DNA of 63,858 nt, filler included, from Pelomyxa schiedti (taxonomy: Eukaryota; Protista; Evosea): the NCBI GenBank assembly GCA_020536535.1. It is 3 parts of 3 records of this genome, joined end to end, with 100 filler letters (N's around TTAATTAATTAA, not from the genome) between each part and the next. Parts side by side here need not be neighbours in the genome. Positions count along the whole stretch, not along the records: positions 1 to 31,489 come from JAHLWZ010000344.1; 2 more parts are not named here. One strand, given 5' to 3'. The first letter of the stretch is position 1; every line of letters begins with the position of its first letter. The notes under the pieces were generated by a model. The model was given only the letters and a program-made list of their open reading frames with translations, ran no database searches and had not been told where the DNA came from. Positions 1 through 63,858 of this stretch are shown here, one piece after another. The position numbers were made by a program, and so were the translations under genes.

Positions 1-1361
1 TTTCAAGCGGTTGCGAGGACGCAACGAGCTAAGCCGGAGGGAGATTGTGAAGAGGTTTTAGCAGAAGGCTGTTGACTCATAATTCCGTACCACCAAGGAT
101 ACAGCCTAAACCCACCACAACTTTAATGAAGAATAACCGAGCCTAATAAAAAGAGAAAACAACAACACCAACCTACATAAGTTGTTTGGCGCAGCCATAA
201 AGGCCGCCAACGTTAATTGTCGGCACAGCTCTGGAACAAAAAATAGGAGTTGGGTTCTGCAGAGAAAAAAAAAAAGGTGCCATCAGGCCCCAACTTTTCC
301 CAAGGGAACCAGATCCATTGACTAAGGCCCATTTCAGAGCCGGAGTGTAAATTGGCGGTTGGGGTAGTTTAAGTATGACACCGAATGTTGATGGCAAAAG
401 CAAAACTTTTGACCCTAATTTTTGCCCGGTTATCGGTATTGTGGGACGACCTTTTGGTGGTTTCGATTTAGAGGGTCTCTACCAGTATCACAATGAAGAG
501 AATGGTAATCACAAAGAAAAGAAAAGGTCCCCAGGCCATTGCACATCTCTGCCAACTGTACAGAACAGGTTAGAATTCATGTTTTGGGAGGGCAGGTATC
601 TGAATACCTTACAAATTTTGAGTGCCATGCAAGGTACCATACAAGTGACACTGGGCCCCAGTTGGAGCGGCCCTCGAATTGTATCAGGTTAAGGGCCCGG
701 GATACGTGGTGATGGCAATTATTGCTGTGGTAGTACGATGAGAGAGGCTTGTGAATAGACGGGAGGAGCACACGTGATAAGGTTATGCTGCAGTGAAGGG
801 GAAAATGAGTATTCCTAACCAATTGGGTGTGCACTTACCATGGTATGCGAGTATTCTTCAGAAGCCGTGACTATAGCATTGTCCCAGGTCGCGACAGGGT
901 CCGAAAGATGTCCCAATGGGTAGATACAATTTATATTTGACACGGCATATCTTTGGAAGTATGTTAAACCAGGAGCGAAAGTAAAGGAAAACTTCTACTT
1001 CAGTACGGGGCCAAATCCAGTTCTCGTGTGGCTCCTCTAAAACAATAGTTAATTTACTTTTAACTTTGGCTAATAGGGAGAAAAGTGTATTTTTTGAGCA
1101 ATCACGTTAATATAAAGACCCAGAAAGTCGTTTATTTCCCCAGCAGAAGTCACAATGCCAGTGTGCCCAATAAATGGAATCAACCACCTTCCATTACATT
1201 ACATTTAAAACTTACCTCCCGCACTCGAGGATTTTTTTTAAAAAAAAAAAGCCCAAATTACGTTAAACAAGGAATTGAAGACCAGACAATGCAAAGTGGT
1301 AGTGGTCTCTTTTGGGATCAACTTCTCTCTCATCACCCATTTGTACAAAAATTTCTTATTT

Positions 1362-1450
1362 GGCTGAATAAAAAAAATACCAGACCGCCGATCCTGAGCG
1401 ATGATAACGAAAAGGACAGCGTTCCGGTCCGTTGATTATTTTATTCAGCC
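1362..1450. mobile_element. 89-bp MITE, copy 1 of the GGCTGAATAAAA-TIR family
   Basis: Perfect 12-bp TIR GGCTGAATAAAA...TTTTATTCAGCC. Flanked by ATTT at 1358-1361 and 1451-1454 (4-bp TSD). Its reverse complement matches 42727-42815 with about 5 mismatches. Confidence 0.9.
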
Positions 1451-1513
1451 ATTTGTTGTGTTGGCATTTTGTTTTTGATCAGTTACGGTAATTGTTTTGG
1501 TGGAAGAGGCTTT

Positions 1514-3781
1514 TCATAATTCCAGTTTGATTCTAACTCCGGCTGTTGGGTCCTGGTGTTGTTGGGATTTAGTAGTGCTATTAGGTGACTATTGATAGAT
1601 TGGTTTATTGGGTGGTGGGTTGTTACATCACAGGAAGCAGAGAACCCCAGGGAACAATCAAAGCTGGGCACAGTAATTACTTCCCACTCTTGAGAACTAG
1701 CACAATGAAGTAAGTTATAGGCAGAGTTGTGCACTTGTGTATGAGTGGGCAAATCAAAGTAATGCAATGCAAAGAAGAAAGGTGTTGTGTGTGAGAAGCT
1801 TACAAGTCGTCGGGGTACTGTGAATGTAGTGTCTGGCAGATTTTGCTGCCGTGAATTGGGTCCAGTATCACCGTCAACTCTTCATCGGGCCCTATTTCAT
1901 TGAGAATCTAGTGGGAGTGGTGAGTCGACGTCGTCAAGAAGAATGACAAGTACATTGATGATAGCATCAGCAATTAGATTCTGATAAACAGACATCTCGT
2001 ATGTTGCAAATGAAGTGAGCCACAGGTTTAAAGCTTTTGAAGGTGCATCCGTGCGCAATTCGTTTATCCATGACTGATATACCGTATGTTGGGAAACCTT
2101 CGTTCCAGAAAACTTTCGTTGCCCAAAACTTTCGTTGTCAAAAACTTTTGTTGCCGAAAATGATTCGTGGCCAAAATGATCGTACCCTTCGAAGGCCGAT
2201 NNNNNNNNNNNNNNNNNNNNNNNNNNNNNNNNNNNNNNNNNNNNNNNNNNNNNNNNNNNNNNNNNNNNNNNNNNNNNNNNNNNNNNNNNNNNNNNNNNNN
2301 CCGCCGCGAAAATGCCTGTGCCAAAACTTTCGTCCCTGGTGCTGAGACGCCAAAGATTTCAGCAACGAAAGTTTTCGGCGACGAAAGTTTTTCAGAACGA
2401 AGGTTTCTCAACATACGGTATGCAGTTAGACTTTGAATGTAAAAATACACGAAATACCAAGGTGAGATCAACCGGAATACCCTCTGCAGACCTCATTTCT
2501 TCCAAAATTGATGTCAGCAACCTCTGAAGTTTGAGAATGAGGGGAAACAAACAAACGAATGGGTCAAATTTGTACATCATCACACTTTCAGAAGTTTATG
2601 CCATTGGTCAGCTGATGCTTCCAGTGCATTTGGGTCCCCTCCTTTCTTCATTGATTTTTGTTGGGGGCAAGTCAGGTGCATACCCTTAATTTGATATAGT
2701 AATATCTTCTTTATCAGATCAATTTCGTCAGCTCCACAATCATCACAGTCACCTTTTGTCAACGTTGCCCAGTAGTAGGCAACGGAACCGGGTGAACTCA
2801 AAAGGTACAGTATATCAGCTTTCTGTTACATTGTTATGATAGTTTAGGAAGTAAAACAAATGAAGGCAAGTGCAATTGTGGGAGACGACACAACAGGCAA
2901 GTGTCAATTTATAACTTTATCACTCCAAGCAGAGACAGGGCTGGCAGGTCCGCTGTTGCAAGGAATCACATAAATTAAATAGAAGAGTGCCTGTAGCAAA
3001 CCTCAAGTAGATCTGAAGAAGCTTGGTGAATCCAAGTAAAAATAAGTTGTCTAAGCCATGCAAATGCGAAGTTCCACCAAGTTCCCCAACTTTGAGGTTG
3101 GTGGAATCTTTTTCGTTTGCCTGGGCAATCAATTCTTGAGCGGCTGCCAGTTCTAATGCAGGGTCCCTCAATACATCCCTTGAAGCAACGTGAGGACCTC
3201 CTTGAGCTGCTGTTACCATCAGCCTATGTGCCCGCTGTGTAGCCCTGTCCCCGTCACTCCGTTCACTGTTTACTGAATAAAGTAAGAGATGTGAAATGTG
3301 CAAGCTAGATACATAATAAGAACCACAAGAATTAATTAAATTACACTATTACTCCGTTATTCTACTATATATATACAACAGAGTGGCAAAAAAGGGTGTT
3401 GGGACTTGTGGTTTTTTCTGTCCTAACCCAATTTCTATCAATTGTTGGCATCTTACCCAAAATGGTAACTCGCCCTTGCTTCATCACGGCCGTCGGGGTT
3501 CTCGACAGGCCGTTGACGTGTTTCAGCAGCGTTTTCACGTCGCCCACGTCGTATCGCCTTTGCAGAACCGGCAAAACCTGTCTCCAATTCACAACAACTT
3601 CCCCGGGTCGTGGGGTCTGAGAGCCAGTCCCATAATCGGCGCCGCCCTGGCCCAGCGTAGTGGCGGCGCCTTGCGGTTGTCGTGGCGCAGTCGCCATGGC
3701 CTGCACGAAGGATATCAACAACAACGGCAACAACCACAGCAACCACCACAAAGGCCCCTGACGTGCACAACTACAAGACAT
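1514..3781 (-). CDS. Multi-exon hypothetical secretory/ER-luminal protein
   Basis: ATG at 3781 is followed by a signal-peptide-like WWLLWLLPLLLISFVQA. Exon-like ORFs at 3365-3781, 2920-3303, 2580-2801, 2458-2530 and ~1627-2073 are separated by GT-AG introns. Removing the 38-nt intron 1589-1626 gives the C-terminus ...GVRIKLEL* (TGA at 1514). Internal exon borders are approximate. Confidence 0.6.
2082..2418. mobile_element. TIR DNA transposon/MITE with TA target duplication (Tc1/mariner-like ends), interrupted by an N gap
   Basis: ~57-bp imperfect TIRs: CCGTATGTTGGGAAACCTTCGTTCC... versus ...AGAACGAAGGTTTCTCAACATACGG. TA at 2080-2081 and 2419-2420. Subterminal ~15-bp repeats AAAACTTTCGTTGCC. 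True length is unknown because of the gap at 2201-2300. Confidence 0.85.
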
Positions 3782-4008
3782 ATTTTTCGGCTGGCTTTTC
3801 GGCTTGTTTCCATCACAACCAGAAAGCACACGTGTGGGTGAAGTGCTTTGGTTGTTCCAGGGTGGAATGAGGATGGAGGGTGTCGGAATTTCTCAGGAGA
3901 AAAGGTTGAGAACCAAGTTGCTCCAGACACGGGGTTTTGCCCGTAACTGGCAGTCGAGGGTTGTTTCGACTAAAATTTTGAATTAAAAAACCGTTGAAGC
4001 CACACACA

Positions 4009-5272
4009 ATGGCAGCCACGACACCTAGTGCGGAGTTTAACGCAACAGCTGAGGCTGAGGTTCTCCGACACGCACTTGCCGTAAAGGGTGTGTTTGGTTA
4101 CAGCTTTATGGGATATTTTCTTTTTCTCCCCACAGTAGACAGCGCAGTCTGTGTGTCATTTCGCCAAAGTTCACTTTAAAAACAAAAAGGAAGCAATGAT
4201 CCCGCATTTGTGAGAGTACTTGCGTCGCGGAGTCGCAAGCAAATACGCGAGATCTGCGCTGCTTACAAGGAACTAACACATCGCGATCTTGCTGTAGATA
4301 TTGCCGGCGACGCCACAGGACACTGCAAGGACGTCCTTATTGGCTTAGGTTCTTTCCCCCTAATTTTCACCCCGATGGCAAGCTATTTGCACTTTTTTTT
4401 TTTTTTGCTTTTGAATGACTTATTTACAGTAACACCTATTGAGGAGTACATGGCACAGTGCGTTCGTGAAGCAATTGATCGGCCGGGAACTAATGATAGA
4501 GAACTCATTGACATTATCACGCAAGGCTACCCGGAGGAAATTAAACTTATGAAGGAAGTACGAGGCCTCACACAACAATTTCTAAATCTACACTCTTAAT
4601 TTCAAGTAAGGCATACAACAGACTATATCACACTTCACTCGAACAGGACGTTGCTACAGATACGAGCCACCACTTCCGTCAGGCGTTGATTCACACTCTT
4701 AATGTAAGTTCGCGTTTAGTAACTACCATTATTCTGTTCTTATGTCCTTTGGAAACAGGGCACGAGGATGCCGCCCGATCACGTTGACCACTCAAAAATC
4801 GAAACAGACTCAGAGGCTCTTTTCAAAGCCGGGGAGGGACGCTTTGGTACAGATGAAGATGTGTTCATTGACATAATGTCCCGTAGCTCAGCTGCGCACC
4901 TTCAAGCTGTCTCTGCACACTACCATAAACACCACAAGAACCATACCCTCGAGCATGCCATTTCCAGCGAAACAAGTGGCAGCTTCAAGCACACCCTGCT
5001 TGGGTTGTGTACCCCCCGACCTCTCTATGTGGCAGAGCGACTGCATGATGCGATTGCCGGAATAGGTATTAATCCATGCACTTACCATTCTAACCGCGGG
5101 TCCAGGAACAAACGATTCTGTGCTCATTAGAATGTTCTGCCTCAACGAAAAGCCGATACTCCATGCCGCCGCTGGTGAGTACATGCGCTTATACGGTGAG
5201 ACCCTTGTTGAAGCAATTAACGGGGATACCTCTGGTGACTACAGAGAGTTGTTGGTTATGTTATTAAGGTAG
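4009..5272 (+). CDS. Annexin (4 repeats)
   Basis: Spliced translation shows annexin motifs AIDRPGTNDRELIDII, GEGRFGTDEDVFIDIM, SETSGSFKHTL, AIAGIGTND and DTSGDYRELL. ATG at 4009, TAG at 5270-5272. Confidence 0.95.
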
Positions 5273-5619
5273 AGACTGCAAAAAAAGAATTTCCCCTTGT
5301 TTGGTGGACCAATACTAAATCTAGTGACTCGTTCTAATCGAACGAATCGTCGCCACAATTGAGTTGCTGTGTAACAAAGGAGAGAGGCACAAAAAGGCAG
5401 AGAAGCGTGGGGCGGCCAAATACGAGAATTCTATGGTCATCTTATACGACGACCGCGGCAGTAGAGGATGGTGTCCCAGTACCGACGGCAACGAATGAGA
5501 AGGGAACCCAAGCGAGTGGTGCTGTGGCTGCGACACCGGCTGCTTGGCACGCCGTGCGTCAGTGGCCCCTGGTTGTCTCACCAAAGAGGAGATGGGAGTC
5601 TGATAGTTGAGCTAGAGCG

Positions 5620-6670
5620 CGCTTGAGGCCCGCAACAGCGAGCTTCGACGCGAGTATGCAGCTCTTGTGGCTGCCAACGCCAAGGGCAGGGAAAACTCGG
5701 AAGATGTTCCGCGACGTATAAAATATCTCGAGGATGGTTTTAGCTTTGCCAGATCACGTCGTTCAGCACCAAATCTTGTCACTCATTATCCTGATACCAA
5801 TCTTGATGTGAGTGTACCCCACAGACGTTTTTGATTGTTTCGTGGACTCGAATTCGGTGATGTGGCATGGCCTTCTCCCTTTCCCCAGCCAGTGACCTAA
5901 TCACTTTCCATTTTCAGATTTTATTTTTGCACAAGATATGATTACATGCATGTCTGCTCTCTATGATTCTGAAGAACAACGCCGGGATTCTTTTAATGGG
6001 TAAATGTCAGTGCTTTTAGGGCCAGGCATGACGCTGTCACCGCCTTCTAGTTCCGGAACAAATCCAGATGGGAAACTCTGAACTCCAAGATGGCACCAGT
6101 GTTCCGGATACTACTTCAACAAACAAAAAACCAGAAGGGAGAAGGAAAGGCACCACCACAGTGTCTTAACTTGCTGAGTTTCAATCGAATAGGGGATGGA
6201 GGAAGCTTCTTTGAGGTTGCAGCTTACTATATCCAGAATCTTAGGCCCAAACTTGTGTTCGTCCATGTTTGCTACTGGAGGTTGTTAGTTCCTCTCTGTT
6301 TGTCAATGGAGCATGCTTTGGCGAAAATTCCCCTTTTTTTGTTCTAACTCTGTAATTGAGTCAGTAATTGTTATTTGGCAGGCTGTTGTGATGGAGTACA
6401 TTGAGACCAAGGCAATTGAAAACCCAGAGGTAAACACCTTTCACTTTTTTCCCTTTATTCAGAAAAATACATCAAGCAAGCCCAAGCGGCCTTACTGAAA
6501 GCAGTTGGCATGGACACTTGAGGGAGCCCAACATTCCCTGTGGAACCAAGTACCTTGCGATAGATTTTGACTGGGCCACTCCTTCAGGAACTACCCTCTA
6601 CCCTGGGTTTATGATCCACTGTGGTATTGAATGGAGCTGAAGATAGTGATCACCACTGGCTAAGGAGTGT
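5620..6670 (+). pseudogene. Decayed Crinkler-type nuclease-like + protein kinase gene
   Basis: Fragments RIGDGGSFFEVAAYY, LRPKLV, AVVMEYI and then, frameshifted, WHGHLREPNI...LAIDFDWA...LYP. These resemble the HGDLRxPNI/IDFDWAG..YP kinase type. There are in-frame stops near the 5' end and a frameshift near 6505. Confidence 0.55.
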
Positions 6671-7526
6671 TCAACTCCCATTGCTGTGAACCCTCTTCTA
6701 TGCCCCCTTCCCTCCCCATTGTAGAATTTGACCTAATAAATAAATCTAGCCCCATAGGAGGCAGGTGTCTTCCCATAAGGAATCCCATAAGCAGTGCGCT
6801 GTCTTTGCCCTATGGATTATCGGTGGGGCTTCCCACCCATAATAAAGTATGGAAAAGTCAATACGGCGGACAAAAAGCAAGAACGAAGACTCTTTTTCGG
6901 TTGGTTGAAGTGCATAAAGTGACTTTACTTCCTCGAAATCCACTTTTGTTTAATCTAATGCGAAGAGTCCACTGCGTGCCGACGTACATCGAGATGTAAT
7001 GCATTTGCATTCGTCGACTTAGAGATCCGTTTCATCTGCAAAGGATGACACAGACCTCACCAAACCCTCCCGCCTAGCGACACTGAAGCCTGCAAAGGAA
7101 GACGTGTCGTGGGGCACTCCTCAAAAAAACCTTGTGAAGCACGCAACCACAACAGCCAACCATTTTTTTTTTCTTTATTGCTGGGCACACATGGGGTAAA
7201 ATTACTGTTGTAGTTGCTGTAAAGAACTCCAATGTTATGATCTGGGTTGCAAGAAACGAAATATCAGTGCCATACAAGCCGAGCAGTATGTCCACAAGGT
7301 CCTTCGAAAGGACCGAATAATATTTGCAGCATTTTTTACCACACAGTTACATCGTACATCCGCTTACAACTCTGAGTCCACACCCACCACCGTCCCTCTC
7401 GATTTACATGTGAGCACCATCCACGGTGAAACTTTTGATTTTTGAACGGATGGGAAAGTTTTAGCAATGATGATGCGGTTTGGCACCGCTCCGCGTGTGA
7501 CGGGGAGAAAACAGAAAACTTAGAGA

Positions 7527-10500
7527 ATGAGCACGTGTGCGCCTATGATGTCGAAGTTGCCCAGGACCGACCAATTGAGGAAATTGTTCTCACCTAGGAA
7601 TGTCGCGGTTGTTGGGGCCTCCGATAAGCCGGGATCTGTTGGCAACGCGGTGATGCGCAACTTGTTGGGCCAGGCAATTATGGGAGGTCCGACGGAGGCG
7701 TCGAGGCCTAGCAGCAGCAGCGCCAACACCCATAATTCCAGTTCGTCGTTTGGTGGCAAACTGTGGCCTATAAACCCCAACCGAGACCAAGTGTGTGGGA
7801 TCAAGTGCTACGCCAGCGTGGGTGACTTGCCAAGTTGGGCCGAGTGTGATTTGTGCGTGATTGCAATCCCGGCAAAGGGAGTACCGTCTGTGGTGGAGGA
7901 ATGCGGAAAATGCGGAATATCTTCTGCCATAATTCTGTCTGCTGGATTCACTGTCTGTTGGCTTTTTTTTTTTTTTTGCTTGTGAGATTTTATCGACTTA
8001 GTCATGTGAAATTGTCGAGTGTGGATATTTCTTTGGATTCTCACTGGCTGTGGTTTTACAGGAATGTGGAGAGGAGGGGATGGTATTATGCAGGAAGATT
8101 GCTGCCTCTGCAAAGGCCTACCACATGAGGATTATTGGTCCCAATTCCCTTGGAGTGATACAGCCATCTTGCGGCCTTAATGCCAGCTTTGCTGATGCTT
8201 GTCCATGCGGAAGTGACGGTGTAATTGCTTTTGCTTCACAAAGTGGTGCACTGTGCGCTGCTATTCTTGACTGGGCGTGCGAAAAACAACTCGCCTTCAG
8301 CAGTTTTGTGAGCATAGGCGCTCAGCTGGATGTTGATTATGGGGACTTGATAGATTTGTGGGGAAGTCATGAAAGCACTCGTGCTATTTTGATTTACATG
8401 GAAAGCATCACTAATGCTAAGAAATTCCTAAGTGCAGCAAGAGCTTTTGCAAGAACAAAACCAATCATCGTTCTCAAGGCAGGAAAAAGTGCCGAGGTAG
8501 TGTACTCGTTTTACTACTGAAAGCTGACTCTTAAAGGGGGCAGTGGCAGCCAAGTCACACACGGGAAGCATCGCAGGTAATGATGCTGTTTATGATGCGG
8601 CCTTCAAACGCGTGGGAATCCTGCGTGTAAATTCCGTAGCTGATCTCTTTGATAGTGCGCACACTCTAACTGCTCAGAAGAGGCCTCAGGGTGACAGGTG
8701 ATATGCACAAAGACTCTACACTCCTTAACCGGTGCACCCAGATTGTGTATTGTGACAAATGCTGGAGGATTGGGTGTCATTTCCACAGATACCTTGGTAG
8801 CACTTAAAGGCAAACTTGCAACCCTTTCTTCATGTGCCTTGTCTGCTCTGAATGATTTCCTTCCTTCTCATTGGAGCCATGCCAATCCAGTTGATGTCCT
8901 TGGCGATGCCTCACCTGAGGTTTGTTGTTTACTATTATTTCTTTCTTTGATTTGTTCAGGTGTATCGTCAAGCTGTCAGTGTGTGTTTAGAAGATGAGAA
9001 TGTAGATGGAATCTTAGTTATCCTGACCCCGCAAGCAATGACCAATCCCTCGGAAGTGGCACGGCAAATTATATCATTGCCTCATAAAAAGATTCTCCTT
9101 GCTTCCTGGGTGGGGGGTCCGGGAGTTGCTGAAGGTGTCAAAATTCTTGAAGAAGTATCAAATCCCCACTTTATTATTGAGTGCTCAATCCATTCTTCCA
9201 GGGGAATATCCCAAATTTCTCTATACCAGAGCGTGCTGTGGCGTGTTTCATGTTAATGGCTAGCTATGCTCGAAATTTAGAAAACATCTATCAAACACCT
9301 GAGGCTACCCCTTTCACACCCCCATCAAATCCACACTTAGTCAGAGAAATCATTTCATCAGCTGTGGCTAAAGGGAAAATCTGCCTGAATGAAGTGGAAT
9401 CCAAAACTGTTCTGTCACACTATGGAATAGCAGGCCCACCCAGACAAATGTGTACAACAGCAGAAAGTGCTGCTAATGCCGCAATGGAGCTTGGATTTCC
9501 TGTTGCTCTCAAGATAGTCTCTGCTAATGTATTGCATAAGACGGAAGTGGGGGGTGTGAAAATAGGCTTGTCTTCTGCTCCTGAAGTACAGCGTGCATTT
9601 ACCGAAGTAATGGAATCTATCAAATCTAAATTACCAGGTAAAACCATTTCTTACCTGCAAGTGCTCACTAAGCAATACAGATGCGGTTGTTGATGGGATA
9701 TTGGTGGAGAGAATGGTGAGAAAAAGGCACGAGCTCCTGATTGGGTGTCACAAAGACACGCTTTTTGGGCCTGCTATAGCATTTGGAGCAGGGGGAGTAA
9801 CAGTAGAAGTATCTTTTCCATATTTCTACCCCACATTAATGTAATTTTACCTGAGGTTGTCAAAGACATCAATATTGCATTACCACCTTTAAATATGGCT
9901 TTAGCAATGCGTCTAATCGAAGAAACCAGGATCTACCAAATTTTGAAAGGTTATAAAATCGAGGTAGATAGACATACTCAACTCCAGTAGGGTGTCGTGG
10001 AATTCCAGCAGTTGATGTAACCGCTTTACAAGCAACCTTAGTACAGGTATGCACAATTCGAACTCTTTCTTTTTCCGACTGAGATTTCTTAGTTTTCCCG
10101 CCTTGTAATGGATTTCCCGGAGATTCAAGATATTGATGTAAATCCTTTTGCAGTAGATGAGACCGGGTTTGTTGCTCTTGATGCAAAGATAATATTGGAC
10201 CGCAATGTTGTCACAGCTGCTCACAAGCCTCCGACTTTCTCCCATCTCGTTATTCATCCATATCCACAAGGCCTGGCGTTTTCTTTCAAGCTCAAAAACG
10301 GCAAGCCTTGCTCAGTTCGTGCAATCAGACCCGAAGATGAAAGAATGGAAGCGGAGATGTTTGATCAAATGTCCCAGCAGACCCAATTGATGAGGTTTCT
10401 CAAGGTCATGTCTCCCACTTCCCATGATGTGCTCGTGCGCTACACACAAGTCGATTATGACAGAGAAATTGCACTCGTGGCACTGGTTGGAGATGAAGTG

Positions 10501-10855
10501 GAACAGGAAAGAATGGCAGGAGTAGCTAGGTTCATGATAATTCCTGGTGAAGAGGACATAGCGGAGTATGTACACAGAACTCTACAAATGCACAGTGTAG
10601 GCAACCAATAACCAACATAAAACAAAACATAGGTTTGCTATTGTAGTGGCGGATCCTTGGCAAAATCAAGGTATTGGGAACCGTCTGTGTGACTCTCTTC
10701 TACATGTTGCTAGTGAAAAGGGTGTCAAAACGATGATTGCTGACGTGCAGAACAACAACAAAGTGATGCTCCATATGCTGAAAAAGAAAGGGTTCCAGTT
10801 ACTAAGGCCTACTAATGGAAACAGAGAGACTACACATGCACAAATAGAGTTATGA
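7527..10855 (+). CDS. ADP-forming acetate/acyl-CoA ligase (ACD alpha+beta) fused to a C-terminal GNAT acetyltransferase (Pat/YfiQ-type architecture)
   Basis: CoA-binding [45 protein letters not shown] (phospho-His), [20 protein letters not shown]-grasp [31 protein letters not shown]; [31 protein letters not shown]. Multiple GT-AG introns. Confidence 0.93.
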
Positions 10856-10920
10856 GTGAATTTAATTTCTGTTGCGAAAATAAAACACTATGCCCATCAA
10901 ATCCCTCTTCCCAACGATTT

Positions 10921-13652
10921 CTAAACTTTGTGCAACAAGAGTAATACATGTGATGCAGACCAACCAAAGAAAGGAGCACCAAGAGTTTCACCTATTACCA
11001 GTGACTATGAAAAAAAATAAGGGTTTGAATACCCGTAAGTGGATTGTAGTATTCATAAGTTGGGATATCCCTGTTGCCCAGAAGACCTTTGCCATTTGTA
11101 AGGAATTGTGTTTGTATTTCATCTGCTTCCTGGGTGTAGCCATAGTTCCGCATTCCTTTTATTCCAAAGTACCTGTTATTTTCATATGCCGGTTTGTTTT
11201 GTTGTTATAATTAGGCCATAGATCCATTTATCATACGATTGGTCTATCCACACAGGGCCACGCCAGTACCCTTTAGAGTCGAAATTCGGGTCATTAGCAG
11301 CCAGAGTTGGCAGAGGGAAGTAGGTGTAAAATTGATTAGTATCAAGCATGTTAGTTACAACTGCAGCTGCTTGTAGTTCCGTGGCAGCGTTGGCCCACAG
11401 TGGAATCCACCCTTCAGCACCCTGATATTTCTAGTTTGAACAATGCAAGCAATTCATAGCCACGTACCTTATTTAGAATGAAGTCACCTCCACTTGTTTC
11501 CCTATCGTAGAACCACCCAGTTGCAGAATCGTAGAAAACGGATTGAATTTGTTGTAGAAGCCTATCTGCTTCTTCTTTCAGTTCCCTGACCTGAAGTTAC
11601 AGTCGACCAGATTTAAGAGAGGTACTGTGAAGTATCATTCTGTCCAAGGAGACTTGCCATGTCAGCAAGTACTAATTTTTCTGCATACAGATAGGAATTG
11701 AGGTCAACCGACTCCTGGGTCAGGGAAAAAGCATTTTCTGAGTTGGATTCAAGGCCAGAGTTGTCAAATCTGAATGAGCTAAACTAACAGATATTTTCTG
11801 ACAAATTACCTGACAGCATTATCCATGCCACTTTCCCATTTTGCTGGCTGAACAAGTTCAACAGTGGCACCATACTCACAAACCAAATCACCGTCATGGT
11901 CACGATTTTCATACCACCTTCTAAAGTTAAAGAAAAAAGGGAGCGGAAGAGATAGAAACCAATTGTGGTATTCCAGTAACCGCGGGAACATATCAGAAAG
12001 ATAATCCAGGTTGCCTTCTTTCTCATAAATAGACCAAGTAGCCCAGGCAGCCAATGGTGGCTTAGAATTTTCCCAGTTGTCAGAGTTATCAAATGTAACA
12101 GTGTCGGAAATCATGCTGTTATTGAGAAAGATGTGAATACGGCCTGAAATGCAATCTGGTGAAACTCACCCCATAAACCCTGCTTCATTGGGATAGCTTT
12201 GGTAATCAAACATGGCGTAGATTTGCTCTTTGGCAAGCTCAATATTAAAAAGTGATAGTGCAGCAGCATGCTTCCAAGAGTCCCAAGCCCACAGAGCTTG
12301 GTAGGAGTAGAATGATGGGTACAGGCCACTAGTTCACTCACTGTTAGTACTTGATTTTGAAGACTCCACAAACTTATGTAACAGATGACCTGCTGGACTC
12401 CTCCAATTTGTCATCAGAATCTCCATGCATTTAACAGCAAGCCACTACTGATCCCTCAGGTTTCAGTACGGGATTGAATGTAGAATACTTGTTCACTTTC
12501 TGTCAATTCTGGAATAAGCAAAGTATTGAGGTAGGCAGTCCAACGTTCTTCTGTTGAAGAAAAAATTGCCTCAGGGTCCGCCAACATCTCGGATATCACC
12601 TTCAAAACAAATTAGTGCACTCGTAAAAAAAAAAAAAAGCATACGGCCTGCTCGTTATCGCATTCAGTTTGAGACAAGCAAACAGAAACCGTGTAGTACC
12701 CAGTAAAATCATTACCAGCAGCCACTGGAACACTATATTTCATTGCTGTATTAAAAAAAAAGTTACAGGAAATAAGGTAACAAAGTTCAGTAAGTGAATT
12801 GCCATACTGTATGTGTCAGAAGAGACAATGGCTTGATAGTTGGAGGATTCAGATTTTGGCACGTGTACCTCTTTTAAAAAGAATGAGGGAAAAGTTAAAC
12901 TTTTTCAGGGTGAAGGATATACCAATATAATAGGGTAGTGATCCCGCGACGACACGGATGCCACTGCCGTCAGAGATCGTGGAAATTGTTACAGACTCCA
13001 ACATGATGGAGGCATCACCTTCAAGAGAGAAGTAACAATCGCTTTGCCCTACGCCTATATGTAAGAGTAGAATAAGTATAAATGATTCAGCAAACCCAAA
13101 TTGGTAATGTTGAATTTAACCAGGGACGTTCTATCAGAACCATAGCACAACAGATTCTCAATGTTCCTTCCCTTTAATTGTCAGGATTTTATTGACGCCA
13201 AATCTAGAAGATATACCGAAGATGTATGAGCACTGTGTTTCAAGAAACCGGGATATGATACTGCAGTGGAGGAGTCCACACTGGAAGAAGAGTCGACAAT
13301 GTGCACCAGACTCTGCGACAACCAGCCCTTGTTGTGCAACCAGGGCCCAGTAAACCCAGCCACTTTCTACATTCCCAAAATACAGCATCAGCATTTCGTT
13401 TTACTACAAGGGGGGGGGGCACAAAAATCTCTGCTTCGAAAGAGAAACAAAAACCATGCTGTCAGTTGGCAGAGACAGACCATGCCAAGCCCCCAAGTCA
13501 CTGAACAAAGGGAGGTACTCCGTGCTCAGGCCCTTCCTAGGCATCCCCCTGAGGTCCATTGCGTCCCCCCACGCCCACAAGTCCTTGCCTCCTGCCACGC
13601 AAGACACACACACAGCGAATCCAACAACCACCAACCACGCCTGCTTCCCCAT
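10921..13652 (-). CDS. Secreted glycoside hydrolase family 63, similar to bacterial YgjK
   Basis: Signal peptide MGKQAWLVVVGFAVCVSCVAG. Motifs SDLGAWHG, GFTGP, YQALWAWDSWKHA, ENSKPPLAAWA, WESGMDNAVRFD, ESVDLNSYLY, EGWIPLWA, YWRGPVWIDQ and WSASHVLLL*. Many short introns. Confidence 0.9.
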
Positions 13653-13960
13653 TTGTTTTTGGTTTTCGAACCGTTTCGCACACAACGAAAACGAACCAGG
13701 GCTGGTGGAGGTTCTTCGGGGCCCAAAGCCCGGCGGCCCCACAGCCACAACCTGATGCATCTACAGCCTCAACGACGACGCCCACCGTTGCATCTGGGTT
13801 GCCCAGGCAGAGAGTTACCTGCAAGGACGCGGAGGCCGCGAGGCAACTTCACGGATGGCTTGGAGACTATATCTCTGACCAAGTGAAACAGCGAATTGCC
13901 GCTGTTGTGGCCCAGGAGTCCCGCCAGGACCAGAACCAGAACCGGAGTGTACCGCCGTAC

Positions 13961-17440
<3,480 letters not shown>

Positions 17441-17628
17441 ATTGCATGTAGGCTCTGAACCCGGAAGTACCTGCCTTTAATATGTACAATGTAGCAACAC
17501 TGAAGAGGTCCCACATACACCGCAGCAGTATGTGGGTTACCAATTGAAGTCTTCTTTTTACTCCACATTAAGGCCTTCATCTGACTCGGCACATACATCC
17601 AAATGTGGTGGCACCTTTTATTTCAACA

Positions 17629-19033
17629 TTACTCTCTAATGCTAAGAGAAAGTTGAAGGGCCTGTAGTTGCATCACAAACCCTATTTGTTCATTACCAAG
17701 GATTATTTAGTAGTTGTTTGTTTTAAGTACGGACCTGGGTTAGGTTGTATCCCTGGACGGCACCTTTTCACATGTTTATAAGCAGAACTGAATGTCATTT
17801 TGTTGTGGTACATGAGGTAACCAATCACAATTGAAGCTGATCGGCTGACACCCATTGCACAGTGAACCAACACTTTGCCACCTGTTGCAATGGCTTCATC
17901 TGTTTAATGTGAGCCTAGGCACTTGCCCATCAAACACTACACACCAATGAATGGGAAGGAGTCCTTGAAACTCTTGTCAAGGCTTTGTGTATTGACGTCA
18001 TCAATCGCACAGTGCAGAAATTTCGTCAATGGGTGCTCTTCAAGAGGAAGAGGCAGTTCAGCACACATGTTAATCACATGAGTTATCCCGATGCCATTCA
18101 TCACATCCCTTTATCATTTCAGTAATTGAAAGGAGACTCGTAAACGCAACTCTGAGACGGCAGCACAACTACCCAAATACAAATTCCCTGATGTTGAAGT
18201 TAGTGAAGCAAAATAAATATAATCCAAACCTAAAATGATTTCACAAGGGAGATTAGGTGATTTCACATTCACAAAACTAACTGGGAATGGGGGAAGGGGC
18301 TGAAACTCCTCAGGAATCTCATTCTGTGGGGTAGCTTTACAAAGATATGGATGCTTTGTGCACCACGAAAGCAACCCGTCTTCAATGGAAGCAATATGCA
18401 ACCAGATATCAGATTTGAGAAGATAGGGCATAGTTACCTTCGGAAAAGGTAACCTCTGTAATTGCGGAATGATGAGACAGATAGTCAACGATGGATTGTA
18501 ATTTTGGATCTGTGAAAAAACTAGGAGTGATTTGGTCTTCTGCAATAATAATTGCAACTCTCTTGAAGACGGATGATATTGCTGGCCGCCTGTGAAGCCA
18601 AAATATAAATGGAAATCCAAGGCAGCAACTTGTTTTGTTGGGAGAAACCAGCAAATACTTTTTAGCAACAACACAAAAAGTGTCATTTGTGAGAGGGGAG
18701 TCGGGCAGCTCCTCCAGCGGCACCGAAAGAGAAGTTAACACATGGCCACGCCAGAATTCTGCCAAAAAGAAGAAGAAGTTGTTGGTAAGAACCGCCCACC
18801 ACCACTCCTCATTACTTTCTACATCAACAACAACAGCCACAACAACAAAAACCTCGCCGGGGCCTCACGTCCACGACCACGCATGACGCGCACACCACCG
18901 CGTTGTATAGCTCCATCCCACTCACCAGCCTGACTGCTGTTCCACCTCCAACTTGGATCCGCCTCTCATCCGCGGGCGACACTGCTGCCGACGCGGCCGT
19001 GTCACGCACCGCTGTGCCGTCGGCCTGGCTCAT
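17629..19033 (-). CDS. Rhodanese-domain dual-specificity (MAP kinase) phosphatase
   Basis: N-terminal VVVDVRP..EFWRGHVLTSLSVP (rhodanese/CH2). DSP motifs NLYLGS, GITHVIN, VHCAMGVSRSASIVIGYLM and IQPNPGFVMQL. Confidence 0.9.
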
Positions 19034-19239
19034 CGCTACAAGATCGGTTAAAATACCAGGTGCGAAAAACCCTTTTGACGGGTTGCAACCGCCGAGGTGA
19101 TACGCAGAAATCTTAGTGTGAGTTGATCTCCTTTTCGTTTAGTTTGCAAGCACACCTCACTAGGCAGAACTGGAGCTTCAACTCCAAAAGGTCTTTATCC
19201 TATGCGGCACCTTTTTTATTATTCAGGAGATGCTAAAAA

Positions 19240-21117
19240 CTATGACCGATTTGTGTTGGGTGTTCGGTTGCTGCTTTGACTTTGTTGCTGTTGCTGTGCT
19301 CTGTGTCTGGGTCTTTTGCTAGAGGTGGCTGGTGGGTTGTGAGATTCAGCAGAATCTTCGTCGTGTTGGTGCCGGTACCTATCAGATTGCTGTGGTATTG
19401 ACCAATTAGGGCGGCTTTGTGCTCGGCCTTTGCCTGTGGAGGATGTGTCTGGGTGGAATAAACTGCAAGAAGCGCGTGTGAAGCGAGCTGCCCATAGCTG
19501 GCAATCGAAAACCATGGGCATTAGAGATGTAGGGGGACTGCAGTAGTGGCAGTATGGGTGAACTGTGTTGTGCAGAAAGCTAAATCCGAGCTTATTTTGC
19601 ATGCACGACTGTATTTCCTCAATTGTGAGTCGAATGGATTCCCGTGGTGGGTGAACCCAATGCAACGGGCCTGTTAGTTTTATGAGTGATGGGAGGCTTC
19701 AAAAAGCCGTACCAAGGTTGATCCAAAGGCCGCCATCCTTGAGCACCCAGCAAATAGCTTCCATGTAGTCGAAAATGTTGTATGCAGTATCAATAAAAAA
19801 GCAAGTCATCACACAGTCAACAGACTGAGATGGCTTTGATTTGCACAATTGAACAAAGTCCGTATCAGTGAGAACGAATGTAAATTGAGTTGGTTCGACA
19901 TCAGGAAACGTGACCTAAGTGTAAGAGTTAGAATTTTGCATTTCTTTGAATGCATACTTGCTTAAACATCATTTCCTTGGCCGAAGTTGTATTGGCGGTT
20001 GTGTGCACATATGGAGAAATGGTATGCTGGTTTTTGTGGCACTGAGTCAAGATGTACATAGCAGGTAACAGCATGACATGCGAACATTCACACGCCTCAG
20101 TGGCATAGCCAAGCCGTGTAGTTTCCTGCCAAAGGAGTTGGATTTTCACATAACAAATATTCATACCCAGGGAAGTCTGCTGAAGCCCGAGCCAGGAACC
20201 AACACCACGGGAGCACGTGCTGCTTTGTCAATTGGAAGAAGGGTGGTAAGTTGTGTCAGCATTGGTCCGTAACATTCCTGCCTAGAAAAAGGGTTCACAA
20301 CCACACAAAACACCTTGCACTACTGAATTGCCGTTAACAGACTGAGGTGGGTGCACTTATTCAAGCAAGCAAATAAACAAACATAAAAATGCACCTTTCA
20401 ATTTCGCCTGGGGAAAACAAAAATCAGTTTGACTGCACATCAAATATGGCATACCAGCAGAGGACCAGTCTCTTGCAAACTGTAGGAACATGTTCTCAAT
20501 CATTGATTGGTGTTGTGGGTCAACTGGAGATCCACGCGCAGTACCACAACAACCGCTTTTAGAAAGATGTAATCGTGAGTGACAGCACATGGCTCTATAA
20601 AATGTACTTTTCTGGGCTTGTAGAATGAGCTTTCAGATAACTGTCATGCCACCGAAGCATGCTCGTAACAACTATGTTATTCATTTCAATTGCCTTCCGC
20701 ATTTCCTCTATTCTCACCAAAAACTGCGGGACTAAATCCTACTGCAAGGTCAGTCACATAAAACTAGTCACTCAGCAAGAGAGGGAACCTGTTGGTGGGC
20801 CGGCAATCCTGACCAATCAAACTCCGCCAGTTCAACGTCCTTTAGTGAATTGTCGCGGTACTGTTCCAAGGCATTTGCGGCCGTCGTGCAGCACTTTAGA
20901 ACCCACTCGTCGCTCGATTTCGGTGAGGAAGAAGTTGCGGTGCTCGTAGAGGGAGAGGAGGCAGCACTCGAAGACGACGATGGGGGCGATATTGTTACGG
21001 TGTTTATAGTCACTCCTCCAACCTATATTCAAAGCATAGATCTTAAGCAATAACGACCTTCATCATCTTACGCACCTTTTTGGTCGTGAACACGCGCACC
21101 GGCTTGTTGTCTGCCAT
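19240..21117 (-). CDS. CARNMT1: Carnosine N-methyltransferase-like (N2227 family) SAM-dependent methyltransferase
   Basis: FLQFARDWSSAG, VVPGSGFSRLPW, ECSHVM, DCVMTCFFIDTAYNIFDYMEAI and LKDGGLWINLGPLHW after splicing. Confidence 0.85.
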
Positions 21118-21302
21118 TGCAACTAGACGCAATTTAAAGATCAAAATACTTCAACACAAGGAGGTAACGAAAAATTACCGTGCAAACAAGAAATTTAATT
21201 TCATTGTTTCCCCTCCGATCTTGGCGCGGCTGACCCAAACGAAAGAAGAAAAAAAAAAACTTCTTATGTTGTGTTTGTTATTTTATCAGTGGGTGTGATT
21301 GA

Positions 21303-21918
21303 TCAATAGAAGAAACCCAGAATCTTTCCTCCGGTGTGCTTCTTGTGAGCCTCAACGTGGTCCATGATGCCGTAGGACGTGGTGAGAACCATGAAACCAA
21401 ACTGCCTTGATGGAAGCAGGTTGCTGACCCACTGGTCAAATTGGTTGTGGCGGAGATCGAAGCGTGGGCTGATAACTCCGCACTTGTTGATGCGGCCAAT
21501 CAGGGACACGACAATTTTGCCTGTTGGTGGGTGTGGATGGGATGTTAAGTTTCGGGAGGGATAATTCGGGTGTGTGGGTGCATGGAGTGGCTTGTGTGGT
21601 TATTAGATTAGGTATTGCTATTTTCCAAAGACAAATAGTAGTTGGAGACTAGTTGTTGTTTCTATTCGGGAAGGAAAAGAACCTGCTCTGTGATCATCAA
21701 CCAACTCGAATTCTCCGATGTAACCGTGTCTCTGCATGACTTGCAAAAATCTGATGATAACCTTTGATGATGGTCGAATCAAAACCTACAAGGGAAAACC
21801 AATGTTAGCGCTTAAACAAGTGAAGCACGTGTTCACAGCATAAAAATACCTGTCTTTTTCCCTTTCTGTCGGCATTGGTGATCGACTTGAGAGCATCGGC
21901 CAAAATGTTCATGCGCAT
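21303..21918 (-). CDS. RPS15A: 40S ribosomal protein S15a (uS8)
   Basis: Spliced [62 protein letters not shown]...GVISPRFD...[27 protein letters not shown]. Confidence 0.97.
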
Positions 21919-22480
21919 TTTCTTTGGTTAAATGAAGCGAGTGGCGCCTGCACAATAAATTAAAAAAAACTCAGATATTTGATAACAATAAAAAAAAAAG
22001 CGAGAACGAAACGAACGACACAAACCGCAAACGCAGAATATGACGAGAACGAAACCGTAAACGCAAAAACGAATACAAAACAACGAAGGACCACACGGAC
22101 CTCTTGTGGTGGGTGTGATACCGGCAGCACGGAACGGTGTAGCACTAACGAGCGAAAAAAAGAAAAAATGGAAGACAGAGATCTGAGAGGAAATAAATTA
22201 AATGACGCAGGGGTCACACAACTGCCGCAATTGCCAAGCCGGTTCCAAATTTCTAATCTATTCGGCTAAAAACATCAATCAGATCGGTTGTTGTCTTGTA
22301 CAGGTGCCGTGGCACGCGCAACAAACAGACAAACAAAACACCAAATTGAAACCCCTGCATACAGAAGAAACTCATTTTTTTTAAAAAAAAAACCCCACAA
22401 CCACAACCCACACCGCAGCCGCAACACCGACCAAGTACGTAGATCTACGCATCAACACTAATGCTTCTTCTTTAAAAGAG

Positions 22481-23229
22481 ATGAGTGCAAAAGGAGGGCG
22501 AGGTGGTGGCGAGTCGGGCGGTGGACCGAGGAGAAAGAAGAAGATCAACTCACACAAGGGAGCGTCGAGGACGTATATCGACGAGGAACCAACGGAGCCC
22601 GTAGAGGCAGAGGAGGAAAAGAGCAGCAGCTCATCGTCCGAAGACACTAGTGACGATGAGGACATGGTATGTTTGCTTTCTAAAACCGTACTCATTATTG
22701 GATGATGTGGGGTTCACTTTATCACTCCAACGCCCAAGTAGTATTATAAATACTCTCGATTGTTTACTCTATCTTCTTTCTTGTTTGCAATCTTTCGAAG
22801 GGGTCGTCTTTTGCCTAAACTTTTATTTCTCCCCTTGTGGTGTTCTGCTTTTTTTACCAAAAGCATCACAAACCAAAAGGACCCCAAATAGAGACCTTCA
22901 ACCCAAATAGAAGCAGGCCCATGGAAGCACCAGCCGATACTACCACAGTGAACCTCAATAGAAAAGAAAGGTTTCTTTAGTAACTGCAGTTTTTTCCCAC
23001 CATAATGCTAACCACCTCCAAAAGAGAAGCTCTTGAGGCCCAGAGAACCCGTGAGGCTTACCTGCGAATGACTGCTGAAGGCAAAACGGAGCAGGCTCGT
23101 CGTGACCTGGAGCGCCTTGAGCAAGTCCGCAGGGAGAGACAGGAGGCTGCAAGGAGAAGGGAACAGGAACTGGCTGAAAAAGCCGCCACGAAGCCCGGCA
23201 CAAAACCCAAACCCTCTGGTCGCTCCTAG
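22481..23229 (+). CDS. PDAP1: 28-kDa heat- and acid-stable phosphoprotein (PP28 family)
   Basis: Basic N-terminus, acidic Ser tract, and REALEAQRTREAYLRMTAEGKTEQARRDLERLEQVRRERQEAARRRE matching the PP28 core GKTEQAxxDLxRL. Confidence 0.85.
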
Positions 23230-23317
23230 GAGGCTAGTTGAGTGAATACATTCCCTTTCACGACAAAACCCACGCACACCCCCAACCAGTCAAATTCATC
23301 CACTCCAAAAACCACTT

Positions 23318-23519
23318 GGGTAAATAAAAAAAACACCAGACCATCGCGTTTCTAAAGTTTAGGTTTTGTTGCTAATCACAACAGATTCGATTAGATCAGT
23401 GCACATCGAATTCAAAGAATAAGAGGTGATCGAATCGATTACGGACGTAACAGCCACAACAGCGCGGACATGGAACGTTTTCACACACAAGTGAAGGAGT
23501 GTCTTGCACAAAACATCAA
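23318..23519 (+). mobile_element. End of a longer member of the GGCTGAATAAAA-TIR family, truncated by a gap
   Basis: Begins GGGTAAATAAAAAAAACACCAGACCA (compare GGCCGAATAAAAAAAACACCAGACCA, the reverse complement of the copy 2 end) right after ACTT (23314-23317). The duplicated flank at 23620-23813 shows the uninterrupted site ACTT|GTTG. Confidence 0.75.
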
Positions 23520-23813
23520 NNNNNNNNNNNNNNNNNNNNNNNNNNNNNNNNNNNNNNNNNNNNNNNNNNNNNNNNNNNNNNNNNNNNNNNNNNNNNNNNN
23601 NNNNNNNNNNNNNNNNNNNCAGGGAGAGACAGGAGGCTGCAAGGAGAAGGGAACAGGAACTGGCTGAAAAAGCCGCCACGAAGCCCGGCACAAAACCCAA
23701 ACCCTCTGGTCGCTCCTAGGAGGCTAGTTGAGTGAATACCTTCCCTTTCACAACAAAACCCACGCACACCCCCAACCAGTCAAATTCATCCACTCCAAAA
23801 ACCACTTGTTGAT

Positions 23814-26800
23814 TCAAAAGAAGAAATCTGATTCTATTTGTGGATACGCTTTCCCCCTCGTTCTGCTTCTGTTCGTCTTTGGTGGTGGCATCAACAGTGA
23901 TGAAGAAGTCGAGGCCGGCACCCCAGAAGGTGACATCACAACACACGCGGGAAGCCTGGCCGCCTGCTGTAGTTGCTGCGGGACAGTTGTTGTTGTAGTG
24001 GCCGCCGGAGAGAATGGTGTTGGGGATGGGGCCCTCTGTAGTGTGTTGTTATTGCCGGTGCTGGCGTTGGAAGTTGTAGAGCTGAAGGAGAACAGGTGAG
24101 GCTGCGGTGTTGCCACTTGCTGTTGGGTTGTTGTTGGCGATGGTGAGAATGGCGGCTGCTGTTGTTGTGGAGTGAGTGCATTAGCGGAACTCCCGTTGTT
24201 GNNNNNNNNNNNNNNNNNNNNNNNNNNNNNNNNNNNNNNNNNNNNNNNNNNNNNNNNNNNNNNNNNNNNNNNNNNNNNNNNNNNNNNNNNNNNNNNNNNN
24301 NGCTGAAGGAGAACAGGTGAGGCTGCGGTGTTGCCACTTGCTGTTGGGTTGTTGTTGGCGATGGTGAGAATGGCGGCTGCTGTTGTTGTGGAGTGAGTGC
24401 ATTAGCGGAACTCCCGTTGTTGCTGCTGCTGCCGCCGTTGCCGTTGTTGTGGTTGTTGTTGTTTGGCGCGGAGGCGGGACTGCCAGAGGGGGGGAAGGCC
24501 CACTGGGCATCGTCAAAGAGCGGGGGAGTGGGCGTGGGTGTGGGCGTGTGCGAGGGCGAGGGGGACGTCGAGGGGGGGCTGGCGGGCGTCGGGGTGATGA
24601 CCGCGGTGGACGCGGCTGTGAAGGCGCCGCCGCCGCCGGATCCGCCCTGCATGGACGTGGTGAACGTGAGGGACGGGGCGCTGGTGACCGGGACCGAGAG
24701 CAGGTCCACCAGGAGGTGCTGGCTGCTGCGGCTCTTTGTTATCGCCGTGGGCATCGACGCCAGGCGGGTCATTGTGATGGTCGGCGGCGACGGCGCCCGC
24801 TGCTGCCTCGGCGGCGTCGTCGCGGTCATGAACGCCGCGCTTGGAGGGGGAGATTCCTTGGAGGGAGTGCTGAGTGAGCCCTATTTTTTTTTTTTTTTTT
24901 TTTTTGTTTTGAATTGTATTGTGTTGTGTTGTTTTTGTTTGCTTGGTTAGAAGGTATCTCCCGTTACGTTTTGGGGTTCGGAGGTAGAAGAAGGCATACG
25001 GATGACATTGAGGACTTCTTCTCCAGGGCGGACCTTCGGTTGGAGGAGATGAATTGCTCGAACATTTGAGATGCACAAAATGCTTGGAGGAACTAGTTTG
25101 GGAGTTTGTAGTGAGTAGAGGGAATGAAAACCCACAGGGGTTTTGTAGGTACCGGTCTTAGAATTGGGTCACGGGAATGTAAGAAGTTGTTCAAATCGAA
25201 TGTCTGTGCATTGCGTGTTTCAGTAGGGGCTGTAACAAACTTGTGATAGTCTCCAAGCACTTTTCTGAAAAACGACCTGAATGCAGCACTAATTGCTTGG
25301 CTTTTACATGTTCCTTTATGTTGTTGTTATCGTTTGGGTTTTCATGTGAAAGAGCATACCGTTACTAGCATCAAAGAAAGTGCGCTGTAATTCTTCAATA
25401 TTCTCCCGTGGAAGAAGTCCCTGGTCACTTAATTGAACATGCGAAACTTCACCAGAGTCAGTATCAACAACAACTGTCTGTTAAGGTGAATCACCTTCAT
25501 TTACAGAGATAGATAAGTACCTCATTTAGTGCTCGACTGTGGCTTGGCTTAATGTGACCATGCAAAAAGCCCATAAGGAATGGAAGAGGGGCCTGGAATG
25601 TTTTGGGTATTACACAACTGGATGCATTGTACTTACGTCAAGATACTCCAGAAGCTTGTATGGAACAACCTGGAGCACAATGTTATTTTGAGATTGGTAA
25701 TAGACAAAGCATACCGGAATGAATATATGTTGCCATTTGAATGGATACAGAGCTGATGCTGCAGCATGAATGCAATGTGATAATCTATAGAAAATGAACT
25801 AGGGTGCATCTGGGGGAAGGTATAACCTCTCCAGATCAGACCCAAGAAAAGCAACACGACGTTCCATTAGAAGAGCAGAGAATAGTAGAGTAGTGCGCTT
25901 TGGCCCAAGCGTTTTCACTAGTAGAAAAAAGTTCTAGTACCGATACTAACCATGGGATAGGAAACGGGAAAACTACAACAAAGCAAAGCACATGCGCACA
26001 GAACCACTGGAAACACAAATATTTAGAGGAGATATAGACCTCTCCAAGAGTGTTATCATCATCAGGCCTGAAAAAGACATGGTACGTTGCCAAAGCACCA
26101 CAAGGAGGCAGATTTATAGTCATACTTCCTCCGGGATTTGGAAGAGGATGCTCTAGGACAGAACTAGCCAACAAAATAACCGAGTCCCACGATTGTAGGT
26201 AACGCTGCTCTGAGTGTATAAGGAGTTCTCTAAAAAGATCAAACCAGGGGCTGCAGTTCAAGTTATCCAAGGGGGGAAACAAAATTTAGACCCACAAAAG
26301 TGATATGTAGCATAGGCAGACAGGACAGTCACTATTAGGAATATAGAATCTTCTAACAAATCCATAGTGCCTCTGACCCGTGTCATCTGTAAGCATGATA
26401 GTATAGAATCTAGATTTCTTTGGGTTCTCATCCTCCTCACTTTTTCAAAAAGTAAGTTCACCACTAATATTAAAAAAAAAAAAAAAGAGAAAGTAGAAAC
26501 AATAGAAAAGAAAAGAAAAGAAAAGAAAAGAAAAGAAAAGAAAAGAAAAGAAAAGAAAAGAAAAGAAAAGAAAACTACCAAAACGGAAACGAAATGAAAT
26601 AAATATCAACCTCCAAGTCTGAGGGGCACTGGTCGTCAAGTGCACGCCATCACACAACAGATCCACGTCAGGGAAGCAGAAAATAGACACACTCCTAGGG
26701 GGCTCCAGTACCTCCTCAGGGGGGAAGCACCTCCTCACGACCGCGTCCTGCTGCTGTGGCGGCTGTTGTTGTGGTGGTAGTGGCTGTTGCTGAGGTTGCG

Positions 26801-27179
26801 CCTGCTGTTGTTGTTGTTGCTTGGGCCCCAGAGTCACCTCCACTAGCTGGGAAAACAACCGCCCTTGGGCGGCGGAAGACCACAGAGGCTTCTTGGGGTT
26901 TGCACTTGTGGGAGGCGCAGGGGTGGTGTCCACGGCCGCAGCTGGTGGCGGTGTCTGTGTGGGTGGCACGTCCCTGTTGGTTGAGTCGAAGGACCGACGA
27001 GACTGGAGGTCAATTGGTGGTGATTGGGGAGGGGACGCGGCCTTGGGGGCCTGCTGTGGGTGCAGGGTGTTGTTGTTGTTATTGTTGGTTGTTGTGGTCG
27101 GGGACCCATAAGTGAGGTTTAGTGTGGAGGCTGGCGACGAAGGTGATCGCCGCCGGGTGTTGTTGCTGTCCCCATTCAT
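23814..27179 (-). CDS. DENN-domain protein (putative Rab GEF) with Pro/Ser/Thr-rich termini
   Basis: uDENN RLFSQLVEV..SIFCFPD..LTDDTGQRHYG; DENN SPWFDLFREL, LERRVAF, YPFKWQHIFIP, APLPFLMG; low-complexity C-terminus ending SDFFF*. Spans an N gap. Confidence 0.85.
26506..26570 (+). repeat. (AAAAG)13 microsatellite in a DENN gene intron
   Basis: Direct reading. Confidence 0.95.
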
Positions 27180-27367
27180 CGAGTTGAAGAAAAAACCAAG
27201 AAGAAGAAAAAACCCCGCCCAAGCGTTGCTTCCTCCGAATCTCTCTGATTGCGCACTTTTTTTTGGATTTCTTCCGTTCTAAAAGGGCTTTGGAGGCCGA
27301 GCAGAATCACGTGGACTAGCACCTAGCACTCCAAATGGACTGTTGTTTTGTTTTTCTTTTTTTATAG

Positions 27368-30300
27368 TTACAAGGAATCTGTGGTAGTTGTTGCTGTAGC
27401 TGTTGCAGTTGCAGTTGCATTTGCAGTCGATGTGTGTGTTGACGTGTGGCTCCCAGATAGGCGCTTCGATGGTGTTGATGACCTGTTCCTGCTGCTATCT
27501 GGCCTAGACTTTGTTGTGTGCCTATGGTGGTGCGTGGAATGTGGCGAATTTACTGGCCCCGATGTGGTTCCGGTTGTGTTTGTTGATGACGAGCCTGATG
27601 TAGTTGTTGTGGTTGTGGTTGTAGTTGTGGTTGGAGTGGATGTGGTTGCGGCTGCTGAGTCCCATACTCCGGTCAAAGCTGATATGAATGGAGCAACCTT
27701 TGTTTGACAAGGTTGGTTGGAATCGAAGTGCACAAAAAAAAGACCTTAGGGTTGACGGCAGGTGACAGGCACTCGGCATCAGGCAGAAGGTATACATGTA
27801 CCTTCAAAGTTTGTAAGTTTAAAGGAGGGGTTGGATTCTTCCTTTAACCTGGGTCGGTGGGGCTCCATGTGGATCACAAGAAAGTATGACTACTGGGACA
27901 TTTCCGCCAGGTCCACATATGGCAACCAAGTCGTCACATCTATTCCAGCACACGCTGGACAGAACCTTTGGTAACCCTGATTTGTGTAATACACGACAAA
28001 TCTTGCCATCTTCGCTGGACCATATATACCTGTAATTGTTAGCTTTTAGCTCCTAGGCACTCATACATACAGTTTGCCATCTTCAGCTCCACTGGCTATG
28101 TAACGGCAGTCTGGGCTCCAGCTCGGCCTCACAGGCCAAGTAGGATTAGGCAATCCTGTGTAAACATTTCTTGTGCTCAAAGTCAGCATATCCAACAGAG
28201 AAACGGAGGCCGCAACTCCACGTGACTGAGCTAGCATCATACAGTCATGCGACTCAAGTGTAGAGGCGAGATGAGAAACAGGCTGTGCGTTATATGTCCG
28301 TGTAGTGCGCTTAACCACAAAATTGCCAGTTCCTGATGCGGACGTCTCCTCTCTCCATATTTTGATGTAACCAGCATTATCTCCAGAGGCGAAAGAGACT
28401 GGACTCTTGATAGTGTAAGTACTTGGAGGGCATGTGAAACCACACATTTTCAAAGACGCACAGTGAGGTCACAGGTGAGCTGTGAGATTGTAGAGTTTGT
28501 ACGAGTTCTCCTCTGGGGAATGACCACAGACGTAGAACACAATCTTCAGATCCAGAGATAATAAGGCTTAGAAAGATTAATCAGGAATTTTTTTGGAAGG
28601 GTACTACTCGCGTTTTGAAAATTTTGCACAGAAAACGCGTGCCGGGTGTGCAAGCACAAGTATTGGATCGTTTACTTGGGTAATATTCATCTCTTTTTTC
28701 CACATGTCTTCTTGTTGATATCCCCACACCTGGAGGGTATTCTTTGAGGAAAAAGGATGGGTATTGAAAACACAACTTTGACAGAATTATCTACAGAGGA
28801 AGAAAGGATATGCTTATCATCAGAAGACCATTGCAAATCATTTATGATTTGGGAATGCCCTGACTGGCAGTCAAACTCCCAAGGAAAAAAGAATTTTGGT
28901 GGGCAGACACCTGAGAATTTAACTTGCAATTTCCAACTATGGACATTGTATAAGGCAATGGGGTAAACACCATCCATTATGCATACAATAGCTATATAGT
29001 GACCGTTTCTAGAAAATTGGGCCATGTGGGCACCTCTATTTGAAAATAAAGGGTAAAAAAAAAAAAAAAGACGTTATAAAGATTTACTGGTCTCCAGCAG
29101 TTAAGGTAGTCAGGATAGAGTTAGGCACACTGAAGGGTGTATCGGGCTCTTTCCTCCACTTCACTGGTTAACAAAGGAGAAATAGATAAAACGATAAGAT
29201 ACTTTAGGTATGTCCAAAGCTTCAATTTCTAATTCCGCATGTGGACTACCAAGAAGTGAGAAAGATTGATTTTAGAGACCTACGTTTTTGCTGTAGGAGG
29301 AAGTTCCTCTTCCTTTCTTGGTATATGTTTTGTTTGCAGTGTCACAAAAATTGAAGCTGAGTACTCGGCCTATTAGTTGTAAGTAGGTACAAAAGGTTTG
29401 CGGGCAGAGACTTTATGACTGCTGTTCCAGCATGAAAAAACATCAACTTCAGGACTAGGGTAACTGAACAAGGGTAACTGCATCTATTGTGGGTTTTTTA
29501 TTTGTTACAAAGAAAGGTTTTTGAGGTCATTAATTTTAACCTGTTTGCCAGTTTGAGTTATATCCAAGTCACCTGGAACAAGGCAGGCCCAGGCAATATT
29601 TGTCGTTGAAGTTGAAGAAAGGGACAAGACTTCAAAAAGGAGGACTGCTCTGCCAGAAACAACAGCATCATAATCCAATGCAAATATTATCTCTTCTTCC
29701 CTAAGTTTATGAATAGAGAGCACAAAGAAGAGAAATTAGTACCACAAAGCGAAGTTTCCTGTGGTGGAAGTTGGAAGGGTTCTTACAGCTTTTTGTCCTC
29801 CATCAGGGGAGGATGTGGGAAGATGTGCTCCAACATTAGGATCTGTAGAAGTTAGCACATGAAATAAGCACTCTTAATTACCAAAAAGGTGAACTTGAAC
29901 AAGAAGGGGAATATCAATGGGACTAGGAAGAGGACTTGTTTTGTGCACAAGAATTGAAACAAGATTATTTCTGTGATGCAAAAATGCTGCACTCGTCTGT
30001 CCTGTTGTCAGGGAAAGGGTTTGCATACAGATAGAATAATAAAGCAGTTTACCAAGTGATCGATGGGATGTAGATCCTGCACGTGGTAAATGCCCTGTTG
30101 TCTCTGCTTTACCTTTCCCTTTTTCATCGGTAGTGGTGGTAGTATCTGTAGGTGTGGCTGCTGGTACCAGTTGTTGAAGCTGACCGACTACAGTTGGTGC
30201 CTAGGCTCATAAATGAGTTCAAATCAAAGAGCGCGGCGTTTTCATACATTGGGAAGTATATCCATGCAATTTGTGATATAGGCTTCAAGTATTGGAGAGA

Positions 30301-31338
30301 ATTTTGCCAAAACCTCCAGCATTTTGGGAGTGAATTGCGGAGGTTGAGACACATTCTGAGCAAAAATTATTGCTCTACAAACAGTATCGTAAGTGGAAGG
30401 CAACAAGAAAAGGTATACAGATTTTCAGCTGTCATTTTGTTTACATCAGCATGTCGAGAGATAACAAATAGAAGAGAAACCAGGTATACAAACATCTCCA
30501 AGTTAGTTGGTGGTAACGCATTTACAACATTTAACAAGTGTTCTTTTTCTGGAGAAGTGTGAGCATTTGTCTCCCAAGTTAATTAATCACTCATACCAAC
30601 AGAAGAAATATTCACAATCTGCTCACAGATATTGAATGGAAGAATGGGCTCGGACATTTCCCGTATATAGTATTTAAGTAAGGCCGCGAGTTCATGTGGG
30701 TTGATTGTATCCAAAGGAGGAGCAGTCCCTGAAATTTATCCTTAGTACTGCTCTTTCACAGTTATAAAGCTTGATGTGTTTGTTACCAACCAGCATCTAT
30801 GGAAACCTTCAAGACCTTTGTCTCCCCAGGTGATACACTCAGTCTAAATATTCCCTCCTTCCAAGGACCTGAGTGTTTTTTTTTTTGCTTCCCATTGAAT
30901 AAAAACATACATAGTAACCCCCCCTTCGCCAAAAAACACTGATCTTTTCTTTTCTGGTTCATTGTAAACCTTTCCGGCTCCTTTTTTCTTCAAAAAAGGT
31001 GCTCAGTGAGCCAGCGACCTATCCCGATGGCCTTTTTCTCGTGGCTGCGGCGTTGGTGTGTACTCCTTGTGCTAGTTTGTATGGTATTACCATAGGGGCC
31101 ACACACTCACACATTACTACCACCACCACCGCCACCACAACAGCGGGACAGCAGACGCGAGGTCGTACCACGACGGGGCGGCGGCGTACTCTGGGCCGCC
31201 GGGGTCGTCGATGATGGGGGCGCACGTGGCGCCGACGCCGGCACCGACGGGCGAGGCGCTCGGGGCGACCTTGCCCAAGCTGAGGAGGGTGGCTGAGGCT
31301 CTGCTGGTGGGCGGGGGTACGATTCCCTCCCAGCTCAT
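27368..31338 (-). CDS. RhoGAP domain fused to Jouberin/AHI1-like C2 + WD40 protein
   Basis: RhoGAP motifs EGIFRLSV, HELAALLKYYIREMSEPILP and NKMTAENLAIIFAQN. AHI1-like C2 VSILVHKTSPL..VQVHLFD..WEEEIIF..LLFEVL..IAWA. WD40 FSRNGHYIAIVC..YPIALY, GHSQIINDLQWSSDDKHILSSSVDNSVK, WSPDCRYIASGAEDG. The first exon is approximate. Confidence 0.8.
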
Positions 31339-31533
31339 CCAGTTTTACCTTTTTCCTCTTTTTTTCCTTTTTCTGTTTCTTTTTGGGTTGTGGGTTTTGG
31401 AGGGACCTTTGTCTCCCCAGGTGATACACTCAGTCTAAATATTCCCTCCTTCCAAGGACCTGAGTGTTTTTTTTTTTGCTTCCCATTGANNNNNNNNNNN
31501 NNNNNNNNNNNNNNNNNNNNNNNNNNNNNNNNN

Positions 31534-31545
31534 TTAATTAATTAA
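31534..31545. other. Artificial contig linker TTAATTAATTAA within an N gap
   Basis: Six-frame-stop spacer with 44 Ns on each side. Confidence 0.95.
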
Positions 31546-31589
31546 NNNNNNNNNNNNNNNNNNNNNNNNNNNNNNNNNNNNNNNNNNNN

Positions 31590-31894
31590 TCGCGGATGAG
31601 CCAGCGCAGGCACGAGGTGGCGCCGGCCTCGGCGGCGGCGCGGATCGCGTGGTAGTGGCGCGGGAGGGGCGCCGGCAGCGCCAGGGAGCACACGCGGGGG
31701 ACGAGGGGGAACACGCCCTCGCCGACGGCGAACAGCGTCAGGGCCTCCCGGCGGGTGACGGCGGACAGGGACGGGGGGCGCCCCGGGGGCCGCCGGCGGC
31801 GGCGCGAAGGGAGGAGGAGCCAGGGAAGGACCCAGTTCGCCCTAGGTGTACTGTCGGTCTTGGTTACTGCAGGGGCATCGGCACCAAGCGACAT
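31590..31894 (-). CDS. 5' fragment of a hypothetical protein truncated by the gap
   Basis: ATG at 31894 opens a GC-rich frame ...TLFAVGEGVFPLVPRVC..HAIRAAAEAGATSCLRWLIR that runs into Ns. Confidence 0.4.
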
Positions 31895-31967
31895 AGAAAA
31901 AACTTCCAACCCAAGTTGCTGGTTTCCGCGAAAATGGATCACAAAATTGTTTTTTTTTTGTTTGGCT

Positions 31968-33765
31968 ATGCAACCCCCTGCCTTCACGGCCACGGTGCAC
32001 CCATCATCCAAAAACACAAGCACTACCAGCGGGGATGAGAGTGGTGACAACGTCAGCGGTGGCGACGGCGACGGCGCCGTTGCGAAATTTATGAGACTGC
32101 AGGCGGAAGCCCCTTCGAGGGTGGCTGCTATGATCCATACAATTTCGGATGATGTGCGCTATGGCATTACCTCTCGTCGGCTTTGGTTTTGGTTTTGGTT
32201 TAGATTTTGATTACTTACTAGATACATGCTCCAATTCTGGAAAATGTGGAAATAACTGGAAGGCAGCTTGGTCATGGTGGCTTTGCAGGGGTATGTGGAA
32301 AATTGCCCTGTTTGAAAATCAATCGTCTTAGACATGCCTCATCAGGTTTTCCTGGGTCACTGGACCACATATGGAAATGTGATACCGATTGCTTGCAAAT
32401 TCTTTTCTGAAGGGACTGCAGAAGACTTCAAGAATGAAGTTAAAGTTATTTTTACTTTGAAGGATACAAGTAGGGGAATACTCGAAAATATTACCCAATT
32501 TTTTGGTATGTCAGCACAAACGTGTTAAATTCAAATCCACAAAACAGGCATTTGTGCCAGAGACACCAGTTTGGTTCTGGTAATGGAGAACATACAAACA
32601 ACCCTTCCTTCATATATTGCTTCTCCAGATGCAAAATTGGATTTCGTTGACATCTTAACTGTGTGTGTGAACACACCACGATAATTTTTACACAAAACAG
32701 CAAATTGCTGCGGGGATGGATTACATCTGTTCAAAGCACGTTATACATAGGTTTTTTGTTCACTCCTTCATTTTGATCACAAAGCAACCACAAAGATAGA
32801 GATTTGTGCAGCAAAAATATACTTGTTCTCTACGGCAACGATTGTAAAAAAACATACAAGGTGGGTTCCAATGTTTCCTATTACCATGGCATAACCTGCG
32901 ACAGATAAGTGATATCAGAATATCCTTCCCATATTTTTCCTTCTGTTGTGGAATCCTTAACCCTCCCAACACTTCGGACTCTCAATTCTTTATGATGAAT
33001 ACTTTCCACCTCAGGGAACCGGAGAGGAGGGGAGAGTGGAGGTATCCCAACCCGTGAGACCACTGCCGTACCAAAACAAAGTCAACCCATCTATAACACC
33101 ATTTGAATGTTTACAAAATATCAATGCCATAACGCTCAGCTACGATGTTTGGAGGTATACTCCCTTTCTCACTCCGGAAGCCCCCAAGCACTGACACACT
33201 CAACAGTTATGGAATTGCCATGTGGGAGGTGCCCACCCACTGTCTTTTTCTGTTTTATTCTTTGACTTTAATACATGCAGATATACTCGCGGATGAAAAA
33301 CCCCTTCACAGGGATCAGAAACGACTTTCAATCTCTCCGTGATTTTTGGACACCAGAGACCAAGAGCCTTGAACAACCCCCAGAAATGCCGGACAGTATT
33401 TACTTATTATGCAAATCAGTATCTTGCCTTTTTTTTTTTTTCACCATGCAAAATGACTCGACTAACTACCATCAGTGCTGGGAAAGGAAACCTATAAACA
33501 GGTGCAAAACCCAAACAAACAAACAAGGAAAAAAAAGCTGACCCTTTCCAGAATAACATTCGGGAAGATACGCGAGGTGCTACAGCTCACACAGCAGCAA
33601 AACCACACAAACATAACACCCCAAGCCAGTGGCTACAATACAGACGGCGCCCACATGGATGTCGACCCCGACTGCCCAACTTCCTGCGGCTCCTCCTGCA
33701 CAATCACGCCCCTCAACACACCACCCCCTGCTCCACTCCGACCTCTCCCTAATTACATCCCCTGA
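31968..33765 (+). CDS. Tyrosine-kinase-like protein kinase with a divergent DFG motif
   Basis: Spliced LGHGGFAGV, IACKFF, FKNEV, LVME, QIAAGMDYI, VIHRDLCSKNILV, KISDIRIS, DVWSYGIAMWEI and CWERKPINR. Confidence 0.8.
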
Positions 33766-33820
33766 TTCATAAATTATGCTCAACAGATTTCCACGAAACT
33801 CCTAGCAACAACCAAAGGAA

Positions 33821-34249
33821 ATGAGTGCCGATTCGGTTGTTGGAGCGGCGGCCGTTGCGTTCAACACGGTGGCGATCGCGGAGCGCATCCTCTCGTTCCT
33901 GGGCCGCGAGTCCCCCGCGGGCACATCGATGTACCCGCCGTCTTCGCGTGCTGGCGCTGCACCAGCAGCAAACTCCACGTCGCGCGGACACGTCGAAGGA
34001 CAGACAAGGGAGGAGCGGCTCCGTGCGCTCGGCGACGCCATCGCGGGGTCTGTGCTGGGGCCGTCGGCGTCGTGGTGGGCGTGGGCGGACGTGGCGCGTG
34101 CGTCGGGGACGTGCCGGGCGACCAGGGCCGCCTCGATGTCGCCGTCGGTGTGGCCGACCAACTTGGTGGTGCCCGCCAGGACCCGGGCGTGGTGCCAGCT
34201 GGTGCAGCAGCGGCTGCACCTAACGCACCAGCAGCAGCAGCAGCCCGAG

Positions 34250-34281
<32 letters not shown>

Positions 34282-36100
34282 GCAACACGAGGCCGAGGCC
34301 GAGGCCGAGCCCCCCGCCCAACAACAACAACGACCGGGGAATGATGCCAATGCGACCGCTGCGAGTTCTACTTCGACTTCGACTGCGGCTGCTGAGACTA
34401 GGAGGATGAGGAATCGAGGGGGCAAGATAGGTTGGTGGCTGGGGGGGTGTGAGAGAATATTCGCTGAGATGAAAGTCATTGTTATATCTCGTGTAGTGGT
34501 AGTAACTAATCTGGCAATAGAATGAATTACATGGAATATTAATTTCGTAGTTACGAGACATATGGAGAGGGAGAGAAGGAGCTGTTAGTGCTTTAGGATT
34601 ATTCGCACACCACCCTTAATATTTCCCTGTAGTGGATGAGATAGACGACGATCGTACTCGACCAGCAGATGAAAATAGTGCAACNNNNNNNNNNNNNNNN
34701 NNNNNNNNNNNNNNNNNNNNNNNNNNNNNNNNNNNNNNNNNNNNNNNNNNNNNNNNNNNNNNNNNNNNNNNNNNNNNNNNNNNNGGAGAGGGAGAGAAGG
34801 AGCTGTTAGTGCTTTAGGATTATTCGCACACCACCCTTAATATTTCCCTGTAGTGGATGAGATAGACGACGATCGTACTCGACCAGCAGATGAAAATAGT
34901 GCAACTGTTTTGAGTGTGAGATTTCCAAGGTGTGAGAGTTATTGCACTCACTTCGTTGATTTTTTTGCAGTACGTTCATGTATCCGGTAAATAATTGTGC
35001 CGCCCTGAAAGAGTTGCTGTCATGCATGCAACTTGCACCATCACGCTTCATGCAAGTTGAAAAAGTGTTTCTGGCCAACTATGCCTTTGACGACGAAACT
35101 CTTTTGTACCTTTCTCCTGTGGCAATCTCTTCCTGTTCTCTGATTTAATCGAGGGCATTTGGACAGCTGTTTCCTGCTGTCACGGAACTGCACATCGATG
35201 GGCCCTTTGTGACTGGTCCTGGTTTGATCGCCTTTTCTTCCTCTCATGGCCGCAATATCGAAATAGTGGCAATTGACACGAAGTCTATTGACCAGGTAAT
35301 TCTTTTCATAGTCCACTGTTATTTCCGTTTAATTTTGATGTGTCCCCCCACACAGGAATCTATCTCCACTGCCATGGAGAAACTTTCATCTGTAAAATCT
35401 CTCTTTCTTGAGGGTGAATCATGTGATTATGTGTATTACACTGCCAGTACAGTTTTTACTCAAACTAACGCGTTCAATAAAGAACTCCTGGAATGAAGCA
35501 CTGCCAAAACTGCAGCGTATACCGTACTTATGAAAACAACAAATAACTCACAACCACCACAAGGCCCGTTTTTACACCTCCAGAAACAGTGAATCGAGTT
35601 GCCTGCACCACACTGGGGAGTATTCCGGTTATGGGCATTCTTGCTCCTCTTGGTCTTGTTGTGGGGTATAGTACAGTCTCTACTTTTTTGACTGTAGGTT
35701 TTTTAATTAACACCATTCAGTCCAATACACCGATGTATNNNNNNNNNNNNNNNNNNNNNNNNNNNNNNNNNNNNNNNNNNNNNNNNNNNNNNNNNNNNNN
35801 NNNNNNNNNNNNNNNNNNNNNNNNNNNNNNNNNNNNNNGAGTATTCCGGTTATGGGCATTCTTGCTCCTCTTGGTCTTGTTGTGGGGTATAGTACAGTCT
35901 CTACTTTTTTGACTGTAGGTTTTTTAATTAACACCATTCAGTCCAATACACCGATGTATTTGGTATCTTCAAGCACCCCTGCTCATTCTTCCCTTATCGC
36001 AACACATAAAACCGTAGGGAACACCTGGATGTAAAGAGACACACCACCAGGTTTCAGACCGAAACAGGTCCTCTTCATACCGGCTCTATCCCTCTGAGGT
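33821..36100 (+). CDS. Hypothetical protein, possible F-box-like N-terminus with LRR-like exons (3' end uncertain)
   Basis: GC-rich first exon (IAERILSFL..WADVARASGTCR) and later exon-like segments (LFPAVTELHIDG, LSSVKSLFLEG). Broken by two gaps. Confidence 0.4.
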
Positions 36101-36361
36101 GTTTATGTTTTTTTTCTCTTTTTCATTTTCCATTTCCCCAATGAGACCAAACAAACATATTTCCTACAGCTACTCGCAGTTCCATACCCAATTGTAGAGT
36201 TGTTACCCAAAGTGGAACTGTCTGCAATCTACTCCACTTGTTGCAAAAGACACGTCTTCTGAGTTTAATGGGTGTGGAGATTAACACGATTTAATAGAAC
36301 ACAAAATTGGCTTTTTTTTTATTTTTACAGATAGTTTGGTTGGTAGAAACCAAGTCCATCC

Positions 36362-39013
36362 TCAGGATGGGTTGAGTAAGTTGTGAAGAGGAAGAATTGT
36401 TTTGTGTGGTGGTATTCTTTGTGTCTGTGGTGGGATTTGAATTGGTTGTTGTGATGAAGCTATTGCGGTTGCTCCAGTCATTCTATGTGTCGGGGAAGGT
36501 ATTGATGGTGAGCTTGATGACGAGGGAATTTCCTGCACGGGTTGTGTTTGTATTCTCTTGGAACCTTGTTGCGCTGCAGATGGCTTGTGCCGAGTGGGTG
36601 ATGGAGAGTGGGAGTTGGAGTGTGACCTCACGCCGGGATGTGGAGTTGGTTGCCCTGTGGTGCTGCTGAGTGCTGTTGTTCCTGGTTCTGTGTGATTTGC
36701 GCGTGGTTGCTGCTGCTGCTGTTGCTTCTGAGCTTGAAGAAGCAGTAGTTTACACAACGCAACGCCATCCGGTGACATCGCCAACGCAGAGAGAGCCGCC
36801 GTTTGCAATTGGAGCAAGTCGGGTTCCGCGGGAGGTATCTTTCTCTGGGGAATTGGATTAGTGCTTTCTTCTCGCGGAGGTGTACTCACTCTTTTTTGAC
36901 AGCGGACGTCAGTGCATTCCTCTAAAAACTGTTCAGATTGCGGGCACTGAAGTGACAGGTTTTGACGACGGTGCAGTTCGTTGAGTTCCGTGAGAAGCTG
37001 CAGCCTTTCAGTTGGTGGTGGTATGGTACTATCTGCCGGGACAGAACCGGGAGAGTGTACAGGAGATGGAGAGCAAGACGATGAACCAGATGACGCTGAT
37101 TGTGGGGACGGAGATTCGTAACGATGACGAGACGGGATACGGTTGTGCGAGGGATGAATTGGTGTGCGTTGCTCCAGTGATTGTCTGTGCAACAGGGCTA
37201 GCTGCTTCTCCAGATCCATTTGGTTAAGCATTTGTGCAGCTCCCATGGAACCCAGAGGAAGGGCCCGTTTTAATGGCAAAATTGGCTGCTGCATTGGTAG
37301 AGATATAAGCTGGTTTGTGAGGTCTGCTCGCTCCAACTGCCCTCGGAAGTCAGAGGACTGAACTTGCGAAGCTTTTGCCATTAACTCCTCGAACGATTCA
37401 GAGGGGTTTCTTTGATAACCGTTATTTGGAATGACCAGGAGAAATAACACTACCTTAGCTGGGATGAAAAACTTTCTTTTTGCATGGAGTCATCTGGATT
37501 TGTCGTTGGTTTGCTATGATTTCTATTTGCCCCTCCTCCAGAAGTCTGGGGAGCACGACTTTGTGAGTGAGAAGTGAGGCACTCATTGCTGCAATAGGCA
37601 GGAGTTCTTGGAGTATGGTGTCTTCGCGGCTGCGGTGCCTTTCTTTCAGCAAGGGCGCTAGATGATGAGTACCATTGTGAATGAGGAGAGTGGCGAGTAG
37701 GTGAAGCTGGGGGTGAAGCAGAACAAGTTGGGGAGAGAGGTGGAGAGGGTGTTACTAAGGGGATGGCTGACGTCCCAGAGAGCAAGACTGGTGTTGGTGC
37801 AGTTATAGGGGTCGCAATTCTAGGAAGAGTATCGCGTCGTGGTTGTGAAGAAAGTAATATTTGTATCAATCTGTCTTGAATCTCTGGTGTTAGGCCATCT
37901 GGAGGGGGCTCGACAGTATTTGTGGCGCTAGATTGAGGCTTATTGTGTTGAGGTGAATCCGAGCGTACAGTGGTTTTTGGAGGATAGAACGGTTGTGTTC
38001 CAGAAGTTCGTTCTACAGAGTCTTTCTGTTGGGTCCCCGGATTGTTTGGATTCTTTAGAGAGTTTGAAGGTGGTTTAGCCTTTGGTGGTGGTTTGGGGTT
38101 AACCACAGAACCTGAAGAAGGCTTGGGCTCCTTTGGGGTATCCACTGAAGGCACACTAACACCTTCAGTACCTTTTGTTGGGTTGGTACCGACTACCTGT
38201 GTGTCATTGGGTTTTGAGGTGGAACGCGTAGAATTGACCGAAAGGGATCCGAGACCAGTCCCTGGTGGTCCTTCCATTAAGCCATGCTTGGCGGTGGTCT
38301 TAATGAGTTGACGCTGAATCTCTTGCTTCACATCAACTGGAGCAATGCAAGACAAGGCCTGCAGGAGTGTAATGGCCTCCTGAGCTTTGGCAAGAATGAT
38401 TTCCGGAGTAACAAGTGAAGCCTGTAGAAGCAGAGACCACTGGTGTATTCTCCAGCTAAGATTACGAATCTGAGAACCAGAATCTTGGTCATCACAAAAG
38501 AATTGAAGTAATTGTCAAGAACTCACGTTATCAAGGTAAGGTTGCACTTCAGTCAAGTCGTCAACACCGAGTGCCTCACTCAATTCAGCAGAGTTCGTAG
38601 ACTGCTCTGGCAGAATATCATTTTTCTAGGTGTAAAACAGTCAGATGTGTGCCTTATACCGTATCACGTTACTTCTATCTCAAATTCTTCACACCGTACT
38701 TAATTTACTATTTTAGAAAAAAATTAAATAAAAAAAGTTACGAAGAAACTCGAACCGTAACAAGTGATCCAATACTACATCCACTATTACGCAGTGACCT
38801 AGAAGGTGAACAGCGCTTATCATCACATTCTTCAGCCGCGATCTTGGCGTTTTCCGACACAACACCAGACGGCAGCGATGGTGATGAGGTGGTGCCTGTG
38901 TCGCATTTCCGGGGCCCTTGACGCACCGCAGCCCCCGGAACCGTAGTTGTTATATTTGCATTTGTAGATGGCGTCGTTGGTTGGGCGCTGTTGTTTGGTT
39001 GTTGCTTGTCCAT
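36362..39013 (-). CDS. Large low-complexity hypothetical protein
   Basis: ATG at 39013, short spliced exons, then 301-aa and 362-aa P/S/Q-rich open frames joined by a short intron near 37450. Ends LPLHNLLNPS*. Confidence 0.65.
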
Positions 39014-39503
39014 TTTTTCTCTTTGTCTTGTTTTTGCTTTCGTTTTTTGTTCTTTGTTCTGTTTTCCTGGTGGACAACGGTGTGTAAGGGCGACCGCGAA
39101 GATTTTTTACGGAAAAGTGTTACACTGGAATCGCAACACTTTCGGCCTTCGGGGAACGGGATTCGCGGGGGAGTTAAGTTTTTGCATATGGGGCTTCGGT
39201 GAATCTTCAGATTTAGATTTGATGGGCGTTATGCTAAGGGCGTTCTGGTTCCTGCCCGATGATACAAAGATGGGCATTTGGGGGTGATCAGTTCAGTTGA
39301 TGAGCACAACACAAAAGGAAGAACTCTACGCGGAGGAATGCCGGATGCATTGAGTGGGAGTAAGAAGAAGAATTGAAAGATTTTTTGTGGAATTGATTCC
39401 TGAGAACACTGACAACACACCATCCAGTGACCGGAATCCCCACAATTTCCTTTGTTTGGGATTGTGTATGTACAACCAACAAAGTTGTACATTCCTCATC
39501 ATC

Positions 39504-42500
39504 TCAAGGGCGCAACTTCACAAGTTTCTGTGTCATCTTTTTTTTTTTCATGTTGTTGCTCCTCAATTTGTTGGACAGTGGCCCCTTCAGGGAAGTTCTT
39601 CGGGTTGTTGAAAGAGAGATAAAGGGCAGAGGACTGGACCGGGATATACACACCCAATCTGGATAATCACAATGATACGGCGATGTTCTGGAGTTTTCAG
39701 GATGGTACTTGTCCAGCTTTCGGACTGAAAATAGGGCAAGGTTCTCGTAGGACTTGGTTGGAAGAGACCGGAGCCGGACCGGCGTTTTCCGGCAAAGAAT
39801 CAGCCCAAGTGTCCAGTTTTTCTGTCTTAGGAACTTCAGAATCACTTTCTGGAGGTTGTTAGATGTGACTGGGCTTGTCCAGTTCTTGCACTCCACAATA
39901 ATGTTTCCTCCTCGGAGATCGATCACGCCCTTGTTCTTTGACAGGGTTAAATCTTCCATGAAAACGCCGGGAATTGTTTTGAGACAACCAAGCTCTTCGG
40001 TGATTGGATCGTTCTGTGCCGGAAAAAATGGTATCCTTTGCGCAAGTATATCCTCGTCCACGGTGTTGCATATATTTTGCCATAACCTGCAACACAAGTT
40101 GCTGTTGTCTGTGACCTCTGAAGGTAATTGGTTACAGGGGCATGGATTGTTTGAGTTGCCATACAGGTGGAAAAATAAAGAGTGCATAAAATTGGACAAG
40201 GTCTGTCCACCAAAACCTCCACTATGGGATGCAGCTGACACAGCCACACCCCCAAATTGCTCAAATATAAATTCATGACTTCGAGAGTGTTCTGTTTGAG
40301 GCTTGCTTGTATCAACAATCGAAGTGGCAAATTGGTAGATGGAGGGCCACGCTTCGATAAGTGGTACTTGATGATCTTTCTTCCCTTTCAAAAATGGAGA
40401 TGAAACTGCCATATTGCCGCAGAGGCTCAGAAAGAGCAAAGGTTCCTGAACCAGAGATGGAAAGCAACACCCATGTGTAACTTTTTTTAGAGGGTCATGT
40501 TTTGGATGTTTTGGATGATAGCACAGAGTGCCACAGTCAGAATATACTTTCCAATAAGCTGCTTCACCACCAGGGATCCATAAGTGGGCAAAATGGTGGG
40601 ATACAAATTGAGTAATGGGGGCCTTATGTCCTGGAAAATACAATGCAAGCTGAGCTGCTTGACCAATTGTGTCCTCATAGACTGCGGGCTTCTCATCAAG
40701 TAAGAGGCTGTGCAGCTCAACAAATAAGGCATTCAAGATCGAGAGGGGTTCTTGCCTCGAAGGCACTGATGAACGGTATAAAGTGAGGTGCCCCTCACAT
40801 CGGGGCAGTAATTCTCTAAGCTTATCAAACATATTGATAACGAAGAGGGCACGGCTGTGCTGAGCACAGTACTCAACAAATTGGCCAAATTTGCAGTGCA
40901 ATGCATTGCATCTTGCAAGTATTTGTACCCTATCAGGAACCCAGCATACTTCCAGACTTGGAGGGGATGGCAATGATGAGTGTGAGAATAAGTAACACCA
41001 GAGGTAAGGTGGGCTTTCGTAACGTGAAGTATTATCCCAAAAGCCTTGGGCGAAATTGATGGCCCTGGAATTGGTGCCTGATAAGACAACGACAAACCCC
41101 AAGACACGGCAGAGGTTTCGAATGAAAATAAGTTCTTTCACCATCTTTTTGGTAGGTATTTCGTCGATAAACACTATAGGCTTATTAGTGGCACCCTCTG
41201 TGTCAGGCCAGGCTTTGTGAAACTCTTCAATAGTCATTGGGCCTGGTATGGAGTCGAACTCCCTCCCTAAAAGGGAATATGGAAGCCGTTTGGGGAACTG
41301 GGATTCATCAGGAGACGGTGATGAGAGGCATTCAGTTTGTTGAAACTTTTGTAACAAGTTGAGCCACGCCACGGTCCAGAAACGCATTCCTGATGCACCC
41401 AAGAATGCACAAAATGGCCATCGAGTTCCCTTTATCTGAATCCATTTCCCAACGTCTCTCCACATGCACTCTAAGAAACTAGTAGACAGAGGCATCCAGC
41501 ACTTGTAAATAGGCTGTGTCTTCAGTAAGGACCACACGATATATCTGTTAAAAGTAATTATGGAGGAATATGTGTAGGTTGCCATACATGACATCAGAAT
41601 TCAATGAGAATGCCATCTGGGTCTTTCCCATCCCTGAGCTGCCATCCAAAATCACAAAAGGCATATCCTCGGTGTGATAGTTTTTCCAAAATTTAGCTTT
41701 GAGGGTCTGTATTGACTCAACGAAATGGTGTAGAGCCTGTTGTCCTGATTGGTCAGCCAACATTGCTTCACCTGTTTTAAAGTACTGCATAGTAGCCCCA
41801 TTCTCGTCAGCTAATCTAACATCTAAAAAAAGAAATGTAACTTGTTCGTCACCAGAATAGCATAGGGCCAACCTGAAAGATGAATTGGGTCAGTGTGTTT
41901 TTTACCTTCAGCTATTTTTGTGGCCTGGCTTGATATCATGGTGGCTTGGCTAGATATCATGGTGGCTTGGCTAGATATCAGGGTGGCTCGCTGTGCAATT
42001 ATCGGCAGGATTGGATGGTCACTGATTACTTGAATCTTTTTTTGTTGGTACTGTCATTGTTTTAAGGGTTTTTTTCAGATAAATGGGAATACTTTAGAAA
42101 GGTCGAGGTTCTGTGGATCAAGATGGATAAGGCTGTTGAAAACATTGTCTATCTCATCTCTTGACAGAGGGACTTCTTGTCCAATTATATCAGGTTTGAT
42201 GTAATAACGGACAATAAATGGTGGAATGGGAACTACTTCATGCTCCAGGGAAATTAGGAAGCTTTCTGTTTCTACGTAATGCCAAGAAAAAAAACTTGTT
42301 TTTTTTTTAACATACCTGGGATTCTTGCACCACCCTCCGAACAACTTACGGGAGGCGCTGTTGTCGCCGACGAAGCAGCTCCGTGTTGCTTACTAGTAGG
42401 TGCGCCCCTGCGGTCGTCACCATTATCGCGAGGCAGATACACAGTACTACCGCCACTGCTACTGGTACTAGGTTTGGTGGTAGTTGATGCAGTCGCAATA

Positions 42501-42691
42501 GCCGTAGCCGTAGCCGTTGCCGCCGAAGCCACGTTCGAGCCCACCGATGATGGCGAAGAAGAAAAGGTGGGTGTTTGTAGACGCAAATTGTCGGCAAGAG
42601 GGCGCCGAGACCGAGGGCGCGAGGTGTACTGGGCAGACATGTAGAAGCCACGGTTGACCAGCCTGCCGCTGCGAAATCGGCTACGGCGCAT
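39504..42691 (-). CDS. Crinkler/RHS-type (CR) effector-like protein: N-terminal region + P-loop NTPase + PD-(D/E)XK nuclease
   Basis: Walker A ILDGSSGMGKTQMAF, QPIY, Walker B IVFIDE, FIRNLCRVLGFVVVLSGTNSRAINF, SHHFAHL, EPLLFLSL, and C-terminal IDLRGGNIIVECKNW. About 680-aa uninterrupted terminal exon. Start at 42691 or 42640. Confidence 0.75.
41920..41988 (-). repeat. About 3.3 x 21-bp tandem repeat encoding a heptad (ISSQATM)
   Basis: GTGGC(C/T)TGGCT(T/A)GATATCA(T/G)G repeated, in frame in the CR-like gene. Confidence 0.85.
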
Positions 42692-42726
42692 GTTTCCGCA
42701 CTTTTTTCGTTCATATGAGATTAATT

Positions 42727-42815
42727 GGCTGAATAAAATAATCAACAGACCGGAACGCTGTACTTTTCGTTATCATCGCTCAGGATCGGTGGTCTGGTGT
42801 TTTTTTTATTCGGCC
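42727..42815. mobile_element. 89-bp MITE, copy 2 (inverted relative to copy 1)
   Basis: TIR GGCTGAATAAAA...TTTTATTCGGCC. TSD AATT at 42723-42726 and 42816-42819. Confidence 0.9.
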
Positions 42816-42906
42816 AATTAAACTGCGCACATTCGATGCAAAGAAAATTTGGCACCGTGAAGCTTTAATACTATACAAAGGTGGAGCTGGAATGAGCGTG
42901 CTTGTA

Positions 42907-43272
42907 TCAACCAAATAATAGCATTAACAAAATCGCGACGAGATTGACGAAGATCAGGGGTACTGTTGTTGTTGCGTATGAGGTTAGGTACCAGAAACAA
43001 CCAAAACAGAGAGTAACACCTCTCATAAGGAGCCTGACTGCATGAAGGAGTGATATTATTTTATCCTTGGCTGAGCTGCCCATCATCTTTTCTGGTGTGT
43101 ATCCCCATCCAACTATCAAGGCAGTCAGACAACGATGTCATTTTGTTAATTAATGAAATAACTCAAACAAACTTCTCTTCAGGAATCTGTCTTCACTCAA
43201 AATTGCCAATGCATTGAGAAACAGAACAGAGCTCAAAACCAGTCCACTCAATGAAAACAACAGCGAGAACAT
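42907..43272 (-). CDS. IER3IP1: Yos1/IER3IP1 small ER-Golgi membrane protein
   Basis: Exons 43272-43173, 43112-43020 and 42962-42907 give MFSLLFSLSGLVLSSVLFLNALAILSEDRFLKRIGWG...IISLLHAVRLLMRVPLIFVNLVAILLMLLFG*. Confidence 0.92.
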
Positions 43273-43656
43273 TTCGGCCGCGTATTAATGTTTCTTCTAC
43301 ACCCACAAGTTGGTTTTGCTGTCTCCACTTCTAATGAAGCAGCGTGCCACCCGTCCTCGTCGAGTTTTTTTTTGTGGGATTTGATGCCCATTCATCTGAG
43401 GGAGTGAGCATTTGATTCACAGAGGATTGCCCTGCAGAATGGCAGAGTGATTGCTCTGAGATCTTGGTGTTGAGGGAGTTCCCCCACCCATCACTGGAGA
43501 GTATTGTTTCGATGAAGAAGTTACGAAGTGGGGTTGGCTGTGAAAAAGGACCAAAAAAACAAACAAAAGAAATTCTACAATTAATAATAACGCGCGCGAA
43601 CGTCGTAATCGGGTCCGGTTTGTTTTATTAAAAGTACTTGTGTGCCTGTAACAGCA

Positions 43657-44607
43657 ATGTCTACTTCTACAGAGCAGTACGTTTTTTGTTTGTTTTTTTT
43701 TCTCCCGCAAACGGCCCAGTTGGCCCTAACTGCTTTTTCTAGCGATTTTTTCTTCAAAATATTGTTGATAGGAGACTCGGGTGTTGGGAAAAGTATGTAC
43801 GGCACTAATCTTGTTTTACACTTACCAGCATTTAAGGTTGTCTTTTAATTCGTTTTGCGGTATTCTTTCTCCACTTAGCTAAACCGACAATTAAACATCT
43901 CGTAAGGATGACACATGGACAGAAACTCACATAGCTACAATTGGCGTTGACTTTGTATGGGTGTCTCATTTACAGTAAAATATTTACCTTTATGCAGAAA
44001 ATCAAAACACTTAATTGCGACGGGAAAGTGATAAAACTGCAAATTGTATCTCAGTCTTCCATTGTGTGGTCGTTTACATTTTTTAGTGGGACACTGCAGG
44101 CCAGGAGCGGTTTCGAACAATTACCAGTTCGTATTACCGCGGTGCCCAGGGAATTATCCTCGTTTTTGATTGCACCGATATGGAAACATATACCAACGTA
44201 AAACAGTGGCTTGGCGAAATTGAGCGATATGCCTGTGAAAACGTCAATAAGGTACATCTATGCTTGTATTTAGAAATGCAGAATTAATTCTGGTACTACC
44301 GCAGCTCCTCGTGGCCAATAAAACGGATTTAGCGGACAGAAGAGTTGTTCAAACTTCTATGGCGAAAGAATTTGCCGACAGCATGGACATACCCTTTATC
44401 GAGGCATCCGCCAAAGCCAATATTAACGTAGAAGAGGTATTCATGCAAATGGCTCGTTCAATAAAAGAAAGGTTCCTTCCGCCTCACTGTTAGTTTCCCT
44501 CTCACCCCGTGAACCACAGACTTTCCAGCTCAACACAAGATGCACCCGTTTCAGGTGTACCACTTTCCAAGAAACCCCCACACAAAAAGCCAGGAGGCAA
44601 GTGCTAG
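43657..44607 (+). CDS. RAB1: Rab1-like small GTPase
   Basis: Spliced [79 protein letters not shown]-terminal GGKC*. Confidence 0.93.
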
Positions 44608-44790
44608 ACACTCAAAACGCTATCACTATCACCAACATCAAACACCAATCCTTGTTTAATCCACATTTCCCCAGCCAACACCCCAAACAACCATCACTTG
44701 TTTTTTAGCGAAGATAAAAAAGAAAGGAAGACCAAACAAATCAATCAAAATTTTGTTGACGCGACCACAAACACAAAAAAAAGGAAAGGA

Positions 44791-47310
44791 ATGAGCGCCG
44801 ACGACGCTTCGTCTGCTCACGTCGTCGGGCCCGAAGAGGCGAAACCGCAGGCCGACGGCGCACAAGTTGGGGCCGAAGAGGAGCGAAGGGACGCGCGAGG
44901 CGGCACCGACGACGGTTCAGCTACGAAGGGACACGGCGACGCGGATCGGGACCAACCGCCAACAACTACAGACGACGAAGACTTCAACCAACGGCCAACG
45001 GAAACTGAAACGGAAACAGAAACGAAAAAACCTCAACCGCAACCGCCGTGTGACTGTGACAATGAGCCGAGTGGTAGCCGTGATTGTGAGAAAGAAGGAT
45101 GTGAATACAAATGTGACACTGACACTGTGGCAAATATCACGCCTGATGCGAGTGTTGTTGCAGTCACGAGCAGTGACACTCCTGTTACTGTCAAAAATGA
45201 AGTAGCAACAATCACAGAAGAAACGAAAACCGCACTGGAGGAGGGTGTAGAATGTGAGAACATAAGCACATGTATAACTGTGGAGAAAGGATCGAATACT
45301 GAGGCCTGTGATGTTGCGAGTGTTAGTACCACTGTAGAGGAAGGGGCTGGAGGTACAGTGGTAGTTCCTGGACTGGGAGAAGCATGCAACTGTGACCAAG
45401 ATATAAAAGCTTCCGAAACGAATACTACTGCTACCGAACTGCCTGGAATTGCTGAAGGTAAGCGGCGTGTGGATCCTACCCCTATTCCAGAAGATTGCAC
45501 AACAAAGGATGCCGCTTCCGGGAGCAGTGGAGACAACGTTTCCAATTGTGTGCCGACGGGGCCAGATTTATCAGTCCCAATTGTCGATGCCGTTGAAAGG
45601 AAGCCCCCTGCGTCTGTGCCACAATTAGATCCTACGGGTAATACGAAAGTTCCAGAAGTAGACATCAGAAAGACAGAGGAAGCAGTGGTAACAGTACTGA
45701 CTAAACTTGAAATTGAGCCAGAGAAAGGTCTGGAAACGGAAGTTGCAGTAGAAACGCATAGTACACCAATAGACAATCCTACTCAAGAAAAAGATTTAAC
45801 AAAATCCATTGACATGACCAAGCTTGAACCCAATTCTACCGTTGAGTCTGTGCATGACTTGACGGTTGCAAATACATCGTCTGCCCATGAAACGACCAAA
45901 GATTCTCCACCAATTCAAAAGGAAACCAGCTCTAACCCTGTAATTATTTCCGAGACTCAACCGGATCAGGCAACAACCCCCAGCGCCCTCAACCCTCCAG
46001 AACACCCAACGGTCTCGGTAATTACACCAGAAGTGCAAATAACCAGAAAAGGGGGTGACGTAGAACCTCAAATTACTCCTCATTCCGGAAAAGCTACAAG
46101 CTGCTGCTGCGATAGTTGCACAGCTAAAAAGAAAACAGAAAACGATAATAAATCAAACGAACTACACGGTTTGCAGCTTCCTAAACTTCCTCTACTACCT
46201 CAGCAACAAACCCAAACTTCTTCATCACCACAGCAAACCTCCGAAAAACCCCTACCAGAAAAGCAAAGCACTTTACACCAACGGGCAATATATCACCAAC
46301 GCCAAGCCGTTTTAGATGGTGGAATAGGGATTTGTGGTATATGTGCATGTAACAATCTACTCCAAAAGCCTCACTTCACCAAACAACAGTTTGAACTGAT
46401 TGCAGACTCCCTTGCCCCTGATTCCCCACCACCACCGGAAGTTCCTAGTGGGGTTCTCACAGCTGCACAAGGTGCTGCCCTTAATTCCAGACAACAAAGC
46501 CCCACCTCCAGCAGTTCTCTATCACTATCTTCATTTTTCTCTTCAGTGTCCTCATCATCCTTCTTTGGAGACCGACGCTCTTCACCTTCTTCAAATGGAA
46601 ACGGTGCCAGAGCAACCTCCCAAGCGAAAGCAATTGATGGCCGGCATAAATTTGCCCTAGGGCTTGGCTTCTACGACGCAAACGTTGTAATATACGCATT
46701 GCAGATGGTTGGCCTGTGTTGCATCTGGCATGACATTCGCATACAGGTTGACACTCACAACCTCGTTTTCAAAAAGCCATCATCATCAAGCACCACCCTG
46801 AGTTCCCCATTCTCAGTCTCGCTTCCCGCCCTACCATCTACACCAGTCTCAACTACCCAACTTTCACCAATTCCCTCACCAACCCCTCCAATTCCAATTC
46901 AGTCACCATCCACAACAGCATCATCATCAATTCCGGCACAAACACCCTCAACAACCTCAACATCAGATAGTAATCTCACCCTTCTTGGGGTTGTGGTTAA
47001 TGTAGCACAGCCTGTTAAGTGGGGAGGCATGTCATTTGGTGCCACCGGTGGGTCATTACTGTCAGCCCTCGGAATGGGCCCGCTATCACTGACTAGGCAC
47101 TGGATATCCTGCCGCAGTGTGGATGACACTTGGTATGCATTCGATTCCACGCACAGCACTCCGGATTTGATTGGAACAGTTGTGGAAGCGGCCGCATTCC
47201 TCAATGCCTGCATCAAGGTTGGTGCTACTGTAATCAAAGTATTCAAAAAATCCCGCAAAGACCACACGGATGACAATGACTGGGTCCATGTGGAAAACGG
47301 CAGCAGTTAA
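44791..47310 (+). CDS. Josephin-family deubiquitinase with a long acidic N-terminal extension (intronless)
   Basis: IYHQRQ..CGICACNNLLQ..FTKQQFELIADSL, LGLGFYDANVVIYALQ and RHWISCRSVDDTWYAFDS (Cys/His/Asp triad present). Confidence 0.85.
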   Translation: MSADDASSAHVVGPEEAKPQADGAQVGAEEERRDARGGTDDGSATKGHGDADRDQPPTTTDDEDFNQRPTETETETETKKPQPQPPCDCDNEPSGSRDCEKEGCEYKCDTDTVANITPDASVVAVTSSDTPVTVKNEVATITEETKTALEEGVECENISTCITVEKGSNTEACDVASVSTTVEEGAGGTVVVPGLGEACNCDQDIKASETNTTATELPGIAEGKRRVDPTPIPEDCTTKDAASGSSGDNVSNCVPTGPDLSVPIVDAVERKPPASVPQLDPTGNTKVPEVDIRKTEEAVVTVLTKLEIEPEKGLETEVAVETHSTPIDNPTQEKDLTKSIDMTKLEPNSTVESVHDLTVANTSSAHETTKDSPPIQKETSSNPVIISETQPDQATTPSALNPPEHPTVSVITPEVQITRKGGDVEPQITPHSGKATSCCCDSCTAKKKTENDNKSNELHGLQLPKLPLLPQQQTQTSSSPQQTSEKPLPEKQSTLHQRAIYHQRQAVLDGGIGICGICACNNLLQKPHFTKQQFELIADSLAPDSPPPPEVPSGVLTAAQGAALNSRQQSPTSSSSLSLSSFFSSVSSSSFFGDRRSSPSSNGNGARATSQAKAIDGRHKFALGLGFYDANVVIYALQMVGLCCIWHDIRIQVDTHNLVFKKPSSSSTTLSSPFSVSLPALPSTPVSTTQLSPIPSPTPPIPIQSPSTTASSSIPAQTPSTTSTSDSNLTLLGVVVNVAQPVKWGGMSFGATGGSLLSALGMGPLSLTRHWISCRSVDDTWYAFDSTHSTPDLIGTVVEAAAFLNACIKVGATVIKVFKKSRKDHTDDNDWVHVENGSS

Positions 47311-47508
47311 CAACACATTTTTGTTTATTTTTTCCACACAAACAGTTTTCATTTCACCTTCAACACGAGAAAGAAAAGATAAAACAAAAGTTTTCCCTTG
47401 TACAACTTTTGGTGTAGAAAAAAGCAACAAAGTATTTTTTTTAAAATACACAATAGTGTTGTACACTAGGTACTACAAAGTAGGGTGTGGATGTGTCTGT
47501 ATGTGGCT

Positions 47509-49815
47509 TCAGGAAGAACCTTGGCCCCAGAATCCAAGCAGAGTGCGTAGGGGATTAGTGGGCCATGTTATGCTGGGGTGCTGTGTGTGGTGAATGTTTG
47601 GTGGGGTTTCAATGGGAGGTGGGGAGGGCAATACCGGCGTTGCTGGTGCTGTATCGGAGGTATTGGTTGGTGGTTGAGCTGGGAGTGTGAGGGTGAACTT
47701 GGCGAATGCGGAAATGTGCGTTGAATTGGGTGATGCGGCACGGCCGAGAGTTGGGGAGGAGTCTGTTATTGGAATTGGTGAGGTCCTTGTGGATACCGGA
47801 AGGGAGGAGTTCAAAGGTGCAGAGGGCAAAGGGGGCTCCCTGGATGGCAAGTTTTCGGCAGTTGGGGTGGAACTTAAAATTTGCCCGCTGGCATCCTGGA
47901 ATTGTTGTTGCAGTAACTGCTGTTGTTGGACTAGTTGTTGATGTTGCTTGTAGCTGATTGCGATACTTATTATAGTATCCGCAAATGTAAATGCAGCTGT
48001 GGTTGAGGTGTACAAAAACAAGGCTGGATCAACCATCTCTACCCCCAGTAAAACAAACTTACACTCGTCATCCCGCGCAATATCAATGCGCATGTAAGGT
48101 ACAATATTATCCGCTACAGATTTTCCAAGGGAAAATCTTGAGCCGCATGTGCACAAATATGTACATCCAATAGAGCCGCAAGTGCACTCGCCAATCTGCT
48201 TATCATTCAATACGGAAAGAGTAGATTTATGCACAGTGATAGCAAAGAATAGCTCGTCGTCCGTGGGCAAGTGGTGTGTGCATAAGGCTCCATGCTCTTG
48301 TTGTGTGCTATACTCGCACACGGTATTGTTGTTGTGCCGATGTGTGTGGTGGGTATGAGTGGTATGAGCAGGCTGGCCACTGGCTGGAGGTGAACGCGCA
48401 ACACGGCGCACGCAGTGCGAAAACATCCCATTGAAGAAAATGAAGCTTAGTTCCCCTTGATCAGAACGAGTAATGCAACGCAGGAGACGGTGAGTAACTA
48501 GCTTGCCGCCTTCACATGCTCTTCGCATTAGTGACAGGCGCTGCTGTACCTGATCCGAAAAAGTTGGTGCGTTCGTAGCATAATTTACAGGACCAACTCC
48601 TTCTAGTGATACATAAACAGGGAAGCAATCGCCAGTTAATGGGGCACTTCCTACAGCAGGTTTCACCAGAGCATTTACCCAACCGCGATCTCGTAATAGA
48701 CCAGATAATAGCAAGGAGTCCGTAGCAACTGTATTGACAAATGTTACAGGGCATGAAGAGGATGTTTGCGGTTCCAAAACGGCTTCGGGTAGCCACATCA
48801 AAGGAGGAGATTGCCGGAACTCTTTACTGTTGTCATGGTGATGCCTGGTGTGGCGGTGGTGCTTGTGAGCTTGCACGGGAGAAAGGTTGGCAGTGGAATC
48901 TTGAGGAAGGAAGAACATGGGCGCACAAACGATTCCACGTTGGGACAGGTCGTGCATGCACTGGCATCTATCAAGTGACCACTCAATCGCATCAATTGGA
49001 TTCAATAGGCACGCAACCTATGTGAATGCATTAGGTTTGCTCAAAGATACTAACTTTGCGTCACATGTTGTATGTGGAGCCAGCACAGAGGAAAAGATCT
49101 TTGCCCTTGGCAAAGGTCTTTTGGCACAAATGTGCTTGGTGTGGGAAGGGGATGTCACCTTTGAAACAGAATTCGCCCATTCTTTAAAAGAGCGCAGATG
49201 TTTGTGAATATTCCAAACACTTCGTACAACTACCACATCAAACGATGACCACACAACATTGGGGTCATCCCATACAACGATACTGACAACGCTCCTCCCA
49301 TCCACAGCATTTGTACTGAAACCTGGGGTACCACAGTTTATATTGCCAGATGGCATTTGTGAAGTATTCGGGCATCCTATAAGATTCGAGTTCAAAACTC
49401 CATATGCAGGAGGATTTCCCTCAAAAACAGAGGCTTTCATCAGAGAGGATAAAGCGGAAGTTTGTCTTGTCCCTGAGATGCATTGGTCTATATTAGTAGT
49501 AGGAGGGGCAAAAATAGTCTGTTGCCCAGGATCATCATTTCTTGGGGAACGGGGCGGTGTTGCAATAGTAGAGTTCCTGGTGGGGGAAGATGACAGAGCG
49601 CGGGGAGTTATGGGATGCAAAGGAGACAGCGGGGTAGTAGAAAGAGGGTTTCCGCCAGTTCCAAGGTAAATTGGTGTCAGTAGGGGCGTAGCTGAAGGCG
49701 AGGCAGGAGAAGAAGGATTTGGTGAACTAGACAGCCTCTGCTGTAACGCCAACAACAACGAGTAATTGTCTTGGTGCGAAACAGCGTCCAATGATGAAAC
49801 TATGGCAATACGCAT
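47509..49815 (-). CDS. Bacterial-type ATP-grasp (RimK/GshB/DcsG-like) protein with low-complexity insertions
   Basis: MRIAIV, VWDDPNVVWSSFDVVVVRSVWN, NPIDAIEWS, LVKPAVGS, GELSFIFFNGMFSHCVRR, YMRIDI and EMVDPALF. Confidence 0.75.
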
Positions 49816-50312
49816 TGACGTCGCAGATACAAACAAAGAACAAGCTGTTATCCCAGATCTTTTTTGTTTATCGTCGTGGTCGCTTTCCTTCGGAAAATAA
49901 CTTTCAAGTACGGTAGATCGCAGCAAAGTGCGTGTCGGCTCGTCTTCGCAGCCTGTGTGTCTTTTTTATTATTTTTTATGTTGGCGAGTTGGGTGAAAAT
50001 TGTTAACCGGTAGACATCTGTAAGAATGTGGAAGGTTCTGTTAACGACGGTTGACGATGATAGAATTTCTATCCCTTCCCGAACAAGAGAAGCCGAGCTG
50101 CCATCTGGAAATGAACCTTTGTGACTCATCACCCTAAGTCTCTCCAATAAGTCCCCGGAGGTACCCACCGATGTCGCCTGCCCTCGTCCTCAGTCACCCA
50201 GTCTCTTCAGAGGGAATCTCCGTGAAACTTAAGAAGAACAAAGAAAACAAAAAAAACCGAAACCCCGAACGAACGTTTGATCGGCCGATAATTACGAGCG
50301 GATAGGAGGATA

Positions 50313-50681
50313 ATGGGTTGTTCGTTTGAGCATTTCATATGGTCTGTCATTTGGTTCTTCTGTTTGATCCTCAGCTGGGGCCTAGCCTTTCTCGCCGCAG
50401 GTGCGTTGTGACTCTTGCTTCCCACAATTCCCTTTTCCCCAGTCTCTTACCCGCTGCTTTTGATTCTTCTTTCCTATTGGGATCCCATAGTTGTGTATGT
50501 GTTTGTGTCACCATTCGCGGCGTGCCTTGATTTCTGTTTACCCTTCGAAAGAGTCCTCATGAAAGGTATAGTTCGTTCACATAGAAATTCGTTTTTTTTT
50601 TTTTTTTAACAAACAGGTTCAGGTGTTGGATTACCACTGTTTTGTGCTCGGCGCATGGTCGAGGGCCACGTGGGGTGCTAG
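50313..50681 (+). CDS. 73-aa Cys-rich small membrane protein
   Basis: Exons 50313-50400, 50491-50565 and 50623-50681 (GT-AG) give MGCSFEHFIWSVIWFFCLILSWGLAFLAAVVYVFVSPFAACLDFCLPFERVLMKGVGLPLFCARRMVEGHVGC*. Confidence 0.75.
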
Positions 50682-51112
50682 CCCACCTATTCCACCCACA
50701 TTCACCCCATAATGCCATTCTGTATTGTCTTTACTTGATCAAATTTCCAGTATCTGTGCAGCTTTTTCCTCTATCCATGTGCCTCTGCACTTAGAGTCCC
50801 CCTTTTTTTTTTCCCTTGCACTGTAGGGTGGGTGTAGGATTTCTCCCAGAGTCCTTTCAATTGGCCCCACCACTAGATTTTGGCTCTGAACAAGTGTTGA
50901 TTGCTTGAAGCTGTGCCATTGCCAACTATTTGTTTTCGTTGATGGTGTAATGACCCCCACATTGTGGGTTTGGAAAAAGAAGGTCTTTTTTCTTCAGTGC
51001 AAGCTCCATGTTCTGAGATCTGGCCATCGATGCCCAAAAGGTCCCTTCCATCTTTGTTTTTTAAAGAAAACCAACGAAAAAACCAAACCAACGACACACA
51101 ATTTTGACGTAG

Positions 51113-54100
51113 ATGCGGCAACAGTTACGTACGAAGATCCAATGGCTGTGCGGGGGCTGTGGTAACCGTAGTGCCCTGGTGACCACATGTGTACTCAAGA
51201 GCACGACAATTTTGTCACTGTTGTTGCTCTGGTTGTGTATATGCAAAGCCGCTGCCGAGTCGGCTCAAATAACGACGCTTACGACGGCACCGTATGGTGC
51301 ACAAACTCACCAACAAACACGGGAAAACGACTGGGAGTTTGTGCCTACAACGGTTACAAACTTGGGGGGTACTGATGGTACGCGTGCTTTTTAGGCTTTT
51401 TTTTTCTTTTAATTGTGAGAAGGTTACGGTTTTAGCACAAGAGAACTTCTAGAGGTCAGTGATAAGGACAGAGACAGGGCAAAGAAGTACACGTGTTATT
51501 TTCTCCCGCGTGTCAGCTAACAAAAACATGTAGACTCATAGATGGAACAGGCAATTTGCCTCGATATATTTATTTTACGAACAGTATGCAACTAAAAAAA
51601 GTGGATTCTTGTTTTTGTTGCAACTGTTCTGTTGATGTAACGTTTGAAGACTGTGATTATTTAACATATGCTGAGGTAAGATTTGGAATGTATTTTTCAA
51701 TACTTAGAGATATTTTTTCTTTGGTTTAGTCTCTTTTGTTGAGCTCAGGAGTGATATTGGTCATTGCTCTGTTTATTCTTTTGTTTGTTGCAACTATCAC
51801 TTGGTGCTGCCGACCATTTTGTGGTGGCTGCCATCCTAGCAAAGGTACTTTCTTCCCTGAGTTTGGTAAATGCCCTGTATATCAATTCATTCCGCAAGGT
51901 ACCTGCTGCCCTGACAGATCTGCCTGGGATGCAAAATATGACGGTTATAAGAAAAAAAATCTGAGGTAATAATCTTGTTGACTGAAGAATCTTAACATTC
52001 CACACAGAATAGGGCAAGTTGTATTTATAGTGTTTCTTGCTTGTATTCTGTATGCTCTTTTCCCTTGCCAACACAGTCCTTATTATTTGCCAGACCATTT
52101 ACAGTGCTTGGTCTGGCAGGTACGATTTCTTTTTCAAGTGCCATCAACAATGTAGAAACAACGTTCACTGGTATCTATTTTTTCCCCAGAAAGCTCTTTT
52201 CTTATTCATTTAGGAACCGCACAAGACATCTTGAATAGTATGCTGACTGTTGATGCTCAGGTACATTCGCCATTGTGTTGGCAGTTGGTCTTATATGAAC
52301 AGTTTAAAGACCTGGAATCGAAGGGCATTTATTCCTTTTCTTCGGATGTCATACCGCAACTGGAGCAGGTTATAAATAAAACGACATATTATGTGGACAA
52401 ATTGTTTGATTACGACGCACAAGTTAATAAGTTCGATAACATAAGGTATTTTCGGAATTGTACCACAAATCGAAGTGTCAATTTTTCATTACACAATAGG
52501 AATGCCGTAATGTTTATCATTATTTTGCTTCCTTTCCTCTTCGGTGTTGCCGTTCTCGTCGGAATGTTTGTGATGAAGCCTTATTTAGTTGCACCGTAAG
52601 AATTAACACATAAAAACATTTATTAAGCAGCCACAGATTAGCCATTTCTGGTCTGGTATTCTCAGGGCTTGCTTTATTCGCCACAAGTCTACATTACCCC
52701 ATCTCATCAGGGGTTGGTGATTCTTGTACGGTAATTGACGAAATGCTTGCATCTGGGGCTGACAATGCCACTGGGTGGGCTACCTTTGTAACTGACTGTA
52801 ACCACTCCCGAGTGGCAGAAATATACAACGTATGCCACTTTTAAACGGATCATCCTCACTCCAAAAAGGAAACTCAAAATGGAATCAATGACGCATATTC
52901 AGTATGCCCCTGTACAATAGGAACCACGTAACTTTAGGCAGGATTTTTGTGGTGCCTATGATGATGCCTGCACTGCCCAAGTACCTTGTGACGTGAATGG
53001 TGATGGCATTTATACTCCTGGTATGCAGCCAAAAGTTTTCTTCTGTACTTCCAACTCATGTTTTTTTTTTTCCCTTTCTTTTTTCCAGCTGAAATGTGCA
53101 CGCCACTCAACTGTAGCTCATATCCTCCCAGTAGTTGTGCAACCCCCACCTCCGACGAAATCGACACTGTTTTAAACTTAGTGAGTAACAAGCCTGCTGA
53201 CCATCCATTATAACAAATAATATAGCCTGTGGTGGACATCACAGTAGGCTGTGTATATAATCCATCAGGGTTAATATTACCTACAGATTGCCCTTGGGAC
53301 GAATCTATACGAGGCATCACCCTCAAACTAGTGAAAGATAGATATCTAATGCTTATAGGGACATGCCCTGGTGTTCTCGTAGCTTGCGATTTTTACAATG
53401 ATCCTGTGATTTCTTTACAAAATTGCTCAACGGAGTGTGATTACCCGGATATGCAGACCGCAGCTACAAATATGACCAACGCCTTGGTTCAGCTGGATGT
53501 GTAATGCCTTGAAATTCCGCCTCTTTTAAACGCCAACTAAACAAAAAGGTTTATTCAAATTCTCCATGATGATATTGAACCTTTACTTAATTGTGAATTT
53601 TTGATGGGGTTGTTTTACTCGACAAAAGATGAAGTATGTGTCATGCTGAGGTTTTTGCCCCGTTTTCTTGACATTCCACTCAAAACAATCCCAACAGCAT
53701 TGCAATAATTTACATCATTATTTCCACTGCTGGAAGCTCAGTTTTCCTCTTCCCACTCAGCTACATGGCAATCGCCTCAATCAAGCGATACAATAAAAAG
53801 CATGTTCTTGGCTATGATGATGGTTCATCTTCATCCAGTGACAGTTCTTCAAGCTCAAGCTCGAGCGATAGTGACAGTGACAGTGATGACGAAAACTCAA
53901 AGAAACACAACAAACACCCCGATGGTGGTGCACTGGCTGTACCGATGGTCAAAATTGAGCACCCGGAAGAACCAAATGATGAAGAAGCTCCCCCTCCATT
54001 CTTCCCAGTTGTTGTACCAGCCGGAGACCCTGTTGCACCAACTGTAACTCTTGTACCGCCAAGCGCAGATACCGCTGCTCATGAAGGTAGCTCGGAAGTG

Positions 54101-54295
54101 AGCCTGCAAAATAATACTGCAGACCACCACTCCTCTGTATCGTCCTCATCCAGTTCCGAGAGCCATGAGTCTTCTGTAGCAGAAGTTCTTTGTACCGCCG
54201 ATGAGACTACCCCAGTTATGCACGACGAAAATAACGGAGGTATCTCATCTCTACTGTTTGGTTTCTTTTCACTGACCACTACGCCAGATAGTTGA
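51113..54295 (+). CDS. Multi-pass membrane protein with Cys-rich extracellular loops (prominin/tweety-like topology)
   Basis: Signal-like segment, TM followed by WCCRP, further TMs, Cys-rich exons (DSCT, FVTDC, NCEF), a last TM and an acidic Ser-rich tail. Many short introns. Confidence 0.6.
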
Positions 54296-55206
54296 ACATT
54301 ATGTAAATAATTTCCTTTCATTTCCCGAAAAAAAAAAAATAAAAAGAAAGGGTCTATTTTTAGCGCTAAAGGAAGTTTCGTAGTTACGGGCATAACAAGG
54401 ACTTGGTGGTGATAACAAAAAAAAAGCACAGCTGGACTATGAACTAAGCGGAAGTGCATGTTTTTCGGTGTCCTGTACCTTGTCGGCTCGAAACGAATCT
54501 TGTCAAATGTTAGCATAGTTAAAAGAGGTGGTGTGGGTAAAAAAAAAAAGCTGTACCTCGAGAATGACTCGCATTTGGGTTAGTTCGAGCTCGGTGGTCC
54601 GGCGGAGTACCGTCCAGTTGTGGGGAAAAGTTTTCCCAAGAATCCAGTACAAAATCAGCATACGAAGTGCTATTTGAGAAAAGGTTGCAGAATGGTAGAA
54701 TTTTTGAAGGATTGGTTGCACAGTTCAACTATGCAATGAAAGAGTCAACATGGCTTTTGGTCCACAGTGAAAAAGGTAGAAAATTAACCCAGGCTGCCAG
54801 GGTGCATGCATTTTGGAGATTTGCCTATATGTTAAACCAAATCGCTCTTGTGATAGCTAATTGCCAACTCAACTGGCGCAGGGGAAAGCCTCACCACACC
54901 AGCCATAGTGGCACTCATTTCCCAAGTGGGTACGGCCCAGATGCATACGCAGGAACCAGCCACAACGCCACCTCTTCGGGTGTTAACGGCCGTATGTACG
55001 CCACAAATTTGGCAGTTATGGGACATGGGGGGGGCAGTGGGCTGGTGGCTCCACTCACACTGCGTTCGTCGTGCGCCAGGCGGTGGTCTAAATCTGATAC
55101 AAATGAGGCAACTGTAAGACTCAAAGAGCGGTTTCCAAAGTAGAAAGAAACAAAAAGGGAAAGATCAAGGAAAAAATAAAACATAAAAAAAACCAAGTGT
55201 CGCGAG

Positions 55207-56028
55207 ATGGCGGCCGGGCGGCGAATAAACAAGGTACCGTGCGCTGTCGCACCTACGACACTAAAACACCTATTACGGAGATCTCGTGGCGTCTTTGCTT
55301 TTGGTATTTTTTTTAACACAATAAAAGGAGTTGGAGGAGTTTGCTACGAAACGGGAGCCGTGGGTTAAAGTGAAAAGTCTTGCAACAAACAGATTGGATA
55401 TCCAAGTCACTGGTCCTGTATGTTCTTTTTTGCACTTTATCTTCCGAATATTTTTTTTTAGTTTACTTCTTTATTTTTTCAAAACAAACCTTTTTTGCTG
55501 TTTGTAATCTTGGTTCGCTTATTCAAGCATGTAGGAGGGCACACCGTATGCTGGCGGTTATTTTGTTATTGACTTCGAAATTCCGGCTGAATACCCTTTC
55601 AAGCCACCAAAGGTATCACCATGCAGGGCTCTGCTCCTTTTGCCTCCGTTTTTGATTCCCTTTAGATCAAGTTCAAGACTCCCATCTACCACCCCATGGT
55701 GAAAGCCGATGGACAGATTTGCACTCACGATATTGATACGAATTGGAGCCCACAACTCAAAATCGTTGATGGTTAATGCCCTTCCTTCGTAATTCGTAGA
55801 TATCAGACAATTTCACGTGATACTATAAATGCATCATACCAATTCATACAGACGAATTAACTTCTGCTAGTTCTCAACATTTTGAGACAAATGATGGTTG
55901 AACCTGGCAGTGGTGAGACCCCTCTAGAACCGGCTATTGCTGAACAGTTCCGCACAAACAAACCAGCATTTGAGCGCAAAGCGGCTGAATTCACAAGGCA
56001 ACACGCAGCAACACCCAAGATTCTCTAA
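55207..56028 (+). CDS. Ubiquitin-conjugating enzyme E2
   Basis: [75 protein letters not shown]. Confidence 0.93.
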
Positions 56029-56108
56029 TAGTCTATTCCCGCCATATCTTCGTGTTTTTTAAAAAAGAAACTCTCGTATTTTGGCTTCATTTTTCTTTTT
56101 TTGGGGGT

Positions 56109-58591
56109 TTAGTGCCCAGAAAGCAGTGGAATTACTGTATCGGGGCCTCCCAATAAAATGGACTCGGTTGATTCATCAACTGGCCTCATTTTCTTTGCAA
56201 AATCATGAGAGCAGGGCCATGTGGGCATCCTTGCTGGGTCCATTGGCAGGGGATCCTCTGTGAAATACCTTTTGGGTGTGGTAAATGGAATGATTTGTAC
56301 TAAGATGGAAGGAGTAACCTGTGCCTAAGGGCTTCTGCAGCGGAAAGTCTCTTGGCGGGATCGTAAGCCAATAATCGGGTCAGCAAATCGTGGCAGGCAT
56401 CAGTCATAAACTGGACCTTTTTCCTCAGCGGGCTGATTTCTTGTTGATGTGCGCGAAGGTGTGAGGGCTGGGGAGCCATTCGCTTGGCATTTGGAAGAGA
56501 AGACCACCCTGGCCAAATTTTCTCTGTTGGTGGGCCAAGAAGTTTATACATCTAAGGTCATGAGAAAGCAAGAATTTTTATTTTGATAAAACAGACCTGG
56601 TACATCTGATCAACTTCACTGGTTCCTCTTAACAAAATTGCATTTGTAAGGAACTCCCCAAAAATACAACCAACCTGTTTGTAAACAATGAAAAAACTTA
56701 AAAAATCCTAAAGGTCAAGAGGGAAAACTTACGGACCACATATCTACAGCAGTGGAGTATATGTCAGAACCAAGAAGTACTTCTGGCGCTCTGAAGTGGT
56801 GTCAATGATTACATAACTGAGGAGTTGCGCACCTGTACCAGAGAGTTACTACCGTTTGTGTCATTGGTTTCAGGGGGCTGCCGTACTCTCGGGCCATACC
56901 AAAGTCCTTGTAAATATTAGCTAGAATGTATGAGGCTACGAAGTGGCACACAGCAAGTTTCATATGCCCTTTATTGTCATACAGAAGGTTGGTACTCTTA
57001 ATATCTCTATGAACTACCCAGTTGCTGTGCAAGTGATCCACTGCTGTAAGCAGTTGACGCAGAAGGGTCTTAGTTTCAGCAGACAGAAATGGTTGCTTCA
57101 TTGAATCCATCTAATAAAAAGAATTCAGAGAGTTTGGGGAGGAAGGTACTCAAACCAAACTTCTTAGGTTGTGGTCAAGATATTCCATAACGATATACAC
57201 ACAACTGTTGTTCGTGCCAACTACAATTTCTTTGACATCCACTATGTACGGATGCTTATACCTTCGTATCAGTGAGGAAAACTCCTTACTTTCAGTAACC
57301 TTACAAAGTTTGAATTCTGATTTCCCGCAGGGCAGTCATTGGGAACCCTGTTCATGCATATGTAAGTGAAAAGGGAAACGACTTGAAGAAGGGTTACCTT
57401 CCTTTTCTTGGTCCATTTTTATCTTCTTCAGGGCAACGACCTCTTGCGTTACCTTATCTTGAGCCATATCTAACTAGTTTTACTTGCTTTCACCATGTAA
57501 AGTAGTCAGTACACACAAACAACGCCATATGTGCCCTCAGAGATATTGTGCAATCTTTGAAAGGAATCAACCGTTCTACTTCTCCAAATGCCAGCTGCCC
57601 GAGAAGAAGCAAGTGTTGGGGTTTGTGTGCGATTTGGTATCACGGGACTGCTTGATGGAATAACAGTTGAGCTATGAATGATACTCTGTCCCAAAGAAGG
57701 GTTTGAAGTGCTACGAGCCACCGTAGGTCGTAATACCTCCCCTGCAAAGAACCAATACTTTAGACATTTTTGCAATTTGTTAATCAAAAAGTAATAAAGA
57801 AACCAAACCCAACCCACCCCAACCAAATCAAATCAAACGCCAACCAAAACAAATCAAACGCCTCCCCTATTTATAAGTTGTGGGTTTCCTTCCTTCCTTC
57901 CTTCCTTCTTTGGTGTTGTGATCCATACATGCATAGATACATACATACCAGTTGTTGTGGTGGTGGTCGATGTCACGGCGCTGACAGAGTGCCTCAGTCT
58001 CTTGGAATCCAGAACGGCCCTCGTCGCCACGACTCTGGTTCTCACAAGCTCCGCCACTTTGGCGTCGATTTTGCTTGCGCTGCGCCCGGTGCCCCTCGCG
58101 GCGGCTTCTTTTTTCTTGACGAATGCCGAAGCCGGCGGGGTGTCGCCGCCCTCGTCGTGGCTGCTGGCCCCCGCCGCCGCCGCCGCCTCGTCTTCCCCCT
58201 CGTCGGCGAAGGACGACGAGCCGACGCCGCCGTCGTCGGTGGTGGTGGTGGTGGTTGTGGTGGCGGCGGCGGCGCTGGGGGAGCACTCGCCTTTTGGCAT
58301 TGTGGGAGTGCAGTCGCCTCGGTGGGGGTAGTTTGGGGTCAGGGCGCCGGTGTCGCCCAGCGGCGTCGCGTCCAGTGGCGCGGCGGCTGGGCTGGGCCTC
58401 CTGTGCTGAGGCGGGGTGGCGGCGTCGACTCGGATTCTCTTCTCGGTGGCTGCTCCTGTCCCAGAGGCGCTTGGCCTCGCGTCGTTCCCCGGCGGCCTCA
58501 CGAAGCTCCTCTTCTGGGGCAACACCAAGTTGGTTATCTCGCCCTCCTCCAGGTCATCCGAGCCAGTGCGACTGTTAGTACGAGGCCTCAT
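56109..58591 (-). CDS. CDK11: CDK11/CDK10 (PITSLRE-class) cyclin-dependent kinase
   Basis: [83 protein letters not shown] and PTEKIWPG. Confidence 0.9.
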
Positions 58592-58743
58592 CACCCAACA
58601 GAAAATTTCTTTTTTATTATTCTCAGATAATCTGATTGCAGATGAGACAAAACTCAGAATAATAATAACATGGCTCTACACCGGACATTTCGCCAGGCGA
58701 TGTGGTACCTTGTGATTCTCAATAACTCGAGTGGAACGTAAGT

Positions 58744-58804
58744 GGCTGAATAAAATAATCAACAGACCGGAACGCTGTCATTTTCCTGTTTTTTTTATTT
58801 CGCC
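58744..58804. mobile_element. 61-bp internally deleted MITE, copy 3
   Basis: The first 35 nt are identical to copy 2; ends TTTTATTTCGCC. TSD AAGT at 58740-58743 and 58805-58808. Confidence 0.85.
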
Positions 58805-58949
58805 AAGTGTGTCCCACCTTGTGTGGCGCCACATCGTGCATCAGGTGGATAATACGCGGGGGAAAAAAACTAACTTAACCATTCAATCTAAGACGAGGCG
58901 ATGAGGAAGGGAAACACAAGCGGATGACCGACGTGCACTGCCAAGCGGA

Positions 58950-59756
58950 GCACAAGGCCCCCCATGGTTGGATCTGTCCGCATCACCCTGGTAGAGGCCC
59001 CACTCCAGGAGTTTGTGTGAAGAGCTGCAGAACGTTTTGTTTTAGCACATCATTTGAGTGTAATTCCTGCTGGGATGGGGCCCTAAAGATGCACCCGCCA
59101 GACCAGTGTCCGCAATAATGGGAAAAGTCTAAAAATAGATTTCAAAAATTTTCACGGTTATTGCCGTATCCATTTCTTGGAGCGTGTCTCTGCTTGCCAA
59201 AGTATTTCAGAGGTCTGTAGCAGCCATAACAGATTTGTGCTCGTTTTCCAACTCCTCAATTCCCAGTGAGAATAGTAGCGCATCACTGATGCTGTGAATG
59301 GAGGTATCCTTGATGTACTCTTCTCTAAACTCTTCGGTTCTTTACATTCTGGACTAAATTGAGCTTGATGAATCACTCGCTGCCAGTAACCAGCCACATT
59401 CTCGTCTTCACCTTGCCTCATTCTCATCTAAGTGTGCGTTTCCATCTGAGCCGTGGGAATAGGAAACCATTTGTAGATCTCCTCCTTGAGGCTCGCAAAC
59501 GTCGTGGATATTGGATGTCCATCACGGGAAAGTATCATAAGAGAGGTGCCTCGCAGCGCCAACAACGCCTTAAGTAATGCCTTTCACTCCAACCACATTC
59601 CTCTTGCGAGATCTCAATCCTAACACTGTACGTAGAAACATCACTGTCAAGATCCCACTCGCGCTGATTCCAAACTGTTACCTCTTGTTTCGCTGTTCCA
59701 GGCATGGAAACACAAAGAGCCGTTGCTGCAGATCTTGACTGAGGCCTGACATACAA
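58950..59756 (-). mobile_element. Degenerate LTR-retrotransposon gag-protease remnant
   Basis: RMRQGEDENVAGYWQR (gag QxxxExVxxY-like) followed downstream by FPIIADTG (aspartic protease DTG at 59102-59110). Stops and frameshifts; no LTRs found. Confidence 0.5.
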
Positions 59757-60027
59757 AAGAAAGAAAAGATTTAAAACAAACTGTATTGTATTTTATGCGT
59801 AATCCAAAGAAAAAAAAACAGGCTTGGGTTTGGGAGTTTTTCGACGCGATGGGTGCCAGGGGAACGATGTCAATCCCAAATAATCAGAGTTCTCCGTTAG
59901 ACGAAAAACTGAGGAGGGTTTTTTACTGTATAGAGTAAGTTCACTCTACTTGGTGCCTGTGGCTAACAAGACAAATGATATAGTACATAACACATTTTTT
60001 AGTATTTACCGAGTGATGCACATAATG

Positions 60028-60445
60028 CTATGAATGGTGCGTGGTGGCCACACAGCCTTCTAGGTATGCAACTTGCCGTTCAAGGTATGCTATTTTCTCA
60101 TTCACTCTTGCAAGCTTGTATCTCATAGACAAGTCTGCGTAGAGTGCAACATAATCAGTACACGGTGGATTTTCGTATATAAAGTGAGCGGAGTGTGTTG
60201 TGCAATACAAATAAATACGGGAGTTGGATTGGGTGTTGGACTGTTATAGTTACAATTTTAATTTGAGTAGAATATCCGCTGATTGTTAGCACGTTAAATA
60301 CATGATGGATTCAAGAAAAAAAAAGTGAAATACCGAATTTATTCAGGAACTCAGTAAGTTTCTTCATGTTGGTCATTGTGACTTCGAGAAATTCACGCGT
60401 CTCCCAGTCCACTTGGACTGCCTTTGCTACTTGATCCACGTTCAT
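60028..60445 (-). CDS. BRK1: BRICK1/HSPC300, SCAR/WAVE complex subunit
   Basis: Two exons: MNVDQVAKAVQVDWETREFLEVTMTNMKKLTEFLNKF + DLSMRYKLARVNEKIAYLERQVAYLEG. Confidence 0.93.
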
Positions 60446-60799
60446 TTTTGTTTTTGTTTCCGGCGCGACAAGGAATCCCCCGTAGTTTCTTCTTGGTTTG
60501 TGCAAGTCAGGTTTTATGTACGAGCGCTAGTGGTTACGTAACTATGACTTATGGGCCTCGGTTGTGTTATTTGTTTGTTCGTCGGTGGTCGGGGGTGTCG
60601 CCTGCCCTATCGTCAACCGCGTTTTTTTTTTTTCTTTTGTTTGTGTTTTTTCGCGATTAGCTGAACCAAACTTTCGGTGATGCTGCTTGTATACAACCAA
60701 CGGTTGGCGTCTTCAATTAAACACCGTATGCTCGTACACGAAGCACGAAGGAGGAAAAAGAAAAACATCTGAGAAACATCACATGAAACCACGGACAGA

Positions 60800-62724
60800 C
60801 AACAACCTGGAGGACACTTGAGTGTGACAACCGTGTGAGTCAGTTACCCTCAGTGCACCAAGTTCCCCATCAGGCAGCTCAACAGGGATGAGCCCAGCAG
60901 TCACACTACGGCAGGATTTTTTCCCATCAAAAAGGTGCTTAGTGCAGAATCCTCCTCAAGCCTGAACACACCACTGTGTTCCCGACCAATTTATTGCCAC
61001 AGCCGGGGTTCTGTCTCCATCCTAAGGTTTACTCCACTTTGCGGTGCCCACCACAACAAGAGTCTTGGTACGCATATGTCCTCTCCAAGTCAATCACCAC
61101 GGTAGTTGCTTCGCGACTGTCACCATCCCAGGACACCAACGCTTCCATGCGACACTGTACTTCTCTCCCACTGCCGTTCCTATCCCGCAGATTGCGCACA
61201 CCCACCCACATTGGCTCCCACATAGCACACCACTTCCCATTCCATGCCGCCGTGTCCTGGTACTCTTGGCAAGATACCAAACCCCGAATAGAGTCCACCA
61301 CTCCAAGCTTCGTTCTAAGGTCGTCAACCCCACAATGGCCACGGGGAGACGCCAGCGCCAGCGCGAGCAGTTGCTCCCGAGGATATTTTCAGATGCCAAC
61401 CAAAATAACAAGCCGATAAAGAGGGGTGGATCAAATCACAGTGATGTACAATACTGGAACTTTCTGGATTTGATTATTTGTTCCCAAAATTGGCCCAGTG
61501 CACCCCAGTTTCATGGTTGTTTGTGGATCAAAGCTGGGTCAATGAGGCACAAATAGGAAATTATCAACAACCTAACGAAACGTCAGTCAATGGCAGTGAT
61601 TGGGAGTTCAAAAGCAAACCAGTTCGGTATCACTGGCAAGAACCTGCCCTGTGGATAGCGTGATGCTCCCAAGTGGCTCATACTGGTTGGTCTGAAGGAG
61701 TATCGAATCATCCTTGAGAGTTGCCATAATGGCGTTCCGGTCAAGGATTGGGTTGCGTTTCTTGTTGTAATTACTGAGGAAAGCCCTTTCCGGGCTTCTT
61801 CACTTGATGGTTGCTTTTGATTGGGTAGCGGTCATCTGCAGATGCATTGGATTCCCCGGTTGTCACTCGGGGGCTGGTGTCTTTGATAATTGAAGCAGCT
61901 TCGATGTGGAGCATGGCCGAGTGTGCAGCAGGTTCCATTCTGGATGTGTGTCGGGGATTTCGACTCTATTGGTGTCTTCCCATTTTTGCATGGCCTGGCC
62001 AGGCTGTCTGTACTGACGTGATTGATCTTTCGAATGATGGGTGTTTGCTGAGTGGGATATTGAAATCCCCAATCAGTATGGTTTCTGAGGCACTGACCCA
62101 AGTGTATTTAGTGCTAGCGGCGTCCCAGAAGTCTCCCGCTTCCAGGTGTCCTACGAATGGCGCATGCACTCCAAGTATATCCACGATGATGTTTCGTACT
62201 TACATCAAACGTTGAGGCTGGGTGAGTGTAGGTGCTGTTGCTAACCCTCCCAACCGCCGCGGTCCACAGGTGGAAGAGAGGATGGATTGAAAACACAGCA
62301 AGTTCAACATCAACTCCTGATTTCGCCAGCCGTTGTCTTCCACAACAAACCAACCAATACCGAGAGGAAGTGGCTGAACTGCAACTCGGGGGGGAAAAAA
62401 TTATGTTTTTTTCATCTGTGGACAATTGATGGGAGGAAGACACAGTCAGGGTCTCTCCGAGACTACTTGGGCCGACCACACCAAACCCCCCTCCAATCTC
62501 CGGAAAAACTAGCGATTCTGTTGAACTGCACTTCATTGCGTCGAAACTGGTGCACAGTGGTCAAAGCGCCTGGTGGCACCAGGCTCCAACAATGTTCAAT
62601 TCTGAACATGGAGTCTCCTGTCAACACTTCACAGCTTGTTGGGTTCAATTGATTTGGTTTGTGAGCAATGGTGTTTGCGCATTAAGAAGTACAACTGGAA
62701 GAGTTGTTGTAGTTGCGTTATCCC
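60800..62724 (-). mobile_element. Degenerate non-LTR (LINE) retrotransposon ORF2: APE endonuclease and RT remnants
   Basis: APE-like RIASF..RG, DPDCVFL, ILGVHAP and ILIGDFN; RT-like YRLVIL and VVIDLERTY. Many stops and no introns seen. Confidence 0.55.
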
Positions 62725-62768
62725 NNNNNNNNNNNNNNNNNNNNNNNNNNNNNNNNNNNNNNNNNNNN

Positions 62769-62780
62769 TTAATTAATTAA
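62769..62780. other. Artificial contig linker TTAATTAATTAA within an N gap
   Basis: Same spacer as at 31534. Confidence 0.95.
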
Positions 62781-62824
62781 NNNNNNNNNNNNNNNNNNNN
62801 NNNNNNNNNNNNNNNNNNNNNNNN

Positions 62825-63500
62825 AGGCCAAAAAGCAGCACATCACATCGACGTACGTGAACCCGTGAATGGCAAAGTGAGATTCAACGTCGGACTCAGT
62901 GGCACGACGTGGAACCATGAACACAGGCCTGGCATTTGGCTCCCTTCTGGGCGAAGGGAAAGGTGTCGGTTCATCAGCATTGATGATGTCCCTTCCAAAT
63001 AACGGCGCAAAGGGCACCAACCAGGTTTATCCAATTGCCGTCCAATTCGAGCCCTGTCTCCAAGCGGCCGCATCGGCGGCAGCTTTGGTTTCGAACGAAA
63101 AAACGACCCTCGGTGCCGTGTCACGTAAGATCTGATAGAACGAAACAAATTAGCCAATCACAATTCCCAACCGACACACCACCAAGACCCAGAGGCGCAG
63201 CGAGCGCGAGGCGAGGAGGGAGGGAGGGAGCGGGGGCGGGGACGTTTACGCACACGGTGGGATACAGGGCGGCCCACAAGTCCTCAGGCTCGGCGTCGGG
63301 GGTTCGGGCAGCCCGAACCCACACAGAGTGAACAGAGGCAGGACCACGCGGCGAGGCTCGTCCTGGTCGCGTGCACGCGGGGCAGGCCTTGGGCGGGCGC
63401 GGGGGCGCGGCTGGGGCCGGGGACGGGGACGGGGACGGGGAGCCGAGACCGCGGTGCGGCCGCCGCTGCTGCTCGTCGTTGTTTTGTTCTCGCTGTCTAT
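62825..63500 (-). CDS. Partial hypothetical ORF (possible LINE ORF1 or host gene 5' part)
   Basis: GC-rich open frames including VFMVPRRATESDVESHFAIHG (RRM-like). Separated from the LINE remnant by an artificial linker. Confidence 0.3.
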
Positions 63501-63858
63501 GTGCATTCTCGTGTGATTGCGTGGGGTGCTTGGTGCTTGTCGTCGTGTAGTTTTCTAAATTAAACCCCTTTGTTATTTTGTTTTCAAGATTAGGTTCTGA
63601 GAGACCCCTGAGGAAACAAGCGCAGAGATCCCTTCGAGAGAAAACACACAGTAAGTGGCACAATTGACTTGTGGTGCAGTCTTTCCGAAATCTAGACCTG
63701 CCAATTGGAGATCAGAATTTTCTGTTGTGACTTAACAAAAAAAAAAAAAAACAAAAAAGAAAACCCCAGCACGTAGGTGCCGCGCACCGGCCGCCATATA
63801 CACGGTGTAATAGTCACACCATTACGAAAACACAGTCGACACAACACGTACTTCCTCC

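Follow-up and report, generated by a model that had tools for sequence, protein, structure and literature searches.

An abundant 89-bp inverted-repeat element of Pelomyxa schiedti, most likely moved by the Sola2-like transposase of longer relatives

Sola elements, as Bao, Jurka and Kapitonov set out the superfamily in 2009, are said to use a DDD transposase, to produce 4-bp target-site duplications and to be patchily distributed among protists and animals. Nothing in the family described below contradicts membership in the superfamily so defined, with its placement in a subgroup being provisional. Sola is without a Pfam model (PMC5751038). The closest described systems are the Sola2 families of two dictyostelids, DFa-1/2/3 of Dictyostelium fasciculatum and PPa-1/4/5 of Polysphondylium pallidum (Bao and Jurka, 2013; PMC3627910), which have terminal inverted repeats (TIRs) of 12–22 bp and 4-bp duplications reading AWWT, ATAT, AAAT and ATTT. 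The transposase of Sola2_DFa-2 has been printed, with a TD.C..C motif followed by LMDFKENIALGMGPEEL, FWSDGAKHF and QYHGKSDVDRHF (PMC3627910 supplement), as have the catalytic cores of Sola1-1_AP, Sola2-1_HM and Sola3-1_HM (PMC3985635 supplement). Duplications of the AWWT or AWDT type have been called a hallmark of Sola1 (PMC3845634), and Sola1 MITEs (Sola1_NA) have been described from insects that include Bombyx mori and Rhodnius prolixus (PMC3845634).

The genome of the anaerobic amoeba P. schiedti was reported as 52.4 Mb in 5337 scaffolds; it was obtained from seven cells picked by micromanipulation, by way of amplified single-cell DNA, and the paper nowhere uses the words transposon, repeat or MITE (PMC8887013). 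From a stretch of 63,858 nucleotides of this genome, joined from three parts and including filler (hereafter the window), we analyzed the first part (positions 1–31,489, contig C344) and searched the full assembly (52,367,397 bases, 5337 contigs) for relatives of an element that it contains. The reading that we favor, with a probability of roughly three in four, is that this element is a non-autonomous cut-and-paste MITE moved in trans, most likely by the Sola2-like DDD transposase of longer elements.

An initial annotation of the window had described an 89-bp element with TIRs and ATTT flanks, as well as a related end at position 23318. We examined these two copies in the window and found both to be present as described (Table 1). 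The 89-bp element starts with GGCTGAATAAAA and ends with the reverse complement of that sequence. Its inverted arms are perfect over 12 bp and pair at 22 of 25 positions overall, as judged by a repeat search and by direct reading, and the interior between the two 25-bp repeats measures 39 bp. The element is non-coding, being too short for an ORF, and its left and right ends can be distinguished by their subterminal bases, which gives it an orientation. The amoebozoan host, the short TIRs (12–22 bp in the dictyostelids) and the AT-rich 4-bp AWWT duplications are all points of likeness to dictyostelid Sola2. The dictyostelid elements differ in that they measure 10–15 kb, carry Fanzor1 and have low copy numbers, whereas the abundant Pelomyxa form is the 89-bp MITE. 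The insect Sola1 MITEs are similarly non-autonomous, have TIRs starting with GG, make AWWT/AWDT duplications and likewise number tens to hundreds of copies, but they are 190–710 bp long and have other termini (PMC3845634).

Table 1. Positions of the element, its long relative and their flanks in the window
Feature	Position	Strand	Remarks
89-bp MITE	1362..1450	+	one of three identical genome copies (C344, C1881, C2700)
Target-site duplication, left copy (ATTT)	1358..1361	.	identical tetramer at 1451-1454
Target-site duplication, right copy (ATTT)	1451..1454	.	joint skipping 93 bases, 5 bases ambiguous
Left terminal inverted repeat	1362..1386	+	inverted-repeat search, hairpin fold, direct reading
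Right terminal inverted repeat	1426..1450	-	inverted-repeat search, sequence reading
ACTT target directly before long element	23314..23317	.	22/22 distinct left flanks from the extracted loci are ANNT
Long element, left 202 bp, starts GGGTAAATAAAA	23318..23519	+	cut off by 100-N assembly gap
Second copy (99%) of flank 23130-23318, the empty site	23620..23808	+	runs through ACTT (23804-23807) into unique sequence

Folded as single-stranded DNA, the MITE forms a single extended hairpin (-15.5 kcal/mol; z = -4.2), as would be expected of short elements with inverted ends in general. This hairpin, along with the occurrence of pieces of MITE copies in RNA contigs, could also be taken as the signature of a dispersed small structured RNA gene, such as a hairpin, snoRNA-like or miRNA-like precursor, a competing case that the initial annotation had itself raised. 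We consider it very improbable. The fold amounts to no more than the terminal inverted repeat itself, every copy is bracketed by a 4-bp duplication of its own, an apparent empty allele is seen (see below), and the RNA contigs touching the MITE continue into flanking sequence from elsewhere in the genome, as copies embedded in transcripts would. A search of Rfam likewise returned no hit at the gathering score across the whole piece and none at E ≤ 1 around the element. Internal CTGA and GATGATA motifs led us to consider a C/D-box snoRNA separately, and this candidate was rejected because the boxes are in the wrong order and position and the Rfam search was negative.

We characterized the target site by extracting 20 bases from each side of 32 distinct full-length MITE copies. 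A perfect 4-bp duplication flanked 23 of the 32 copies, and at least three of four bases agreed in 31, while pairing each flank with a shuffled partner gave a mean of 3.2 perfect matches and a maximum of 9 (1000 shuffles). No 5-bp flank repeat was found (0/32 copies). The duplicated tetramers were ATTT, AACT, AAAT, ACAT, AATT, AGTT, ATCT, ATAT, ACTT, AGAT and ATGT, with one AACC. Position -4 of the target was A in 30/32 copies and position -1 was T in 31/32, the two middle positions were W in 50 of 64 instances (54% in the flank background), and the bases immediately outside were frequently C at -5 (15/32 copies) and G at +5 (20/32 copies). On the basis of these counts, the preferred target is a palindrome-like C-AWWT-G with a loose middle (ANNT). 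The 4-bp duplication proposed in the initial annotation was thus upheld, but its AHTT consensus, drawn from four sites only, proved too narrow and gives way to ANNT. This is a looser target than the strict AWWT of the dictyostelid elements, as illustrated by ACTT, AGTT, ATGT and the single AACC. Because nearly all targets run from A to T, a 2-bp duplication with the T and A belonging to the element would look alike; the copy with AACC on both sides argues against this possibility. Using the longest stop-free frame at reconstructed empty sites, a crude measure, we found no significant avoidance of coding sequence (median 111 codons, compared with 125 at random; p = 0.17).

Duplications of 4 bp are also made by piggyBac, Kolobok and Ginger elements, and piggyBac and Kolobok MITEs are similar to ours in their short TIRs as well. 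These two superfamilies insert at TTAA, however, and none of the 32 duplications was TTAA, which excludes both. Moreover, neither the ORF pieces linked to the MITE (see below) nor their relatives gave a piggyBac, THAP/P-like or rve integrase match in Pfam, and this absence of the transposase domains counts against all three. We therefore attach very little weight to an origin of the MITE from piggyBac, Kolobok or Ginger.

Searching the assembly with the 89-mer recovered at least 45 full-length copies at 94–100% identity, a lower bound, since scoring covered 40 of the 379 candidates from the first look. With one mismatch allowed, a 20-base left-end word matched the genome 261 times, compared with 0 times for the reversed control, which goes far past what chance would give and is in keeping with the high copy number claimed in the initial annotation. 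Copies exactly 89 bp long with both 12-bp termini perfect were found at about 50 loci. Among 31 copies of exactly this length, mean pairwise identity was 96.2% and mean distance to the consensus was 2.6%, and a handful of diagnostic positions divided the copies into subfamilies. In contigs from the source sample, depth summed across the MITE exceeded that across its flanks by three orders of magnitude, a ratio that is not a copy number; the assembly probably under-counts the copies. The left 30 bases of the MITE had no match in the JGI metagenomes that we scanned. Certain copies lie head to tail or nested, 4–12 bases apart, at the loci L020 (contig C838, 1408-1589), L013, L019 and L029, and on C838 the second copy apparently targeted the duplication of the first.

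We next considered whether the family has moved recently. The copy in the window is identical to copies on two other contigs, and the flanks of the three differ. Comparing the contigs of four public runs from the same study with positions 900–1900 of the window, we identified one contig from a run not recorded as RNA (X2) that joins 1357 to 1451, thereby skipping 93 bases that correspond to the MITE and one ATTT. The joint contains 5 ambiguous bases and its shorter side is 30 bases long, while further X2 contigs cover the filled junctions of the same copy. The empty-site joint was not seen in another of the runs (X1), and the one X2 contig is its sole source. We regard it as good but not conclusive evidence that some of the cells or nuclei sampled carry an empty allele. 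With three identical copies at different loci and a contig without the 93 bp, the MITE is recently mobile, as the initial annotation had proposed.

The assembly derives from amplified single cells (PMC8887013), and many ends of the long element described below lie at contig ends, so chimeric junctions or adaptor-like sequence arising when the genomes of the seven picked cells were amplified or assembled might be suspected as the source of the repeat. We give this next to no credence. The MITE forms subfamilies with diagnostic substitutions, it is present in both DNA and RNA libraries, and its target duplications show a sequence preference, whereas artefacts make no duplications at all.

The MITE at 1362-1450 lies within a gap of ~340 bp that is free of RNA contigs and separates two transcribed minus-strand segments, a setting indicated by introns with CT..AC ends on both sides (950-999 and 1036-1106; 1551-1626 and 1696-1804). 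Each of its repeats contains an AATAAA hexamer, on the plus strand at 1367-1372 in the left repeat and on the minus strand at 1445-1440 in the right repeat. An RNA contig from run X4, which stems from another locus and was placed on 1358-1388, passes from its own flank through the first 31 MITE bases and then into GG followed by at least 23 A. The GG and A run is not in the element and resembles a poly(A) tail ~16 nt past the AATAAA. MITE copies may supply polyadenylation sites in this manner. It is conceivable, if doubtful, that in this compact genome the MITE is a portable, orientation-independent polyadenylation/termination module that host genes have repeatedly adopted, in a family still transposing among Pelomyxa nuclei and cells.

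The related end at 23318 belongs to a longer element. It has 23 of 25 terminal bases in common with the left end of the MITE, is preceded by ACTT and is divergent further in. Around the 100-N gap at 23520-23619, a 189-bp flank is present twice (99% identical), once filled and once empty. The simplest reading is a polymorphic insertion whose two alleles, occupied and empty, were placed one after the other during scaffolding, and the true locus at 23130-23808 is probably shorter than drawn. Genome-wide we found 26 exact left ends of the long element, most of them no more than a few hundred bases from where a contig stops, as a young multi-kilobase repeat would produce in a short-read assembly. 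The MITE and its long relative interrupt the assembly in many places where contigs end, and apparently caused at least one scaffold artefact, namely the duplicated flank around the gap.

The flanks of the long element indicate that it has the same target as the MITE, since 22/22 distinct left flanks from the extracted loci read ANNT; C was found at -5 in 15/22. Together, the 32 MITE copies and 22 long-element ends provide a sample of 54 insertion flanks for Sola target choice (C-ANNT-G). We also looked for the right end of the long element with patterns built from the right end of the MITE and from the long terminal bases, which yielded 6 loose matches only, and no right-type terminus was found outside MITEs in the extracted loci. 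The length of the long form is apparently a few kb.

The initial annotation had proposed a search for long elements with the same TIRs. The longer elements found here share the left terminus and the target with the MITE and hold the remnants of a degenerate transposase. The copy on contig C231 has an intact terminus and is 99% identical to the copy on C871 over about 600 bases. Copies on C871, C500, C1850 and C950 extend further inward, with C871 reaching the catalytic region. The long-element copies that we read are 76–93% identical and older, with frameshifts or internal deletions, and no intact transposase gene was seen among them, all being frameshifted or truncated. In order, the open pieces are IITMDFKEK, LFTDKGPHF and HGKSEVDGHFG. 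A 141-aa catalytic piece matches 18 places in the genome, where no open frame exceeds 316 aa (C1876). About 2.6 kb past the end of the family match in the rearranged copy on C231, a separate open frame of 1420 aa (locus L051, 1539-5801, plus strand) carries lysophospholipase (PLA2_B) and NACHT domains.

An exhaustive profile-free search with the 141-aa piece returned 152 proteins at E ≤ 0.001. Five of these are close and presumably from Pelomyxa, and the others are 26–48% identical and up to 840 aa long. KAH3722821.1, a hypothetical protein of P. schiedti, is from the same transposase family, and certain predicted proteins of this species are transposase fragments. The close relative P0003 (398 aa) has an N-terminal LDPRYK, typical of hAT transposases, ahead of its Sola2-like blocks, and is probably a gene model in which the remnants of two nested transposons have been joined. 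An alignment of 30 relatives revealed an invariant D and K in the first block, a D in the second, and HGK, D and F in the third, with a TD.C..C motif upstream of the catalytic blocks. The triad, spaced D(82-86)D(41)D, is invariant in the 30 relatives.

Pfam searches with the ORF pieces and relatives gave no family at E ≤ 0.01, and DUF7869 was weakly matched by 10 of the 30 relatives (best E = 3.4e-5). Feature-based neighbors in the ESM Atlas likewise carry DUF7869. Comparing the family profile with solved structures gave no match. Named relatives were also sought with a profile word search, which yielded 35 proteins: those with names were hypothetical proteins of fungi, dictyostelids were absent from the 35, and no formal link to the published Sola2 proteins emerged.

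Our placement of the family comes from comparing motifs by eye with sequences printed in the supplements of published papers. Dictyostelid Sola2 transposases have in common with the Pelomyxa protein the upstream TD.C..C and the blocks MDFKEN, W.D...HF and YHGKS.VD.HF, and in Sola2_DFa-2 the blocks follow in the same order and spacing. The Sola2-1_HM core also has DF.EN (DFxEN), HD and NFF..HG blocks in common with the Pelomyxa family, whereas the Sola1 core (FDLEKV, YSDNCGGQN, ERGHTQS) and the Sola3 core are visibly further away. As judged from these motifs, the MITE most likely belongs to the Sola superfamily and is Sola2-like. The initial annotation had suggested a family that was Sola1-like or new; by this placement the superfamily is not new, and the resemblance is to dictyostelid Sola2 rather than to Sola1.

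At the level of the family, the Pelomyxa terminus GGCTGAATAAA is different from the dictyostelid termini, which read GAGCATTTATT or GGAATATTTATT. Under the Repbase rule, a member of a known family has termini alignable to it at positions 1–11 with at most one mismatch (PMC4455052), and by this measure GGCTGAATAAA does not align with the published 5' ends of the DFa and PPa families. Because of this difference in termini, we treat the Pelomyxa MITE as a separate family. It appears to be a new family of a known kind, the family itself being undescribed. It would count as a first mobile element documented in P. schiedti, at 89 bp it is among the smallest MITEs, and the proposed placement would extend Sola2-like elements from dictyostelids to Archamoebae. 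Beyond these points, it is an ordinary transposon finding.

A different Sola-type element, whether Sola1-like or of another DUF7869 family, might instead mobilize the MITE, in which case the terminus shared with the long element would reflect ancestry or end capture. AWWT duplications are also a Sola1 hallmark (PMC3845634), every readable transposase copy in the linked long element is broken, and eleven DUF7869 loci occur apart from the C500/C871/C1876 family, ten of them above the Pfam cut-off. We nonetheless think this unlikely, because the long element has 23/25 terminal bases in common with the MITE and inserts at the same C-ANNT type of target, with ANNT in 22/22 flanks. This second group of DUF7869-type (Sola-like) coding remnants, which might be the true partner of the MITE, was seen on C1345, C1712, C1901, C1158, C83, C806, C912 and C1367, with open frames of up to 305 aa.

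In the mechanism that we propose, the transposase would come from the longer elements with the near-identical 25-bp left terminus, as a Sola2-like DDD enzyme of the Sola superfamily. Supplied in trans, it would bind the inverted repeats of the MITE and excise the element. At an A-N-N-T target, with a preference for C-AWWT-G, it would cut the two strands 4 bp apart and insert the element there, and repair of the offset ends would generate the 4-bp duplication. The long-element transposase presumably moves the MITE, and an intact copy of it presumably still exists.

Other repeats were noted in the window. At 2079-2421, two 70-nt arms that are 86% complementary lie 203 nt apart and contain tandem units of ~16 nt (AAACTTTCGTTGCC-like); they may represent a repeat of the foldback type or some other small element. 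An exact direct repeat of 121 nt occurs at 24081-24201 and 24302-24422 (221 apart), and another of 86 nt at 30813-30898 and 31404-31489 (591 apart), the second copy of which reaches the contig end. These two may be local duplications or assembly redundancy.
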